From Sulfolobales archaeon (GTDB lineage: Archaea; Thermoproteota; Thermoprotei_A; Sulfolobales; NBVN01): a DNA stretch of 64,000 bases. Shown in pieces: positions 1 through 64,000 of the stretch. Each line of letters starts with the position of its first letter. Within the stretch, counting starts at the first letter, position 1. The stretch spans positions 1 through 64,000 of the forward strand of contig JAWBTQ010000002.1 of NCBI GenBank assembly GCA_038841535.1, in the 5' to 3' direction. The notes beneath the pieces are model-generated. The model did not search any database and was not told the origin of the DNA. It saw nothing but the letters and a program-made list of their open reading frames with translations. The translations under genes and the position numbers were made by a program.

Positions 1-972
1 AGCTATAGAGACCTCGCGAGAGCGTGGATAAGCGGGAAGACGTCTAATTCCAGCGAGCCTCATTGCCAGCTATCTGTAAGTAAGTGGCTTTACGAAAGGA
101 TTACTAGCTTGCTGGGGTCTAGTGGTGCTGAGACAATGCTTAAAGCATTTGAGGAAAGAACTTGGTGGCTTAGGCTGAACACTCTTAAAGCGCCTGAGGA
201 GAGAGTCCTGAAGGAACTTGAAGCTGAAGGTCTGGAATTCGAGGTACACTCCGAGATCCCTTATATGGTCAGAGTTCTTAAGTCTCCTAAGCCGATTAGA
301 CTTCTTAACCCAGTGCGGGAGTTTAGGGCACTGCCTCAAGACCTCGCTTCTGCCGTGTCTGTAGAGTTCATCGACGTTAGGCCGGGTGATGTAGTAGTTG
401 ACATGTGCGCCGCACCAGGACTTAAGACATCTTTGATTGTAATGCTAGAGGAAAGCGCTAGAGTTATAGCTTTCGATATATCTAGCAAGAGATTGAGAGT
501 TATGAGGCAACTACTTAAGAAGCTGGGTGTTCCCGAGAACAGCGTCCAACTAGCTCTTGCTGACTCCAGGTTCATAAACTTAGTTCGACCGGTTGATAAG
601 GTTCTTTTAGATGCTCCCTGCAGTAATTCGGGGTCTATCGATAAAGATCCAAGCATAAAGGCTACTCTAACGCAGGGTAAAGTAGAATTTCATAGTAACC
701 GCCAACTCGAGCTTCTTCTAAAATCCCTCGAGTTATCGGACTGCGTTGTGTACACTACGTGCTCAATATTACCTGACGAGGGAGAAGACGTCATCGAAAA
801 GATCGTGAAGAAAACGTCGGTAAAGCTAGTTGTTCCACCAAGATTTAGAAGCTTTTGTAGCCCTGGGTACCCTAGCTACGGATTTAGTAACAACGTATGC
901 AGGCTGTACCCGCACATACATAAGAGCGAGGGGTTTTTCATATCGCGGTTAGAGAGGCCGCAAGCATTGTAG
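1..972 (+). CDS. RsmB/NOP (NSUN) family RNA m5C methyltransferase, 5' end outside the window
   Basis: The frame is open from base 1. Motifs DMCAAPGLKT, LLDAPCSNSG and YTTCSI (both catalytic Cys) and a C-terminal EGFFI are present. Confidence 0.9.
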   Translation, partial: SYRDLARAWISGKTSNSSEPHCQLSVSKWLYERITSLLGSSGAETMLKAFEERTWWLRLNTLKAPEERVLKELEAEGLEFEVHSEIPYMVRVLKSPKPIRLLNPVREFRALPQDLASAVSVEFIDVRPGDVVVDMCAAPGLKTSLIVMLEESARVIAFDISSKRLRVMRQLLKKLGVPENSVQLALADSRFINLVRPVDKVLLDAPCSNSGSIDKDPSIKATLTQGKVEFHSNRQLELLLKSLELSDCVVYTTCSILPDEGEDVIEKIVKKTSVKLVVPPRFRSFCSPGYPSYGFSNNVCRLYPHIHKSEGFFISRLERPQAL

Positions 973-1093
973 ATTATTTTTGACTAGGTCATAGATAATG
1001 CTTGAAGTTGCTTGATGGGGAAATTTGCTCGGTCTACGATATTCAAAGAATCAAAGGATATTTTAGTAGCTCAGAAGTGATTTTGGTGACAAG

Positions 1094-1504
1094 TTGAGCC
1101 AGGAGAAACCCGCTAGAAAAAAAGTGCTAGTGGCTAAGCTCGGGCTAGATGGTCACGATAGAGGGGCTAAAGTTATAACGATGGCTCTACGAGATGCGGG
1201 TTTCAGAGTGGTCTACTTAGGTGTCCACCAGTCACCTGAGGACTTAGTGAGGGTAGCCCTCGAAGAAGATGTCGAAGCTATCGGTGTTTCAATTCTGTCT
1301 GGGAGTCATGAGGAGCTTGTATCTGATCTTGTTCGAATAGCTAAAGAAAAGGGTGTGAAAGTTCCCGTAATAGTTGGAGGAATAATACCTCCAGAAGATG
1401 TTCCAAGGCTTAAAGAGATAGGAGTCTATGAGGTTCTGCCTTCAGGAACTCCTTTATCTAAAGTTGTAGAAGTGTTTAAGAGAGCTCTAGGTGAGGAGGT
1501 GTGA
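1094..1504 (+). CDS. Methylmalonyl-CoA mutase small subunit (cobalamin-binding domain)
   Basis: AKLGLDGHDRGAKV (DxHxxG B12 ligand), GVSILSGSH and GGIIP motifs; GGTG upstream of the TTG start. Confidence 0.93.
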   Translation: MSQEKPARKKVLVAKLGLDGHDRGAKVITMALRDAGFRVVYLGVHQSPEDLVRVALEEDVEAIGVSILSGSHEELVSDLVRIAKEKGVKVPVIVGGIIPPEDVPRLKEIGVYEVLPSGTPLSKVVEVFKRALGEEV

Positions 1505-1908
1505 AGATAGACCACATAGGGGTGGCGGTAAAGAATCTCGACGAAGCCGTAAAGTTCTATAAAGACGTTCTCGGACTTGAGCTAGTAAAGATCGAGGAGG
1601 TTCCAGAGGAGAGAGTTAGGATAGCTATGTTCAGAGTAGGGGACTCCTACATCGAGCTTCTGCAGGGGACTGACCCAGAGTCAGCTGTCAGCAAGTTTAT
1701 AGAGAGAAGAGGTGAGGGCATTCACCATCTATCGATACACGTAGATGACGTAGACGCTAAGACCGAAGAACTCAAGTCTAAGGGTGTGACGCTGACCTAC
1801 GATAAGCCTAGGGAAGTATCTCACGGTGAAAGAAGGATAAACTTCATTCACCCTAAGAGCACCTTTGGGGTTTTACTTGAGATAATGACTAGGAGGGAGA
1901 GGAGTTGA
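1501..1908 (+). CDS. mce: Methylmalonyl-CoA epimerase (VOC family)
   Basis: IDHIGVAV, IELL, GEGIHHL and FIHPKSTFGVLLE motifs; overlaps both mutase genes by 4 nt. Confidence 0.93.
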   Translation: MKIDHIGVAVKNLDEAVKFYKDVLGLELVKIEEVPEERVRIAMFRVGDSYIELLQGTDPESAVSKFIERRGEGIHHLSIHVDDVDAKTEELKSKGVTLTYDKPREVSHGERRINFIHPKSTFGVLLEIMTRRERS

Positions 1909-3581
1909 CCGATTTCGAGAAACTCAAGCAGAAGCTAGCAGAGTGGGAGAACGAGGTAGTTCTCCCACTTCTTAGGAAGGTACCAGAGAGAAAGAAGGTG
2001 TTTAGTACTGAAGAGGGCCTTGAAGTAAGGAGGGTATATACTCTAGCGGACCTCGAGAAGTGGGATTACCTCGAGAAGCTCGGATTTCCGGGTGTGTACC
2101 CATTTACTAGAGGAATATATCCTACGATGTATAGAGGTAGGCCATGGACGATAAGACAGTACGCTGGCTACGGTTCTGCTGAGGACACTAACGAGAGGTA
2201 TAGGTACTTGTTAAGCATAGGTCAGACAGGACTTAGTATGGCCTTTGATCTACCGACTCAGCTTGGTTATGACCCGGATCACCCGCTCGCATGGTATGAG
2301 GTAGGGAAGGTAGGTGTCTCAGTGCCGGCAATAACTGAGATGGACATAGTGTTTAAGGATATACCGATGGAGAAGATCACTACGTCGATGACGATCAACG
2401 CTACCGCAATCGAGGTTCTATCCATGTACGTAGCTGTTGCTGAGAGTAGAGGTGTTCCGAAAGCCGTCTTAGATGGTACTACTCAGAACGACATACTCAA
2501 AGAATATATTGCAAGAAATAACTACATCTATCCACCTGAGCCCTCCATGAGGTACTCGGTTGACCTAATACTTTACACAGTTAAGGAGATGCCAAAGTGG
2601 AACCCGATAAGCATAAGCGGTTACCACATGGAGGAAGCCGGCGCTACTCCAGCGATGGAGGTAGCGTTCACGTTTGCTGACGCCGCTGAGTACATTAGGT
2701 GGGTTAAGGAAAGAGGTAGAGTTGATGTCGACTCTTTCGCACCCAAGCTCACGTTCTTCTTTGCTGCGAGAACCAACTTGTTTGAGCAGATAGCCAAGTT
2801 TAGAGCTGCGAGGAGGATGTGGGCCAAGTTGATGAAGGACTGGTTTTCGGCTAAAGACCAGAGGTCTATGGTCTTAAGGTTCCACACTCAGACTGCTGGA
2901 GTGCTTTTAACGGCTCAGCAGCCCATGGTTAACATAATAAGGACTACTCTTCAGGCTCTAGCGGCAGTTCTGGGTGGAACTCAGTCTCTCCACGTTAACT
3001 CCTACGATGAGGCTCTATCGCTACCTACGGAAGAATCTGTCAAGCTATCTATTAGAGTCCAGCAAGTGCTCCTCTACGAGTCCGGAGTTGCTGACACTAT
3101 TGACCCTATGGGAGGTTCCTACTACGTAGAATGGTTAACAGACCAGATAGAGGAGAAGGCATGGAAGTATCTTGAGGAAATAGAGAGAATGGGTGGAATG
3201 CTTAGAGCGATTAAGCTGGGGTATCCGCAGCGCGAGATTGCTAGAGCTGCTTACGAGTGGCAGATAAAGGTCGAAAAGAACGAGATACCTATAATTGGAG
3301 TAAACATGTTTACGGAGCCTGAGGCTCCGAAAGTGAAGATCCTAAAGGTAGATCCAGTATCGAGGGAGAGAGTGGTCAGCAGGTTGAGGAAGCTGAGGGA
3401 GAGTAGGGACCAAGTGAAGCTTAGAACTGTCGTCGATAACGTAAGGAGAGCTGCGGAGAAAGAGGATGTCAACATATTCATACCGATATATGAAGCAGTA
3501 AAAGCTGGTGCTACTATCGGAGAAATTAGTGGAGCTCTAAGGGAAGTGTGGGGAGAGTGGAGAGCTCCTGAGATATTCTAA
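1905..3581 (+). CDS. Methylmalonyl-CoA mutase large (substrate-binding) subunit
   Basis: YPFTRG, RQYAG, AFDLPTQLGYD, QNDILKEYIAR, ISISGYH and GGTQSLHVNSYDEA motifs. The Tyr in RQY and the Arg in EYIAR are the methylmalonyl-CoA specificity residues. Confidence 0.95.
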   Translation: MTDFEKLKQKLAEWENEVVLPLLRKVPERKKVFSTEEGLEVRRVYTLADLEKWDYLEKLGFPGVYPFTRGIYPTMYRGRPWTIRQYAGYGSAEDTNERYRYLLSIGQTGLSMAFDLPTQLGYDPDHPLAWYEVGKVGVSVPAITEMDIVFKDIPMEKITTSMTINATAIEVLSMYVAVAESRGVPKAVLDGTTQNDILKEYIARNNYIYPPEPSMRYSVDLILYTVKEMPKWNPISISGYHMEEAGATPAMEVAFTFADAAEYIRWVKERGRVDVDSFAPKLTFFFAARTNLFEQIAKFRAARRMWAKLMKDWFSAKDQRSMVLRFHTQTAGVLLTAQQPMVNIIRTTLQALAAVLGGTQSLHVNSYDEALSLPTEESVKLSIRVQQVLLYESGVADTIDPMGGSYYVEWLTDQIEEKAWKYLEEIERMGGMLRAIKLGYPQREIARAAYEWQIKVEKNEIPIIGVNMFTEPEAPKVKILKVDPVSRERVVSRLRKLRESRDQVKLRTVVDNVRRAAEKEDVNIFIPIYEAVKAGATIGEISGALREVWGEWRAPEIF

Positions 3582-4044
3582 AGGTTACTAGCACTAAGTA
3601 CCCTTTTTCACCTCGCTTAAGTGCTTCAACTAGGGCCCTATCTAGGTCTTTCGAAGCTTTATTGGATCTCAACCCGATAGTTGAGTCATCTACATAGTGA
3701 GACTTTCTGATTATTAGCTTCTGCGCGTTTTTAAGTGTGAGCTTGTCGGAGCCTTCAGCTATGAAGTAGTCAAAGAGTCCGCTACTAGTTATGATTATTC
3801 CGAGCAGTGTCCCCCCTATCTTGAGGTTTTCCTTTATGCACTGTCTCAAGTCTGAAGCTCCCTTATTGCTCTTAATACCAATTATGCAGTCACCTCTCGG
3901 TGTTAGGTAATCATCTCTCGTTACTTCGAGCGTGGTTCGGTGGGTTGCTCGAACGTTTACATGGCCCTCGAAAGTCACGACATCTATACAGTACTCCAAA
4001 GACATACCCCATAGTATATCGAGAAACAGCTTATCACCCCCCAT
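3526..4044 (-). CDS. DUF371 domain protein
   Basis: GHVNVRATHRTTLEVTRDDYLTPRGDCIIGI and IRKS..D motifs. Start is 4044 or 4005. The 3' end overlaps the convergent mutase gene. Confidence 0.85.
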   Translation of the reverse strand: MGGDKLFLDILWGMSLEYCIDVVTFEGHVNVRATHRTTLEVTRDDYLTPRGDCIIGIKSNKGASDLRQCIKENLKIGGTLLGIIITSSGLFDYFIAEGSDKLTLKNAQKLIIRKSHYVDDSTIGLRSNKASKDLDRALVEALKRGEKGYLVLVTFRISQELSTLPTLPLELH

Positions 4045-4069
4045 AACCTATCTAATTCGGGGTGGGCCT

Positions 4070-4723
4070 ATCTTTAAGGATGAGCGAGAGAGAGTGATAC
4101 GTTCTCTAGTGGCAGAGGGTTACCTATCTAGCCAGACCGTAATTGAAGCAATGCTCAAGGTTCCTCGGGAGGAGTTCGTCCCACCTGAGTACAGGAGGTT
4201 TAGTTACTACGATACGCCACTACCTATTGGATACGGTCAGACGATAAGTGCTATGCACATGGTCGCCATAATGACTGAGAAGCTCAATCCGATGCCTGGC
4301 CATAGAGTTCTGGAGATTGGAACTGGAAGTGGCTACCAGGCAGCAGTACTAGCGGAGATCGTCGGAATTAAGGGACATGTCTGGACCATAGAGAGAATTC
4401 CCGAGCTAGCTGAGTACGCTTTCGCAAACCTAAGGAGGACTGGCTACATCGATCGCACAACAGTTGTCGTAAGTGACGGCAGTGAAGGATTTCAGCCCGC
4501 CGCACCTTACGACGGAATAATAGTTACAGCGGCAGCACCCGACGTTCCCAAACCCCTAATAAAGCAGCTTAAGAAGGGAGGTAGGCTAGTCATCCCAGTG
4601 GGTAATAGGTGGGTTCAAGTACTGAGAATCATAGTGAAAGAAAACAGCAAGCTCTGGGCTGAAGACGTTCTCCCGTGTGCGTTCGTACCCTTAATAGGTA
4701 GGTACGGATTTAAGAGCTACTGA
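4070..4723 (+). CDS. pcm: Protein-L-isoaspartate O-methyltransferase
   Basis: VPREEFV, PIGYGQTISAMHM, VLEIGTGSGYQAA, APYDGIIVTAA and GGRLVIPVG motifs. Start is uncertain (ATC 4070 or GTG 4094); the 3932 start overlaps the divergent gene. Confidence 0.93.
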   Translation: MFKDERERVIRSLVAEGYLSSQTVIEAMLKVPREEFVPPEYRRFSYYDTPLPIGYGQTISAMHMVAIMTEKLNPMPGHRVLEIGTGSGYQAAVLAEIVGIKGHVWTIERIPELAEYAFANLRRTGYIDRTTVVVSDGSEGFQPAAPYDGIIVTAAAPDVPKPLIKQLKKGGRLVIPVGNRWVQVLRIIVKENSKLWAEDVLPCAFVPLIGRYGFKSY

Positions 4724-5153
4724 AAAGCCTATAGTCGAAGAAGTAAAGCAGTTAATCAAAGATTATAGCATTTGGAGCAGAGAGTCCACAAAGCTTGCAT
4801 AGTATAGCAGTCTCTATCGTTTCATTAGCGATGCCAGTCATAGCTGTAGTTTTTATTAAGCCAGAGCCGGTTCTGTGGTTTAGGTAATGACGATCGGAGA
4901 GTATTTTCAACTTTGAACATTTCCACATCACTCCTAAATTACAACCTGAAAGCAGCATTAAGTATAGCTTTTATTTAAAGATGATGAAAGCTTATCCCGC
5001 TACTTTACGCGTAACGCATTAACCACCTCGGAAGATATCATGAGCGTATTACAGAGCTCAAGTAAAATATGAACGTTAACTCGAGAACTGGGTTGATGCG
5101 TGCTGCATTCAGCTTATATACTAAAGGAGATCGAGTACATGGTGAACAGAAAG

Positions 5154-5543
5154 ATGGTCGGGAAAGCTAGAGTCATGAAGTTTAAGGAGGCAGAGGAGTT
5201 TCCCGCTCCTCCCCCCTCTAAAAAGGTTAGTAAAATACTTATAGATCCTGTACTGGGTTCTACTAATGTTGCCATAGGTATAGTAACATATCCCCCCGGA
5301 GAGAAAGGTTCACCCCATGCCCATGAAGACTGCGAAGAGTTCATGTTAATACTTAAAGGAAGGGCCAAAGTCGTTAACGAAGATGGTAGCTTTGAGATCG
5401 CTGAACCACTCGACTTAATATATGCTCCACCTAAAACTAAGCACTCCATAGAGAATGCCGGCAATGAGGACCTAGTGTTTGTGTGGATATACTCTCCCCC
5501 TGGAGAAGAGAAAAAGATCCGCGAGAGAAAATCTAAGAAATAA
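5154..5543 (+). CDS. Cupin domain protein
   Basis: PHAHEDCEE and P..KHSIEN metal-binding cupin motifs; GGTGA upstream of ATG 5154. Confidence 0.85.
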   Translation: MVGKARVMKFKEAEEFPAPPPSKKVSKILIDPVLGSTNVAIGIVTYPPGEKGSPHAHEDCEEFMLILKGRAKVVNEDGSFEIAEPLDLIYAPPKTKHSIENAGNEDLVFVWIYSPPGEEKKIRERKSKK

Positions 5544-5676
5544 ATTCAACCAGTTCTTTAGCTTTGTTTAAAAATACTATAGGATATCTTAATAAAAAAT
5601 TCAGTAAGTAATTCAATAAGTCTTTTATTCAAAGTGTATTTATATTTGAATGCACAGTTATAGTGTGGTGTATCTA

Positions 5677-6483
5677 ATGCCCGCAGTAAAGCTATGGGAA
5701 ATGAAGTGGCCTGAGTTAGTTGAATATACTAAGAGAGTTTGTGATGTAGCCATAGTTCCGGTGGGGTCTATAGAGCAGCATGGTCCTCACGCTCCTCTAG
5801 GTACCGACTCCCTAAACGCAATAAAGGTTGCCGAAATGGTCTCAGAGAGGACGGGTGCGGTACTTGCGCCTCCGATATGGTACGGAGCCCACATGTATCA
5901 TCAGCTAGGTTTTCCTGGAACCGTACCCATAAGGTCAGATATCCTAAAGGAGTACCTTAAAGATGTCATAAGGGGTCTAGTTAACGCAGGCTTTAAGAAA
6001 ATAATAGTGTTAAACGCTCATGGGCAGCAGTGGGTCCTTGTTGGTGCATTACATGACATAGCCCCCGAGGTTAAAGTTTTCATAGCTGTAGCCACCCTTT
6101 GGGAACTAGCTAGAAAGACCATAAATGAAGTATGTGAAGAACCGTTTAGACACGCCGACGAGTGTGAAACGTCCATCTCGCTAGCTCTGTATCCAGAGCT
6201 CGTTGACATGGGTAGAGCTGGCAAAGAAAAGCCACCAACATTTGTAGACCATGAGTATCTCGGTGGAACTACCTACATGCCCGAGGAGGGAGGCTTCCCG
6301 CACCACAATATAACGGCATTCTACTTCCAGAAAGAGACTCTGAAGTTGGGCATACTAGGTGATGCCACCAAGGCCTCAGCCGAAAAAGGCAAGGTCATCA
6401 TTGAAGACGCTGTTAACAGGCTATCGCAGTTTATAAACGACTTACTGAAGAAGTTCCCGCCTGGAGTTAGCCCGTTTCAGTAA
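5677..6483 (+). CDS. Creatininase/creatinine amidohydrolase family protein
   Basis: PVGSIEQHGPHAPLGTD, FPGT, NAHG, HADECETS and GDATKASAEKG motifs. Confidence 0.9.
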   Translation: MPAVKLWEMKWPELVEYTKRVCDVAIVPVGSIEQHGPHAPLGTDSLNAIKVAEMVSERTGAVLAPPIWYGAHMYHQLGFPGTVPIRSDILKEYLKDVIRGLVNAGFKKIIVLNAHGQQWVLVGALHDIAPEVKVFIAVATLWELARKTINEVCEEPFRHADECETSISLALYPELVDMGRAGKEKPPTFVDHEYLGGTTYMPEEGGFPHHNITAFYFQKETLKLGILGDATKASAEKGKVIIEDAVNRLSQFINDLLKKFPPGVSPFQ

Positions 6484-6545
6484 CTAAATACCTGCATTAA
6501 ATTAGGAGCAAATAAAGGGGGGTAAGGCATAAATACGAACGATTT

Positions 6546-7154
6546 TTATTGTTTGGTGCTAGTATTGCGGCTTCTCAATATCTTAGCTCTCTCTCTGGCT
6601 TTCTCTACTACTTCCTCCACATAATTTCTCCCAGTGCTATCTATAACAACTATTAGGGGGCCGAAGTTCTCTACTTCGAGGACCCACATAGCCTCAGGTA
6701 TCCCAAGGTCTAGCCACTCCACTTTCGTAACTCTCTTTACTGCCCGAGCAGCAAGTACGGCAGCTCCTCCGGTGAAAGTGGCATAAGCAGCTCCATACTT
6801 AGCACATGCTTCTGCTGTTTTAGGTCCCATACCACCTTTACCTACAATAAGCCTCACTCCGGTCTTCTCTATTACCTCTGGTTCGTAGAGCTCAAGTCGG
6901 GTGCTAGTCGTCGGGCCTGCAGATAGTATTTCCCACTCACTATTGCTCCTTGCTACTACGGGACCGCAGTGGTAGATAACTCCACCTCGGAGGTCTACTG
7001 GGAGAGTCTTACCGGTTTTCAGGTATTCTACAATTCTCCTGTGGGCAGCATCTCTAGCGGTAACGATAGTTCCACTTACATATACTACATCACCTATCTT
7101 CAGAGATCTGACGGCAGGCTCTTCAATAGGTGTTCTAAGAGTAAATACTGCCAC
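6546..7154 (-). CDS. Class I fumarate hydratase / L-tartrate dehydratase, beta subunit
   Basis: TARDAAH, YHCGP, AGPTTS, GKGGMG and LGIPEAMW motifs. Confidence 0.93.
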   Translation of the reverse strand: MAVFTLRTPIEEPAVRSLKIGDVVYVSGTIVTARDAAHRRIVEYLKTGKTLPVDLRGGVIYHCGPVVARSNSEWEILSAGPTTSTRLELYEPEVIEKTGVRLIVGKGGMGPKTAEACAKYGAAYATFTGGAAVLAARAVKRVTKVEWLDLGIPEAMWVLEVENFGPLIVVIDSTGRNYVEEVVEKARERAKILRSRNTSTKQ

Positions 7155-7167
7155 CTACAACACCCTC

Positions 7168-8046
7168 TTACTGACTGATTTCGAAGGTGCCGTCAGCCCT
7201 CACGATTGCCGTAGCACGTCTAGTAGCCCAACACTGGAATACCACTGCTACAGGGTATGTTGCTGGGTGTCTGTGGGCGTAGTCTATGTGGACTGCTAGA
7301 ACAGTAATTCTACCACCGAGGCCCATTACACCAATGCCAAGTTCGTTAACGGTATCTCTAAGTTCACCCTCAAGCCTAGTCAGTTCAGGGTCCTCATTGG
7401 AAGTGCCGATCTTTCTTAAGGAGGCAGCCTTCTTCGCTAAAAAAACAGCAGTATCAGTCCCCCCACCAATTCCTACACCTACAATAGTTGGTGGACACGG
7501 CATCGCACCAGCATGAAGCACCGAGTCCACTACTACTTCTTTGATGGCATCGAGGCCCATCCCGGGTGGGACCATGCGTAAAACAGTAGGATACTCCGAG
7601 CCCCCACCTTTAGGAACTACCGTAAAATTAAGGCTGTCTCCAGGTACTAATTTCCAGTAGATGTGGGGGTTATGCCTGCCAGTATTATCCCCAGTATTAA
7701 CCCTAGTAAGCGGGTGTACGCTATTTGGTCTTAGGGGGACAAGTTGTGTCGCTCTTCTAACAGCTCTTACTAGAGATTCTTCTATGTATCGTAGTGCTGG
7801 AAAGTCGTAGCCTACTTCTACATAGAAATATATAGTTCCCGTATCCTGACATACAGGTCTCTGAAGTTTTTCGGCAAGTTCTATATTGTCGAGTATGGAC
7901 TTAAGCTGTGCCCTAGCTATATCACTATCCTCTTCTTGGTACGCTCTCGATAGAGCCTGCTTAACATCTGGTGGAATGTATATTACAGCCCTCCTAATGC
8001 TCTCTATAGCTGCGAGTTCTATCGCTTTAGCCAGACCGTCATTCAA
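7168..8046 (-). CDS. Class I fumarate hydratase / L-tartrate dehydratase, alpha subunit (4Fe-4S)
   Basis: PVCQDTG, KGGGSE, PCPP..VGVGIGG, GLGG and QCWA.R motifs. Confidence 0.93.
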   Translation of the reverse strand: MNDGLAKAIELAAIESIRRAVIYIPPDVKQALSRAYQEEDSDIARAQLKSILDNIELAEKLQRPVCQDTGTIYFYVEVGYDFPALRYIEESLVRAVRRATQLVPLRPNSVHPLTRVNTGDNTGRHNPHIYWKLVPGDSLNFTVVPKGGGSEYPTVLRMVPPGMGLDAIKEVVVDSVLHAGAMPCPPTIVGVGIGGGTDTAVFLAKKAASLRKIGTSNEDPELTRLEGELRDTVNELGIGVMGLGGRITVLAVHIDYAHRHPATYPVAVVFQCWATRRATAIVRADGTFEISQ

Positions 8047-8053
8047 AAGCGCG

Positions 8054-9406
8054 TCACCAGCAACCGAAGGGCGGATGCACCGTTATTAAGTTGTTGCTTA
8101 GGGCTAGTTTGGTGTATTTCTTCGGGCGCTCTATCAGCTCGCGTATCTCGTTCTCTAGCTCGCTACGGCTCATAGTCCTCCTAGCTAGTCCTAGCTCCAT
8201 AGCTTTCTCAGCTACTGCTATAGCCTCTAGAACATACGCCCCCTCTTCGTCCATTCTAGGTATTACGTACTCTTCGTGGATACCCCTCTCTTCGGCGTAC
8301 CTAGCTAACGCGTATGCTGCTGATACGAACATCTCGTCAGCCATTTTTCTGGCTCTCACGGTTAAGACTCCTCTGAATACTGCCGGGAATCCTAGACTGT
8401 TGTTTATCTGGTTCGGGAAGTCGGATCTCCCTGTAGCAACTATTCTAGCACCACCCTCTTTGGCTTCCCAAGGCCATATCTCCGGTGTCGGGTTGGCTTC
8501 AGCAAAGACTATAGCATTGCTGTTCATCTCTTTAACCCACTCCTTCTTAATTACTCCCGGCCCGGGTGTTGAAGCAGCAATAACCACATCGGCACCCCTC
8601 ATAGCTTCTCTGATACCCCCTGTTACTCCCTCTCCGTTGCTCTCTATAGCAATAGCGTGCTTCCACGGGTTCTCTTCTTTTAGCTTCTCTAAATCGGGAC
8701 GACTCCAATGTAGAACTCCCTTAGTATCTACTACAAGTATGTTCTTCGGGTTGACGCCAACCACCTTAAGATACTTGTATAGGGCTATGTTAGCTGCTCC
8801 GGCACCTATGAGTGCTATTTTAACCTCGCTTATTTTCTTGTTCACAACCTTCAGTGCGTTTACTAGTGCCGCGATATTCACTAGAGCTGTCCCCTGCTGG
8901 TCATCGTGCCAGACAGGTATTTCAAGGATTTCCTGAAGCTTCTCGAGTATGTAAAAGCACTTAGGTGATTCAATGTCCTCTAGGTTGATAGCACCAAAAC
9001 TGGGCTCTAGGGCTTTTACTAGGTAGATAAATTTATCGGGATCTCGTTCTCTAACAACGAGAGGAACAGCATCGACACCTCCCAGATACTTAAAGAGCAG
9101 AGACTTCCCCTCCATAACTGGGAGAGCGGCTTCAGGGCCTATGTTGCCTAGTCCGAGAACTCTAGTTCCATCGCTTATTACAGCAGCATAATTCCACCTT
9201 AGAGTATAATCAAATGAGAAGTCAGCACCTTCTTCGCGTATCTTCTTACAGGGATAAGCTACACCAGGAGTGTACCAAACAGAAAAGTCATCTAATTTAG
9301 TCACAGGAACCTTTGGGACAACCTCGATTTTCCCCTTGTACTTCCTGTGGAGCTCTAGCGAGACCGTAAACCAATCCACGCCTTTCGTGCTCACGGATTT
9401 CACCAC
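8054..9406 (-). CDS. NAD(P)-dependent malic enzyme (MaeB N-terminal type)
   Basis: YTPGVA, DGTRVLGLGNIGPEAALPVMEGK, INLEDI, HDDQQGT, GAGAA, ANPTPEI and ATGRSDFPNQINN motifs. Confidence 0.95.
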   Translation of the reverse strand: MVKSVSTKGVDWFTVSLELHRKYKGKIEVVPKVPVTKLDDFSVWYTPGVAYPCKKIREEGADFSFDYTLRWNYAAVISDGTRVLGLGNIGPEAALPVMEGKSLLFKYLGGVDAVPLVVRERDPDKFIYLVKALEPSFGAINLEDIESPKCFYILEKLQEILEIPVWHDDQQGTALVNIAALVNALKVVNKKISEVKIALIGAGAANIALYKYLKVVGVNPKNILVVDTKGVLHWSRPDLEKLKEENPWKHAIAIESNGEGVTGGIREAMRGADVVIAASTPGPGVIKKEWVKEMNSNAIVFAEANPTPEIWPWEAKEGGARIVATGRSDFPNQINNSLGFPAVFRGVLTVRARKMADEMFVSAAYALARYAEERGIHEEYVIPRMDEEGAYVLEAIAVAEKAMELGLARRTMSRSELENEIRELIERPKKYTKLALSNNLITVHPPFGCW

Positions 9407-9554
9407 GTTTCACCTGGTGGGCGGTATAAAAGCTAGAAAAGACAGTTCAATGAAATTTAGGGTCTATTTGATTGTATAAACCAGTCCCCTAATAGGAGTC
9501 GCTAGTGAAGTATAAATCAGTTAAAACTTTAACGAATTTGGTGTGCTATTTATG

Positions 9555-10499
9555 TTACCTGGGAATAGCTAGGTCCGGTGATCCTCTTTTGCTCTGTACG
9601 GCTTCTGGGAAGAACCTCTTTATGTGCTCTACTGCTATAACTGCCTGTATACCCATTTGCCTGCCTTGCTCTCTAGTTGTTGGAACTCCGTGTGTTTCAA
9701 CTGCTGAGTTACCTGTCTTTATGTGTACGGGGGCAGCCACTCTGACTATCTCGGGGGCCTCAAAATTCCTAATGAATCCGCCGGTGGACCTCGGATTGTC
9801 TACGTGTATGTCTATAGGTATTTTAACTGCTGCTCTTAGAGATGCTATTATAGGTAGTGGTAGGTCCCTAATTGGGTTTATGCTGTCGGCTCCGAGAGAC
9901 TCAAGTAACTTAAAGGATGCCGGATTTGCGTGACCGCAGTGGGCTGACACTTTGAGCTTTACATCCTTAGGTATTTCGCCAGCTTTCTTCATCTCACCAA
10001 GAACCCACAGCAATCCTTCATCGTAGATCACAAAAGCTCGTATACCGAATTCGAGTGCTCTTCTGATGTCTTCTATAGCATACACCAGGTTCTCGACGCC
10101 CCTCAGTCTGTACCCGACTCGGGCTCCCTCTGGAGTACCTGTAGCTCTTTGAGCACTTGTGTCATAAGCAGCTCTCGGACCGACGGACATCACCAGCTCG
10201 AGCTGGAAGTCCTTGGCAAGCTGGACCATTTCCTCTAGTTCTTTATTAGTATGGCGCATTATGCCGTAAGTCTCTGTTATCCTGTTTACAACAACACCAT
10301 GCTTCTCGGTAACCTCGAGAACAGCTCTCATAGCCTCGGCAGTATTGACTGTTGGAATCTCGATTCTGAAGTGTGCCCCATCTGGAAACCTCAGGGGAGA
10401 CGTCGGAAGTTCATATAGGTCATGTCCAGGAAGACCTAGTCTACTTAAGAACTCCCTAGTCTTCTTACCGACTATTAGTTCAGGCACATTTTTCACCAC
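9555..10499 (-). CDS. Conserved TIM-barrel protein of unknown function (resembles proteins loosely annotated as U32-like)
   Basis: 314-aa ORF with LPTS..RFPDGAHFRIEIP, VGPRAAYD, KVSAHCGHANP and GGFIR motifs recognised from a conserved hypothetical family. Confidence 0.6.
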   Translation of the reverse strand: MVKNVPELIVGKKTREFLSRLGLPGHDLYELPTSPLRFPDGAHFRIEIPTVNTAEAMRAVLEVTEKHGVVVNRITETYGIMRHTNKELEEMVQLAKDFQLELVMSVGPRAAYDTSAQRATGTPEGARVGYRLRGVENLVYAIEDIRRALEFGIRAFVIYDEGLLWVLGEMKKAGEIPKDVKLKVSAHCGHANPASFKLLESLGADSINPIRDLPLPIIASLRAAVKIPIDIHVDNPRSTGGFIRNFEAPEIVRVAAPVHIKTGNSAVETHGVPTTREQGRQMGIQAVIAVEHIKRFFPEAVQSKRGSPDLAIPR

Positions 10500-10821
10500 T
10501 AAATGGTTACGAATGGGTTTTAAAGCTTTCGTGATATATCTTCGTTAGCTGTGTACGCTTTAACAAAGAACTAAGAATAAGTAAACTAAGACCATATGCC
10601 GAAACAGCTTTAAACTTTGTGGGCATCATGTTCTACAAGGTTTGGGATTTAGGCGTTGACATAGATAAAGATTTTGATGCGGTCTATAGTATACGTACAA
10701 CCTCTGCGTGAAACGATGTTTTCTAGCTAGAGTTTCCATGAAACTAACGAGGCGCTCAAGTAGTGAGAGCTTACTTTCAAGGAGAGTTTTAAAGCTTTTA
10801 AACTAATCCCATAACAGTAAC

Positions 10822-11514
10822 GTGGGAAATACATTGAGTCAAGCAATGGGGGACTTCACGAACGTAATCTTAACACGGAGAAGTATAAGGAAGTACAAAA
10901 ATGCTGACGTACCTGACGAGGTCCTCCTCAAGGTTTTAGAAGCAGGTAGGTGGGCTCCCAGCGGTGAAGATGCGCAACCGTGGAGGTTTATAGTCATTAA
11001 AGATAAGGCTAAGAGAGAGCTGTTGGGTATGTGGGGTGCTGGAGGTAGTGGTAGGAGGTTTAAATCTGAGTACATGACTAGGGCAATATTCCAAAGAATT
11101 CCGATACCCGACGAAGAAAAGAGGAAGAGGGTGTATAAAAAACTGATTACTGGTGAGGTCTCCGCTTTCATGAAAGACGCGCCTGTCCTTATAGTTGTGG
11201 TCGGAAGGAGAGACGTGTGGGATGCTCCATATGATGTTTCAGCAGCTATAGAGAACATGCTTCTCGCAGCACACGCTTTAGGACTTGGCGCGTGCTGGCT
11301 CGTTGCCCCGGTAATAGACGTTCGCGACGAAAAGAAAGTTAAAGAGCTGTTAAAAGTACCGGAGGAGTATACTGTTGACGCTATAATAGCTCTCGGATAC
11401 CCAGATGAACAGCCTAAGCCGAGACCTAGACTACCGCTAGACGAAATAGTCTTTTACGAAGAATTCGGTAAGAAGTTTTTACCGAGTACTAAAACGGGAG
11501 GTGAGAGCCAATGA
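10822..11514 (+). CDS. Nitroreductase family flavoprotein
   Basis: RRSIRKY, WAPSG..QPWRFIV, AAIENMLLAAHALGLGACW and ALGYP motifs. Start may be 10834 or 10846. Confidence 0.92.
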   Translation: MGNTLSQAMGDFTNVILTRRSIRKYKNADVPDEVLLKVLEAGRWAPSGEDAQPWRFIVIKDKAKRELLGMWGAGGSGRRFKSEYMTRAIFQRIPIPDEEKRKRVYKKLITGEVSAFMKDAPVLIVVVGRRDVWDAPYDVSAAIENMLLAAHALGLGACWLVAPVIDVRDEKKVKELLKVPEEYTVDAIIALGYPDEQPKPRPRLPLDEIVFYEEFGKKFLPSTKTGGESQ

Positions 11515-12014
11515 GTAGTGAAGAACTCGCAAAATATTTTAATGAGCTAATCAAGGGGCTAAAGAAAGCGCTATACGAGCAACGAGGCGACGGCTCCCGT
11601 TTTAGAACCTATCTAATAGGTAGGGAGTTCTTCGCCGAGAAACTGAAGGATAGAGTGTCTGCGGATGAAGATTGGGGTGTCATTCTTAACAAAGTCAGTG
11701 ATGCTGCTAAGAGCCTTGGGCTCGTGAGAGAGATAGAGTTCGGCGTAGAGTATGTTAGAGAGTTTGATGACTTGGTTGTTGGAAGAGTTATTAACGCTAT
11801 TGTGAGAGGATGCGTTCACTCCGCTATAGATAAAGAACTTATGGAGAAGAAGGTGCCACCCTACGTGTTCTGCCCTATAGCAAACGCAATAATGTACGTA
11901 GCAGACGAAGTGAAAAATAGGGGTGAAGCCTCCTCCGAACTGGTAACAGCTAGTATGACAGAGAAAGGATGTGTGCTTACAATATGTGTCTTCGAGAGTC
12001 CGAATAAAGGTTAG
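11511..12014 (+). CDS. Hypothetical protein, possible V4R-like small-ligand-binding domain
   Basis: ATGA overlap with the nitroreductase gene and a GGAGGTGA SD; C-x-H, CP and a terminal Cys in a V4R-like spacing (inferred). Confidence 0.6.
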   Translation: MSSEELAKYFNELIKGLKKALYEQRGDGSRFRTYLIGREFFAEKLKDRVSADEDWGVILNKVSDAAKSLGLVREIEFGVEYVREFDDLVVGRVINAIVRGCVHSAIDKELMEKKVPPYVFCPIANAIMYVADEVKNRGEASSELVTASMTEKGCVLTICVFESPNKG

Positions 12015-12476
12015 GAGGTTTTTATTGATTAAATATTCCTTCAAGGTTTCGTAGCTAAGTCCACTTTCAGTGTGTAGTACAGATCTCGGGCTAGATATAA
12101 ATATAAAACTTAAACCCCCGTTATAAGCTTAAGAAGCGAACCTCGACTCAGACATTGAAAGGCATACACTACGTAATACGTTATAGGTCGCACACTCTAG
12201 GCATTTCCTTTAGAATATTCATGCGACTTAAAGCGACAACGCTAAAATACCCAGCTAACATAAGAGAGTCCAGCTATGTACTTCGCCTTATGAGCACTTG
12301 GCTACTCTTTGTTTACTATATTCGGCCACACCGCAGAAGTTAAGTACCCATTCAGGACTGGTGGAGTTAACCATCAACTTAAAGTTCACTTAGTACGTAA
12401 TGGGGTTATCTCGGTCCTACAATTACCAATATTTATAAACTGCCTGAAGCATAATTTGTATAGAGGATTGATCTAC

Positions 12477-13163
12477 GTGGCACTTTCCAGTATATACGCC
12501 AAGAAGATCTCCAGACCTCTCATCATAGCTGCTCTCCCAGTAAAGCACGTTAGGGATATAGAAAAAATGCATGAAGTAAGCAATATAGTTGACCTTGTCG
12601 AGCTTAGAGTCGATTACATGGAGGATCCACTAGCATTAAACTACGAAAGCCTAGAAAAAGAAAAGGTCTTAATCACCCTACGCGATGCTGATGAAGGAGG
12701 CTTCATAAAACACCCTGATGAGATAAAACTTAGACTACTGAAATACCTCAACGAGCTCGGTATGCTGTACGACGTCGAGATGCGGTTTGTTGAGAAATAC
12801 AATAATAAAGTCAATTACGAGGATAAGATAGTGTCTTACCACGTATTTAACTCTTCCCAACTACTGGATTTAAGTACCTTACGCGCTAAAGCTAGAGAGT
12901 ATCTCGATAAGGTCTTAATTTTTAAGGTTGCCACGGTCACGTTCCCAGGGTACAGAAGCTACCTTACGTCTATCCTAGAGTTAGGAGATAACGTCGCTGT
13001 AATGCCTATGAGCCCAAGCGCTAAAGAGAGAATAGCTTTTGCTTTCCTTGGGTCCAAGATGCTGTTTTGCTGTATAGACACTCCCACAGCGCAGGGGCAG
13101 ATACGCTGTAATCATGTTAAGGAAATACTCAACACTATTGACAAGTACGATAAGATAAACTAG
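12477..13163 (+). CDS. aroD: Type I 3-dehydroquinate dehydratase
   Basis: DLVELRVDY, ITLRD..EGG, YDVE, VSYH (catalytic His), FKVA (Schiff-base Lys) and PTAQGQ motifs. Confidence 0.85.
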   Translation: MALSSIYAKKISRPLIIAALPVKHVRDIEKMHEVSNIVDLVELRVDYMEDPLALNYESLEKEKVLITLRDADEGGFIKHPDEIKLRLLKYLNELGMLYDVEMRFVEKYNNKVNYEDKIVSYHVFNSSQLLDLSTLRAKAREYLDKVLIFKVATVTFPGYRSYLTSILELGDNVAVMPMSPSAKERIAFAFLGSKMLFCCIDTPTAQGQIRCNHVKEILNTIDKYDKIN

Positions 13164-13176
13164 CGGTGTTACGTAG

Positions 13177-14124
13177 TTGTCTGTTCTAGTCACCGGAGGT
13201 TGTGGATACCTAGGTTTACACGTCTTAAAGAGGTTATCCGAAGAAGGATGGAGTGTCGTGAGCTATGACATAACTTCTATTGACTTAAGTCTGCTAGAGA
13301 ACTTCTATAGAATAGACGCTAAAAGAATAAAATTCGTAAAGGGAGACATCCAAGATGTTTTCAAAATTATAGAAACAGTTAAGAGGTATGATGTAGAATA
13401 CGTAGTACACTTAGCAACCTTGCTAACTAGGGAGTCTGAAGAAAACCCGCTGAGAGCGTATAAAGTAAACATCGAAGGAACGCTAAACCTTCTAGAGGTT
13501 TCCAGGCTGTTTGACATCAAAAAGCTTGTTTTCGCTAGCTCTGAAGCTGTTTATGGTGTAACGGGAGAAGAGCCGGTGCATGAGGAGTACCCTAAGAACC
13601 CGGCAACGGTCTACGGGATAACTAAGCTTGCGGCAGAATACCTCGGGATAAGGTACAGTAATATTTATGGTGTCAACTTCGTTGCTCTACGATATCCCAT
13701 GCTCTATGGCCCCGGGGCTTACGCAGGTGGTACTAGACCAATTAACTACATGATAGAAGCAGCAGCAAAGAATGTCCCAGCTACGATACCCTTTGTCGAA
13801 CATATGAAGGTAGAGCCTCTGTACGTAGATGATGGAGTTAAAGCCTTATATCTGGCTCTGAAAACTGAGAGGACTCCAAGTAATGTGTATAACATCGGAA
13901 TAGGGAAAATGTACACTCTAAAAGAGATACTGGAGGCCATCAGAATGACGTACCCTAAGGCAGAAATTAGCTTTGGCGACCAACCAGGAATCTTTGTTTA
14001 CCCTGTGCGGGGACCCTTGAGCATACGGCGCGCACGTGAAGAGCTAGGATACACACCGGATTACGACATTGTAAGCGGAGTAAGGAAATACTCTCAAGTT
14101 CTGGTCAGAGGCTATATAAGTTAG
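13177..14124 (+). CDS. NAD-dependent epimerase/dehydratase (extended SDR)
   Basis: VTGGCGYLG, HLA, VNIEGT, ASS.AVYG and YGITK motifs. Confidence 0.92.
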   Translation: MSVLVTGGCGYLGLHVLKRLSEEGWSVVSYDITSIDLSLLENFYRIDAKRIKFVKGDIQDVFKIIETVKRYDVEYVVHLATLLTRESEENPLRAYKVNIEGTLNLLEVSRLFDIKKLVFASSEAVYGVTGEEPVHEEYPKNPATVYGITKLAAEYLGIRYSNIYGVNFVALRYPMLYGPGAYAGGTRPINYMIEAAAKNVPATIPFVEHMKVEPLYVDDGVKALYLALKTERTPSNVYNIGIGKMYTLKEILEAIRMTYPKAEISFGDQPGIFVYPVRGPLSIRRAREELGYTPDYDIVSGVRKYSQVLVRGYIS

Positions 14125-14206
14125 GTTCAGGTACCCGAGGTCCGTCAATACCAAAGAAAAGGTTAACGATATCCATAGCAGGAGCTCGAAGTCTAACACT
14201 ATTGAC

Positions 14207-14482
14207 CTATCCTCCTTCTAATATGGGCGCGACGATTAGCTTAATTGTTCCATTATGTACCCTCTGCTCTAAGTCAGTCAACTTAGTAGTTGCGAACTCT
14301 GCAGGCGATAGCTGAAGAACACCATGTTCGCTCACTACTGATACTATATAGTCATCCCACCGACAAACTTCGGCACTGTGTTGACATACTTTACTTAAGA
14401 TATCTTTAACACTCATCTCCGGGTCTACATTTACTAGCTCTATCTTAAGTCTTGGAATGACCGAAATGACCACTAGTTTCAC
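14207..14482 (-). CDS. MoaD/ThiS/SAMP ubiquitin-like protein
   Basis: 91 aa ending APILEGG (C-terminal diglycine); divergent from the AOR gene. Confidence 0.7.
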   Translation of the reverse strand: MKLVVISVIPRLKIELVNVDPEMSVKDILSKVCQHSAEVCRWDDYIVSVVSEHGVLQLSPAEFATTKLTDLEQRVHNGTIKLIVAPILEGG

Positions 14483-14590
14483 GATTTTCTCCTAGTTTTT
14501 AGCGTGCTACTGTTTTTATTTTCCCGTTTTAAGCTGAGACCAGACGTAGTTTTAAATCTTTACGTCAAGTTACCTCTAGGTGAAGTCCGG

Positions 14591-16429
14591 ATGACGACAC
14601 TTTACGGTTACGCAGGTAGAATGCTGTATGTAGACCTATCAAATCAGAGAGTTCGTGTGAAAGCTCTGGAGCCTAATGTAGCTAGAGACTACCTGGGTGG
14701 TTCAGGTCTCGCTGCACACATTATCAGAAGCGAGATGGACTTAAGGAGCGATCCTTTTAGTGAGGGAAACTTCCTAGTTATAGCTACAGGACCATTTAAT
14801 GTTCCGTACGTTCCGGCCTCTGCTAGGGTTTCTATTGCAACCAGATCCCCACTTACGAACGCGTGGGGTGAGGCCCACGTCGGCACCAAATTCGCGCTAG
14901 TACTTAAGAAAGCAGGCTTCGATGCTGTAATCGTTTCTGGAAAGTCGGATGAACCTGTTTGGATACACATAGAAAACCAGGACGTGGACATAAAGTGCGC
15001 TAAAGAACTCTGGGGTAAGAGCACCTCCGAGACATTTGAGGAGATAGGGCGTAGAGTGGGTAAGGATGTCAGCTCTTTAGCCATAGGTAAAGCAGGGGAG
15101 AATTTAGTTAGATACTCCAGTATCGTAGCTGACGATGGTGGGGTAGCTGGTCGAAGTGGTGTTGGCGCTGTAATGGGCTTTAAGAAACTAAAGGCTATTT
15201 CGGTTAGCGGTACCGGTGAGGTTCCTCTGGTCGACCTTCACAAGCTAGTAGAGTTTTACAAGAGCCTTGTCGCCAGGATGGTTAAGTCTCCCGGTAGTCA
15301 GAGACTGAAAGGCTTTGGAACAGCCGGAGCCGTCCAAAGGTATTACAAGCTAGGGAACGTTCCAATAAGAAATTTCTCTAGGGGGACATGGAACGATGCG
15401 AGCATTATTAAGATAAGTGGAGAGCACTTAAACAATTACCTCTACAGGCTTAGTCCTTGTTGGGGCTGTCCTATAAGCTGTAAGAGGCTCTCAAAGATCA
15501 AGCACGGGTCTTTAGAGCTAGTAGTTAGAACTCCGGACTACGAGACGGTGTGCATGTTGGGTAGTAACCTACTGATAGATGACACAGAGACTTTGATATT
15601 CGCAAACCACCTGTGCAACGAATACGGCATAGACACGATCTCTCTGGGCGGTGTTCTTGCATTCGCTATGGAGGCATACGAAAGGGGTATAATATCCGAA
15701 GCTGAAACTGAGGGCGTGAGACTTGCCTTTGGTAACACGGACTCCTTAGTGGAGGCTGTGCGTAGAATCTCTGAAAGAAGAGGTAGCTTATGGTACTTGC
15801 TTGGTGAAGGAGTTAAGAAAGCCTGCGAGTTCATAGGAAAGAATTCTTGCGACTTTGCGCTTCACGTAAAGGGTCTGGAAGTTCCCGCGCACGACGGTAG
15901 AGCATTCTTTGTACAGGGATTAAGCTACGCCACAATTAATAGAGGTGCCTGTCATCTTGCTTGGCCGCACAGAATAGCTCAGGGATCAGTTGTTCCTGAG
16001 CTGGGGATAAAAGAGCCTGTCGACAGATTCCAAGTAGACCAAAGCTGGAACATAGTTAAAATAATGCAGGACTACATGGAAGTGTTTGACTCACTAGTTA
16101 TGTGTAAGTATGCTATCTCAGCTGGTGTCGAGGTAAGGGATGTGCTCGAGCTCCTCAAGCTAATTACAGGTTGGGAGATTAGTGCCGCTGAGTTAGCTAG
16201 GACGGGTGAGAGGATATTTACTCTAAAGAGACTACTTAACGTTGAGTGGGGTGTAACTTCGAAAGACGATATGCTCCCACGCAGAATGCTAGAACCTCTC
16301 CAGGAGGGAGGAGCTGCTGGAAAAGTGCCAAACTTAGAGCTAATGCTGAAGAACTACTACGAGATAAGAGGTTGGACTCAGGACGGCATACCTACTGAGG
16401 GAAAACTGAGAGAACTCGGTCTGCTGTAA
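14591..16429 (+). CDS. Tungsten-dependent aldehyde:ferredoxin oxidoreductase family protein
   Basis: SPLT, AGRSGVGAVMG.K.LKAI, CWGCPISC, DTIS, VKGLE.PAHD.R, RGACH, SLVMC and YYEIRGW..DGIP motifs; GGTGA upstream of ATG 14591. Confidence 0.95.
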   Translation: MTTLYGYAGRMLYVDLSNQRVRVKALEPNVARDYLGGSGLAAHIIRSEMDLRSDPFSEGNFLVIATGPFNVPYVPASARVSIATRSPLTNAWGEAHVGTKFALVLKKAGFDAVIVSGKSDEPVWIHIENQDVDIKCAKELWGKSTSETFEEIGRRVGKDVSSLAIGKAGENLVRYSSIVADDGGVAGRSGVGAVMGFKKLKAISVSGTGEVPLVDLHKLVEFYKSLVARMVKSPGSQRLKGFGTAGAVQRYYKLGNVPIRNFSRGTWNDASIIKISGEHLNNYLYRLSPCWGCPISCKRLSKIKHGSLELVVRTPDYETVCMLGSNLLIDDTETLIFANHLCNEYGIDTISLGGVLAFAMEAYERGIISEAETEGVRLAFGNTDSLVEAVRRISERRGSLWYLLGEGVKKACEFIGKNSCDFALHVKGLEVPAHDGRAFFVQGLSYATINRGACHLAWPHRIAQGSVVPELGIKEPVDRFQVDQSWNIVKIMQDYMEVFDSLVMCKYAISAGVEVRDVLELLKLITGWEISAAELARTGERIFTLKRLLNVEWGVTSKDDMLPRRMLEPLQEGGAAGKVPNLELMLKNYYEIRGWTQDGIPTEGKLRELGLL

Positions 16430-16502
16430 AGCGTCTAAGTCAGTATGGGTCGTCTAAAAAAGCTTATTAGCACTCTAAGTCCTTCGTAAACCTTACTTTA
16501 AC

Positions 16503-17297
16503 TTACTCCATTTCGAGTAGTACTCTATGTAGATAGGACACGCTCTCAAAGGCAGCTTCATCGGGATTATTGAAGTATGGAGGTATCTCCACTGAGATGA
16601 AGTTCCTGTAGTTCACTTCTTTGAGTACAGCAAAGAGGGCTCTAAAGTCTATGTCACCAACTCCAGGAACCAAGTGCAAGTGGAGGTGTCCTATAGTGTC
16701 ACTTACGTGTATTATTTTAAGAGAATTTCTATATTTCCTGATTATGAAATACGGGTTTTCGTATACTGCTAGAGCGTGCTCGACATCCAGTACAAGACCT
16801 ATGTCTTGTAGTCTAGTACGCACCTCTTCGTAAAGCTGGTACCTATCTATAGCAGGTATGTATGGAGACAGTAGAGCCCTTATCTCGGGTTCTACTGCTA
16901 CCTCTATTCCATGAGCCCCAGCATAATCTCTGAGCTCCCTTAGAGCTTCCAAGGTAATTTCCAAAGCTTTTTCAAAGCTTTCACCTCGCTTGTACGGAAC
17001 ACCTGGACCTAGGTTAACTATTGGGCAGTCGAGCTTTCTAGCCAGTTCTATCCTCTTTTTACCGAAATCCATGTTTGTATAGGGGTTACCTCCTTGAACT
17101 CCGTATATTGTCAATCCATATTTAGTTATAAGACTCTTAACTGTGCTAATATCGCTCTCACTATATTCTAGCAGATGCGTTCGCGCTATCTCTATACCGT
17201 CATAGCCCATGATGTGGGCCATTCTAATTACTCTATCTATAGAATGGTCTATATATACATTCGTATTAAGCCCTATTCGTAACATATAGGACGCCAC
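16503..17297 (-). CDS. Sugar-phosphate isomerase/epimerase family (xylose-isomerase-like TIM barrel)
   Basis: GYDGIEI, AVEP, LDVEH, IHVSD, HLVPG.GDIDF and SVE motifs. Confidence 0.88.
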   Translation of the reverse strand: MASYMLRIGLNTNVYIDHSIDRVIRMAHIMGYDGIEIARTHLLEYSESDISTVKSLITKYGLTIYGVQGGNPYTNMDFGKKRIELARKLDCPIVNLGPGVPYKRGESFEKALEITLEALRELRDYAGAHGIEVAVEPEIRALLSPYIPAIDRYQLYEEVRTRLQDIGLVLDVEHALAVYENPYFIIRKYRNSLKIIHVSDTIGHLHLHLVPGVGDIDFRALFAVLKEVNYRNFISVEIPPYFNNPDEAAFESVSYLHRVLLEME

Positions 17298-17466
17298 GCC
17301 TCAGTAGATTCTTTTGGGTATTAAAGCTTTGCTTCTACATCTATTTCCAAGGATTTAAAAGTTTCTGCTCTGCCTAACGATCGACTGCTTGGGTCAGTTC
17401 TCAGCCTAGATCGGGTCAGCTTCAACCGTAGTCGCTCTGTCGCTGGATCGAGGTTAAGTGCCACCA

Positions 17467-17482
17467 TAAGTGTCGACACTTA
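17467..17482. promoter_or_regulatory. Perfect 16-bp palindrome in a divergent intergenic region (candidate operator)
   Basis: TAAGTGTCGACACTTA lies between the TIM-barrel gene and the ADH-Ldh-TRAP operon. Confidence 0.4.
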
Positions 17483-17663
17483 GGGAACTATCTGACTCAC
17501 TTCGGAAACACATTAATGGCACATAACTCCAGGTCGACTACTCCTTTTACGCAACTTTCCTCAGTATTGATGCCGAGGCGTTCTCGTAGCCTAAATGCCA
17601 ATTCTCATTGGTGTAGCGAGCCTTATTTAAACCTTATCTATACAGAATTCTGGTGTCCTTAGT

Positions 17664-18674
17664 ATGAAGGCATGCGTATATAGAGGACCTTTCAATGTCG
17701 TCGTTGAAGAATTGAATGCCCCGAAAATAGGAGGCAGAGATGTTCTTGTGAAAATTAATGTGGCTGGCATTTGCGGCTCTGATTTGGAGGTGTTCCGAGG
17801 AAAGAGGAATATACAAACACCTCTCGTGATGGGTCACGAGGCGGTAGGTGTCGTAGTTGAAGTTGGTAGAGACGTGGAACACCTAAGGGCGGGTGACACG
17901 GTTGTAGTAGAGCCGAATGTATATTGTGGTAAGTGCTACTACTGCCGCAAAGGTAGAATGGACATATGCGAAAACAAAGTGATTTACGGCATTAACAGAA
18001 ACGGAGTATTTTCAGAGTACGTCGATGTACCTGAGGCTTTTGCGTGGAGGGTTCCGAACGGAGTATCCCCGCACGTAGCCGTCTTAGTTGAGCCCCTGTC
18101 TGTAGTTCTACGAGCAATTAAACGCTTGAGCTTGTCGCCTTCAGATAACGTACTCATCATCGGGGGTGGACCCTTGGGAGCTATGACAGCGAAAGTTCTG
18201 CAGTACATGAACGTAAACTTTGTAGTTACCGAAGTTATAGAACCAAGGGTATCGATGCTGAAGGAGATTGGGATAGGAAAAGTCGTTAACGCATCTAGGG
18301 AAGACTCGGATGAAACAATTAAATACTACTTCGATGGAGCTAAGGCTGATTACGTCTTAGATACTGTGTCGAATACTAGTAGCTTTATGCAGACGTTTAA
18401 ATGGTTGAGACCTGGGGGTAAAGCGGTAATTCTGGGTCTATTAAGTCATAAGGCAGAGGTCGAGGTGTTTCCTCTAGTTAGAGGTACACTGAGTCTCGAG
18501 GGGTCAGTAATATATTTAGGCGACTATATCGACTCCCTAAGGCTCGTAAGGAGAGAGGATTTCTCTCAAGAGCTAGTCAAAGTTATTACACATAGGTTCA
18601 AACTGGCTGAGTGCGGTGAAGCTTTTAAACTAGCTACTAGCGGAAACTGCTTAAAAGTGGTGTTCGAGCTATAA
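17664..18674 (+). CDS. Zinc-dependent alcohol/polyol dehydrogenase (MDR)
   Basis: GICGSD, GHEAVG, CGKCYYCRKG..DIC, VEPL and GGGPLG motifs. Confidence 0.92.
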   Translation: MKACVYRGPFNVVVEELNAPKIGGRDVLVKINVAGICGSDLEVFRGKRNIQTPLVMGHEAVGVVVEVGRDVEHLRAGDTVVVEPNVYCGKCYYCRKGRMDICENKVIYGINRNGVFSEYVDVPEAFAWRVPNGVSPHVAVLVEPLSVVLRAIKRLSLSPSDNVLIIGGGPLGAMTAKVLQYMNVNFVVTEVIEPRVSMLKEIGIGKVVNASREDSDETIKYYFDGAKADYVLDTVSNTSSFMQTFKWLRPGGKAVILGLLSHKAEVEVFPLVRGTLSLEGSVIYLGDYIDSLRLVRREDFSQELVKVITHRFKLAECGEAFKLATSGNCLKVVFEL

Positions 18675-18683
18675 GTAGAGCAG

Positions 18684-19745
18684 GTGGTTCGCACGGCTTA
18701 CGTTATAGTCAGCCCCAGCGACCTATTCGAGTTCAGTAAAGTCGCCCTAACACGCGCTGGCGTTCCGGAAGAGGACGCTACTATTGTAGCTGACGCCCTA
18801 GTTGCCGCAAATCTTCGCGGAATAGACTCTCACGGAGTTGTAAGACTTCATAGCTACATAGAGAGGATACTGAGGGGGCTTATTAATCCCTCAGCAAAGC
18901 CGCAGATTGTTCGAGACTTTAGTGCAATAGCTCTTGTCGATGGCAATAGTGGTCTCGGATATGTCGCAGCAGTGTATGCCTCTGACCTGGCTGTAGAGAA
19001 AGCTGGAAAGTACGGCATCGGAGTTGTTGGTGTTAGAAACTCAAGTCACTTCGGGATGGCTGCTTATTACGGTATGAGAATAGCTAAGAACAAAATGATA
19101 GGTATTGTCATGTCCAACGCTCCTCCAGCTATAGCTCCATGGGGAGGTAAAGTCGCTAGACTGGGTACGAACCCCATAAGCATAGCTTTTCCGTATGGGG
19201 ACAAACCCATCGTACTTGATATGGCGTTAAGTGTCGTAGCTAGGGGCAAGATAAGACTCGCTGCTCTAAAGAGAGAGAAAATACCTGAGGGTTGGGCTTT
19301 CGATGAAGAAGGGCGCCCCACAACAGATCCGCAGGCAGCACTAAGAGGAACACTAGCCCCCATAGGGGGTCCTAAGGGGTACGGATTAGCTATTGCCGTT
19401 GACATTCTCAGCGGAGTACTCACTGGCTCAGCTTACAGTATTCACGTTAAAGCCCTAGATGACTATAGCGGTCCGAGTGGCACGGGCTTCTTCGTTGAGG
19501 CTATAGACGTGCAGGCCTTCAGGCCATTCGAAGAATATTTGGAGGACCTAGAGAACTTCATAAAAATAATCAAGGAGACTCCTAAGGCTAGTGGGGTCTC
19601 AGAAATATATCTGCCGGGTGAAATAGAGGAGAAGATTTCAAAGCAGAGGCTGAGAGATGGAATTCCGCTGGACCGGGATACAGTGGAATTACTGAAGAAG
19701 ACCGCGCTAATGTTACAATTAGAGTTACCTAAATTTCTAGTATAG
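18684..19745 (+). CDS. Ldh_2 family oxidoreductase (malate/L-lactate/sulfolactate/ureidoglycolate dehydrogenase-like)
   Basis: RGIDSHG, NSSHFG, GTNPI, LDMA.S and GGPKGYGL motifs. Confidence 0.92.
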   Translation: MVRTAYVIVSPSDLFEFSKVALTRAGVPEEDATIVADALVAANLRGIDSHGVVRLHSYIERILRGLINPSAKPQIVRDFSAIALVDGNSGLGYVAAVYASDLAVEKAGKYGIGVVGVRNSSHFGMAAYYGMRIAKNKMIGIVMSNAPPAIAPWGGKVARLGTNPISIAFPYGDKPIVLDMALSVVARGKIRLAALKREKIPEGWAFDEEGRPTTDPQAALRGTLAPIGGPKGYGLAIAVDILSGVLTGSAYSIHVKALDDYSGPSGTGFFVEAIDVQAFRPFEEYLEDLENFIKIIKETPKASGVSEIYLPGEIEEKISKQRLRDGIPLDRDTVELLKKTALMLQLELPKFLV

Positions 19746-19840
19746 CTGTGCCAGCAATTTGTCATCGCTGGTTTTAAGGGTTCTGATAGCGCTAAAAAAG
19801 CTTATTAACCGTACCTGATAATCAGAGTGGTGTAAATACA

Positions 19841-21004
19841 TTGAGCACAAAACCTCTAACGCCCATAATAGCAGTCTTAATCGTTCTAGTAGTTATCGCA
19901 GGTATCGGTGGCTACTTTGCCGGCTCATCGGCAGCACCGCAACCAGTTACAGTAACCGTGGGGACTGGAGGGCTAGTCACGCAGACTGTCACGGCTTTAC
20001 AGACGATAACGGCTTTTCAAACAGTAACGGTACAGCCAACTCCACCCCCAACACAGGTAATAGAGCTCCATACAGCAACCCACATGCCTCCGAATCCTTG
20101 TACTTTGAACGAGTGGGGCGAGTGCAACGATCATAACATGATACACAAGATATTCAAGACTCTAGTAGAGGGCTGGACAGGCGGTCGAGTTAAGGTGATT
20201 ATACATACAGCAGCAGAACTTGGTGCTGAAAGAGACAACGTCGAGCATGTGAGAACCGGCACGATCTTCATGACTACGACCTCCGTGTCAGTGCTTTCTG
20301 CTTACACTAAAAAGTTACTGTTCTTCGACACCCCGGGACTCTTCCAAAACCTAGAGGAGTACTGGGCTTTCGCTCAGTCCGATGTTTGTGCTAAAAGGTT
20401 GCAGGAAGCTGCTGCAGAGATCGGCAATGTCATTATTCTGGGTCCGTCGTATTATGGGCAAAGGTGGTTCGCCACAGTAAAGAAGCCTATAAACTCAATT
20501 GAAGATATCAAGGGCATTAAAGTTAGGGTTATTCAGAGTCCAATAGTGGTTGATGCCGCAACGGCGTTAGGCTTCATCGCGGTGCCAATGCCTTACACCG
20601 AGATAGCTACAGCACTACAGACTGGAACGATAGAGGGTCATGACCAGGACCTTACAGGATACATGGCCTCAAGGTGGTATGAGATTGAGCGCTATCTTGC
20701 AGTGTTTCCGTGGATGATAGGAACTCACGTAATCTTAATAAACAAACAACAGTTTGAAGCCTTACCCGCAGACATACAGAGTGCTATACTTACTGCTCTA
20801 AAGGTGGCTATGCAGATTAAGAACACCTGGGACGTCCTATATGAACAAATAGCTCTCGATAAGCTGAAGAAACTGATGCTCGCAGTAACATTCCCTGACC
20901 CAGCGCCATTCTTAAAGATATACGAGCAGTTCATAGAGTCCAAAAAGAGTGACATAGGAGAAGATGTAATTAATTGGCTGAAGAACTTTAGAGCTAGTAA
21001 GTAA
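19841..21004 (+). CDS. dctP: TRAP transporter substrate-binding protein (DctP)
   Basis: N-terminal membrane anchor and Thr/Val-rich linker; LG.E, DIKGIKVRV (conserved carboxylate-binding Arg) and EIATALQTG motifs. Confidence 0.9.
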   Translation: MSTKPLTPIIAVLIVLVVIAGIGGYFAGSSAAPQPVTVTVGTGGLVTQTVTALQTITAFQTVTVQPTPPPTQVIELHTATHMPPNPCTLNEWGECNDHNMIHKIFKTLVEGWTGGRVKVIIHTAAELGAERDNVEHVRTGTIFMTTTSVSVLSAYTKKLLFFDTPGLFQNLEEYWAFAQSDVCAKRLQEAAAEIGNVIILGPSYYGQRWFATVKKPINSIEDIKGIKVRVIQSPIVVDAATALGFIAVPMPYTEIATALQTGTIEGHDQDLTGYMASRWYEIERYLAVFPWMIGTHVILINKQQFEALPADIQSAILTALKVAMQIKNTWDVLYEQIALDKLKKLMLAVTFPDPAPFLKIYEQFIESKKSDIGEDVINWLKNFRASK

Positions 21005-21033
21005 ATAACGCCGAAGTAGTAGGGGAGTAGAGG

Positions 21034-21528
21034 ATGCGCACAACAGTAAGCAAGCTTATACCTTTTTTTGACAGGGTCCTTCTCTCGGTCGAGTTTTCTA
21101 CTTCCTTCCTGGGGTTGTTACTTATAGTCTTCTTAGTCTACGTAGGCATAGCTAGATATTTCTTTCAGACGGCCACTCCATACGAGGAGGAATTCTCCCT
21201 ACTAATACATCTATGGATGGTGAACTTAGGTATGTCTTTAGTAATTAGGCAGGGAGATCATGTCGCGACAAAGATACTTTATGACAGAGTGGCTACCCTT
21301 AGGAGGATAGGTAGAGTCTATAGACTGTTCGTAGAATTACTAAAGATCTCGTTTATAGTGTTAATGCTCTGGTTCCTATACCAGACATTTCCTCTTTTAA
21401 CGCGCGCTGTTACAGAGTACATGAGGTGGCCTTTCGCAGCTTATTACTCAGCAATCGTTGCTGGCTTAATGTTTATGCTCGTAAGGTACATCCTACAGGC
21501 CATGAGCATCTGTATAGGTGATAAATAA
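21034..21528 (+). CDS. dctQ: TRAP transporter small permease (DctQ)
   Basis: About 4 TM segments with RY.F, EE and H motifs; lies between dctP and dctM. Confidence 0.85.
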   Translation: MRTTVSKLIPFFDRVLLSVEFSTSFLGLLLIVFLVYVGIARYFFQTATPYEEEFSLLIHLWMVNLGMSLVIRQGDHVATKILYDRVATLRRIGRVYRLFVELLKISFIVLMLWFLYQTFPLLTRAVTEYMRWPFAAYYSAIVAGLMFMLVRYILQAMSICIGDK

Positions 21529-22847
21529 TGCTAGGAATAGAGCCTCCTACACTTGCTACAGTCTCCTTCTTTGTGGTGTTCTTCGCTCTCGCATTTACCG
21601 GTATACCTTTAGCGATAGCCTTGGGATTAAGTAGCTTAGTAGTTACAGCCATAGTCGGCACAGTTTATCCCTATCTTATTGTAAAGGCTTTTTACCAGCC
21701 CTTCAGCTCTTTTGCGTTAATAGCTATATTTCTCTTTGTGTTCATGGGTGTAGTATTTCAGAAAACTGGACTTGCGTCTCTATTAGTTCAGCTCCTCTAC
21801 CCACTCGTTGGAAGAAAGCGTTATGGAATTCCGTTCATAGGAATAATAGGGTCTGCGATATTTGGGCTATTAACAGGCTCTGCTGTAGCTACTGCTGCGA
21901 CGTTCTCATCACTCCTGGGGAGCGAAATGGAGAAGAGAAAGTACCCAAGGGAACACGTTGTAGCTGTCTTAGCCTCGGCCGGACCTCTGGGTGCACTAAT
22001 TCCACCATCTATTCCAGCACTGGTACTGTCTGTGTCTACAAACACATCGGTACTTACTAATTTCGCCGTCGTCGGTTCTTTAGGGATTGTGGCTACAATA
22101 GGCCTCCTGGTTTGGGAAGCCATCATATCAAACCGGCATAAGTACGGTGAGGTTGACACGACTAAGTATCCAGCTAAGAGCATAGTTGCGAATGTACTCA
22201 AGGCGTTACCTCTGCTATCCGTTCCACTCGGAGTTCTGGGGAGTATTTACACGGGTCTTCTCTCGGTAAGTGAGGCCGGCGCTATTGGAGGGCTCATATC
22301 CCTAGTCTTAGCGATAGCTTATAGAAGGTTGAACTTTAGAGTTTTATGCGATATACTCATAACTTCGGCTGCGACCACTGCTTCAGTATTCTTCCTGATA
22401 TCAACCTCATACATGCTAAGCTATGTGTGGAGTATGTCTAAAGTCTATTTAGTACTCAACAGTATGCTGGTATCGGTCAGCAGGCTCTCTCCTCTGCTAA
22501 CACTTCTACTTATTGTAATACTGCTGTTAATACTGGGGATGTTCTTGGACTTAATAATTTTCAACATAACGCTGGCACCGGTGATTGCCGCAGTACTCCG
22601 ACCCATGGGTATAAACCCATATCACGTTAACGCTCTCTTTGCCTTAGGGAACTTAATTGGAACAGTGACACCTCCGATAGGTACGGTACTTTTCACTACA
22701 GTTAAAGCTATTGGTAGCAACATCGATTCTAAGATCATAAAAGAAGCCTGGGTGATGTTGGTGCCCTACTTAATATTATACCTCCTACTAGTAGTCGTTC
22801 CAGACATAGCACTGTGGTTACCTAAGTTACTTGGCTTACCACTATAG
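21528..22847 (+). CDS. dctM: TRAP transporter large permease (DctM)
   Basis: TGSAVA, LIPPSI, SEAGA and TPPIG motifs; highly hydrophobic. Confidence 0.92.
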   Translation: MLGIEPPTLATVSFFVVFFALAFTGIPLAIALGLSSLVVTAIVGTVYPYLIVKAFYQPFSSFALIAIFLFVFMGVVFQKTGLASLLVQLLYPLVGRKRYGIPFIGIIGSAIFGLLTGSAVATAATFSSLLGSEMEKRKYPREHVVAVLASAGPLGALIPPSIPALVLSVSTNTSVLTNFAVVGSLGIVATIGLLVWEAIISNRHKYGEVDTTKYPAKSIVANVLKALPLLSVPLGVLGSIYTGLLSVSEAGAIGGLISLVLAIAYRRLNFRVLCDILITSAATTASVFFLISTSYMLSYVWSMSKVYLVLNSMLVSVSRLSPLLTLLLIVILLLILGMFLDLIIFNITLAPVIAAVLRPMGINPYHVNALFALGNLIGTVTPPIGTVLFTTVKAIGSNIDSKIIKEAWVMLVPYLILYLLLVVVPDIALWLPKLLGLPL

Positions 22848-22970
22848 GCTTAACTGACTTTTACTTTAAGCCGCCATCCAGCCCAGCTATTTTAAAATCT
22901 ATAATGCGATTACGATTTAAAATATCAACCATATTGCGGCAAAGCTTTAAAGTAGGAGCTTGAGTAGAAT

Positions 22971-23885
22971 GTGGTGAATGCTTTGAAAGAAGTAGAATTG
23001 AAACTTATGGATCTCCCAGATGCTGTGAGGAGGTTTATTGTGGATGGATCGCACATCGCTATGGCTGGCTTTGCCATCACTAGGAACGCTATGGCCATAG
23101 CTCACGAAATTATAAGGCATGGTAGGCGCGGCTTGATCGTATCTGAGTCTATTGGCGATATGGCACTTGACCTAATGGTTGGAGCAGGAGTAGTTAAAGA
23201 AGTAAACTACGGTGGCGGGTCCCTAGACAGGCTTGGTAGGATAGATTGCGTTAATAGAGCTATAGTAGAGAAAAGAATCAGGGTCAATGAGTACAGTAAC
23301 TTTTCTATGGTTTCTAAGTTCTTGGGTGGAGCTTTAGGACTCACGTTCATGCCAACCAAGTCCATGATAGAATCCGATATGTTTAAAATACTCAAGGATC
23401 GAGGTGAGGCAACCGAGATAGTCTGCCCATTTACGGGAGAGAAATACATCGCATTAAAGACCCTTAGACCTGATGTAGCCATTATACATGCTCAAGCAGC
23501 TGACACAGATGGCAACATATACATTCACGGTCCTAAGTTCGATATAAAGGAAGTAGCTTTTGCCAGCAATAGGGTTGTAGTTACCGTCGAGGAAGTAGTA
23601 CCTAAAGATAGAATTAGTCATGACCTGATATATATCCCGAGCTATCGTGTTGACGCTATCGTACCGCGGCCCTTTGGTGCTTATCCGACTAACCTATACG
23701 GGTATTATTATCACGATGAGGAACACATAAGGTCTTACGCTAGAACCCAGTGCGAAGATGAGCCTTTTAGAAAGTACTTAGAGGATCACGTTCTAGGCGT
23801 TGACAGCTTCGACGAGTTTCTTAGAAAAACGGTTAGCCCGGAAAAGATGCTGAGGCTAATATACTTAGCTAAAACTCTAGTGTAG
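22971..23885 (+). CDS. Family I CoA-transferase subunit A (glutaconate/3-oxoadipate CoA-transferase-like)
   Basis: HEIIR, CPFTGE, PDVAIIHAQAAD.DGN, VTVEEVV and PFGAYPT motifs. Confidence 0.9.
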   Translation: MVNALKEVELKLMDLPDAVRRFIVDGSHIAMAGFAITRNAMAIAHEIIRHGRRGLIVSESIGDMALDLMVGAGVVKEVNYGGGSLDRLGRIDCVNRAIVEKRIRVNEYSNFSMVSKFLGGALGLTFMPTKSMIESDMFKILKDRGEATEIVCPFTGEKYIALKTLRPDVAIIHAQAADTDGNIYIHGPKFDIKEVAFASNRVVVTVEEVVPKDRISHDLIYIPSYRVDAIVPRPFGAYPTNLYGYYYHDEEHIRSYARTQCEDEPFRKYLEDHVLGVDSFDEFLRKTVSPEKMLRLIYLAKTLV

Positions 23886-23895
23886 GTGGTACGCC

Positions 23896-24648
23896 TTGGG
23901 ATACACCCCAGAGGAACTTATGGTTGTTACTGGAGCTAGAGAAATAAAGGATGGAGACAACGTATTAGTAGGAATAGGTCTGCCAATGGCGTGTGCCATT
24001 CTCGCTAAAAAGACACATGCCCCTCGAGCTAACATATTCTTTGAAAACGGAGTAGTGAATCCAGAGTCTACGGACTATGGAGTCGGATTAGCAGACCTTA
24101 AGGCCTGGGCTGGCTCGAGCTACTTTACTGGGGCAGTCGAGGTTCTAGGCTTTATGCTTCAGGGAGGTAGAATAGACGTCGGATTCGTCGGTGTGCTCGA
24201 AGTAGACATGTATGGCAACGTTAATTCCTCACTGGTTAGTGCTGGTGGTAAGCTCAGACACTTTACTGGCAGTGGAGGTGGTAACGACATAGTTTCTTCA
24301 GCTAGAAAAGTGATAGTAGTTACGAGACACGAAGTGAGAAAGTTGCCGGAAAGAGTATTCTTTATCACATCAGCAGGATACGTTAACGGAATGGATAGAG
24401 CAGCTCTAGGTATACGTGGGGGAGATATAATAGTTATATCAAACATGGCTGTTCTCAGGTTCGATAAAATGATGAAGAGAATGACTATAAGGAGTATTCA
24501 CCCAGGAATTACTGTCGAAGAAGTCGTCAACAACACCGGTTTCCCGGTGGAGCTGCCAGAAAAAATACACACTACCCCTGAGCCTACGGACAACGAGCTA
24601 AGAATTCTAAGAGAAAAAATACCTAAGTCCCTCTACGCTAGAGAGTAG
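23896..24648 (+). CDS. Family I CoA-transferase subunit B
   Basis: VGIGLP, FENG (catalytic Glu), D.YGNVN, GSGGGND, HPG and NTGF motifs. Confidence 0.9.
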   Translation: MGYTPEELMVVTGAREIKDGDNVLVGIGLPMACAILAKKTHAPRANIFFENGVVNPESTDYGVGLADLKAWAGSSYFTGAVEVLGFMLQGGRIDVGFVGVLEVDMYGNVNSSLVSAGGKLRHFTGSGGGNDIVSSARKVIVVTRHEVRKLPERVFFITSAGYVNGMDRAALGIRGGDIIVISNMAVLRFDKMMKRMTIRSIHPGITVEEVVNNTGFPVELPEKIHTTPEPTDNELRILREKIPKSLYARE

Positions 24649-24924
24649 CTGGCGAAATCCTCACAGCTTTTTAATCTATAACTCTACGTAGCACGTCTCT
24701 TTCGATCTTCGTCTATCGACATACCCCCAGGGAAGTAGACAGCGAACTACGTCAATACAGAACTTCCTATAGCTCTAGCTCTATCTTTGAGGAGTACGTC
24801 TATGGATCCTTCTGTTCTCTGCCTTTACTAGTGAGCCCTGTAGTCACACCCTCGACTATGGGGGCCATCTCCGCAATTAGGGGGGAAGACCGAGTAGAGG
24901 AAGCCCTCGAGTAGCATCGACGGA

Positions 24925-25146
24925 TACCTATGGGCGACTAGGACCTCCTCGAACTCCCAGGGGGTTATTAGGGACAGTAGCTTCATCAGCTTACTTTTGT
25001 CGACTGCAGTAAGACCTTTCTCAGGCCTCCGCATCGCCACCTTAGATACCTCCAGCGCCTCCCGGACCCTGCTCCTGCCCAGCTTGTCCACTGCGTGTAG
25101 CAGTAGCTTCTCCCTATTCTCCTACGAGACCTTCCACGGGTTTAGG
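24925..25146 (-). pseudogene. Decayed N-terminal (HTH) fragment of a crenarchaeal tyrosine integrase
   Basis: The minus frame reads LNPWKVS*ENREKLLLHAVDKLGRSRVREALEVSKVAMRR...LLSLITPWEFEEVL with an internal stop. It resembles the HTH-bearing N-terminus of Thermoproteota integrases and lies ~120 nt from a tRNA 3' end. No catalytic domain follows. Confidence 0.5.
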
Positions 25147-25268
25147 CTCTCGAACTACACCGACCGTTATCATACCTATGAAGAGTTACTGCTCTACATA
25201 AAACATCTCATGGTTGCGAGGGAAACCGTGAAACGATGGCTTTATGAGTAATCAGCCCCCATGGGGTG

Positions 25269-25346
25269 TGGCGGGCCCGCCGGGATTTGAACCCGGGACC
25301 TCCGGCTCCGAAGGCCGGTGCCCTATCCTGGCTGGGCCACGGGCCC
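25269..25346 (-). tRNA. tRNA-Arg, anticodon TCG, intron-less, CCA encoded
   Basis: Reverse complement GGGCCCGTGGCCCAGCCAGGATAGGGCACCGGCCTTCGGAGCCGGAGGTCCCGGGTTCAAATCCCGGCGGGCCCGCCA; anticodon arm CCGGC-CTTCGGA-GCCGG; T-loop TTCAAAT. Confidence 0.97.
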
Positions 25347-25534
25347 AACTTCTGTTTATAGCGTGTTTACTAAGTAAAAAGTTCTAATGGTGTAGTTTAT
25401 GAGGGTAATAGAGACCCCAAGATCGCAGCCATCAAGTTAACTCTGTAGATAGTTGGTTGTTAAGAAATATAGTAATCTACAAATAAGAGGTTGGTTATTA
25501 GTTACCTGCTCTACTTGAGTTTGGAGTAGACACA

Positions 25535-27115
25535 GTGATGAAGGTACTACTCGTATCAACGCAGTCTGCGTACCGGACTGTCTTAGAGATAGTTAAGGGA
25601 TTGACCCAGAATTACGTGGTAGACGTATATCCTTCCAAAGCTATAGTAGCTCAGTTCACTACATGCGAGGAGCTAGCTAAAGAGCTGCGAGCTTGGCTAG
25701 GTAGATGTTCTTATGATTATGTCGTCATTCCCGGACTAGTTCGGGGCTCGGCAAAAGTCATCGAGGATGCTATTGGGTGTAGGGTTTACAAGGGGTCGAA
25801 GTACGCCGGTGATATACCTCAAGTGCTGCGGCTTCTGAGTGGAGGAATCGAGCTGAGTAAAGAGATTCCGGCTGACGAGCTATACGATAACATCTTCACA
25901 GCTAGCTTACAGCAGCTGTACTACTCCCAAGTTTCCTCTAAAAAGCCTTACTTCGAGATCGGTGGAGTTGGGCTATACCTAGACCCACCTCCCATTAGGC
26001 TACTGCTTGAGGTATTAGTCTCAAGCAGAGAATTTGAAGAAAAAATCTCGAGAGCTATTGAAGCAGGTTTTGATGGAGTCGTTATCGGATGCGAGAGTAG
26101 GTGTAACACGGTATTGCTCAGTAAATACGTAGATAGAGCTAGAGAGCTAATAAGTGAAGGCATCATCGGGATCGACGTCGCTAGACCTGCTGAGCTACCG
26201 GTAGATGTCTTTGAAAGTGTTAACCTACTGTTTAACGTAGCGTACACAGATATCGGCAGGGTAAGTAAGAGTATAGGTCGAAGCGGTGGAGTAGTGGTAA
26301 TACCTTCAACTGTTGAGAGCTTAGAAGAGTCGTTGCGCAGCATCGAGAGTGCTATTTCGATGCTGAAAGAGATAGGGATAAACAATATAGTCGTAGACCC
26401 CCTCTTGAGACCTCCTGGAACCGGTTTCATGGAGTCTCTGGTCAGGTTCTATAATTCGAGAATGCGAATAAGCTACCCCCATCTTTTCAGCACTGCTAAC
26501 ATCTACGAGATGATCGACGCTGATAGCCACGGAGTTATAGCCCTACTAATGAGCATGGCGATGGAGTTAGGTGCTTCAGTAGTTTTAGCAACTGAGGAGA
26601 GCACTAAGACGTATGGTGCTATCGAGGAACACGCTATCGCCCGACACATGACCTACGTCTCGCACTTAAAGAAGTCACCACCTAAAGACATGCCGGGAGG
26701 GCTGGACTTGCTCATTGTCAAGAGCAAGAACTTGGGGAAACAGCATCCTCCTACATTTGAAGGCACTACTAAAGTAGTGGGAACAGTTGAGTACCAACGA
26801 GATCCCAACTACTACGTAAAAATCTACGTAAACCACTCTAGGAGAGAGATAGTGATCGACGTAGTGAGGATAGAGAGTGAGGAATTAGTAGCTAGGTTTG
26901 TTGGAAGAAGTTCAACTTCTCTAGCTAGGGCTATATTAAGAGAGTTTGAGCTATCGATTGAGCACGCAGCGTACCTTGGGTACGAGTTGGGAAAGGCAGA
27001 GCTTGCTCTAAAGCTATGGAGAGAATATGAGCAAGACTCCGAAGTACTGATAACTCCTAGAGAAAAGCTCTCTTTAAGTAGAAGTTCTCTGCTTCTTTCT
27101 CATAAAAAAGCTTAA
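25535..27115 (+). CDS. Dihydropteroate synthase-like protein (archaeal, pterin-binding barrel with DUF4346-like C-terminus)
   Basis: IPGL, VDPLL, NIYEMIDADSHG, TEES.K, PPKD..LDLLIVK and EHAAYLGYELGKAE motifs. Confidence 0.88.
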   Translation: MMKVLLVSTQSAYRTVLEIVKGLTQNYVVDVYPSKAIVAQFTTCEELAKELRAWLGRCSYDYVVIPGLVRGSAKVIEDAIGCRVYKGSKYAGDIPQVLRLLSGGIELSKEIPADELYDNIFTASLQQLYYSQVSSKKPYFEIGGVGLYLDPPPIRLLLEVLVSSREFEEKISRAIEAGFDGVVIGCESRCNTVLLSKYVDRARELISEGIIGIDVARPAELPVDVFESVNLLFNVAYTDIGRVSKSIGRSGGVVVIPSTVESLEESLRSIESAISMLKEIGINNIVVDPLLRPPGTGFMESLVRFYNSRMRISYPHLFSTANIYEMIDADSHGVIALLMSMAMELGASVVLATEESTKTYGAIEEHAIARHMTYVSHLKKSPPKDMPGGLDLLIVKSKNLGKQHPPTFEGTTKVVGTVEYQRDPNYYVKIYVNHSRREIVIDVVRIESEELVARFVGRSSTSLARAILREFELSIEHAAYLGYELGKAELALKLWREYEQDSEVLITPREKLSLSRSSLLLSHKKA

Positions 27116-27147
27116 TAACTCTTAAGCATGAAATTACAGGGTAGAGA

Positions 27148-27360
27148 ATGTCCGTAAGGAGAAGGGAAGCAAAAGTCAAGAAGATATCCGGCAAGAAGAA
27201 CGTTCGTGGTAAAACTTACACATACGAGTACTACACTCTTCCACTAAACCTATATATCCCCAAGTCCATGGTCGAAAAGTGGGGAGAAGACTACATAATT
27301 GAGAGAGACGAAGAAAAAGGTATGATTTTGATAAAATCAAAAAAGTCTGAGGCTAGGTAA
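27148..27360 (+). CDS. Small basic hypothetical protein (possible swapped-hairpin/AbrB-like DNA binder)
   Basis: 70 aa, Lys/Arg-rich, with YYTLPLNLYIPKSMVEKWG; own TATA-like element (CTTAATAA ~27111). Confidence 0.7.
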   Translation: MSVRRREAKVKKISGKKNVRGKTYTYEYYTLPLNLYIPKSMVEKWGEDYIIERDEEKGMILIKSKKSEAR

Positions 27361-27364
27361 AGGC

Positions 27365-27697
27365 TTGAAGGAGAGAAAAAAAGAGATACTGTTTATTTTA
27401 CTTCAGTTAGTCCCGATTGGTAAGGTAACAACTTACAGGTCATTGGCGAAGATTATGAAGACTTCCCCCAGAGCCGTGGGGAGGATGCTTAAGCAAAACG
27501 ATAAACCAGTGGTCATTCCATGCCACAGGGTAGTTAGAACTTCTGGAGACTTAGGAGGGTACACTCTAGGCGGTAAAGAAGACCGAGGGTTTAAGTTAAA
27601 GCTGCTGAAGCTGGAAGACGTTGTAATGTCTAGAGATAGAGTAAGCTCTGAGAGCCTTATTCGACTCGACGAGGTGCTTCTCGGGAGCTCTCGATAA
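27365..27697 (+). CDS. ogt: Methylated-DNA--protein-cysteine methyltransferase (MGMT, C-terminal domain only)
   Basis: GKVTTY, PRAVG, IPCHRVV active site and LGGY motifs. Confidence 0.9.
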   Translation: MKERKKEILFILLQLVPIGKVTTYRSLAKIMKTSPRAVGRMLKQNDKPVVIPCHRVVRTSGDLGGYTLGGKEDRGFKLKLLKLEDVVMSRDRVSSESLIRLDEVLLGSSR

Positions 27698-28538
27698 TGT
27701 CTTGATAGCTCCTCCTCAGTACATTAACAATGTTGCTCACTATTTTTTCAGTACTCTGAGTGCTCCGAAGATCTGCCTCAAGCTCCTTCAATATAGATTC
27801 ATCTATATTCATAACCTTTCCGAACCTCTTGATGGATGAGCTAATCACTTCTTCAAGACTCAACAGCTCTCTCTCGCTTATGGATACTTTGAGGGTCCCA
27901 AGAGCATAACTCAAGATCGCGGCTAGGGTTACATCTAAGAGTACTTCAGGGGAAGTACCGGGTAGAACCTGAGATAGAGATAACCTGGCCGAATAGCAGA
28001 GTGATGCGATGACATTCTTAGCGGATCCAAGCACACCCCTGATGTCTCTACGTGAGACTGAATCTAGGAGACGATATAGGTCTTCCTTATCTAGGTTAGC
28101 CCAGAGATCTTCGCTTAGCCTTATAGTCTCTGCTACTGCTTCTGTCGACTCCATAATTTTCCTCCAGTCAATTCCGTACCATGTTTCGTGAAGGGCTGAT
28201 GTCAGTCTTAGTACTGCGTCTATAGACGAGCTGAATGCTTTGAGTACTTGGTTAATATGGTCTATATTGGAGGGGTTCTTCAGTAAAGTAAAGTACACTA
28301 GTACCTTGGAGACTACATCTCTATCTTCCGTAACTTGTGGCTGTATCTCTATAATTCTACCGCTTACGAGCGTAGCCAGCAGCTTGCCGGATAGCTCTTC
28401 GTATGTGAGGTCTGTAATGGAGTTTAGGTCAATTCTATACGTCCTCTTAGTTCTCCGTATATAGACATTTACGTACCGGTCACCGATCTCTACTTCACAG
28501 CCAAAGAGTAATTCACCATCCCTACACAGCACTCTCAT
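27657..28538 (-). CDS. Hypothetical protein, mostly alpha-helical; third gene of an unknown operon
   Basis: Long ORF. The probable ATG at 28538 overlaps the end of the upstream gene; the 28646 start would overlap it by 125 nt. Confidence 0.75.
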   Translation of the reverse strand: MRVLCRDGELLFGCEVEIGDRYVNVYIRRTKRTYRIDLNSITDLTYEELSGKLLATLVSGRIIEIQPQVTEDRDVVSKVLVYFTLLKNPSNIDHINQVLKAFSSSIDAVLRLTSALHETWYGIDWRKIMESTEAVAETIRLSEDLWANLDKEDLYRLLDSVSRRDIRGVLGSAKNVIASLCYSARLSLSQVLPGTSPEVLLDVTLAAILSYALGTLKVSISERELLSLEEVISSSIKRFGKVMNIDESILKELEADLRSTQSTEKIVSNIVNVLRRSYQDIIESSREAPRRVE

Positions 28539-30588
28539 CACCCGGACCGTACAAGAGCGTCCACAGCCAGCGCAAGTTTTCCCTAAGTGGGAAGATATCT
28601 TCAAACTTATAGCCTTGTCTAATTCCCTCCCTAATGTACTCCTCAATCAGGGGTCTTATTTTTTCAAGCAGGTTTAAACTAGCAATGATTACGCCGATCT
28701 CTGATAGAGGCCCCATAGTATTGAATACTGCTTTAAGCACAGTGCTAAGAGTGGGCAGAGACTCGACTAGTGGAGTCTCGGGGTCGTTAATATAGTCTAA
28801 TGCTCTTCTCACAGGTTCAAGAGAACTACTGAGAGCTCTATTAAGTTCCTCGATCTCCAATCTTATTGATGCTATTCTTCTTAAGAGATCCGAGACTCTA
28901 GGTAGAGCACTTTTTTTCGCATCAACAGCCCAACTTAATTTGCTCAGAGGGTCTGAAGCGATTAAAGTGTGTGCGTATGAGAAGAAGTTTTGGTATGTCT
29001 TAAGGAGTTCAATAACGTATGGATTCTTTACCTCATAGGAACCTGACAGCTTACTTAACTTCTCTGCTTCATCAGCTAGCTTACTTAGAGTCTCAATAGT
29101 AGCATCTATCTGCTGTTCGAGTCCCAGGAGAAGTATTAGAGTGTAGTTTTGATACATTTGAATGGCTTTAATTCCTAAGTCAGCACAGCTCTTTAAGGGT
29201 CTAAGCATAGGCCTAAAGCCGAAGAGTTCGTAGTAAGCCTCTGGTAGCATGTTCATGAGGGTTTCTTGTAGGTCGCCACAGTAATGCTTAAGTGTCTCTG
29301 AGATCTTCGGTATCAAGCTGTGAAAAGCCTTCCACTTTTCAGTCCTGGTGTGAGCTGTCTCTATCTCTTCATATATTGTAGCTAAGTCTCTCTTAGGGGC
29401 AACCTGGCTTATACCGTGTGAGACTTCTATGAATGTGCGCAACTCTTCGAAGAGAGATTCAAGCGCTTTATCGAACTCTGCGTTTAGTCTGGTAAGCTTC
29501 TCATACACCCTAATAGTTCTCTGTGGAGAGAGAATAACTGAGGAGAGCATTCTCATGTACTCATTTATAGTTGATTTCGACTCGTTGATCATTTCTCCAG
29601 CGTTTGTAAGTGAGCTTAAGTCACCCTCACGAAAGTGCTTCATAAGTTCCTCGAATACTCCAACTTTATATCCTACGACTTCAACGAGCTCTCTAGACTC
29701 CAGTATGTAGCTATGGGCTAATGTCGTACCCTCTTGAAGGCTTTTAGCTAAGCTAAGAGTTCCAATAAAGACTAAAGTGTAAATCGAGACTATAGCTAGG
29801 TTTAGGGGTTGAGGGTTGAAAGTGTATGTAATGACCAATGACAGGGGAGTGGCTATTATAGCCCTTCTTACGAGCTCTAGGAGAGAGCCTTTCAGCGTTC
29901 CTTTATTGGAGATGGGGAACCTGCTGTCAGCTAGTCTAATGAGGAGTAAACCTAGGAAGTATGCCACTAGGACTACACTTAATCTTAAGACGACTTCGTA
30001 ACCTATAATCTCTTTGCTCATACTTAAAAACTCTCGGGGAACTGCTCTCAAGTCTTGTAGGTTGGTTGCTGAGTACTGGCTAACATAAGTCGTGAGTAGC
30101 AGTAAGATCGAGTAGGATGCTACCGAGATCACAGCAACGGAACCGGAGGTCAGTGTGGATAGACTAGCGAAAAGAGCCATAGATACCAGTAGAGACTTTA
30201 TCCACGCTACTGCCAGCACATAGACTACTAAGTGATAAGAGAGAGTTAGTATATCATCTAGCTTCCGTATTCGGGTTATAGAGAGGTATACGGGAATCAG
30301 TAGAACGAGGAGTAGCGAGAAGATTGCTACATCCGCGTAAGGTAGGACGTAACTTACGCTTTCTGAAGAGTAAACTATGTAGAGATATGTCGCTATGTAC
30401 AGCAGTAATAGAGCTGGAGAAACGCCTGGAAATCTGCCACCCGCGAGTGCTGCGACAACGAAAGAAATGAAGAAGGCAAGCTGAAGTTCTAGATATAGGT
30501 TAGGATATACTAGAAAAGCTATTAAACCAGCAACTGCTGCATAAGCTCCAGCTGCTATTACTCTGTTTACTAGTGTCTCGCGAAGCAC
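28522..30588 (-). CDS. Large membrane protein (N-terminal multi-TM region, C-terminal helical/coiled-coil region)
   Basis: 688-aa ORF; residues ~1-280 hold many hydrophobic segments and the remainder is Leu/Glu-rich and helical. Confidence 0.8.
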   Translation of the reverse strand: MLRETLVNRVIAAGAYAAVAGLIAFLVYPNLYLELQLAFFISFVVAALAGGRFPGVSPALLLLYIATYLYIVYSSESVSYVLPYADVAIFSLLLVLLIPVYLSITRIRKLDDILTLSYHLVVYVLAVAWIKSLLVSMALFASLSTLTSGSVAVISVASYSILLLLTTYVSQYSATNLQDLRAVPREFLSMSKEIIGYEVVLRLSVVLVAYFLGLLLIRLADSRFPISNKGTLKGSLLELVRRAIIATPLSLVITYTFNPQPLNLAIVSIYTLVFIGTLSLAKSLQEGTTLAHSYILESRELVEVVGYKVGVFEELMKHFREGDLSSLTNAGEMINESKSTINEYMRMLSSVILSPQRTIRVYEKLTRLNAEFDKALESLFEELRTFIEVSHGISQVAPKRDLATIYEEIETAHTRTEKWKAFHSLIPKISETLKHYCGDLQETLMNMLPEAYYELFGFRPMLRPLKSCADLGIKAIQMYQNYTLILLLGLEQQIDATIETLSKLADEAEKLSKLSGSYEVKNPYVIELLKTYQNFFSYAHTLIASDPLSKLSWAVDAKKSALPRVSDLLRRIASIRLEIEELNRALSSSLEPVRRALDYINDPETPLVESLPTLSTVLKAVFNTMGPLSEIGVIIASLNLLEKIRPLIEEYIREGIRQGYKFEDIFPLRENLRWLWTLLYGPGDESAV

Positions 30589-30594
30589 GTCCTA

Positions 30595-31578
30595 TTACAC
30601 CCTAATTACATTTAAAAATCTTAGGTTTGTTAAGATTTCAACCGCATCTGCTGTAGCGACTGTCTTACTTATGATATTGATTCCTTCTGCTACGATGTTC
30701 TTCAAACTAAATTCAGCGAGGGCTTTAACGTCGAGTACGTCGTTGTCTATGTAGTTTATCTTTACTTTGTTTTCTGCCAGCCTCTCTAGCTTTCTTGCTT
30801 CTTCGTAGAGGTTTTTCCATACTTCTATACTACCGGAGGCTAGGCTTTCAACTGGAAACCTCAGTAGCCCGGTGGAGATGTAGAAGATTAGGTTGAGTGC
30901 TTGAAAGAGGTCTTTGAATATCGAGGCTGGTTCTAGCCTAAAGCATAGAGGTACGTAAGTACCTATAGCTGGGTGTTCGTGTAGCTCTATTGCTAGACCA
31001 GACAAACACTTCTCGACGTAGTCTATGACTTCCATTCTCGTGGAGTTCTTGATTAGTCTGTCGATAGATAGCGGAATTATGGTGTACTTCCCGTACTGTA
31101 CAGTAGCACTGACTAGGGAAGTTAGGTTTACTTTATCAAAGTCGCTTATGTTTCTGTAATCAAAGTTTATGAATAGATATACGTGAGGCGTTATTCCCAG
31201 ATTTCGCATGAACCTTAATACCTTGTATGCGATTACTAATGACTCGTCATGTAAGTCTGTAACAACAGTTAAAGAAGAAGTTACCTTGGGACTCATGTAC
31301 GAAATCAGTACCTCCGCTAACTTTTCGTAGTCCTCCAGTTCGGTCTGACGCATTTTAATAAGTTGGTTCTCTACCGTTAGAGACCTAGTGTTGACGAGCC
31401 TCCAATTGCCAATTGCTTTAGGGCCGGGACCTGAGCTTAAAACAAATACAGATGGATAAAGATCGAGAGTTTTAGAAAACAAGTGAAGGTACTTTCTAGG
31501 GATTATAGCTATTTTTTCTTGCTCAATTAAGCTAACTTTACTTAAGAGGTCTAGAATAAAGCTTAGCGTCTTGCTCAC
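30595..31578 (-). CDS. Hypothetical protein, possible highly divergent FtsZ/tubulin-like fold lacking the GGGTG motif
   Basis: GGTGG SD then GTG at 31578; the central region aligns by eye with the FtsZ core (see findings). The confidence value refers to the CDS, not the fold. Confidence 0.75.
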   Translation of the reverse strand: MSKTLSFILDLLSKVSLIEQEKIAIIPRKYLHLFSKTLDLYPSVFVLSSGPGPKAIGNWRLVNTRSLTVENQLIKMRQTELEDYEKLAEVLISYMSPKVTSSLTVVTDLHDESLVIAYKVLRFMRNLGITPHVYLFINFDYRNISDFDKVNLTSLVSATVQYGKYTIIPLSIDRLIKNSTRMEVIDYVEKCLSGLAIELHEHPAIGTYVPLCFRLEPASIFKDLFQALNLIFYISTGLLRFPVESLASGSIEVWKNLYEEARKLERLAENKVKINYIDNDVLDVKALAEFSLKNIVAEGINIISKTVATADAVEILTNLRFLNVIRV

Positions 31579-31761
31579 AAGCCCCACCGTATTTTGTGGA
31601 ATATGACAAATAAAAGCGTTATTACAAAGAACAAGGTAGTGCAATAAACAGTGACCCTTACATGTAGAGAACTGAATCACGCATAACTAAAGCTAACTAG
31701 CTTTAACTACCTTGACAAGCTTCTCTCCATGCGGGTCTGTATAACACCGCATCAAATCAGT

Positions 31762-32169
31762 TTAGGCGGTCCGGGTTCTTTTGTAGAAGTACTTAGTTAA
31801 GCAAAGCTCGTTTAGGCTTTTACTTACTTGCGCTCGCCACTGGTTAACCCATGGTTGAGATAGCTGATACGGAGCATGCGAAATTGTTAATGAAGGTCTT
31901 ACACCTTGAAGAGATAGATGTGTTGCCACAGCAGCTACAGCTACAGCTACTTTAGCTTCATCTGTAACAACATGTTTAGGAGCCTCTTCCGTTACCTCTG
32001 GTCTTACTGCCGGAGCCTCGACTCGAGGTGCTTGCGGCTTACTTACTTTACCCATTAAAAACCGCGATGATATCCTTATAAAGAAAACTATCATACCCAG
32101 TATAATGAAGGCAAGCAGGTAGGCATAGACTATAGCTAGGATGTCTAGAGCACCAGACATAGGCCCCAC
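31762..32169 (-). CDS. OadG/MmdD-like subunit of a Na+-pumping decarboxylase (single TM)
   Basis: N-terminal TM, Pro/Ala/Glu linker, AVAVAAVATHL helix and a C-terminal W..W.R segment. Confidence 0.6.
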   Translation of the reverse strand: MGPMSGALDILAIVYAYLLAFIILGMIVFFIRISSRFLMGKVSKPQAPRVEAPAVRPEVTEEAPKHVVTDEAKVAVAVAAVATHLSLQGVRPSLTISHAPYQLSQPWVNQWRAQVSKSLNELCLTKYFYKRTRTA

Positions 32170-32259
32170 AATATCAGGGTTAGACCCTTAAAAGCGTATC
32201 CATCACCGATTACCGTACTTTACAACCGAATCCTGTTCCTTTAGAAGGAAGGAGATCGG

Positions 32260-33777
32260 TCAAGAGTGCTGAGATGCTAGTGCTACTCCCTCGCTTCTAG
32301 GATCTGAGGCTACCTGCGCTATACGCTTAGATATATCGGTGAGAGCAATGTGAACTAAGCCCGTAGGTCCGTACCTTTCTACTTGTTCTACACTTAAGTT
32401 AGTCGATGACGGTGGGCGAAGGAAGTCCTCGACAACTACTTTTTTTCTCCCTATAGGTTCTGTGAAAATAAACCTTGGTGCATCAAGTGCTCGAGACAGA
32501 TCGAATCCATATAAGAATATGTTCTCATAAATTCTTGCGTGTATTTGCGGTCTCAAGTCACCCCCGGCGCACCCTATTACGTATCTTCGACTTCCGTGCT
32601 CTACCCCTAGTATCGACAACGTATGAAGAGGTCTCTTCTTGGGAGCCGGACTGTTAGGCAGGCCCTCTCTTTTAGCGAACCCGTAGCCCCTGTTCTGTAC
32701 TGGAAAACCGAGAGCTATTAGACCAGACCCAAACGGGTGGAAGAGGCTTTGTATGAATCCCACCGTCGATACTCCATCAGATACAGCAAGAAATGTTGTG
32801 TCCATAGCTCCGTACTCCGCGCTACCTTCGATCTGCTTACTAAGTAAAAGTTGCCTGATCTTACTGTACTCTAGGTACGAAGAAACGTCGATGCCCATGA
32901 AGTCTGGATCCCCTAGGAAAGCATCGCGGAAGCTGTAGGATGTTTCAACCACTTCAGACCACTTCTCAATTCTCATAGGGTCGTCGAATGCCGTAGTGCT
33001 AATGTCTAGGTCGTAGATAGCTGATAGCATGTGTAGTGTTGTAGCTCCTTGAGTATTGGGTGGTAGCTCGTAGAGCACCTTACCGTCTAGGTCTAGCTTT
33101 AGGGGCCTAGTCTCATAGCCCTCGTGGTCCATTAAGTCCTCTAAACCAATATCGACTTTCTGTTCTCGCAGTTCATCTACGAACCTCTCAGCTAGCTTAC
33201 CGTAGTAAAATTCGTCCCACCCGCGAGTAGCTATAGTCCTAAGCGTCCTAGCCATTTCCTTGCTGCTGATGTAGCTACCCGGCTGAATACCCTTAAAGAA
33301 CTTCGACCACTTATAGCCTTCAAGCTCACTTTCAACGAGCCTTGAGGCTCTCGATAGGTAGTATCCAGCGTGAAAGCCGTTGTATGCTAGCGAAATAGCT
33401 GGACGTAGGAGCCTCTCGAGAGGTAGAGTACAAAACTCCTCGCTAACGAACCCCCATAAGTAAGCTAGGCCGGGAATAGTTACAGTAAGGGGGCCTCTTT
33501 TGGGTAGTTGCCTCAGGTATTCCTCCGGTTTAAGCCCTGACGGAGACTTACCGCTAGACATGTAGGCCATAACATCGCTATCTATAAAGGCCAGCATGAA
33601 ACCGTCTCCACCTAGCCCACCGGTTTGGGGAAGTACTACGGATAGAACAGCACTAGCGGCTATGGCTGCGTCAAAAGCGTTTCCACCTTCCTCTAAGATA
33701 TCTAAAGCAGCTTTTGTAGCAAGATAGGAGTCTGAGGAAGCTCCCTTAGTACCGAACGCAGACTTAACCACGACCAC
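32260..33777 (-). CDS. ggt: Gamma-glutamyltransferase family protein
   Basis: GGNAFDAAIA, GLGGDGF, PPNTQG, DTT (autocatalytic Thr), QSLFHPFGSG, QNRG, KRPLHTL and SDPRSEG motifs. Confidence 0.93.
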   Translation of the reverse strand: MVVVKSAFGTKGASSDSYLATKAALDILEEGGNAFDAAIAASAVLSVVLPQTGGLGGDGFMLAFIDSDVMAYMSSGKSPSGLKPEEYLRQLPKRGPLTVTIPGLAYLWGFVSEEFCTLPLERLLRPAISLAYNGFHAGYYLSRASRLVESELEGYKWSKFFKGIQPGSYISSKEMARTLRTIATRGWDEFYYGKLAERFVDELREQKVDIGLEDLMDHEGYETRPLKLDLDGKVLYELPPNTQGATTLHMLSAIYDLDISTTAFDDPMRIEKWSEVVETSYSFRDAFLGDPDFMGIDVSSYLEYSKIRQLLLSKQIEGSAEYGAMDTTFLAVSDGVSTVGFIQSLFHPFGSGLIALGFPVQNRGYGFAKREGLPNSPAPKKRPLHTLSILGVEHGSRRYVIGCAGGDLRPQIHARIYENIFLYGFDLSRALDAPRFIFTEPIGRKKVVVEDFLRPPSSTNLSVEQVERYGPTGLVHIALTDISKRIAQVASDPRSEGVALASQHS

Positions 33778-34154
33778 TCAAACACACCAGTCAACCCTAT
33801 TTCGGTAACAATATAACTGCGACAATACTAATTCAGGTTCCTCGGTATTGATAGCTACAGAATGATAGCTAAGGTCTACCCGCTTTCCTGCTATAAGGAG
33901 TAAAAAGTCTTCACATCGTCAGCACCCACAACAAGCAGAAAGTCTTTCGTAAGCTAGAGACGGGGCAAGGGAATACTCCAACATCGACGTCAACTTCTAG
34001 CAACTTTAGCAGCGGGCTTTTCTTAATTACGGCATTGTTGAATTAAACGAATGAGTGTCGGAAGAGGCGCAGTAGTGAACTCTATACTACGCTACGCTTC
34101 ACTACTTTAGATTGATTTATCTATTCTTTTATGTAATATCGGAGGTGAACTTAG

Positions 34155-35204
34155 GTTAGCAAGGAGAAGAGAGTCTGGGTTGATGTGTTGACATCTAAGC
34201 AGGGGGTACTGCTTGGAACTCTCGCTAAAGAACTAATAAGCAGAGGCTTCGAAGTATTGGTGACCTGCCGAGAGTACGAATACGCGTGCAAGGTTTTAAA
34301 CGCTCTGCGTGTTCCATGCTTATCAGTAGGTAGATACTCGGAGGGTGGACCTGCTGCGAAAGTATATGAAGATGGACTGAGGGTCTCAGCACTTGCGGGC
34401 ATAGTTAGAGACTTCTCGCCCGAGTACCTCGTAGCTTACCCTAACCCCTCCGCTGCTAGAGTAGCTTTCGGAGTGGGTATAAAGTACATAGCACTAACTG
34501 ACTCACCTCACGCAATTATTCCAAGTAGGCTCTCTCTGCCTCTAGCGGATTTCGTAGTCTTTTCTGAGTGCATACCAGTAGATGAAGTTGAATCCTTCGT
34601 TAGCGAGAAGTTTACTAAACTTGTCACATACCGTGGAGTTGATGAAGTGGGCTGGATTAAGAGGTTAGAGCCTAAAGAAGAGGATGTTAAGCTTCTCGGA
34701 CTGAAGCCATGGGAATATGTCGTCTTTAGACCTGCTGAGGAAATGGCTACGTACTACAGGGGTTTAAGCGTTTTACCAGCACGTGAAGTTCTTCAAGTAA
34801 TTGCTAGGCTAGGTTACGACATCGTGCTCCTTCCACGATACTCTAAGCACAGAGAGCTGGAGAAAGAGGGAGTGATCCTGCTTGAGGAAGGGTTTAGTGG
34901 TCCCTCACTGACTTATTTCGCGAAATTAGTTGTTACAGGTGGGGCCTCAATAGCTCGGGAAGCAGCCCTCCTTGGAACACCATCTATAACGTATACGCCA
35001 CTCGAGCTATACGTTAACTCATGTTTAGAGTCCTGGGGGTTTCCACTGAGGAGGGTGAAGTCCTTGCTAGAGCTGGAGACAGTGTCTAGAGAACTAGTAG
35101 AAAGATCTATACAGAGCGATAAAGAGCTTTATGTTGATAGAGCTAAATCTCTTGAAGACCCACTTACCGTAGTCGAGGGAATACTTTCGGGTGGTGGCTT
35201 CTGA
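34155..35204 (+). CDS. DUF354 family protein (GT-B fold, archaeal)
   Basis: RVWVDVLTSKQ, P.AARVAFG, DSPHA, GVDEV.WI and REAALLG.P motifs. The conserved N-terminus lies upstream of the first canonical start (34185). Confidence 0.85.
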   Translation, partial: VSKEKRVWVDVLTSKQGVLLGTLAKELISRGFEVLVTCREYEYACKVLNALRVPCLSVGRYSEGGPAAKVYEDGLRVSALAGIVRDFSPEYLVAYPNPSAARVAFGVGIKYIALTDSPHAIIPSRLSLPLADFVVFSECIPVDEVESFVSEKFTKLVTYRGVDEVGWIKRLEPKEEDVKLLGLKPWEYVVFRPAEEMATYYRGLSVLPAREVLQVIARLGYDIVLLPRYSKHRELEKEGVILLEEGFSGPSLTYFAKLVVTGGASIAREAALLGTPSITYTPLELYVNSCLESWGFPLRRVKSLLELETVSRELVERSIQSDKELYVDRAKSLEDPLTVVEGILSGGGF

Positions 35205-35247
35205 GGAGAGACTGTAGAACTTAGTTAGGTCTTTGGGGGCATCTGGC

Positions 35248-36090
35248 ATGAAGGTTTATGTCACTGTTTGGTTTAAGGACTTCAGGAGGAGAGACTTAGC
35301 GAGTGAATTAGTTGGGGGAGGTTTCGACGGGTTCGAGTTGAGTCTAGATTACCCTATTTGTGGCAGAGTGAAGCTGGATGAAATGCCTCAAATAAGAGAT
35401 CTAATGAAGTCGGGGCTTGAAGCAGGTGTGCACCTACCTTGGCGCGAGATATATCTGGCATCACCAGTCGACGAAGTAAGAAAGACTTCTTTAAATATCG
35501 TGCTCAAATGTTTTAAGGAATCTCGTGTTTTAGAGCCAAAGTACGCAGTTTTACACGTAGTTACAGACCAAGCAGTATGCTCTGACGGCATTGAAGAGTG
35601 TATTACAGCGTCCACGAAATCTATAGAGGTACTTGCGGAAGTAGCTGACGAACTCGGTGTACCTCTCTATGTTGAGACCACACGGAACTTCTGCTGTGGA
35701 GGACTTGAGCAAGCTGTTAGCTACATAGAGCATAAAGTGGGCCTCTGCTTCGATATACCACACGCTATTGAGAGGTACAGCAGGCTGCGTAAAACTCCAC
35801 TGAGCCTTAGAGACATCCTCTGGGATGCACCACCTAGGTCTCTAAAAGCTATAGGGTGCGTCCACCTTCATGGGTATGTTTTGAGTGGATACTATGTTAT
35901 CGAATCGCACGTAGAGCCCAGTAAGGAGCTTTTAGAGGAGTACGTAGAAGTTATACGTAATGGTGTGATAAGACCTAAATATACTGTTCTAGAGTCTTTT
36001 TACTCTGCGGAGTCGAGAAAGTTTGTGAGGTTTGACAAGCTGAGGTGGTGTGTTGACGAGCTCAAGAAGAACCGTGATTGGGATAGATGA
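35248..36090 (+). CDS. Sugar-phosphate isomerase/AP endonuclease 2-like TIM barrel protein
   Basis: GFDGFEL, VHLPW, LASP..EVR..S, VLH, VET, CFDIPH and VHLH motifs. Confidence 0.8.
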   Translation: MKVYVTVWFKDFRRRDLASELVGGGFDGFELSLDYPICGRVKLDEMPQIRDLMKSGLEAGVHLPWREIYLASPVDEVRKTSLNIVLKCFKESRVLEPKYAVLHVVTDQAVCSDGIEECITASTKSIEVLAEVADELGVPLYVETTRNFCCGGLEQAVSYIEHKVGLCFDIPHAIERYSRLRKTPLSLRDILWDAPPRSLKAIGCVHLHGYVLSGYYVIESHVEPSKELLEEYVEVIRNGVIRPKYTVLESFYSAESRKFVRFDKLRWCVDELKKNRDWDR

Positions 36091-36727
36091 GGCAGGTAGG
36101 GGCTCGCTCGTTGGTGACATGTTTGTTGCCGGGGTCGCCTTAAGCGATGAGCAAAGTAAGGTGCTGTTGGATGCTGGTATAAGAGATAGTAAGGCTTTAA
36201 GTAGGTCAACGAGGTACAGGCTCCTACTCGACATAATAAGGTGCTCGGACTTGATAGTGATTAGCCGCGTTTTACCTGAGGACATAGATAAAGAAAATAT
36301 TAATGACTTGGAGGTAAGAGCTATAGAGAGAATACTGAAACATGCTAGGTCTAGGGGAGTGGATCCCACAAAAGTAGTAGTAGACGAAATAGCCGGGCGG
36401 AGGGTAGAGGTCGAGACAGCTGTCAGGGACCTCTTTCCGAGCGCTGAGGTTATCATGAGGCCGAAGGCTGATAAGGACTTCGTGCAAGTATCGGCAGCCT
36501 CTATTGTAGCGAAATGCCTTAGAGATGGACTCATCAAGGTCTTGAGCTCTGTACATGGAGAAATTGGGAGCGGGTATCCTTCAGATCCAAGGACGATTAA
36601 ATGGTTGAAGCATGTAAAGGAGTCTGGAAGTACTCCTTGCTGTATTAGAAAATCTTGGAAAACTCTGCGGAGAGTTCAATTCCGAACCCTGGACATGTAT
36701 GCGAAGAGTAGTGAGAAAGGCGGTTAA
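36050..36727 (+). CDS. rnhB: Ribonuclease HII
   Basis: GIDEAGRG, RDSK, VSAASIVAK..RD, GSGYPSDP.T and RKSW motifs. Confidence 0.95.
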   Translation: MLTSSRRTVIGIDEAGRGSLVGDMFVAGVALSDEQSKVLLDAGIRDSKALSRSTRYRLLLDIIRCSDLIVISRVLPEDIDKENINDLEVRAIERILKHARSRGVDPTKVVVDEIAGRRVEVETAVRDLFPSAEVIMRPKADKDFVQVSAASIVAKCLRDGLIKVLSSVHGEIGSGYPSDPRTIKWLKHVKESGSTPCCIRKSWKTLRRVQFRTLDMYAKSSEKGG

Positions 36728-36790
36728 GTTAAGGTCCCCTACCATAATTCTTAATACTCATTCCTGCGATATTCTACTGGCATTAGTGAG

Positions 36791-37660
36791 TTGACCCTGA
36801 GAAGTTACGCTAGAAAGATGTGTGAGTCTGAGTACGTAGCTTATAGAACTTACATGTACGTTAGTAAGTATGTCGTGAGTGGAAAGCTGAAATCTGCGCT
36901 CGAGAAAGCTCTAAGCGACGAGTTCAGGCACTACAGGTTCTGGAGTGAGCTGTGCGGCGACTGCAGTGGTATAACAAGTTCGATAAAAGTTCTAGCTCTC
37001 TTCTTATTCTCGATTCTCTTTGGGGTCACAATACTGATTAAGGTTTTAGAGCGCGCTGAAGGAGATACGAGTAAGCTGTATGAAAGGTTATCTAAAGAAA
37101 ACCCCGAGTTCTCAGATGTCTTAAAAGCTATGGCTGAAGACGAAGACAGACACGAGAGTGAGTTTGCCAGTAGCATTGATGAAGCAAGGATTAAGTATCT
37201 GAGCTCGATAACTTTAGGTGTATCTGACGCGATAATCGAGCTTACGGGAGTCTATACAGGGGCTTTAGGTATGCTTGAATCTACGAAAACAGCCGGAACC
37301 ATAGGCCTCCTAGCAGGTATATCGGCCTCAGCTTCGATGGCTGCCGCATCTTACGCTCAAGCAAAGCACGAGGTATGGAAAAAGCCGTACTTAGCGGCGA
37401 TATACACAGGTACATCGTACTTAGCGGTAGTATCTCTGCTCGCATTACCTTACTTCCTCACTGAATCTCTATTAACGGCATTCGCTTTAATGGTCGCTAT
37501 AGCTAACATAGTCATAGCGTACATCTCGGTGTATGGTGCAGTAATACTTAGCAAAAGCTTCTTGAGAGAGTTCTTCTCTAATGTAGCACTCCTACTAGGT
37601 ATTTCAACAGCTCTCTATGCCTTGGGTCGAGCTTTAGGCACAGCCATTCTCGGACCATAG
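36791..37660 (+). CDS. Rubrerythrin/ferritin-like domain fused to a VIT1/CCC1 transporter (MbfA-like)
   Basis: DE.RH..FW and EDEDRHE diiron motifs, then LGVSDAIIELTG and SMAAASY VIT1 membrane domain. Confidence 0.88.
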   Translation: MTLRSYARKMCESEYVAYRTYMYVSKYVVSGKLKSALEKALSDEFRHYRFWSELCGDCSGITSSIKVLALFLFSILFGVTILIKVLERAEGDTSKLYERLSKENPEFSDVLKAMAEDEDRHESEFASSIDEARIKYLSSITLGVSDAIIELTGVYTGALGMLESTKTAGTIGLLAGISASASMAAASYAQAKHEVWKKPYLAAIYTGTSYLAVVSLLALPYFLTESLLTAFALMVAIANIVIAYISVYGAVILSKSFLREFFSNVALLLGISTALYALGRALGTAILGP

Positions 37661-37743
37661 AGCTATAGCGGCTAACTATACTCATGTTCTACTTTAAATA
37701 GTGCGAAGAAATTCATCATTTCTCAAGAAGTTATACATCGAAG

Positions 37744-38604
37744 TCACTTTCTAGAAAACCTGAGTCTGGGGTTGACTCTTTCTTCAATAGCTATTCCGAG
37801 GAGCGTGAACCCTGCTCCTAATAATGCTATTCCTAGCCCCGGCACGAAGACCCACAACCATAGCCCCTGGTGGAATGCGTGACCTACTTGAGCCCTCCTC
37901 AATATCTGTCCCCAGCTCTTTACTGTAGGATCCCCAAGGCCCAGGAAGCTTAGACCAGCTTCTGTCAGGATGGCTGATGTAGCACTCAACACTATGTTTG
38001 CTATTATTAGTGGAACTACGTGTGGAAGAATGTGTCTAATCATTATTCTAAAGCCTCCCGCACCAACAGCTTTAGCGGCTTCAACGTAAGGCCTCTCTCT
38101 GAGGCTGAGCACTTGAGCCCTTACCATTCTCGCAAACCCGGACCACCCAAAGAATGCGAGTACTAAGATGATATTGTTTAAACTAGGTCCCAAGTAAGCG
38201 GCTAGGATTATTATTAGTGGTAGAGATGGGAGGGCTAGCATGACGTCGATAGCTCCAGTAATGACCTCATCTGCCACACCCCCCAAATAGCCAGCGATGA
38301 GCCCAAGCATGGTGCCTAGAATAGAAGCTATGAATGGAGCAGTGAGACCCACAAATAGGCTGACTCTAGCACCATAGATAAACTCGCTGAATATGTCTTG
38401 TCCTATATCGTTTGTTCCCAGTAGGAATCTTTCGTTAGGTGGGGTGTAGGGGGGAGCTACTAACTCGTATGGGTTGTAAGGGGCTAGACCATCGGCAAAC
38501 ACCGCAACCAACGCGAAAGCAAGTATTATAGATAATCCAACGAGTCCGAACTTGTTTCCCACTATTGCTATATACATTTCTTTAAACACGGAAGCCATCA
38601 TCAC
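37744..38604 (-). CDS. Peptide/nickel ABC transporter permease (DppC/OppC)
   Basis: LGTNDIGQDI, GARVSL, YVEAAKAVGA, RHILP and EAGLSFLGLG motifs. Confidence 0.93.
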   Translation of the reverse strand: MMMASVFKEMYIAIVGNKFGLVGLSIILAFALVAVFADGLAPYNPYELVAPPYTPPNERFLLGTNDIGQDIFSEFIYGARVSLFVGLTAPFIASILGTMLGLIAGYLGGVADEVITGAIDVMLALPSLPLIIILAAYLGPSLNNIILVLAFFGWSGFARMVRAQVLSLRERPYVEAAKAVGAGGFRIMIRHILPHVVPLIIANIVLSATSAILTEAGLSFLGLGDPTVKSWGQILRRAQVGHAFHQGLWLWVFVPGLGIALLGAGFTLLGIAIEERVNPRLRFSRK

Positions 38605-39581
38605 CCCCTCCTTACGTATCTTATTCTAGGGTCTACTACGGCGTAAAGCATGTCGGCAATGAAGTTTGCCACTATGACGGTGATCGCTAGCATGAAGAAC
38701 GCAGCGTTGAGTACTGGATAGTCCTTGTATATTATTGACTCATATATGAGGTATCCGACACCTGGATATGAAAACACAGTCTCGGTTATAACGGCACCTC
38801 CAACTATGTGACCAAGTCTTATTGCGAGCATAGTTAACGGTGGGAGAAGAGCGTTTCTCATAGCGTGCCTCATCACGACGCTCTCTGGGAGACCCTTAGC
38901 CTTAGCAACAAATATGAAGTCCTCCTCCAAAACGTCGACCATGGAGTTCCTGGTTACTAGGGTGTATGAGGCGTAGGCTGTCAGAGTAACAGCGACTACC
39001 GGGAGAGTTAAGTGCCAGATTACATCGGCAACATACTCAAGGAAGTTAGTGTGTGTTATGCCAGGAGTTATTGCATGCGCTACCGGGAAGATCCGAAGGA
39101 TGTATCCGAAAGCGTACTGCATCATAAGGGCCAGCCAGTAGTAGGGGATGGCATATACTACGATAGCCGATAGGGTGACCGAGATGTCTACCTTAGTACC
39201 TCTTCTCCATCCTGCTATAATCCCCATCACAATGCCAAAGATAGATACGGTCATAGAAGTAATACCTTGGAGTAGCAAAGTCCACGGGAGTCTCTCCATG
39301 ACTAACTCATATACTGCCATCGGGTAATACTTGTAGCTGTAGCCCCACTGACCGGTAAAAAGGCTCTCCAGGTAAGCAAAGAACTGCTCGTGAAGAGGTC
39401 GGTCTAATTTCCATAAACTCCTGAGAACTCTAACAGTATCTGATGGAAGGTTGTACTCGTTTGCTAAGATAGAAGCCGGGTCTCCCGGCATAGCTCTGGG
39501 CAGCAGGAAATTCAGTAAAACGATAATGAAGAAAACAACCAACACTCTAAGGAGTCTGCTAAGTAAAAAATACCGTAGCAT
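38601..39581 (-). CDS. Peptide/nickel ABC transporter permease (DppB/OppB)
   Basis: MPGDP, RLPWT, HLTLP, AKAKGL, ETVFSYPG.G and DPRIR motifs. Confidence 0.93.
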   Translation of the reverse strand: MLRYFLLSRLLRVLVVFFIIVLLNFLLPRAMPGDPASILANEYNLPSDTVRVLRSLWKLDRPLHEQFFAYLESLFTGQWGYSYKYYPMAVYELVMERLPWTLLLQGITSMTVSIFGIVMGIIAGWRRGTKVDISVTLSAIVVYAIPYYWLALMMQYAFGYILRIFPVAHAITPGITHTNFLEYVADVIWHLTLPVVAVTLTAYASYTLVTRNSMVDVLEEDFIFVAKAKGLPESVVMRHAMRNALLPPLTMLAIRLGHIVGGAVITETVFSYPGVGYLIYESIIYKDYPVLNAAFFMLAITVIVANFIADMLYAVVDPRIRYVRRG

Positions 39582-39590
39582 TCTCGAACC

Positions 39591-41474
39591 CTACCGTCTT
39601 CTAGTAACTAAGAATGCGATGGCACCTATGAATACTACCAGTAGTATGGCTACTAGCACTAATGTTTCCGTTGGTATACCTGCTATTTGCGGAGGAGTCC
39701 CTGTTACGGTTAATGTTCCAACTCGAACCTCGGTCTGAGTCATAATTACCGTGGTTCCCCCAACGACTTGCGTAATCTCCCTGACCTGGGTTACAGGTAT
39801 CGTGGTTATGACCGGTACTTGGGTTATGATAGTTACAACTTCAGGTCTCCTAGGTGATAGATTGAGTACGGAAATCTTCGAGGTAGGGCCTTCGGACTCC
39901 ACCCACCCGACGAATCTCTCGGTTCTGTAGGCTACAAGAGCAGTCTTCATGTAGATCGTGAGAGCGGGTATGTCTCTCGCTACTACCTCCTGTATTTTCC
40001 ATATTATCTCACGCCTTCCCTCCGGGCTTAAAGTTCTTCTCTGCAGCTCTAGCAGGATATCGAGCTCCGGGTTCCTGTATCTGAACCAGTTTCTTCCAGC
40101 GTATGTTCCAAGAGGATATGCTTGCGAGCTGTGGAACCTCTCGTATAGGTAGTAATCTAGGTCTGTTGTTATAGACATTCCGATACCCATAAAGCCAATG
40201 TCGAAGTCTCCAACACCCTCTCTCTGATCTACGGTGCCGAGAGCTTGGGCCTCGATGGAGGCATCAATACCTATCCTCTTAAGCCACCCTGCGACAAGCT
40301 CCGCAGACCTTTCGAATTCAGCGAGGCCGGATATCGTGAGAATCTTGAACTTAAGTATTGTACCGTTAGGGGTCTCCCTTATGCCGTCTCCATCCCTATC
40401 TATAAATCCTAGTTTGTCTAGTATTTCTGCTGCCTTAGTAAAGTTCTGCTTCCTGTACTTAACATCTGGGTTGTACCAAGTACCGAAGAGTGGTTGTACC
40501 CACCCATCGGCAGCCGGGTATCCGTACCCAAGCATGACTATCCTAACTATAGCTTCCTTATCTATAGCGTACGCTAAGGCCTCTCTAAACTCTCTAATGG
40601 AGAAGGGGTATCTGTCGTTATTGAAACCTATGAATCTCAGCGAGGCTGTGTACGTTAGCTCCACGATCCTAATGTTCGGGTCTTTTAGGAGAACTGGAAC
40701 TAGCTCTGGAGCTACAGTTGTAGCGGTTATCGCGTCGATGTTACCAGCTTGAAGGTCTAGCATCAGTGCATCAGTACTCTTGTATAGTACTACAACTAAT
40801 CTGTCGACCTTCGGCCTCCCTCTGTAGTAGTTTTCGTTAGCTACAAGCTCTATAGAGACTCCAGGTGTGTACTTCACAAATCTAAATGGGCCACTGCCGA
40901 CGGGGTTCTCCATGTTCTTAAACGTAGTCGGATCTACCTCGGACCAGACGTGTTTGGGAAGGGGTGGGATCAGAGCTCCTATGTAGAATAGTGCCGGTGC
41001 GTAGGGCTCTTTTAGCTTGAACTCTACCGTTCTGTCGTCTACGGCCTTAACGTACTCAATGTACTTTCGAAGACCCCACTTATCTAGCTTATCCGAGTAG
41101 TTCGATGCCACGATTAGGTTGAACGTAAACTCGACGTCTCCCGCTGTAACCGGTTTACCGTCGTGCCAGTAAGCACCAGACCTGAGCTTGAATCTCAACA
41201 GTAGCTTCTCAGAGTCGACAGAGTAGGACTCCGCCAGCCACGGAATATAGGTTCCATTAGCCGATATGTATACCAGGGTATCATAGAGTATTCCCCTGAT
41301 GTAGCCAGCAGCAGCGAATAACCCTATTAGGGGGTTGAAGTTGTCAATTTGGTCAGGCATACCTAACTTAAGGACGACTTCCTGAGCTATGGAGGTGCTC
41401 GTGTAAGGACCGAGTAGCCCCAGCAACATCATTAATACAGTAGCTACTATGAAGGCTCTGTCTAAGTTCTTCAT
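39591..41474 (-). CDS. Peptide ABC transporter substrate-binding protein (family 5) with Thr-rich linker and C-terminal TM anchor
   Basis: PWLAES, WHDGKPVTAGDVEFT, VGSGPF and DRDGDGIRE motifs; GGTG upstream of ATG 41474. Confidence 0.93.
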   Translation of the reverse strand: MKNLDRAFIVATVLMMLLGLLGPYTSTSIAQEVVLKLGMPDQIDNFNPLIGLFAAAGYIRGILYDTLVYISANGTYIPWLAESYSVDSEKLLLRFKLRSGAYWHDGKPVTAGDVEFTFNLIVASNYSDKLDKWGLRKYIEYVKAVDDRTVEFKLKEPYAPALFYIGALIPPLPKHVWSEVDPTTFKNMENPVGSGPFRFVKYTPGVSIELVANENYYRGRPKVDRLVVVLYKSTDALMLDLQAGNIDAITATTVAPELVPVLLKDPNIRIVELTYTASLRFIGFNNDRYPFSIREFREALAYAIDKEAIVRIVMLGYGYPAADGWVQPLFGTWYNPDVKYRKQNFTKAAEILDKLGFIDRDGDGIRETPNGTILKFKILTISGLAEFERSAELVAGWLKRIGIDASIEAQALGTVDQREGVGDFDIGFMGIGMSITTDLDYYLYERFHSSQAYPLGTYAGRNWFRYRNPELDILLELQRRTLSPEGRREIIWKIQEVVARDIPALTIYMKTALVAYRTERFVGWVESEGPTSKISVLNLSPRRPEVVTIITQVPVITTIPVTQVREITQVVGGTTVIMTQTEVRVGTLTVTGTPPQIAGIPTETLVLVAILLVVFIGAIAFLVTRRR

Positions 41475-41652
41475 GATATAGTACACCAAATACTGCACGC
41501 GCATCATAGGTAAAATAGCACTAGGGTAAGTAACTTTCTCTCTTTTCTTGCGCAGAGGAGGCGGAGCTTAACTCCGCATCTTAAGTTAGCTCGGTTGGGA
41601 TGGTGAATAAGAAGACTTATTAGCTTCATCATCATTAAATATAGGGCTTTAA

Positions 41653-42198
41653 GTGAGTAAGCGAAGAAAAGAGGAGGAAGACCCGTTCGAAAGGATTAAC
41701 AAGCTCTTTCGAGAGATGTTCGAAGAGTTCGACGAAGAAGTCAAGAGACTGATGAGAGAAATGGAGAGAGCTCATGAGTTCGGTCTAGAGCATTACAGGT
41801 CTATGGTCGGAAAGCCTTATGTATGGGGCTTTGAGATAACTATAGGACCGGACGGAGTTCCTAAGATCAAGGAGTTCGGAAATATAAGGAGGATAGGTAG
41901 AGCTCCCAAGGTGTCCGAGGAAGTAGAGCCCATAATTGACGTAATCGACGAGGAAGACAAGGTTAGGGTCGTAGCAGAGCTCCCTGGAGTAGAGAAGGAC
42001 AAGATAAGCCTGAAGACTTCTGGGATGAAGCTGATAATTAAGGCAAGCAATCACAAGAAGTACTATAAAGAAGTGGAGCTCCCAGCAGAAGTAGATATTT
42101 CCACTGCAAGGGCTACGTACCGAAACGGTGTACTCGAAGTAGAGCTAAAGAAGAGGAAACACGCGGAGAAAGAAGAAAGAGAGATCAAGGTAGAGTAG
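41653..42198 (+). CDS. hsp20: Archaeal small heat-shock protein (Hsp20)
   Basis: PYVWGF.ITIGPDG.P.I.EFGN, AELPGV.K and ATYRNGVLEV motifs. Confidence 0.95.
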   Translation: MSKRRKEEEDPFERINKLFREMFEEFDEEVKRLMREMERAHEFGLEHYRSMVGKPYVWGFEITIGPDGVPKIKEFGNIRRIGRAPKVSEEVEPIIDVIDEEDKVRVVAELPGVEKDKISLKTSGMKLIIKASNHKKYYKEVELPAEVDISTARATYRNGVLEVELKKRKHAEKEEREIKVE

Positions 42199-42575
42199 CG
42201 TCGCGGTTACGCAGCTAGAGTGCCTAACCACAGGTTTTCGTAGTTCATGGACCTTGCTTCGTGCTTCAGAACAGTTTTGAGTAACTTAGTCCGCTAAGGT
42301 TATTAGGACTTATATCTAGGGAGTTTCATCTTAGTGTTTTGAGAAGAAATTACAAGCTTTAGGCTATCTCGATTATAAGTTATAAGCTAGAGCAGTATAT
42401 GATTTAAGTATAGAGTAGACGGAAACACCGACCTAAATAACCTTATGATAGCTTCTACCCTTAGATGGGGACTGCGGATCGTTAGTCCCGACGGCCATTC
42501 TATTCACGAACCTATGGGAGCACAAGGTCCCCTCGAGTTGACTGAGAGATATGAGATAGGGGATGTAGTCAGGAG

Positions 42576-42700
42576 GTTAGCTCTGGTGTTGATTTACACT
42601 GGGCAGTGTCATTGCCTCATCTCATTCCCCCGCATCCCGCTCGGGTTATCGGCTTGGGGGCGTTCAGGACGACTCCGGCACCCCGAATTTTGTGTATCTG
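42576..42700 (-). mobile_element. IS200/IS605-family (tnpB) 3'-end/omegaRNA-region remnant, copy A
   Basis: Collinear similarity to copy B, including an identical 16-mer CGGGATGCGGGGGAAT (42624-42639 rc) and a terminal CAGAGCTAAC. Confidence 0.65.
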
Positions 42701-42969
42701 ATGTCTGTGATCGCTCTTGAGTGAGCCGATTTTCAGCTTCCCTACGAGCTCCCATATCTTCATCGAGAAGCTTCTACGCACTATTCTATAAAGAGACACT
42801 TATAGGTGTCTCTAACGCATTAGCGAGAGTAGCATCAATCACTACAAACCAATACAAAACCAGAAACAACTCTGCAGAGCACCAATAAAATGTAGAGACA
42901 AACTGTAGTAAACCGGGCTATGTGCTTCCGGTTTTTTATGTCTTTCAAAGCTCGAGAAGTTATAGGGGC

Positions 42970-43356
42970 ATGTACCTAGAGGTACTAGTGCTTTATAGGC
43001 TGGCTGGTAAGGTAGACTTGCTATATGCTTTAAAAGCTCTCTCTACTGGTAAATCGAGTTACCGAGAAGTCTCCGAGAGGTATGGAGTAAACCAGGGTTC
43101 CCTGGAGAACGTCTTCAGGGATGTATGTGGTGGGCGCTATCAGTTGTGCGTGAAGGTCTTGCCAACAGCTGTAGACGTAGTCTTATCGAGAGTGCCGTCC
43201 GTAGGTACTAGAGGCTACTGCGGTCTATGCGGTGTGGTCATCTCCAACTTACCTCTTCACTTAGGGAAAAAGCACAGAGATGTCGTAGAGTATTACACGA
43301 ACATGGTGCGTAGCGAAATAGCTGAGTTACTGAGGAAGGAGTTATTGGTTTCATGA
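42970..43356 (+). CDS. Hypothetical HTH plus C2H2-type zinc finger protein
   Basis: SYREVSERYGVNQGSL (HTH-like) and CGLC...HLGKKH; ATG at 42970. Confidence 0.7.
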   Translation: MYLEVLVLYRLAGKVDLLYALKALSTGKSSYREVSERYGVNQGSLENVFRDVCGGRYQLCVKVLPTAVDVVLSRVPSVGTRGYCGLCGVVISNLPLHLGKKHRDVVEYYTNMVRSEIAELLRKELLVS

Positions 43357-44166
43357 TTAGCCGAAGTTAAATTTCAATGAATATACGTCTTCTCTTCTAA
43401 GGCTCAGCAGTGGCAGGATTCTCCTAGCTTCGTGCACGTAGTCGACGTCTATTTCGTACTCTGCGTACTTCTCGCCTATCCCGAGGTCTAGTAAAACCAC
43501 ACCTAGAGGGTCCACGACCATGCTCCTACCGGTAAAGGTAGGCCCGAACTGGTTAGCAACTACTACGTAGTACACGTTCTCGCTAGCTCTACTGCGGGAC
43601 AGAAACTCGAGGGTTTCCTCTTTGAGGGGTCCGCTGTACCAAGCTGACGGTACGAAGACTACCTCAGCCCCCGAGAGGGCATAGTATCTAAAGACCTCTG
43701 GAAACCTGAGGTCAAAGCATACTGCGACAGCTGCCCTACACGACCTAACTTCGAATACCCTGCTTGGAGCATTCCCAGGAGTTACGTATTCAGATTCTCT
43801 ATAACCTAGAGAGTCGAATAGGTGTAGCTTTCTATACACTGCGATAACCTCTTCTCTAGGTGATAAGACGACGGCTGTATTGTACACTCTAGGGTATTCG
43901 GCTTTCTCAAAAAACGTAACGAGGACGTGCGTAGAGAACTCTTTAGCAAACCTCTTAAACTCTGAGATGTATGGTCCTTCTAAGTTCTCAGATTCTCCGT
44001 ATACCTCCTCTGGAGTGCGGCCACTTAGTGCGAGCATGGAGTACTCTGGGAGAACCACTATGTCGGCTTCAACTTTCTTAATTAACAGAAAAACTTTCTC
44101 TAGGTTAGCCCTCTTACTCGGAGAAGAACCGAACTGAAGAATACCGACCCTCAGGGCTCTACTCAA
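43357..44166 (-). CDS. Carbon-nitrogen hydrolase (nitrilase superfamily, Nit1/deaminated-glutathione amidase-like)
   Basis: LPEY, YRKLHLFD and VCFDLRFPE (Glu-Lys-Cys triad), RASEN and GRSMVVDPLG motifs. Confidence 0.92.
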   Translation of the reverse strand: MSRALRVGILQFGSSPSKRANLEKVFLLIKKVEADIVVLPEYSMLALSGRTPEEVYGESENLEGPYISEFKRFAKEFSTHVLVTFFEKAEYPRVYNTAVVLSPREEVIAVYRKLHLFDSLGYRESEYVTPGNAPSRVFEVRSCRAAVAVCFDLRFPEVFRYYALSGAEVVFVPSAWYSGPLKEETLEFLSRSRASENVYYVVVANQFGPTFTGRSMVVDPLGVVLLDLGIGEKYAEYEIDVDYVHEARRILPLLSLRREDVYSLKFNFG

Positions 44167-44296
44167 AGCCTTACCCAGTAGCTAACCAGATCCAGGTATA
44201 AAACCTTCTGAAACTGCCTAGTTTTGCACCACGCTTTCGGAGCGTTTGCGGATTAGCATAACCAATTTCCAGCTCGTGCTGCACTGGTGAGATCCC

Positions 44297-44485
44297 TGCC
44301 TTAGATGCGAGTGGATAGGAGTCAGTGACGCGATAGCATGTTCAAACCTATTCCTTAGGTACTCAAGGTGTGGGGTTCTAGGGAACTCTGAAAACCCCTA
44401 AGCCCGATTATGACCTGATCGGGATGCGGGGGAATTTAGATAAGGTAGTATAATCAAACAATATGAACTGATGTCAGAGCTGAAC
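44297..44485 (+). mobile_element. IS200/IS605-family tnpB C-terminal/omegaRNA-region remnant, copy B
   Basis: Translates as CLRCEWIGVSDAIACSNLFLRYSRCGVLG (decayed CxxC zinc ribbon plus DRD..A..N RuvC-III segment), followed by non-coding sequence shared with copy A and ending CAGAGCTGAAC. Confidence 0.72.
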
Positions 44486-44543
44486 CACATAACCAACGTA
44501 TTTAAATCTGTTGCTCCGGTTAACTAGTGAAGGTGTGAACCTC

Positions 44544-45944
44544 GTGACTGCGTTAATTGATTCGTTAATATTCGTGGCTTACTTGGCTGTTCTCTTAGTC
44601 ATCGGCTACATGACTACTAGGTGGACTAAGGGGTTCGAAGACTTCTCAGTAGCTGGGAGGAGGCTTAAGCTATGGTTAGCTTTCTCAACAGTTGCTGCTA
44701 CGTGGATAGGAGGCGGTATAACTATTGGTGTAGCCGCTAGAGCATACGCTGGCAGAATGATAGGTGCCTGGGGGACCACCATAGGCTTCGGGTCGACGCT
44801 AATACTCTTAGGGTTGCTCTACGCAGGTCCCCTACGCAAGCTTAGGCTTCATACTCTCGCTGACTACTACGCGTACAGGTTCGGTAAGTCCTGGCTTGGC
44901 GGGCTGTCTGGGGCATTGATGTACGTTGCTTACGTATTTGCTGTTACTGCTCAAGTAGTTGCTGGCGCAGTACTGCTTTCCGCAGTATTCGGCTGGGACT
45001 ATAGCGCCTCCGTTCTCGTGAGTGGTAGTGTCATAGTTGCCTACACGGTTATGGGGGGTCTCTGGGCTGTCGCTCTAACAGACTTCGTACAGATACTCCT
45101 TATCTTTGCTGGCGTCTTGGTAGCTACAGTTATTGGAGTAAGCTATGTCGGCTTAGATAAGCTATCGATACTAATTAGTGAAACCAAGGCCTTCGACCTC
45201 AGAGTGATACTAACTATAGACTTCTGGGCTCTATTTCTCGTCTTATCTCTAGGAGATATTCCAGCACCAGATCTCATACAGAGAGTCTACGCGTCTAAGG
45301 ACGAGAAAACAGCGAAGTTTTCATCTCTACTAGCAGGGTTCGCATACTATGCTGCTGGGGTGACCTCTGTACTAGTTGGACTAGTAGTTAAATACTTAAA
45401 GCCAGGTCTAGACGATCCGAACCTAGCATACCCGGTCTTGATCAAGTACTTTCTCCCAGTCGGTCTCTCAGGTCTAGTGCTCTCGGGGTTGATGGCAGCT
45501 GTAATGAGTAATGCGGACAGCATGCTCCTCGCTCCGTCTATAGTACTAGCCAAGAACATCGTAAGAGACTTATTCAAAAAAGACATGAGTGAGGAAGAGC
45601 TATTTAGAGTGAGTAGATATGCTGTAATAGTGCTAGGGGTTCTAGCCATAGTGGCGGGGCTAGCGAGAGCCGACGTCCTATACTGGCTAACTCTGGCCTT
45701 CGACGTCTTGTTTGCCAGTCTCTTCATACCCTTGACTCTCGGACTCTTCTGGGCAGGGTTTAACTGGCAAGGCGCTACAGCATCTATAGTCGTTGGCTCA
45801 GTCTCTAGACTGTTCCTAGAGTGGGCACTCAATGCCGAACTACTGGCTGAGTGGTGGATAGCTAGCCTGGGAGCACCCCTCGTTAGCTTAGTCGCGGGAA
45901 TGGCGGTATTCGTAATTACGAGAAGCCGATCTGAAAGAACGTAA
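44544..45944 (+). CDS. Sodium:solute symporter family protein
   Basis: DF.VAGR.L, ATWIGGG, YT..GGLWAVALTD, QRVYASKD and AAVMS.ADS motifs. Confidence 0.93.
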   Translation: MTALIDSLIFVAYLAVLLVIGYMTTRWTKGFEDFSVAGRRLKLWLAFSTVAATWIGGGITIGVAARAYAGRMIGAWGTTIGFGSTLILLGLLYAGPLRKLRLHTLADYYAYRFGKSWLGGLSGALMYVAYVFAVTAQVVAGAVLLSAVFGWDYSASVLVSGSVIVAYTVMGGLWAVALTDFVQILLIFAGVLVATVIGVSYVGLDKLSILISETKAFDLRVILTIDFWALFLVLSLGDIPAPDLIQRVYASKDEKTAKFSSLLAGFAYYAAGVTSVLVGLVVKYLKPGLDDPNLAYPVLIKYFLPVGLSGLVLSGLMAAVMSNADSMLLAPSIVLAKNIVRDLFKKDMSEEELFRVSRYAVIVLGVLAIVAGLARADVLYWLTLAFDVLFASLFIPLTLGLFWAGFNWQGATASIVVGSVSRLFLEWALNAELLAEWWIASLGAPLVSLVAGMAVFVITRSRSERT

Positions 45945-45977
45945 AAGAGAAGAAGAGAGAAAAACAGGCTTAGGACT

Positions 45978-47525
45978 TTAGGAGTACAGTATATTTTTGT
46001 ACTCTTCGAAAGTCCTAACCTCTTCCTGTGATGGCTTAGTAAGAGCTCTTACTACGAGGGCTATGACTATGTTGATAGCGAGGCCTAGCAACCCGGCAAC
46101 TGCTGCGTGGTAAGTGACAGGCATTCCGAAGTACTTCCCCGTCTGTACCGTAAAGAGCGTTACGATGATGGAGCCGGCCACGAAGCCTGCCACTGCTCCT
46201 TGTTTGTTTATTACTTTTCGCTTTGGGATGACCATCTGGATGGTCATCGGTACTAGCTGAAGGCCCCCGGCGACGGCTATTGCGGTTATATCGAAGATGA
46301 GTCCAGGCTTGAGTATGGCAAAGTACCAACCGACCAGCATCCAGACGAACATGAGGAGCCTGCTGATGAGCACGTATTCCTCTTCACGTCTACCTGGTCT
46401 AACGTACCTCTGGTATATGTCTCTCGTAAGCAGAAGTGACGTCGAGCCCAAGAACGAGTCGAGAGTAGACATAGCTGCCGCAGCAGCTCCTGCTAGTAGG
46501 AAACCTGCTACCGCTGGGTGCAGGAATGTAGTAATCATGGTAGCCATTATAGCATCATCGCTCCCGTACTTAGCCCTCAGGACGTCCATAAAGCCCTTCT
46601 CGAGGACGCCGGGCATGCCTACAGCGTTTACTACCGCTGCTGATAGCCCGATCATAGCTGCCGGTATGTAGTAAGACGATAGATAGAGTGCTGTCCCAAC
46701 GGCAGAAGCCTTAAGTATCCTCTCGTCTCGCGCTACGTAGTACTTTATCCAGAGATGCGGTAAAAGCATTAGACCCGGTCCGTAGATCATTATCGTTCCA
46801 AACATCATCAGCGGATCCCACTGCATAGTTAGTAGAGAAGGTTTCAGCGACCTAAGTTGGTTCATCACCTCTGGTAGTCCCCCCGGAGCTAATCTGCCGA
46901 TTATTAGAAGAGCCGCTAAAACTATACCCAAGTACATCCAAACACCCTGAAGAACGTCAGTCCAGTAGGCTGCTCTAAGACCTCCTAAAACCATGTAGAT
47001 GGTTGCCACGACCATCAGGATCAGAGACCCGTAGGCATAGGGGATCGCTCCGTTGCTCCCGATATCCAGTATGAGCCCCAGACCTACGGCTTGTACTACT
47101 ATGTAGGCTATCACGAAGAGAGCCATTATCACTGCTACTAGTACTCGAAGGAGTTCACTCCTATAGAAATCGGCTAAGCCGTCTGCTGGGGATATATGTC
47201 CTCTAGCTTTCCCCAGCTTCATGAGCCTTGTTCCAGCTAGGTACATGAACACTGCGGCCATAGTGGTCCAAGCAGATGAGGCAATCCAGAAAGTCACACC
47301 AGTCCTAGCGAATACAGCTACACTTGTCAGAAATGCGAACGCGCTATGATAAGTAGCGGCTGTAGCTAGAAACGTTACGATAGTTCCAGCACGCCTGCTG
47401 AGGATGTAGAAGTCCTCTAAAGACTTCTTTAACACTCGCCCAGATACATAGCCGATCAAAACGACCAGCAAGCAGTATACGAATATTATTACAGTAGTTA
47501 CTTGCCAGGCCTCCAAGCTAACCAC
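45978..47525 (-). CDS. Sodium:solute symporter family protein (PutP/PanF-like)
   Basis: AT.HSAFAF, GGLRAAYWTD.LQG and AAAMSTLDS motifs. Confidence 0.93.
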   Translation of the reverse strand: MVSLEAWQVTTVIIFVYCLLVVLIGYVSGRVLKKSLEDFYILSRRAGTIVTFLATAATYHSAFAFLTSVAVFARTGVTFWIASSAWTTMAAVFMYLAGTRLMKLGKARGHISPADGLADFYRSELLRVLVAVIMALFVIAYIVVQAVGLGLILDIGSNGAIPYAYGSLILMVVATIYMVLGGLRAAYWTDVLQGVWMYLGIVLAALLIIGRLAPGGLPEVMNQLRSLKPSLLTMQWDPLMMFGTIMIYGPGLMLLPHLWIKYYVARDERILKASAVGTALYLSSYYIPAAMIGLSAAVVNAVGMPGVLEKGFMDVLRAKYGSDDAIMATMITTFLHPAVAGFLLAGAAAAAMSTLDSFLGSTSLLLTRDIYQRYVRPGRREEEYVLISRLLMFVWMLVGWYFAILKPGLIFDITAIAVAGGLQLVPMTIQMVIPKRKVINKQGAVAGFVAGSIIVTLFTVQTGKYFGMPVTYHAAVAGLLGLAINIVIALVVRALTKPSQEEVRTFEEYKNILYS

Positions 47526-47736
47526 CCCTTATGTCTATCATTGCGTATAGTACTATGACAGCTATTGCCACCAGCCACCACAGCAGCGAGTACGCGTAAG
47601 CAGCGCTAAGCCCCCACAGAGAAGCGTCAGGTCTATTGACTAAGTAGACACCGAACGCTGCTGCCCACACTATGACGACAACAAGGGTGTAGAGGAGGTC
47701 TCGGGACTTTCTATAAGAAGCCGGGCTCGAAGTCAA
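47518..47736 (-). CDS. Small two-TM partner protein of the SSS transporter (DUF3311/DUF997-like)
   Basis: 72 aa with two hydrophobic helices; overlaps the SSS start by 8 nt. Confidence 0.72.
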   Translation of the reverse strand: MTSSPASYRKSRDLLYTLVVVIVWAAAFGVYLVNRPDASLWGLSAAYAYSLLWWLVAIAVIVLYAMIDIRGG

Positions 47737-47844
47737 GGTTTCACTCAGAATAATTGGTTAGATTTAAAAATATATACCTTTTTTACTTACCCGCTTTGCC
47801 GTAGGCTTTTATTCTCAGTTAAGAACTCCTTTGTCGGGGGAATA

Positions 47845-48615
47845 GTGGTTAAGTTAGTTGATCTCAATACGGATGCTGGGGAGTCTTACGGAAGGTGGGT
47901 TCTAGTAGACGAGGACCAGCTGTTTAGGTATGTAACTTCTGCCAACATAGCGTGCGGTTTTCACGCAGGTGACCCAGTCAGTATATGGAAATCAATTAGG
48001 TTAGCTAAGTCTCTAGGGGTCTCAGTTGGTGCTCACCCAGGCTTTCCCGACCTGATGGGATTCGGGAGGAGAGAGATGGTTCTCTCTACTGAGGAACTGA
48101 AGTCCTACATGCTTTACCAACTGGGTGCTCTAGACGCATTTCTGAAGGTTGAGGGCATGAGAATGCAGCACGTAAAGGCCCACGGAGCTCTGTACAACAT
48201 GGCGTGGGTTAGAGAGGATTACGCTAGGGCTTTATCTGAAGCAGTCTATTCCTACAATCCGAGGCTCGTTTTAGTAGCTCCCTACGGGTCTGCTTCGGCC
48301 AGGGTAGCTGAGGAGCTCGGCATCAGGGTAGCATACGAGGCGTTCATAGACAGAGGTTACACTTCCGACGGAAGGCTGGCTCCGAGGGGTACTGCTGGTG
48401 CCTTAATCACGAATATCGAGAAAATACTCGAAAGAGTGGTGTCTATTGTTGATAAGGGAGTAGTCGTATCCGTCGACGGCAAGCCAGTTGAAGTCAGAGC
48501 TCATACCCTCTGTATACACGGAGATAGCCCAGGGGCCATCGAGATAGCTAGAGCTGTCAACCAGAAACTGCGGGAACTAGGGATCGGGCTAAGACCTATC
48601 GCCGAGATAGTGTAG
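47845..48615 (+). CDS. pxpA: 5-oxoprolinase subunit A (LamB/YcsF)
   Basis: DLN.D.GESYG, SANIACGFHAGDP, GAHPG.PD..GFGRR, HVKAHGALYN and C.HGD motifs. Confidence 0.95.
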   Translation: MVKLVDLNTDAGESYGRWVLVDEDQLFRYVTSANIACGFHAGDPVSIWKSIRLAKSLGVSVGAHPGFPDLMGFGRREMVLSTEELKSYMLYQLGALDAFLKVEGMRMQHVKAHGALYNMAWVREDYARALSEAVYSYNPRLVLVAPYGSASARVAEELGIRVAYEAFIDRGYTSDGRLAPRGTAGALITNIEKILERVVSIVDKGVVVSVDGKPVEVRAHTLCIHGDSPGAIEIARAVNQKLRELGIGLRPIAEIV

Positions 48616-48618
48616 AGC

Positions 48619-49344
48619 ATGTCGAGAAGACACGCGGAAGTCAGGGTAGCTCGAAGTGGTGGCTACATAGTACACGTAGACATATGCGAAGAAGTTAGCA
48701 TGGAATGCGTCAGGGAGATGCACAAGCTCTACTACTCTATAAAGAAGGAACTAGCAGACATAGTCGACGAAGTCGTTCCCGGGGTCTCGTCTATAGCTGT
48801 GTACTACGATCCCAGGAAGATCTTTGGTGAAGCAGTAGAGTCTAGAATTAGGGAACTGTGGATATGGAGCAGGGGGGTAGATTTTGCGGAACTCCATAAA
48901 CCCAAGAGGTTCACTATACCAGTCGCCTACGGTGGCGAGTTCGGTCCCGATCTCCAGTTCGTCTCCAGCTGGTCTAAGCTCACTGAGGAGGAAGTAGTGG
49001 AACTACATACGTCTAGGGTTTACACTGTGATAACTCTAGGATTCACTCCAGGCTTCGTCTACATGGGTGAAGTAGATCCAGCAATCTCTGCCCCAAGACT
49101 GGAGACCCCAAGAGTTAAGATCCCCAAAGGCTCAGTGGGCATAGCTGGGAGGATGACAGGAGTTTACGGACTAGAGAGCCCCGGGGGGTGGAGGCTTATT
49201 GGGCGAACACCGCTGGCTATGTTCGATAGTAGGAGAGACCCACCCATACCGATATACCCCGGCGACGAAGTAGAATTTAAGCCTATCAAGCCCGAAGAGT
49301 TCGAGAAACTCTTGGGAGTATACGTTGGTGACTACAATGCGTAA
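48619..49344 (+). CDS. pxpB: 5-oxoprolinase subunit B (KipI-like)
   Basis: IPV.YGGEFGPDL, GFTPGF.Y, PR..IPKGSVGIAG and SPGGW.LIGRT motifs. Confidence 0.93.
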   Translation: MSRRHAEVRVARSGGYIVHVDICEEVSMECVREMHKLYYSIKKELADIVDEVVPGVSSIAVYYDPRKIFGEAVESRIRELWIWSRGVDFAELHKPKRFTIPVAYGGEFGPDLQFVSSWSKLTEEEVVELHTSRVYTVITLGFTPGFVYMGEVDPAISAPRLETPRVKIPKGSVGIAGRMTGVYGLESPGGWRLIGRTPLAMFDSRRDPPIPIYPGDEVEFKPIKPEEFEKLLGVYVGDYNA

Positions 49345-50311
49345 CATTCGAGTAGTGCACATAGCTGGCTACGCAACGGTTCAAGATCTGGGTAGAAGGG
49401 GGTATAGAGCTATAGGAGTCCCAGTCTCAGGAGCTCTTGACAGACTGTCCGCAGTATACGCTAACGCTCTAGTTGGCAACAAGCCGGGGGCTGCGGTAAT
49501 CGAGGTATCCGGAACCATGACGTTAGGTCTCCAAGGGGATGCCATAATGTCCGTTACCGGGGGCTATCCAAAGGTGTTTCTAGACAACGTGGAGGTAGAG
49601 CCCTGGACGCCTCTCTACTGCCGCCGGGGCAGTACTCTTCGTATATACCCGACTGGAGCTGGGCGTGTTCACTACGTAGCCATATCAGGCGGAGTTGTCT
49701 GTGAGGAAGTCCTGGGAAGTATGTCTACCTACACTAGGGGTGCTATGGGGTGCTTAGGCAGACCTCTAAAGCCCGGAGATATCTTAGATGTAGGTTCAGC
49801 TGATCCAGTCGAGGTATGGGAGAGAGTATCCGACCTAAGACCTCCCGAACAGCTGGTGAGTAGGTATGCTAAACCTGAGGCATCTCTGACTCTGAGGGCT
49901 ACCGCAGGTATTCATATGCACCTCTTAGAGGATGCAGATCTACTGTTACGTAGCGAGTACTTAATTACTCCAGAGAGCGATAGAATGGGCTACAGGCTTG
50001 ATGGAGAACCCCTCTCTTCGGCTAGAAGACTCGGGAGACTCCCGTCTGTACCAACCGATAGAGGATATGTACAAGTACCCCCAGACGGTAAGCCCATAGT
50101 GCTGATGTCTGACTCTCAGACAACGGGCGGTTACGCAGTAGCTCTCCACGTAATCCCGCAGGACACCGACTTCTTAGCGCAACTAAACCCGGGTCAGAGG
50201 GCTAGATTCAAGCTCATCGACCTAAGCGAGGCAGAAGCTAGTGTGAGAAATTACCTCGAGGAGATCGATAAGCCCCTCCTCTACCGGAAGGAGCTGGAGT
50301 ACTGGGGCTAG
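49337..50311 (+). CDS. pxpC: 5-oxoprolinase subunit C (KipA-like)
   Basis: TVQDLGR.G, GALD, N.LVGN, LGS.ST, SDRMGYRL and QVPPDG.PIVL..D.QTTGGY motifs. Confidence 0.93.
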   Translation: MRNIRVVHIAGYATVQDLGRRGYRAIGVPVSGALDRLSAVYANALVGNKPGAAVIEVSGTMTLGLQGDAIMSVTGGYPKVFLDNVEVEPWTPLYCRRGSTLRIYPTGAGRVHYVAISGGVVCEEVLGSMSTYTRGAMGCLGRPLKPGDILDVGSADPVEVWERVSDLRPPEQLVSRYAKPEASLTLRATAGIHMHLLEDADLLLRSEYLITPESDRMGYRLDGEPLSSARRLGRLPSVPTDRGYVQVPPDGKPIVLMSDSQTTGGYAVALHVIPQDTDFLAQLNPGQRARFKLIDLSEAEASVRNYLEEIDKPLLYRKELEYWG

Positions 50312-50429
50312 CTCACTCGCTGCGGTATCCGGCTCTCTCACGATGTTTTAATACTGTAAAATCCGGAGGTATTCAGTAATCAGCCCAAAGAAGCTTTATC
50401 GCTTTCGTTAAAATAATGGTGCTGTGCGG

Positions 50430-50950
50430 CGTGCGCGCCGGTATCAGTAAGATCAATGTACATCCAGTGAAGAAGGTTGTGATAGTGCCTCGTTATGCTA
50501 TGAGTGGTGGAACGTCGATAGCTCTAAATGCCGTTGAGATAATAATGAACCCTGATGCGGTTTTGGACCTCTAGATCCCCAGCTTCAGGTAAGCAACGCA
50601 ATATCCCCGGCTCCCAGTTTGATAAGGGTAGCCAAGATAAAGAGTAGTGCGGCTAGCGATCACACAACGTCTTAGCGGACGTAGCCGAGAAGGCGATCAG
50701 GGAGGTTCAGGAGCTCATTGTTCAACTCCTCGAGGATAAGTTAGGTAGAGAAGGCTACTGAAGTAGCTTGCAACCTGACGGAGGGCTACTATATCCATGA
50801 TTACCCGATCACCGTTGGGGAGATTTAGAAACTAGGTCTAAACGTCAGGACGGAGGCACTACGAGAGTCATACGAATTGATGGAGCTATACCCGTAGGCA
50901 CTTCAACAGAGACCTGGCGTCGATACCTACAGCGACCACATGTTCCTTAC
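50430..50950 (+). pseudogene. Pseudogene of an SDH-family ClpP-fold serine protease (DUF114)
   Basis: Frameshifted fragments HPVKKVVIVPRYAMSGGTSIAL..EIIMNPDAVL / GPLDPQL / LADVAEKAIREVQELIVQLLEDKLG / LTEGYYIHDYPIT / YELMELYP, with several stops; boundaries approximate. Confidence 0.8.
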
Positions 50951-51039
50951 TATGAGCGTGGTCCAGCAAGAGAATAGGCCTATGAGTGCTCAGCATCAGT
51001 TTAGACCAAGCCCTGGATTATAGTCAGAACGTACTCGTT

Positions 51040-51285
51040 TTTGGTTAATCGTTTCCCGCTCTAGGTTTTTGTAGGTTTTCCTAGGGTGGGTTGTGCCTCC
51101 TACCCTGCGGTTCACTGTGGCTACCAACCACTCTACGCAGGTGTCATGGGCACCTTTCGAGCCCAACGGCACGGGGCTCACATCTAGCTCTACCTCTAGG
51201 TGTCTCGAAGTACCTCTCATCATCGTGAAGAAATCCCACAAAAACATTTATAAACCTAACACACTAAAACAGTTGCCAACCCTAT
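51040..51285 (-). mobile_element. Internally deleted IS200/IS605 (tnpB) derivative, second subfamily, copy C
   Basis: Encodes SPVPLGSKGAHD..VEWLVAT, resembling the C-terminal tail of Thermoproteota TnpB, followed by an A/C-rich end; TTTATAAA lies 24 nt upstream of ATG 51223. Boundaries approximate. Confidence 0.55.
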
Positions 51286-52014
51286 GGAGTTAGGAGGAGT
51301 CCTTAAGATTTAGACAAAGCTTCTTAAATCCGTCAATGAAAACTACGAGAAGTTTATGAACATGCTTGTGGGTCTGACGTTCCATAGGACTGTCGTAACT
51401 TAGATAACTAAGGAGCTAGAGAATTGCGCTGGTTATGTAGCCCAACACGACTATTTAGGGTTTCATATCTCATGGCACTAGTTGAAGCAGAATCCTCTGC
51501 CACCAGCATTACTAAAACGTACAGGCTTTCTCTGCTATTTTGCCTACAGGAGCTACACTCGAGATATGGGACGTCCATGGTACTCTGTACGTGCTCGGGC
51601 TCGATGAGAACTAGAGCGGAATGCGAAGAAGCAAAACGAGACTCCAATGTCGTCCCACACAAAGCTATATGATAGCTTACCCCTAAGGCTTGAACTCGCT
51701 ACTCTAGCTACTGGGGTTCCATCACAGTCTAAAGCCCGACCTTTCGAAGCATGAAGGGGGTCGGACTGAACCATTTCCGGTCATAGACCCCTTGAGTTAA
51801 CCTAGCTCAAGTCTCGGGGGCTTAGAGAAACCGATGAGCAGTTTAAAGCCTACAAAGCACGTAAAAAGTACGCAGTCACGCCAAAGCGTGTAAAGGCCTC
51901 GAAGAGAAGTGGAGCTCAGGGACCAGAGACTTAGCCAACCCTCTCTAAACATCGCATGTCTTACACTAGGTACATCAGGAAGGCCGTTGACACGAGTCTT
52001 GAGAATCAGTGGTA

Positions 52015-54318
52015 TCAAACGTACGGAGTGCCGTACCTCCCCTCGAGGGGTTTTAGGAATACCGCTGGTCTTCCATCGATGGTCTGCTTTAGTACGTAAG
52101 CAGCCTTTCTTCTAGACAAGACTCTGTTGTTATTTCCGCAGTAAGGACTGAAAACACATTTCGGGCATCCATCGTCGCAATCGCATCTACTAACGATCGA
52201 GTAGGCTACGTCAACAGCTTTCTCGAATCTTGAGTAAAGTAGCTTAGCCAAACCACTGCCACCCATGTCCGCATCGTAGAAGACTATGTCGCCACTTGGG
52301 TAGCTAACTCCACCCATGTCGCCGAGACCAGCGCCGCACACAACTCTCGTAGCCGATATAATTGCGTGCTCAATGGCGTGGTAAGCTTCTGCCATGCCCT
52401 CAAACCCCAGCTCGTCAAACTCCTCGAACTTCGTTAAGACGGCTTTAGTAGGGTACCTGAACGCTATAGGCTTACCGTAGTGTTGTGTTTCTATGATACC
52501 TCCGCTGAATAAGTCTTTAGCTACATATCCCCCAACCATCATCTCCAGCTCTACGTGTGCGTAGGCAAGCTTAACGCCGAGCTCGGAGTCTCTCGTAGCT
52601 GTAACTTCGAAATTCGAGACGTCGACGGTGTAAAGGGGCCTAGTATAGAACTCCAGTGCATCATCTGTTCTCTCGAGATAGGCCCTCAGCTTACTTAGGT
52701 CTAGTTCTACCGTTCTATAGGGTCTACCGAGGTATAAGTATAGAGAACCGGGGTATAGCTCCAGTAGAGCTCTAGGGAGCTCCCTCTCAGCTATCTCTTG
52801 GTCTGTATCCACATCTACCAACTTGACTACGGGGCCGGGAGACCTTATCCCTTCCCTTAGGGACAGGTACCTCCTAGCCTCACTAAACTGCGGGAATACT
52901 ATCTCCCCACGGACTCTTAGTAAGCCCTCGGAGAGGAGGTCTCCTATGACAGATTTCCACACCTGAGGGAGGTCACCTTCTCTGGCTCTACCTTGCTGGA
53001 GGAGAAAAGCTATTAAGTGAGTCTTTACAACCTCCTCGTTTTGAGGCTCGATGGTGCTCGGTGGAATGTCCTGGTCGAAGAACTTCTCCGGGTTCCTAGC
53101 ATAGTAGGAGTCTACAGGGTCGTCGCTCAGTATCGTCACTATGTACCCCTTCCTTCTCCTTCCAGCTCTACCTGCTCTCTGGAGATACTTAGCATACGAC
53201 GGTGGAGGTGCCACGAGAACAACTGCGTCGAGACTCCCTATGTCTATTCCGAGCTCTAGAGTCGGCGTCGAGACTACTCCCTGTATTCTGCCGTCCCTAA
53301 GGTCGCTCTCAACCTTCCTCCTTATTTCTGCCGGTATCCCGGCTCTGTGGACTAGGACCTCAATACCGTACCTACTGCGCAAGATGTTCGTGAGCATTTC
53401 GGCTAGCTGCTGGCTATCTACGAAGACTATGAACCTTAGACCCCTGCTAGCTAAGAACTTAGATACGAACACCGTAATACTCCACCTACTCAGAAGTCCC
53501 GAAAAGATGAGAGCGTGTACTGCCGTTCCCCTTCTCATGGCTGTTCCCCTTACTTCGATGAACTCCTCCCCAAACAACGACTCCGCGAACTCCTTTGGGT
53601 TCCCTATAGTGGCAGAAGAGGCTATTACTTGTGGTGTTGACCCACGGCACATCTTGACTCTCTGAAACAGGTGGTGCATGTGGGAGCCAAGTACCCCTTC
53701 GTAAATATGGAGCTCGTCGAATACCATAATGTTAGCAGAAGCAACAAACTTCCTTACGTGAGGGCTGTATACTAGCCCAACGTGGACCATGTCCGGGTTC
53801 GTGATTACGATTGTTGTGGGTCTGGAGGCTATACGTGCTCTAACACTCCTCGGGGTATCACCGTCGTAAACACTTACATTAGTAACGCCGAATACCATGT
53901 AGTCGGAGAAGCGTTTGAGCTGGTCTCGGGCTAGGGCTTTAGTTGGATAAAATACTAGTGCTCTAGGGTTAGGTCCCACTTCTTCTGATGCCTTCTTGAG
54001 TAGTGGGAGGAAGAATGCCTCGGTCTTACCAGTTCCAGTTCCCGCAGATATTACCACGTTCCGACCGTTCAAGGTGTGCTTATATGCTTCAAACTGAAAC
54101 TTGTACAGCCTACGAATACCGCGCTTTAGTAATATTCTAACGACAGCCTCTGAGAGACCTAAGTCTTGCACTGCCGGACCGGGTTCAGGCTCACCGTACT
54201 CCTCGATTCTCTCGTAAACAACTCTAGCACCCACGTCTCCGTAGTTCTCCTCGAGAGCTCTGTCGAGTTCCTCTATGAGATGATCCCTATGCAACTCTGT
54301 TCTATCCCGTTTACACAC
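52015..54318 (-). CDS. SF2 DEAH-box helicase with C-terminal DUF1998 (Hrq1/MrfA/SftH-like)
   Basis: GTGTGKT, YPTKALARDQ, TNPDM, DELH, SAT, LELGIDIG, QRAGRAGR, HAIEH and C.CDDGCPKC..SPYCGN.N motifs. Confidence 0.95.
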   Translation of the reverse strand: MCKRDRTELHRDHLIEELDRALEENYGDVGARVVYERIEEYGEPEPGPAVQDLGLSEAVVRILLKRGIRRLYKFQFEAYKHTLNGRNVVISAGTGTGKTEAFFLPLLKKASEEVGPNPRALVFYPTKALARDQLKRFSDYMVFGVTNVSVYDGDTPRSVRARIASRPTTIVITNPDMVHVGLVYSPHVRKFVASANIMVFDELHIYEGVLGSHMHHLFQRVKMCRGSTPQVIASSATIGNPKEFAESLFGEEFIEVRGTAMRRGTAVHALIFSGLLSRWSITVFVSKFLASRGLRFIVFVDSQQLAEMLTNILRSRYGIEVLVHRAGIPAEIRRKVESDLRDGRIQGVVSTPTLELGIDIGSLDAVVLVAPPPSYAKYLQRAGRAGRRRKGYIVTILSDDPVDSYYARNPEKFFDQDIPPSTIEPQNEEVVKTHLIAFLLQQGRAREGDLPQVWKSVIGDLLSEGLLRVRGEIVFPQFSEARRYLSLREGIRSPGPVVKLVDVDTDQEIAERELPRALLELYPGSLYLYLGRPYRTVELDLSKLRAYLERTDDALEFYTRPLYTVDVSNFEVTATRDSELGVKLAYAHVELEMMVGGYVAKDLFSGGIIETQHYGKPIAFRYPTKAVLTKFEEFDELGFEGMAEAYHAIEHAIISATRVVCGAGLGDMGGVSYPSGDIVFYDADMGGSGLAKLLYSRFEKAVDVAYSIVSRCDCDDGCPKCVFSPYCGNNNRVLSRRKAAYVLKQTIDGRPAVFLKPLEGRYGTPYV

Positions 54319-54543
54319 CTCAACTAAGGCTTTATTCTAGTGAGTTGAGCCTTGAGCAGATGCTTCACAGTATAGCAATTTTGAGAGTTCCTCAAGATTG
54401 CGGCATCTCCGTTGAGCACTAGCAGAAGCCAGGAACACGCCCTCCAAGTCCGCAAGTCGACTCCTCAGTCAAGTGCGGAACTTCGTGCGACATACTTAAA
54501 ACGGTGTGCCGCGAGGACGATGGAGTTTCTCATAGAGAGCTCA

Positions 54544-55089
54544 CTATACCGCCTTAGGCTTTGCCTCAATAAGTCTCGACCAGGGACCTCTCGATAAGCT
54601 AACTAGGGTTATTGAAGCAGTAAACACAGCTCCTGGTAGGAGAACTGCTAAGTACAAATTGAGGTTTAAGTGCTTTGTGAACATGTCTGCTAGCTCCGGC
54701 ATTAGTGCTGAGAGTACTGCTATGGGTATTATACCTAGAACGAGAGTGTAGATAATCCCAGTCACGATGGCAGATACTGCCTCACTCAGCTTTAACTTAT
54801 TCCCTAAGGCTCCTTTTAGTAGCCCGAATAGTGCTCCGATTAGTATGTACTGAATGACTTGAGCGATAGGTGCTATTCGTATAGCTGCTTGAGTTATTTC
54901 ATTAACGCTCTTAACGATTCTTTCCACTTCCTCAGGCGGTATAGCTGCTGGTAGTTGTTTCTTCACCAGCTCCTCGGTTAAGCTATTGAGGCCCTCGATC
55001 GGTACGAGTAATGTCACTATGGCGATCACTATCCCAGTAATGATACCAGAAAGCACTCCTTGGAGGACGTGTTTTTCGTACCCACCCAT
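54544..55089 (-). CDS. Hypothetical membrane protein (about 4 TM)
   Basis: 181-aa ORF with four hydrophobic segments and a C-terminal GPWSR...KP. Confidence 0.75.
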   Translation of the reverse strand: MGGYEKHVLQGVLSGIITGIVIAIVTLLVPIEGLNSLTEELVKKQLPAAIPPEEVERIVKSVNEITQAAIRIAPIAQVIQYILIGALFGLLKGALGNKLKLSEAVSAIVTGIIYTLVLGIIPIAVLSALMPELADMFTKHLNLNLYLAVLLPGAVFTASITLVSLSRGPWSRLIEAKPKAV

Positions 55090-55158
55090 TTTGCTCTTTC
55101 CAAACTCTCTATATTAGTTCTAAAGCTAATATTTCACCATGCGGTTAGGGCTGAGTGC

Positions 55159-55821
55159 ATGTCTAGCTACATAGCTTCCGTGCTCGTTTCACTGGTTCCA
55201 GGATTTGTCGCGTTGGCGAGGATCGCTAGACGGAGTAGTAGTGCTTGGTTGGTTGCAGCAGTTGGTGGAGGTGGGTGGCTACTAGCCATAGCCCTGAGGA
55301 TGCCCCTGTTATCGTTACTGCAGACTTTAATACCGGGACTTACCTACTTAATCGCTGCCTCGATACTGGCGGGGGTATTCGAGGAGTCTACCAGGTCTCT
55401 GATACTGAGAGCCAGTATCGCAAGGAGTGGGGAGGTAAGTGGTTTACTAACTATAGGCCTCGGGTGGGGGCTTTCAGAGGCTCTACTGGTTTATGCTATA
55501 CCTGTGACGCTCTCAGCACCCGTATACGGATATGACTGGGTCGACCTCTTGCCCGGCGCTCTGGAGAGGAACTCAGCTATCTTAATTCACTTGTCTCTAA
55601 CTGTGTTACTGAGTAGAAACCCCCGGAGTGCTAGATTACTGGTAGCCTCAGCTGTACTGCACTCATTATCCAATTTAGCTGCTGTAGCTGCTCTACTAGT
55701 TCTTGAGGATGCCTGGTTAGTGGAGCTAGTCATAGCCACAGTGTCTTTCTCGCTGTTTGCTGGAGTGGCGCTGCCTACGTTAAAATACTTAAGGAAGATC
55801 CACCGCGATCAGATCGGCTGA
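55159..55821 (+). CDS. YhfC-family intramembrane glutamic/metalloprotease
   Basis: AGVFEE..R, GLGWG..EA, ER.SA...H and a late His; multi-TM. Confidence 0.85.
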   Translation: MSSYIASVLVSLVPGFVALARIARRSSSAWLVAAVGGGGWLLAIALRMPLLSLLQTLIPGLTYLIAASILAGVFEESTRSLILRASIARSGEVSGLLTIGLGWGLSEALLVYAIPVTLSAPVYGYDWVDLLPGALERNSAILIHLSLTVLLSRNPRSARLLVASAVLHSLSNLAAVAALLVLEDAWLVELVIATVSFSLFAGVALPTLKYLRKIHRDQIG

Positions 55822-55825
55822 GACC

Positions 55826-56161
55826 GTGGACGAAGAATTCGTTGTTACAACCCTAGAGTATGTTCCCGGACATAAAGTTAGGAAAGTCTTGGGAGTAGTT
55901 AGCGGGAGTGTAGTTAGGGCCAGAAACATAGGTAGAGACATAGTAGCAGCCCTCCGAAACATAGCGGGAGGAGAGATAGTTGAGTATACAGAACTTCTTG
56001 CCAGCTCGAGAGACGAAGCCTTGAAGAGGATGATCGAGAAAGCTAAAGCCATGGGAGCAAACGCAGTAGTCGGAGTCAGGCTCGCTACTTCGAACATCAT
56101 GAGCGGAGCAGCAGAAGTCGTAGCATACGGGACAGCGGTCGTACTGGAAAAAGAAGCGTAA
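55826..56161 (+). CDS. YbjQ/UPF0145 putative heavy-metal-binding protein
   Basis: LG.V.G, GRD..A.LRN..GGE...YT.LL, GANAVVG and AYGTAV motifs. Confidence 0.92.
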   Translation: MDEEFVVTTLEYVPGHKVRKVLGVVSGSVVRARNIGRDIVAALRNIAGGEIVEYTELLASSRDEALKRMIEKAKAMGANAVVGVRLATSNIMSGAAEVVAYGTAVVLEKEA

Positions 56162-56393
56162 AATAAGGTAGAACGCTAGGTAGGAACTCCTCTGCATAAC
56201 TGGACCTCACCACCTTCACACCTGCTGTAGGAGGCTGTTGAGCAACCAACAAACTACACGACACACAGACACGGCACGTAGATACAAGAAGTAAAACTTG
56301 GGAAAGACGCACTGATATTGAGTAGTTATACGTAGCACTAGTGAGAAGTCAGATATAGCTACTGCTCGGCAAGAGCCCTCAAAGGGACTTCAA

Positions 56394-57377
56394 TTAGTAG
56401 AGGCAGCACTTCTCTATGGTGTTTAGAGCTCTTGCTAGAGTAGCGCTATCGCCCCTCAGCTTTAGCCCAGCAATTACGGCTCCGCAGGATGTTCTAACTC
56501 TTTGCTCGAAGATCTCTACTTCTAGACCGAGTAGCTCCTCAAGCTTCTTTTTCAGGAGGTGCTTAAGCAATTCTCTATTCTCTCTATAAACGGAACCCGT
56601 AAACCCCACCTTGGGACTGTAGACGCCTATTTTTCTGATAGCTGCCGCAACCTGCTTCGCAAATTCTTCGATTTCACCCTCGACTATGCGGGCAGCTGTC
56701 TTGTCACCACTCTTATAGGCCTTCATTACTGCGGTAGCTACAGATGCTACAGCAGTCTTCGGGTTTTCCGAGTAATAAACATACGAGAGTACATCACTAG
56801 CAGTGCTAAAGCCCATACTGCGGGCTATCAGGGTAGCTAGGTCTGAACACTCTTTTAAACTATCGAGACATTCAAGGACTTCTCTGAGGCTCTTCAGTCC
56901 CAGTCTATACCCGCTCCCCTCGTCGCCTAGGAGATGTCCCCACCCTCCGACTCTAATGCTGTGTCCTGCGTAATCACCGTAGACGCAGCTCCCAGTTCCC
57001 AAAATCCCTACGACGCCGTCATCCAAGAGGAAGACAGATGCGTGGGCAGCTATGACGTCTTCAAAAACTACCACCCTGTCTACTGGAATGCCAGCGAGTT
57101 CCGCTAGCCTCTTACGGAGTGCGTCGGCGTAGTTCTTGCTCACTACTCCAGCAGTACCTACGGCGACTAAGTATGGTGTAGGCTTCTCGTAGCTTAGACC
57201 TGCGAGGACCTTCTCAATAGCACTAGCGATTACGGTACTCGCCTTCTCTATTCCTACTACAGAAGGGTTCGATGAGCTCTCGGAAGTAAAGACGCACACC
57301 TGACTAGCCATATCGATACCGACGGCCTCTGTCTTAGTTGCTCCGGAGTCTACTCCGACTAGAGCTGATCTCACCAC
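56394..57377 (-). CDS. BadF/BadG/BcrA/BcrD-type ATPase, N-acetylglucosamine/hexokinase-like
   Basis: GVDSGATKT, GTGS and RVGGWGHLLGDEGSGY motifs. Confidence 0.9.
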   Translation of the reverse strand: MVRSALVGVDSGATKTEAVGIDMASQVCVFTSESSSNPSVVGIEKASTVIASAIEKVLAGLSYEKPTPYLVAVGTAGVVSKNYADALRKRLAELAGIPVDRVVVFEDVIAAHASVFLLDDGVVGILGTGSCVYGDYAGHSIRVGGWGHLLGDEGSGYRLGLKSLREVLECLDSLKECSDLATLIARSMGFSTASDVLSYVYYSENPKTAVASVATAVMKAYKSGDKTAARIVEGEIEEFAKQVAAAIRKIGVYSPKVGFTGSVYRENRELLKHLLKKKLEELLGLEVEIFEQRVRTSCGAVIAGLKLRGDSATLARALNTIEKCCLY

Positions 57378-57567
57378 CTGTTTTACCCAGATAAAAATTA
57401 CTAACGATATCAAAACTGCACTTAGATTAGGAACTCGAGCACACACCGATTTATGCTGTTGAGGGTCTTGCCCTTTAGCGCAGAGGAGATGTTGGCAACG
57501 TATAGCTCAATTCCACTGCAGATCTGAGACCTCAAAGTGATGCTATCTGGAGTGAAGAGCTCGCAGA

Positions 57568-58212
57568 CTAATGTCGATGTTCTGCTAGTACAGTCATAGC
57601 GGTCTTGAGGTCCACTCTCTCTAAGCGGCCAGCGATTTTCAGGTCAATACTTTTTCCCGCTTTGTTTACTATGAGGACTTCCACACCTAGGGTGAGGCCT
57701 GAGGCTAGAGCCTTCTTCATGTACGTAACGAGCTCTCCTCTGTAGCCAATAATTCTGACGGTGTCTCCGATACCGAAGTCGGAGAGGGGTTTCCCAACTA
57801 AAGTAGATCCCTCCCCAGGGATCGGGTTGCCGTGAGGGCATTCCTTGGGAGACCCTATGTACTTGTAAATAGACTCGACTATCTCTTGGGGCAGGTGCTC
57901 CATGTGGTGTGCGTATTCGTGAACCTCTACTGGGTCGAAGCCCAGCTCGGTCAAAAAAGCTTCACATATTCTGTGCTTTCTAACTAGATTTTTAACTGCA
58001 TTTATTCCCTTCTCGCTGAGTTTAAAGCCCCGGAACTTCGCCCACACGACGTAACCTTCGTTCGCAAGCCTGCGCAATACCTTACTAACAGTTGCGGGCC
58101 TAACTCCTAGCTCTCTGGAAATATCGTTAGTTCTAGCGACTCCGAAGACTTCCTCCAGTCTATATATAGTCGAAAGGTAGTCTTCAACACCTACTCTCCT
58201 CATGCTCTCCAA
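57568..58212 (-). CDS. DtxR/MntR family metal-dependent regulator with FeoA domain
   Basis: EDYL..IY, HTH, RKHR..E, A..MEH and CPHGNPIP motifs, plus a C-terminal FeoA-like segment. Confidence 0.93.
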   Translation of the reverse strand: MESMRRVGVEDYLSTIYRLEEVFGVARTNDISRELGVRPATVSKVLRRLANEGYVVWAKFRGFKLSEKGINAVKNLVRKHRICEAFLTELGFDPVEVHEYAHHMEHLPQEIVESIYKYIGSPKECPHGNPIPGEGSTLVGKPLSDFGIGDTVRIIGYRGELVTYMKKALASGLTLGVEVLIVNKAGKSIDLKIAGRLERVDLKTAMTVLAEHRH

Positions 58213-58594
58213 GATAGTAACAAAAACACCAAATTAACTATCTTCACAGACTGCAACCAGGTGTAAAAGCGGGCATACCGATCGCTGAGGGCACTAACTT
58301 CAAGATACTTAGTACTCTAATAGAGTGTGTGTGGAGGTGTCACGATACAGCTAGAGCCTCAGTAAGGATTGGTGGCTTGAGATAGCTTAGTCGAGCTAGT
58401 GAGGGGTCTTGGAGTTTGGGTATCTGTTGCTGAAGTAATAGGTATCTTAATGTTTCCAGGAGTCTAGACCCGATAGAAAAGAGAGTTGAGTATAGATAGC
58501 GCTATTGAGAGACTATGACAGGAAGCAGCAGAAGCACGGAAGCGAAACAAGTTCTTTCAGGAAAGCTGTGAAAAACTACGGGAGAGAACCGCCG

Positions 58595-59060
58595 AGATGG
58601 AATTAAGGAACAAGATCGCACCTACGGTAGAAAAGATAGCCGTCGAAGAGAACGCCAAGGGCGTGGACTTCGCGGTCCTGTAGTTCACCACGAGGTTGTG
58701 TACAGCTCCGTGAGAGCTATCTACATGCCCGGGTTCAGGCGGATGATAAAGTTTCTTGAGGGCAATCCTTAAGTGAGGGACGTCGCGATCTTCGAGTTCT
58801 CGAGGTCGCCGAGATGCTTCCTGGGCATCAGCGAGAGCGAGCATAATACCATCGTGGAGTACGGCGAGTGTATGAGCGGGCTGGGAGAGTCAACACGTGT
58901 TTCGGAGGAGAGGAGATAGAAGAAGGAGCATGGCTTCTCTACTCTATTTCGAGTTACGCAGGGGGTGTTTAGAAGTTGCGAGTAGCCTCAAGAAAGGTTA
59001 TGCCGACCTCCTCCCAACTAGAGGACGTACTTTCGTTTGTAAAACAGCGCCTTCTATGCT
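58595..59060 (+). pseudogene. Probable decayed MntA-HepT (nucleotidyltransferase/DUF86) toxin-antitoxin pair
   Basis: Fragments MELRNKI...GVDFAVL* (resembling the FA.LFGS start of an MNT), VLEVAEML and YGECMSGLGESTRVSEE (HEPN/DUF86-like); many stops and frameshifts; boundaries approximate. Confidence 0.4.
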
Positions 59061-59269
59061 GCGGCATGTCTAGAACTCTTTAAAGCACTATGTGGGGTTC
59101 AAGGAGGTAGAGGCGTGATAGCGTGCGTGAACTCATTCCTAGGGTACTCAGGATATCGGGGTCGCAGTACCCTTGAATGCCCTTAGTTGTGCGGGCTAGT
59201 GATTAGTGCGGGAGAAATGAGTAAGGCACTAGTATAAGCCAAGCCTGGTATATGGACCGGATCCCGCCA

Positions 59270-60055
59270 CTAGATTGTTCTTCCCTCACTCCACAGCATG
59301 TTAAAGTAGTTTTTGACCTGTTGCGCAATGGTGTTAGATACTATGAGTACCGATACCTCGTGGTTGTACATCAGGGCGCTCTCAGTCCAGTTGTGGCTGC
59401 CAACAAACACGTATTGATCATCGACTACAACCAACTTTGCGTGGGTAGTCACAGATTTGCTCTTGTCGAGCCTCACTGGCACCCCGCTACTCTTTAGGTA
59501 GTCTATCGTTTCACTGTAGCTGCTGTAGGTCACGTCGTCGACGAGCACTTTCACGTCGAGGCTCCTCTTGTAGGCGTCGACGACTGTGTACAGCAGCGTG
59601 TTCACTGGATCGTCGGTCTCGCTGGGGTCATACTTCATAGCGTACATCATTATGTAGATGCTCCTGTTGGCCCTACTCAAGATGCTCAGTAAAGCGTAGT
59701 AGTAGTCATCGTCCACGAGCAGGTCTACGTTAACGGCAGCAGTTACTGTGACTGGCTTCGTGACTATGTATGTCGTCGTGTAAGCTATCGTGAAAGTAGT
59801 TGTGGAAGTCGTTGTAACGGCCCTCGTAGTTGTAACAGTCGAGACCGAGGTCGCAGTTCTTTCAACAGTCCCCGTAATCGTCGTAGGTAAAGTCTGTACC
59901 ACTGTAGCGAAGAGCTCGAGAGTCCTCGTAGTCGTACTCAAGAACGTTGCCGTAACTGTGTGGTAAACAGGAGGCTTTGAGGCACTAATGCTGTAACCAA
60001 TTAGCGCTCCGATGACTAACATGAGGCATGCTAAAGCGAGGGCTTTAGCGTTCAC
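59270..60055 (-). CDS. Surface-anchored phospholipase D-family protein (single HKD, Nuc/Zucchini-like)
   Basis: N-terminal signal/TM, Thr-rich stalk, and HAKLVVVD....VGSHNWT...N.E motif. Confidence 0.9.
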   Translation of the reverse strand: MNAKALALACLMLVIGALIGYSISASKPPVYHTVTATFLSTTTRTLELFATVVQTLPTTITGTVERTATSVSTVTTTRAVTTTSTTTFTIAYTTTYIVTKPVTVTAAVNVDLLVDDDYYYALLSILSRANRSIYIMMYAMKYDPSETDDPVNTLLYTVVDAYKRSLDVKVLVDDVTYSSYSETIDYLKSSGVPVRLDKSKSVTTHAKLVVVDDQYVFVGSHNWTESALMYNHEVSVLIVSNTIAQQVKNYFNMLWSEGRTI

Positions 60056-60508
60056 GATCTAACACACCCCTTACACGCTGTTCGAAGACTGATCTAAAAT
60101 AAAACGCTTCTATATGGCTTACACCGGAAGCCCGACTCGATAGATCCCCAGTCGGGTAGTAATATATCGGTGGTATACTGAGTATGTCACAGCACGACTA
60201 TTAGTTTAACTAACGGTCTAGTTGGTATTGGGAACAATCAAAAATAATCCCATGTTATATGTTAGGATGCTAGGATTGTAGAGAAGGCTTCCCCGCCACC
60301 TCCTAGTAAGCGCTAGGGACTAGTAGGAATATGAGTCGAGGGGGCAAGATTTATACTAGAGAAAGGATGTTGTGGCAGAGTACTGCCCCTGAGAGTGGAG
60401 GGAGGAGAGTATGCTAGCCCATGCTCTAGGAACAAAGCACGGGTCCTGGATATATCTAGTAAAATAGACAAGAAATAGAGAAGAGCTAAGAACAGATAAT
60501 CGATTAGT

Positions 60509-60856
60509 TCACCTTAAAGGTCTTCGGTAGCTGAGGGCTTTTCTGTGGATGAGTAATTTGTTGAAACAGAGGATACTACCCCACATTCCCAGCGAAGCTA
60601 ACACCAAGCTTACTCCCGTTGTTGAGATTTCATGTAATGCTGTGGCAAGGTTTGCCGGACTAGACATGGCGGTTAGGAACGGCGGGTATGGGACTATTTC
60701 GCCGTGCCATGCGTGTTCAATGGCTAAAAGTATGGAGCCTCCCCAGAGTACCGTACTCAGTATTCCTAGCTCTAGCTTCTCACTTGCTGCCTTGGCAAGT
60801 CTCTGAACTACCGTTACTAGCCCAGCGGCAACTAGTGGAGCTAGGAAGCAGGCCAC
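60509..60856 (-). CDS. Conserved small membrane protein (3 TM)
   Basis: MACF start and LWGG..LLAIEH.WHGE..P.PPFLTAM segment. Confidence 0.8.
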   Translation of the reverse strand: MACFLAPLVAAGLVTVVQRLAKAASEKLELGILSTVLWGGSILLAIEHAWHGEIVPYPPFLTAMSSPANLATALHEISTTGVSLVLASLGMWGSILCFNKLLIHRKALSYRRPLR

Positions 60857-60925
60857 GCCTGATTCCCCAGTATACTCTGGTTAGAGCTTTTATATGCACT
60901 AACTTCAATATGTCGGTGCACTGAC

Positions 60926-61213
60926 GTGTGGCTAGTAGCACTCTTGTCTGCCTCAGTAGCAGCTACAGCAGTCTACTTCAGTAGAAAAGAGGTCTCGAAG
61001 TACTTATTACTAATACTCTGGGCTGCGACATTAATGGTGTTTGTTGACTGGATGTGGAGTTACATAGAAGAGGGAGAGTTCGTGCCACTCGAGGTACTCG
61101 AAGACCCGTTTGGCAGCTCCCTGCTCGGATTCGTTATGGTATTAGGAGGGGTAGCTTTGTGGGCTATCCTAGCTATAGTTCTCGGGCTAGTTAGAAAGAG
61201 GTCTAGTAGCTAG
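60926..61213 (+). CDS. Small membrane protein (3 TM)
   Basis: MWL start and LWAA.LMVFVD..W.Y...GEF segment; GGTG upstream of the GTG start. Confidence 0.75.
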   Translation: MWLVALLSASVAATAVYFSRKEVSKYLLLILWAATLMVFVDWMWSYIEEGEFVPLEVLEDPFGSSLLGFVMVLGGVALWAILAIVLGLVRKRSSS

Positions 61214-61343
61214 TGAGAGTGTTATGGATGACTTAAAGGTTTTTCCGAACTCCCACAAAGAACTACTCAGAAGCCCGAGCACTTCGTAGAGAAAAACTTA
61301 TTAGGTTTAATTCGTGGAATCCAGCTTCTAGTGTCGACACTAG

Positions 61344-63248
61344 CTATGCCGGTAACCCTAGAGCTTTTCTCTTTTGGTCTATGTGCTCGAGGATTATTTC
61401 TGCGGCTTTCTTCATGTCGGGCTCAACTACAAATCTAGCTCCCACAAGACCTGCTATGTCTTCCGTGAGCAACTTCGTAACGACCTCACTCCCGAGTACT
61501 GGTGGTACAACCCCTAGGTGAACGTTGACTCCATGAGCGACAAACCATGTCCCTATGGAGACGGCCTTAGAGCTCATGGCCTCCGGTGCGGACCCGAAGA
61601 CTGGGAGGTCAGGTATGTCCACACCTAGCGCGTCAGCTATGGCGTTTAAAGCAGCAAGTATTCTCGAGTTGTCTACACAGCTGCCCATGTGGAGGCATGG
61701 AGGTATCTTCAGTACCTCTAGAACTTTCCTAAGCCTCATCCCCGCCATAGACTGGGCCTCTAAGGTCATGAGGCCTGCCTTAGCTGCTGCGATAGCCCAG
61801 CAGCCAGTCCCGACGACTAGGACATCGTTCGATATTAGCTCCCGCGCTAGCTCTACATGCCCTCTGTCCTGGGGTACCTTCGGGTTATTGCAGCCGACTA
61901 TCCCGACTATTCCGCGAATATCGCCTCTCTTCACCGCCTCTACGAGTGGTGCAAGTGTGCCTCCAAGGGCTTCTAGTATCACCTCCACCGAGAAACCAGC
62001 TATAACCTTAGACTTCACGTCCGGTATGAATACTCTCTCCCTGTTTCTCGCCCTGAACCCCTCTATCGCTAGCCTCAAGACTTCCCTGGCTACCTCATCA
62101 GCTCTCTCAGCCTTCCACTCGATGTGCACAGCTCCGGGAATCCTAGCTACAGGCATTGTAGTAATCAGCTTAGTGTGGAAACACCCGGCGATATCCGCTA
62201 GAGAAGGCATCACGCACTGGTAGTCTACGACCATAGCCTCAACGGCCCCCGTGGCTAGAGCGAGCTCTTGGTGGAGGAGGTTACCCGCTAGAGGTACCCC
62301 CATCCTCATGAGGACTTCGTTAGCAGTGCAGCATATGCCGCAGACGTTTATACCTTTAGCTCCAACGCTCTTGGCGAGGCTCAGCATTTCCTCACTCCTA
62401 GCTAGTTCGACTACCTTCATAGAAAGTAGTGGGTTGTGGCCGTGTACAACGATATTGACCTCATCTTGCTTTAGTACACCCAAATTCGCATAGCTCTCGA
62501 CGGGTCTCGGGGTTCCGAACAGCACGTCCTGGAGCTCAGTTGCGGCCGCCATAGCGTAGCAGTCGGCTAGAGCAGTCCTCAGACCATGAATGAGCAAGCT
62601 TCTGTAGTCTGCGTCGACTCCCACGTGTATCCTGTGAAGGGATTCGAACCCCTCGCGCCATATGGACCTGGGGACTATACCGAGTCTCTCAAAAGTCCTT
62701 TTGCGCTTCTCGATGGAGTAGGCCTTAAGGAGATTAAGAGGCTCTTCTGTAGTCCTAACGAAGTCTTCTTCAACGATTTTGGCTACCTCTATAGCTAGGT
62801 CTAGAACTGGCCTGGTATCCGCGTCGGGTATACCTAGCTTCCTCGCTATAGCTCTCAACTTCTTTTCGTCGGCTATTCTGTATGGGAAAGGTAGATTCTT
62901 AGAAGAGTGCTCTACTGCGGTTTTAAAGGTCTCAAGTACGTGAAATGCGTGCTCCCCGTGGGCCGCCTCACCGTTAGCTATATGCAGTAACACCCTCCTA
63001 GCAACCATAGTGTCGGAATTTGCTCCACACACTCCCTTACTCGGACCGACGCCGAACGGGTCGATGCGGCACGGACCCATCATGCAGAGCCAGCAACACA
63101 GCCCCAATAGACCGAATCCACACTGCGGCTGCATTCGCTCGTATCTATGGTAGACAGTCTCGATCCCCAGTTCCTCAGCCCTTCTTATCATTAGCTGCGC
63201 TGCTTTGTCCACAGTCTTCTCTTCCGGCTTCCTTATAGGGAACGCCAC
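61344..63248 (-). CDS. cooS: Anaerobic Ni-Fe carbon monoxide dehydrogenase catalytic subunit
   Basis: D/B-cluster PQCGFG..G.CC..C.MGPC and VCG; C-cluster ligands HGHNP, CCT, DYQC, GCNNPK, TGC and MGSCVDN; catalytic Lys in MSSKA; GAGGTGA SD upstream of GTG 63248. Confidence 0.96.
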   Translation of the reverse strand: MAFPIRKPEEKTVDKAAQLMIRRAEELGIETVYHRYERMQPQCGFGLLGLCCWLCMMGPCRIDPFGVGPSKGVCGANSDTMVARRVLLHIANGEAAHGEHAFHVLETFKTAVEHSSKNLPFPYRIADEKKLRAIARKLGIPDADTRPVLDLAIEVAKIVEEDFVRTTEEPLNLLKAYSIEKRKRTFERLGIVPRSIWREGFESLHRIHVGVDADYRSLLIHGLRTALADCYAMAAATELQDVLFGTPRPVESYANLGVLKQDEVNIVVHGHNPLLSMKVVELARSEEMLSLAKSVGAKGINVCGICCTANEVLMRMGVPLAGNLLHQELALATGAVEAMVVDYQCVMPSLADIAGCFHTKLITTMPVARIPGAVHIEWKAERADEVAREVLRLAIEGFRARNRERVFIPDVKSKVIAGFSVEVILEALGGTLAPLVEAVKRGDIRGIVGIVGCNNPKVPQDRGHVELARELISNDVLVVGTGCWAIAAAKAGLMTLEAQSMAGMRLRKVLEVLKIPPCLHMGSCVDNSRILAALNAIADALGVDIPDLPVFGSAPEAMSSKAVSIGTWFVAHGVNVHLGVVPPVLGSEVVTKLLTEDIAGLVGARFVVEPDMKKAAEIILEHIDQKRKALGLPA

Positions 63249-63252
63249 AGTC

Positions 63253-63813
63253 TCACCTCGCAGGAGGCTTACCGTACAAAACCTTGGTCCCACTCGGGGC
63301 ACCAGTCAGTCCTGTCACGAACTCTCGAGCTTTTCTCTCATGAACTTCTCTGAGGACGTCCTCGACCCTGCCGTACTTGAGAGCCTTAGTTGGGCAAGCC
63401 TCAACGCATGCCGGCAGTAGCCCCTTCTCGGTTCTCTCGAAGCAAAAGTCACACTTTGATACGACTTTTTCCGCTATACTGAGAGTTATGGCGCCGTAGG
63501 GACACGCTAGTATACATCCCTTGCAACCTATGCAAGCCTCCTTCCTGAGGAGAACCAGGCCTTCCGGAGTCTTCACAAGCGCCTCCGTCGGACATACCTC
63601 AACGCACGGAGGTTTCTCGCAGTGCATGCAACGGATCGGCACGTTATAGCCCAGAGCAGGAGCCACCTTAATCCTAGGCAATGGTCCAGGAGTTTCGTAG
63701 ATTGCGGTATACAGATTCTTAGTGAGAGAGTGCTCAACAGCGCAAGCGATGTAACAAGACAGGCATCCTACGCAACGCTCTATATCGACATAAATTATCT
63801 CCCCACTAATCAA
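63253..63813 (-). CDS. cooF: CooF-like 4x[4Fe-4S] electron transfer protein
   Basis: CVGCLSCYIAC, CMHCEKPPCVEVCP, CIGCKGCILACP and KCDFC...PACVEACP motifs; ends 4 nt before cooS. Confidence 0.9.
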   Translation of the reverse strand: MISGEIIYVDIERCVGCLSCYIACAVEHSLTKNLYTAIYETPGPLPRIKVAPALGYNVPIRCMHCEKPPCVEVCPTEALVKTPEGLVLLRKEACIGCKGCILACPYGAITLSIAEKVVSKCDFCFERTEKGLLPACVEACPTKALKYGRVEDVLREVHERKAREFVTGLTGAPSGTKVLYGKPPAR

Positions 63814-63856
63814 TATACCACTCGATATCTTCTTTGCTTAAAGCTATTTATACCTT

Positions 63857-63898
63857 TATGTGCACGTCATAATGTTCTATATGCACCCAGACTTCAAT
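63857..63898. promoter_or_regulatory. Direct-repeat motif upstream of cooF (candidate regulator site)
   Basis: TATGTGCAC (63857) and TATATGCAC (63878) are 21 bp apart. The second is followed by ACTTCAAT, and the same bipartite motif occurs at 60891-60909. Confidence 0.4.
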
Positions 63899-64000
63899 GC
63901 TCTACATATACTAAACCCCAACACAGTTAAGGTTCGCATATTGCTCGAGGAGGTTGGCTGGGTCAGCGTTGAACTAAAGTGAAAGTCCCGCACTTCAACT

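Follow-up and report, generated by a model that had tools for sequence, protein, structure and literature searches.

A three-gene module of one family of Thermoprotei encodes a predicted tubulin-fold protein that lacks the GTP-binding motifs

A locus of three genes, A, B and C, in a Sulfolobales archaeon encodes a protein (A) that is predicted to adopt the two-domain tubulin/FtsZ fold, a polytopic membrane protein (B) and a third, small protein (C). Judging from its model, A is best read as a highly diverged new branch of the tubulin/FtsZ structural superfamily. We lean, with slightly better than even confidence, towards a membrane-anchored scaffold made of all three proteins, in which A would be a tubulin-fold subunit that works independently of nucleotides. 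The locus itself is best read as a housekeeping module that resides on the chromosome and is inherited vertically within one Thermoprotei family, and the organisms bearing it are best regarded as dividing with the Cdv system and possessing no other tubulin-superfamily protein.

Layout of the A-B-C locus

The three genes lie on the minus strand of the window (i.e., the whole stretch of 64,000 nucleotides that was analyzed) as follows.

30595..31578, minus strand: gene A, 327 aa (ORF and GTG start conserved in relatives)
28522..30588, minus strand: gene B, 688 aa (ORF)
27657..28538, minus strand: gene C, 293 aa (ORF and conserved start)

A and B are separated by 6 nt (30589-30594), and B and C overlap by 17 nt (28522-28538). 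The longest ORFs of A and C span 30595..31680 and 27657..28646, and the starts conserved among relatives are GTG at 31578 and ATG at 28538, respectively. With these starts, the tight coupling described in the first-pass annotation was confirmed, and the peptides quoted there were present in the translation of gene A. Its statement that no enzyme motif is recognizable also held, as the searches of A, B and C against Pfam and NCBIfam produced nothing but noise below the thresholds, those with PADLOC and PHROGs gave nothing meaningful, and phmmer against the PDB sequences gave no match beyond sub-threshold or compositional (coiled-coil) ones. The module is neighbored by the housekeeping genes for GGT, Ogt and a pterin-binding protein.

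Predicted fold of protein A

The AF2 model of A, built on a shallow alignment of 17 sequences, received a pLDDT of 87.9 and a pTM of 0.86, with a pLDDT of at least 85 in 28 of the 33 ten-residue blocks, spanning both domains. The following elements were read from the model.

aa 3-14: N-terminal amphipathic helix
aa 19-181: Rossmann-like N-domain
aa 185-201: core helix
aa 206-289: C-domain
aa 293-318: two C-terminal helices

Among the Foldseek matches listed for this model against PDB, all 48 were tubulin, FtsZ, TubZ or CetZ (e.g., 6y1v, 1rq7, 7m18, 3zid, 2xka and 4ei7), with a probability of 1.00, E-values of 2e-6 to 2e-5 and 322-436 aligned columns. In BFVD, phage FtsZ/tubulin proteins occupied ranks 1-4 and PhuZ rank 15, and generic Rossmann-type enzymes appeared only at E-values of at least 3.6e-3 with shorter alignments. 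The tubulin fold claimed for the first gene, which had been put forward as a refutable prediction, is thus what the AF2 model and Foldseek against both libraries give, and the predicted structure of A is of the two-domain tubulin/FtsZ type. With TM-scores to the tubulin-type chains in PDB of only around 0.5 (TMq 0.42-0.54) and an rmsd of 7-8 Å, the assignment of the fold depends on a single AF2 model from 17 sequences.

At the sequence level, no link to known members of the superfamily was detected. The A family compared with 14 FtsZ sequences of Thermoproteota by hhalign yielded a probability of 0.24%, none of the 26 A members matched Pfam PF00091 (Tubulin), PF13809 (Tubulin_2) or FtsZ_C at E <= 0.05, the five matches of the family profile to the PDB sequences at E <= 10 included no tubulin, and the ESM Atlas gave no usable match for A. 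The alignment to E. coli FtsZ made by eye in the first-pass annotation therefore failed statistically, but the order of the elements that it implied (S4, T4 loop, H4, S5, S6-H6) agrees with the model. A search for longer or fused forms of A found none, which is weak evidence. A 678-aa repeat protein (P0011) was initially retrieved as a family member (E-value of 2.9e-4, with a match of seven short stretches) and was dropped as spurious.

Missing GTP-binding motifs in protein A

Members of the tubulin/FtsZ superfamily polymerize head to tail in a GTP-dependent manner. GTP is bound by the T4 signature GGGTG(S/T)G and the glycine-rich T1 loop, and a conserved acidic residue in the T7 loop/H8 activates GTP hydrolysis in the next subunit. 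Neither a glycine-rich T1 or T4 loop nor a conserved T7 element was found in any of the 26 A members; the loops equivalent to T1 and T4 are short, variable and glycine-poor, the T4 position varying in both sequence and length, as does the T7 position. These loops were placed on A by the order of secondary structure elements only. In the window, the T4 position corresponds to the following feature.

31246..31254, minus strand: codons for aa 109-111 (H-D-E) of A, a three-residue loop at the position of the FtsZ T4 signature GGGTG(S/T)G (secondary structure of the model)

In the model, this loop sits between a strand (aa 100-108) and a helix (aa 112-126), and at the T7/H8 position in the window's genus, the core helix is joined to the following strand by a loop of four residues. 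Across the A family, only L121 and N151 are nearly invariant; the family also has a conserved N-terminal helix and an F-K-D-L motif where the first helix of the C-domain begins.

Proteins B and C

Hydropathy and the AF2 model (pLDDT of 77.8 and pTM of 0.56, with helices throughout) place roughly 8-10 hydrophobic helices in the first ~285 residues of B, and divide the protein into two parts.

29740-30588, minus strand: membrane part of B, about ten membrane helices, aa 1-283 (hydropathy, AF2 model)
28525-29739, minus strand: all-helical domain of B, ~400 aa, aa 284-688 (AF2 model)

The last membrane helix continues into the helical domain in the model, and the positive-inside reading of the loops suggests that this domain is cytoplasmic. 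Three residues of B (C437, C468 and P667) are invariant in 18 sequences, and the membrane part contains no invariant charged residue suggesting transport or catalysis. Foldseek with the full-length model of B retrieved no significant relative; the best E-value was 0.046, with TM-scores of at most 0.15, and the matches were mostly membrane pyrophosphatases. Five of the 48 matches listed for B were gamma-TuRC chains, which are at the noise level and do not constitute evidence.

C has three invariant residues (C5, C14 and W125). Over the N-terminal ~95 aa, its sequence alternates as in strands and then passes into a helix, and the remainder appears helical. In a PH-like domain, a C-terminal helix caps a beta sandwich of seven strands, and the alternating pattern allows aa 1-95 of C to be read as PH-like. 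No match to C was found in Pfam, PDB or the Atlas, the scores of the latter (up to 0.82) being within the range of shuffled proteins. Profile-profile comparisons nevertheless united the proteins of different genera: 98.8% and an E-value of 6e-17 for B of the window's genus against other genera, and 98.8% and an E-value of 8e-17 for C across genera. Among the A, B and C families, hhalign detected no relationship (probability of at most 7%). A complex prediction with A, C and residues 309-688 of B provided neither support for a complex nor evidence against it.

Distribution and evolution of the module

By an alignment-based search of genomes, we found the module in 39 of the 52 genomes of one GTDB family, representing 10 of the 13 genera. 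B and C occurred in the identical 39 genomes and A in 36 of them; in the three genomes with B and C but no match to A, the B match either starts no more than 43 nt from the beginning of the contig or covers just a C-terminal fragment. Neither A nor B was detected in the 299 genomes from 17 other families of the class. The module is not essential to the family, because 13 of the 52 genomes, including 3 of the 23 high-quality ones, lack it (search for C). It is present in a single copy, except for two matches each to B and C in genome G033.

The order A-B-C is kept in six congeners and 11 genomes of nine other genera. The genes directly follow one another, overlapping or spaced by a few nucleotides, in the six congeners, in genus g3 and in 10/10 loci of eight further genera, one of these loci being on a contig that ends inside B. 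Synteny in relatives, the second point on which the earlier proposal could have fallen, is therefore preserved across the whole GTDB family carrying the module. Two of the homologues bear the NCBI name "Sulfolobales archaeon". The trees of the three proteins are nearly congruent (13 of 14 splits shared between A and B, 10 of 14 between A and C, and 11 of 14 between B and C) and agree with the genus groupings. A, B and C are under purifying selection, with dN/dS values against the closest relative of 0.079, 0.144 and 0.100, respectively; two housekeeping genes in the flanks had values of 0.099 and 0.130. They evolve faster than their neighbors (the identity of A within the genus is 35-82% vs. 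71-88% for the neighboring GGT), and the median identity between genera is 14-17%. The genes flanking the module are the same within the window's genus and different between genera.

To our knowledge, Cdv/ESCRT-dividing Thermoprotei are usually described as being without tubulin-superfamily proteins. Canonical FtsZ/tubulin (PF00091) was found in none of the 52 family genomes, 23 of which are at least 90% complete, and neither was the FtsZl1-type PF13809 in any of the 52, including the window's genome; the positive controls matched in both searches. The window's genome carries CdvA (E-value of 1e-33) and a Vps4_C match 2 kb apart on the same contig (C3). Pfam Snf7 gave no match in this genome, which is uninformative as the control barely detects Sulfolobus CdvB.

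Comparison with known systems

The model of A has the parts known from canonical FtsZ, tubulin, CetZ, TubZ and PhuZ: the Rossmann-like N-domain is followed by a long core helix, then by an alpha/beta C-domain, and two helices form the C-terminus. Strands and helices also come in the same order about the sites where T4 and T6 used to be. In contrast to them, A has no GGGTG(S/T)G signature, glycine-rich T1 loop, conserved T7/H8 or profile similarity, and no C-terminal tail peptide is evident. We know of no counterparts of the polytopic membrane protein B and the third protein C in the operons of FtsZ, CetZ and TubZ. EzrA tethers FtsZ to the membrane and has a long helical cytoplasmic domain. B likewise joins a membrane-anchoring part to a long domain made up entirely of helices and is encoded beside the gene of a tubulin-fold protein, but has about ten membrane helices, not one, and no match to solved proteins in sequence or structure.

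FtsZl1 and FtsZl2 are described by Makarova and Koonin (2010; PMC2875224) as very divergent FtsZ-like proteins that retain the GTP-binding signature and were proposed to act in membrane remodeling with membrane and coiled-coil components; the crenarchaeal FtsZ-like SSO1376 has N-terminal transmembrane helices, and FtsZl1 has its own coiled coil, no recognizable C-domain and a gene context of vWA, GTPase and OmpA. A resembles them in being, by its predicted fold, a very divergent FtsZ-like protein encoded beside a membrane protein. It differs in lacking the signature, keeping the C-domain and having no match to PF13809, the helical domain being on the separate membrane protein B; with 327 aa and no coiled coil, and GGT, Ogt and the pterin-binding protein as neighbors, A does not have the characters given there for FtsZl1. 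A further comparison is ARC3 of plant chloroplasts, a eukaryotic protein with MORN repeats and an FtsZ-derived domain that, according to PMC3494859 and PMC12232670, is thought not to be a functional GTPase; within a system linked to the membrane, it is the partner without catalysis and acts on canonical FtsZ1/FtsZ2. The genomes of the family of A, unlike those systems, contain no canonical FtsZ.

Possible function of the module and alternative explanations

Under the reading that we prefer, A would have kept the two-domain fold but lost the T7/H8 element as well as the glycine-rich nucleotide loops T1 and T4, and would therefore form no GTP-driven dynamic filament. The three proteins would be made in fixed proportion and may assemble on the cytoplasmic face of the membrane as a static scaffold. 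B would anchor it there and serve as its platform, A would act as an adaptor or building block that needs no nucleotide, and C, a small two-part protein, would be the connector. Its role could lie in envelope or membrane organization, or in an accessory part in division. Of the "GTPase-dead tubulin-fold scaffold with a membrane anchor" proposed in the first-pass annotation, the dead GTPase stands at the level of motifs and the fold is predicted; the anchor, the physical complex with its topology, the static rather than dynamic behavior and the cellular role are what we infer. The roles suggested there, membrane remodeling, cell contact and secretion, are hypothetical, and there is no ATPase or secretin-like gene as would favor secretion. 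A more far-reaching version, in which A is the last remnant of an ancestral archaeal FtsZ/tubulin lineage within this Cdv-dividing family of crenarchaea and a nucleotide-free self-assembling subunit building a static membrane skeleton with B and C, seems to us doubtful. Bolder still, the helical domain of B might be a tubulin-docking platform like the gamma-tubulin complex proteins, an analogy hinted at solely by the noise-level matches mentioned above.

The retention of the whole fold at high confidence, down to the core helix and the pair of C-terminal helices that tubulin, CetZ and TubZ also have, together with strong purifying selection on the module, could also mean that A is still a polymer dependent on a nucleotide or other ligand, with a rewritten, non-canonical pocket and dynamic filaments tethered by B and C, and its N-terminal helix and F-K-D-L motif could be polymer contacts. 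We regard this as unlikely, because a functional pocket is expected to be conserved and the T1, T4 and T7 equivalents vary within the family, T7 in length as well, with a mere four-residue loop at the T7/H8 position in the window's genus. A different objection concerns the fold itself. The lack of detectable sequence homology, the TM-scores around 0.5 with a high rmsd and the shallow alignment would suit convergence or a prediction artefact, A being an unrelated alpha/beta protein of some other membrane complex, such as a transporter regulator or an envelope-biogenesis factor, whose functional core would be B. Two independent libraries, however, rank only tubulin-superfamily proteins at the top over nearly full-length alignments, the local confidence is high in both domains, and B offers no invariant charged residue in its membrane part hinting at transport or catalysis, all of which renders this explanation improbable.

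If the module were mobile, either serving defence or left over from a TubZ-type partition system of a plasmid or virus, this would account for the faster evolution of A, B and C than of their neighbors, for the flanks differing between genera and for TubZ among the structural matches of A. We consider it very improbable given the single copy (except in G033), the constant flanks within the genus, the agreement of the trees with the genus groupings, the housekeeping neighbors and the lack of PADLOC or PHROGs matches; furthermore, a single-protein scan of IMG/VR viral contigs revealed no close relative, and neither a DNA-binding partner nor centromere-like repeats were seen. Finally, A might regulate a canonical FtsZ or tubulin as a dead FtsZ domain, for which ARC3 sets a precedent. 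This is scarcely credible and already contradicted, because no canonical partner (PF00091 or PF13809) was found in the 52 genomes, barring a second, undetectably diverged tubulin.

If the nucleotide-independent scaffold is real, a tubulin fold can be retained for a purely structural role without a GTP site or a GTP-competent partner, and A-B-C would be a tractable three-protein system (a small soluble protein, a helical domain and an adaptor) in which to ask how a cytoskeletal GTPase turns into a static scaffold. Were the remnant lineage true, A would be the first tubulin-superfamily cytoskeletal element working without any nucleotide. The three linked genes thus suggest that one group of heat-loving archaea has a scaffold at its membrane that has so far escaped description. 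Full-text searches of the literature yielded no description of it, and the supplementary tables of superfamily surveys might list such sequences. According to PMC9871819, those surveys start from Pfam Tubulin or Tubulin_2, and A is invisible to them for this reason.

Expression of the module and signals upstream of gene A

Contigs from an RNA library cover parts of A, B and C, and one spans the B/C junction; this evidence is weak because DNA carry-over is possible, and stretches without cover (e.g., 30258-31162) are uninformative. One contig ends at 31576, 2 nt within the start codon of A, which, coming from a single study, is a hint at most. A scan for promoters and terminators gave no sites above those in shuffled sequences, its model being bacterial and inapplicable to archaea. 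Two features were noted upstream of gene A.

31582-31588: Shine-Dalgarno-like run GGTGGGG upstream of the start of gene A (sequence)
31608..31615, minus strand: putative TATA-like box TTTTATTT, lying 30-37 nt before the GTG start of gene A (sequence)

The sequence suggests that the latter may serve as the promoter element of gene A. T/A-rich boxes and G-rich runs recur at equal distance upstream of A in four other congeners (loci L010-L013).

Organization and conservation of the three-gene unit

The three co-directional minus-strand genes reported in the first-pass annotation, here termed A (tubulin/FtsZ-fold candidate), B (polytopic membrane protein) and C (third partner), were found in the window with a gap of 6 nt between A and B and an overlap of 17 nt between B and C, and the peptides quoted in that annotation are present in the translations of the ORFs. 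The genes and the two sequence elements preceding A are as follows:

31608-31615: T/A-rich box TTTTATTT preceding A, seen in the sequence
31582-31588: G-rich run preceding A, seen in the sequence
30595-31578, minus strand: gene A, 327 aa, start codon conserved in relatives
28522-30588, minus strand: gene B, 688 aa, start codon conserved in relatives
27657-28538, minus strand: gene C, 293 aa, start codon conserved in relatives

The T/A-rich box and the G-rich run precede A with the same spacing in four other members of the window's genus (hereafter congeners). A survey of synteny, which the first-pass annotation had called for, found the order A-B-C kept in congeners and in further genera. Six congeners were found by tblastn to carry the three genes in the same order with the same flanks, and a sister genus possesses A' (335 aa), B' (722 aa) and C' (282 aa) in a different neighborhood. 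Eight further genera contributed 10 loci, and in all 10 the gene directly after the A homologue (318-364 aa) encodes a protein of 711-737 aa rich in hydrophobic helices, the next one a protein of 281-315 aa; the contig of one locus stops inside B, leaving 9 complete loci, and the first C profile matched 8 of these. In nearly all loci, adjacent genes overlap or are spaced by a few nt. The profiles of the window's genus and of the other genera were compared separately, because the later family profiles already contain those sequences, and matched each other with a probability of 98.6% in the case of A (E 7e-16) and of 98.8% each in the cases of B and C (E 6e-17 and 8e-17, respectively). The dN/dS values against the closest relative are 0.079, 0.144 and 0.100 for A, B and C, respectively, and 0.099 and 0.130 for two flanking genes. 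Of 14 splits, 13 are common to the A and B trees, 10 to the A and C trees, and 11 to the B and C trees, while the pairwise identities of the three proteins correlate at 0.97-0.98, a part of this correlation being shared species history. Altogether, A, B and C are real genes and constitute one unit.

Metatranscriptomic contigs of one library, with 95-99% identity, cover parts of A, B and C, and one contig piece (28180-28628) spans the B/C junction. As DNA carry-over is possible, these contigs only hint at transcription and co-transcription of the three genes.

Predicted fold of A

The AlphaFold2 model of A, generated from an alignment of 17 sequences, has a pLDDT of 87.9 and a pTM of 0.86, and both domains are confident (28 of the 33 ten-residue blocks at pLDDT >= 85). 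The model comprises the following elements:

aa 3-14: N-terminal helix
aa 21-27, 43-48, 59-63, 100-108, 132-138 and 165-170: strands of a beta-alpha-beta domain
aa 28-34, 78-92, 112-126, 146-160 and 172-181: helices of the same domain
aa 185-201: long core helix
aa 206-215, 246-254, 273-277 and 282-289: strands of a second alpha/beta domain
aa 224-236 and 255-268: helices of the second domain
aa 293-318: two C-terminal helices

In the model, this order of elements is that of the tubulin/FtsZ plan. Foldseek retrieved at least 500 matches in PDB at E <= 1e-3, and all of the 48 matches listed are tubulins, FtsZ, TubZ or CetZ (probability 1.00; E 2e-6 to 2e-5; 322-436 aligned columns; query TM-score 0.42-0.54; identity 9-14%). 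In BFVD, the top four named matches, at a best E of 1.3e-7, are FtsZ/tubulin-like proteins of phages, a PhuZ is at rank 15, and generic Rossmann-type enzymes first appear at E >= 3.6e-3 with shorter alignments. The model and both Foldseek searches thus agree in predicting the tubulin-type fold proposed in the first-pass annotation, and the motif DLHDES, suggested there to stand in place of GGGTG, is put by the model in the loop that carries GGGTG(S/T)G in FtsZ.

Loss of the nucleotide-binding motifs

The FtsZ/tubulin nucleotide loops T1, T4 and T7 were mapped onto A by the order of secondary structures. The loops at the T1 position (after the first strand) and the T4 position (after the strand of aa 100-108) are short, glycine-poor and unconserved in all of the 26 family members, so the loss of the GTP-binding signature, previously noted for the window's protein, appears from the sequences to extend over the family. 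The T7/H8 position after the core helix is occupied by a variable insertion in other genera and by a loop of 4 residues, the shortest observed, in the window's genus. In the B tree, the branch of this genus is also markedly long, and the two observations suggest that the module is changing faster there.

Only L121 and N151 are near-invariant in A across the family; C191, C212 and F221 are added when 17 sequences are considered. C191 and C212 covary perfectly (both in 22 of the 26 members, neither in 4, one alone in none), fitting a disulfide or a shared, possibly metal-binding, site. Exactly one conserved cysteine pair was found in each protein, those of B (C437/C468) and C (C5/C14) being invariant, which suggests that the pairs are disulfides or shared metal sites.

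Searches with positive controls detected neither a canonical nor an FtsZl1-type tubulin in the 52 family genomes, of which 23 have a completeness of 90% or more, and therefore no GTP-competent partner is available for A. In a genome of another family of the same order (G326), a weak PF00091 match (C1:2605507-2606100; E 4e-7) lies inside a 1060-aa open frame, possibly that of the FtsZ-like protein of SSO1376 type noted by Makarova & Koonin. Contig C3 of the window's genome bears CdvA (E 1e-33) and a Vps4_C match 2 kb away (43491-43847 and 41370-41474), and thus a Cdv/ESCRT division cluster resides elsewhere in this genome; the organism presumably divides by the Cdv system.

B and C

The model of B is all-helical (pLDDT 77.8; pTM 0.56). 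Ten helices are predicted within the first ~283 residues by the model and hydropathy, and the last membrane helix (aa 261-318) leaves the membrane to continue into a ~400-residue bundle of long helices. As the loops of aa 105-111 and 218-232 are positively charged, both termini and the helical domain would be cytoplasmic. A Foldseek search with B yielded no relative (best E 0.046; TM <= 0.15). Five of the 48 matches listed were chains of the gamma-tubulin ring complex, at noise level and not significant (E 0.12-0.8; TM 0.10-0.15). The first ~95 residues of C look like a strand-rich, helix-capped (PH-like) domain, and the remainder appears helical.

The three proteins match no curated family: Pfam and NCBIfam gave sub-threshold matches only, and phmmer found no match among PDB sequences. 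The B profile retrieved coiled-coil noise only, and C had no match anywhere searched. Pairwise comparison showed no relationship among A, B and C.

Phylogenetic distribution

The A profile had 11 matches at E <= 1e-3 among 1.84 billion representative proteins. Ten of these belong to the family; the remaining one, a repeat protein, was dropped. Among 351 whole genomes of the class, A was found in 36, all in one GTDB family (the window's genome and 35 of the 51 others), and was absent from 299 genomes of 17 other families. B was detected at E <= 1e-10 in 39 of the 351 genomes, none of them outside the family. Strong B matches and C occur in the same 39 of the 52 family genomes, 36 of which possess A. 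In the remaining three, the B match begins 43 nt or less from the contig start (G034 and G266) or is a C-terminal fragment only (G267), and the absence of A is therefore probably due to assembly breaks. The module is present in 10 of the 13 genera; it is missing from the other three (10 genomes) and from three congeners with incomplete genomes (completeness 79-82%). Two homologues are named 'hypothetical protein [Sulfolobales archaeon]' at NCBI. In one family genome (G033; completeness 99%, contamination 3%), B and C each have two full matches, on contigs C34 and C80, which may represent a duplication or a mixed bin.

Interpretation and comparison with known systems

The genetic linkage and the motif loss stand as results, and the fold of A and the architecture of B as predictions. 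The best-supported interpretation is that A is a nucleotide-independent, tubulin-fold subunit of a three-protein membrane-anchored assembly, and that A-B-C is a vertically inherited housekeeping module of one family of Thermoprotei. We infer that the three proteins form a complex, and likewise its topology, static character and role. The core of the first-pass interpretation is thereby supported. Since A is predicted to have the structural property of tubulin/FtsZ proteins and lacks the catalytic ones, we place it in the superfamily as a new and extremely diverged variant with two novel partners.

A rival to nucleotide independence is a pocket that is rewritten, still functional for nucleotide, and serving dynamic filaments; it has to be set against loops that none of the 26 members conserves. 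A convergent or mispredicted fold is another rival, and the sequence comparisons bear on it: hhalign gave a probability of 0.24% when the 26 members were aligned to 14 FtsZ proteins from their own phylum, Pfam Tubulin, Tubulin_2 and FtsZ_C matched none of the 26, and the family profile found no tubulin among PDB sequences. The by-eye FtsZ alignment of the first-pass annotation is accordingly in the right register, as the fold plan matches, yet not statistically demonstrable, as sequence methods see no similarity. On the side of the tubulin fold stand the confident model and its Foldseek matches. As for a mobile or defence origin, no close relative was found among IMG/VR viral contigs, PADLOC and PHROGs gave nothing meaningful for A, B or C, and the genes around the module are ordinary. 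A regulator of FtsZ resembling ARC3, the plant chloroplast FtsZ-like protein, is contradicted, because no FtsZ was detected in the 52 genomes of the family; ARC3 does provide a precedent, as passages of PMC3494859 and PMC12232670 assign it a probably non-catalytic FtsZ-like domain.

The divergent families FtsZl1 and FtsZl2 differ from A-B-C in architecture and neighbors and, according to PMC2875224, retain the GTP signature. Superfamily surveys that gather sequences by Pfam Tubulin or Tubulin_2, as a passage of PMC9871819 describes, miss A. Full-text searches of main articles found no account of a tubulin-fold family devoid of GTP motifs in Thermoprotei.

Genes flanking the module

The surrounding genes encode gamma-glutamyltranspeptidase, a small OadG-like membrane protein, Ogt, a pterin-binding protein, DUF354 and CoA transferase. 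The small membrane protein (135 aa; 31762-32169, minus strand), directly upstream of A, is a borderline match to Pfam OAD_gamma (oxaloacetate decarboxylase gamma chain; 27.3 bits against a cut-off of 27), scored under the cut-off of NCBIfam oadG_fam, and is syntenic in 6 congeners and not in other genera. The 3' end of C overlaps by 41 nt (27657-27697) with that of an Ogt-like gene in convergent orientation (27365-27697, plus strand), which matches Pfam DNA_binding_1 (E 6e-20). A 70-aa ORF (27148-27360, plus strand) without a Pfam match shares 97% identity with its counterpart in the closest congener and 75-94% with those of five others, a conservation far above that of the neighboring genes.
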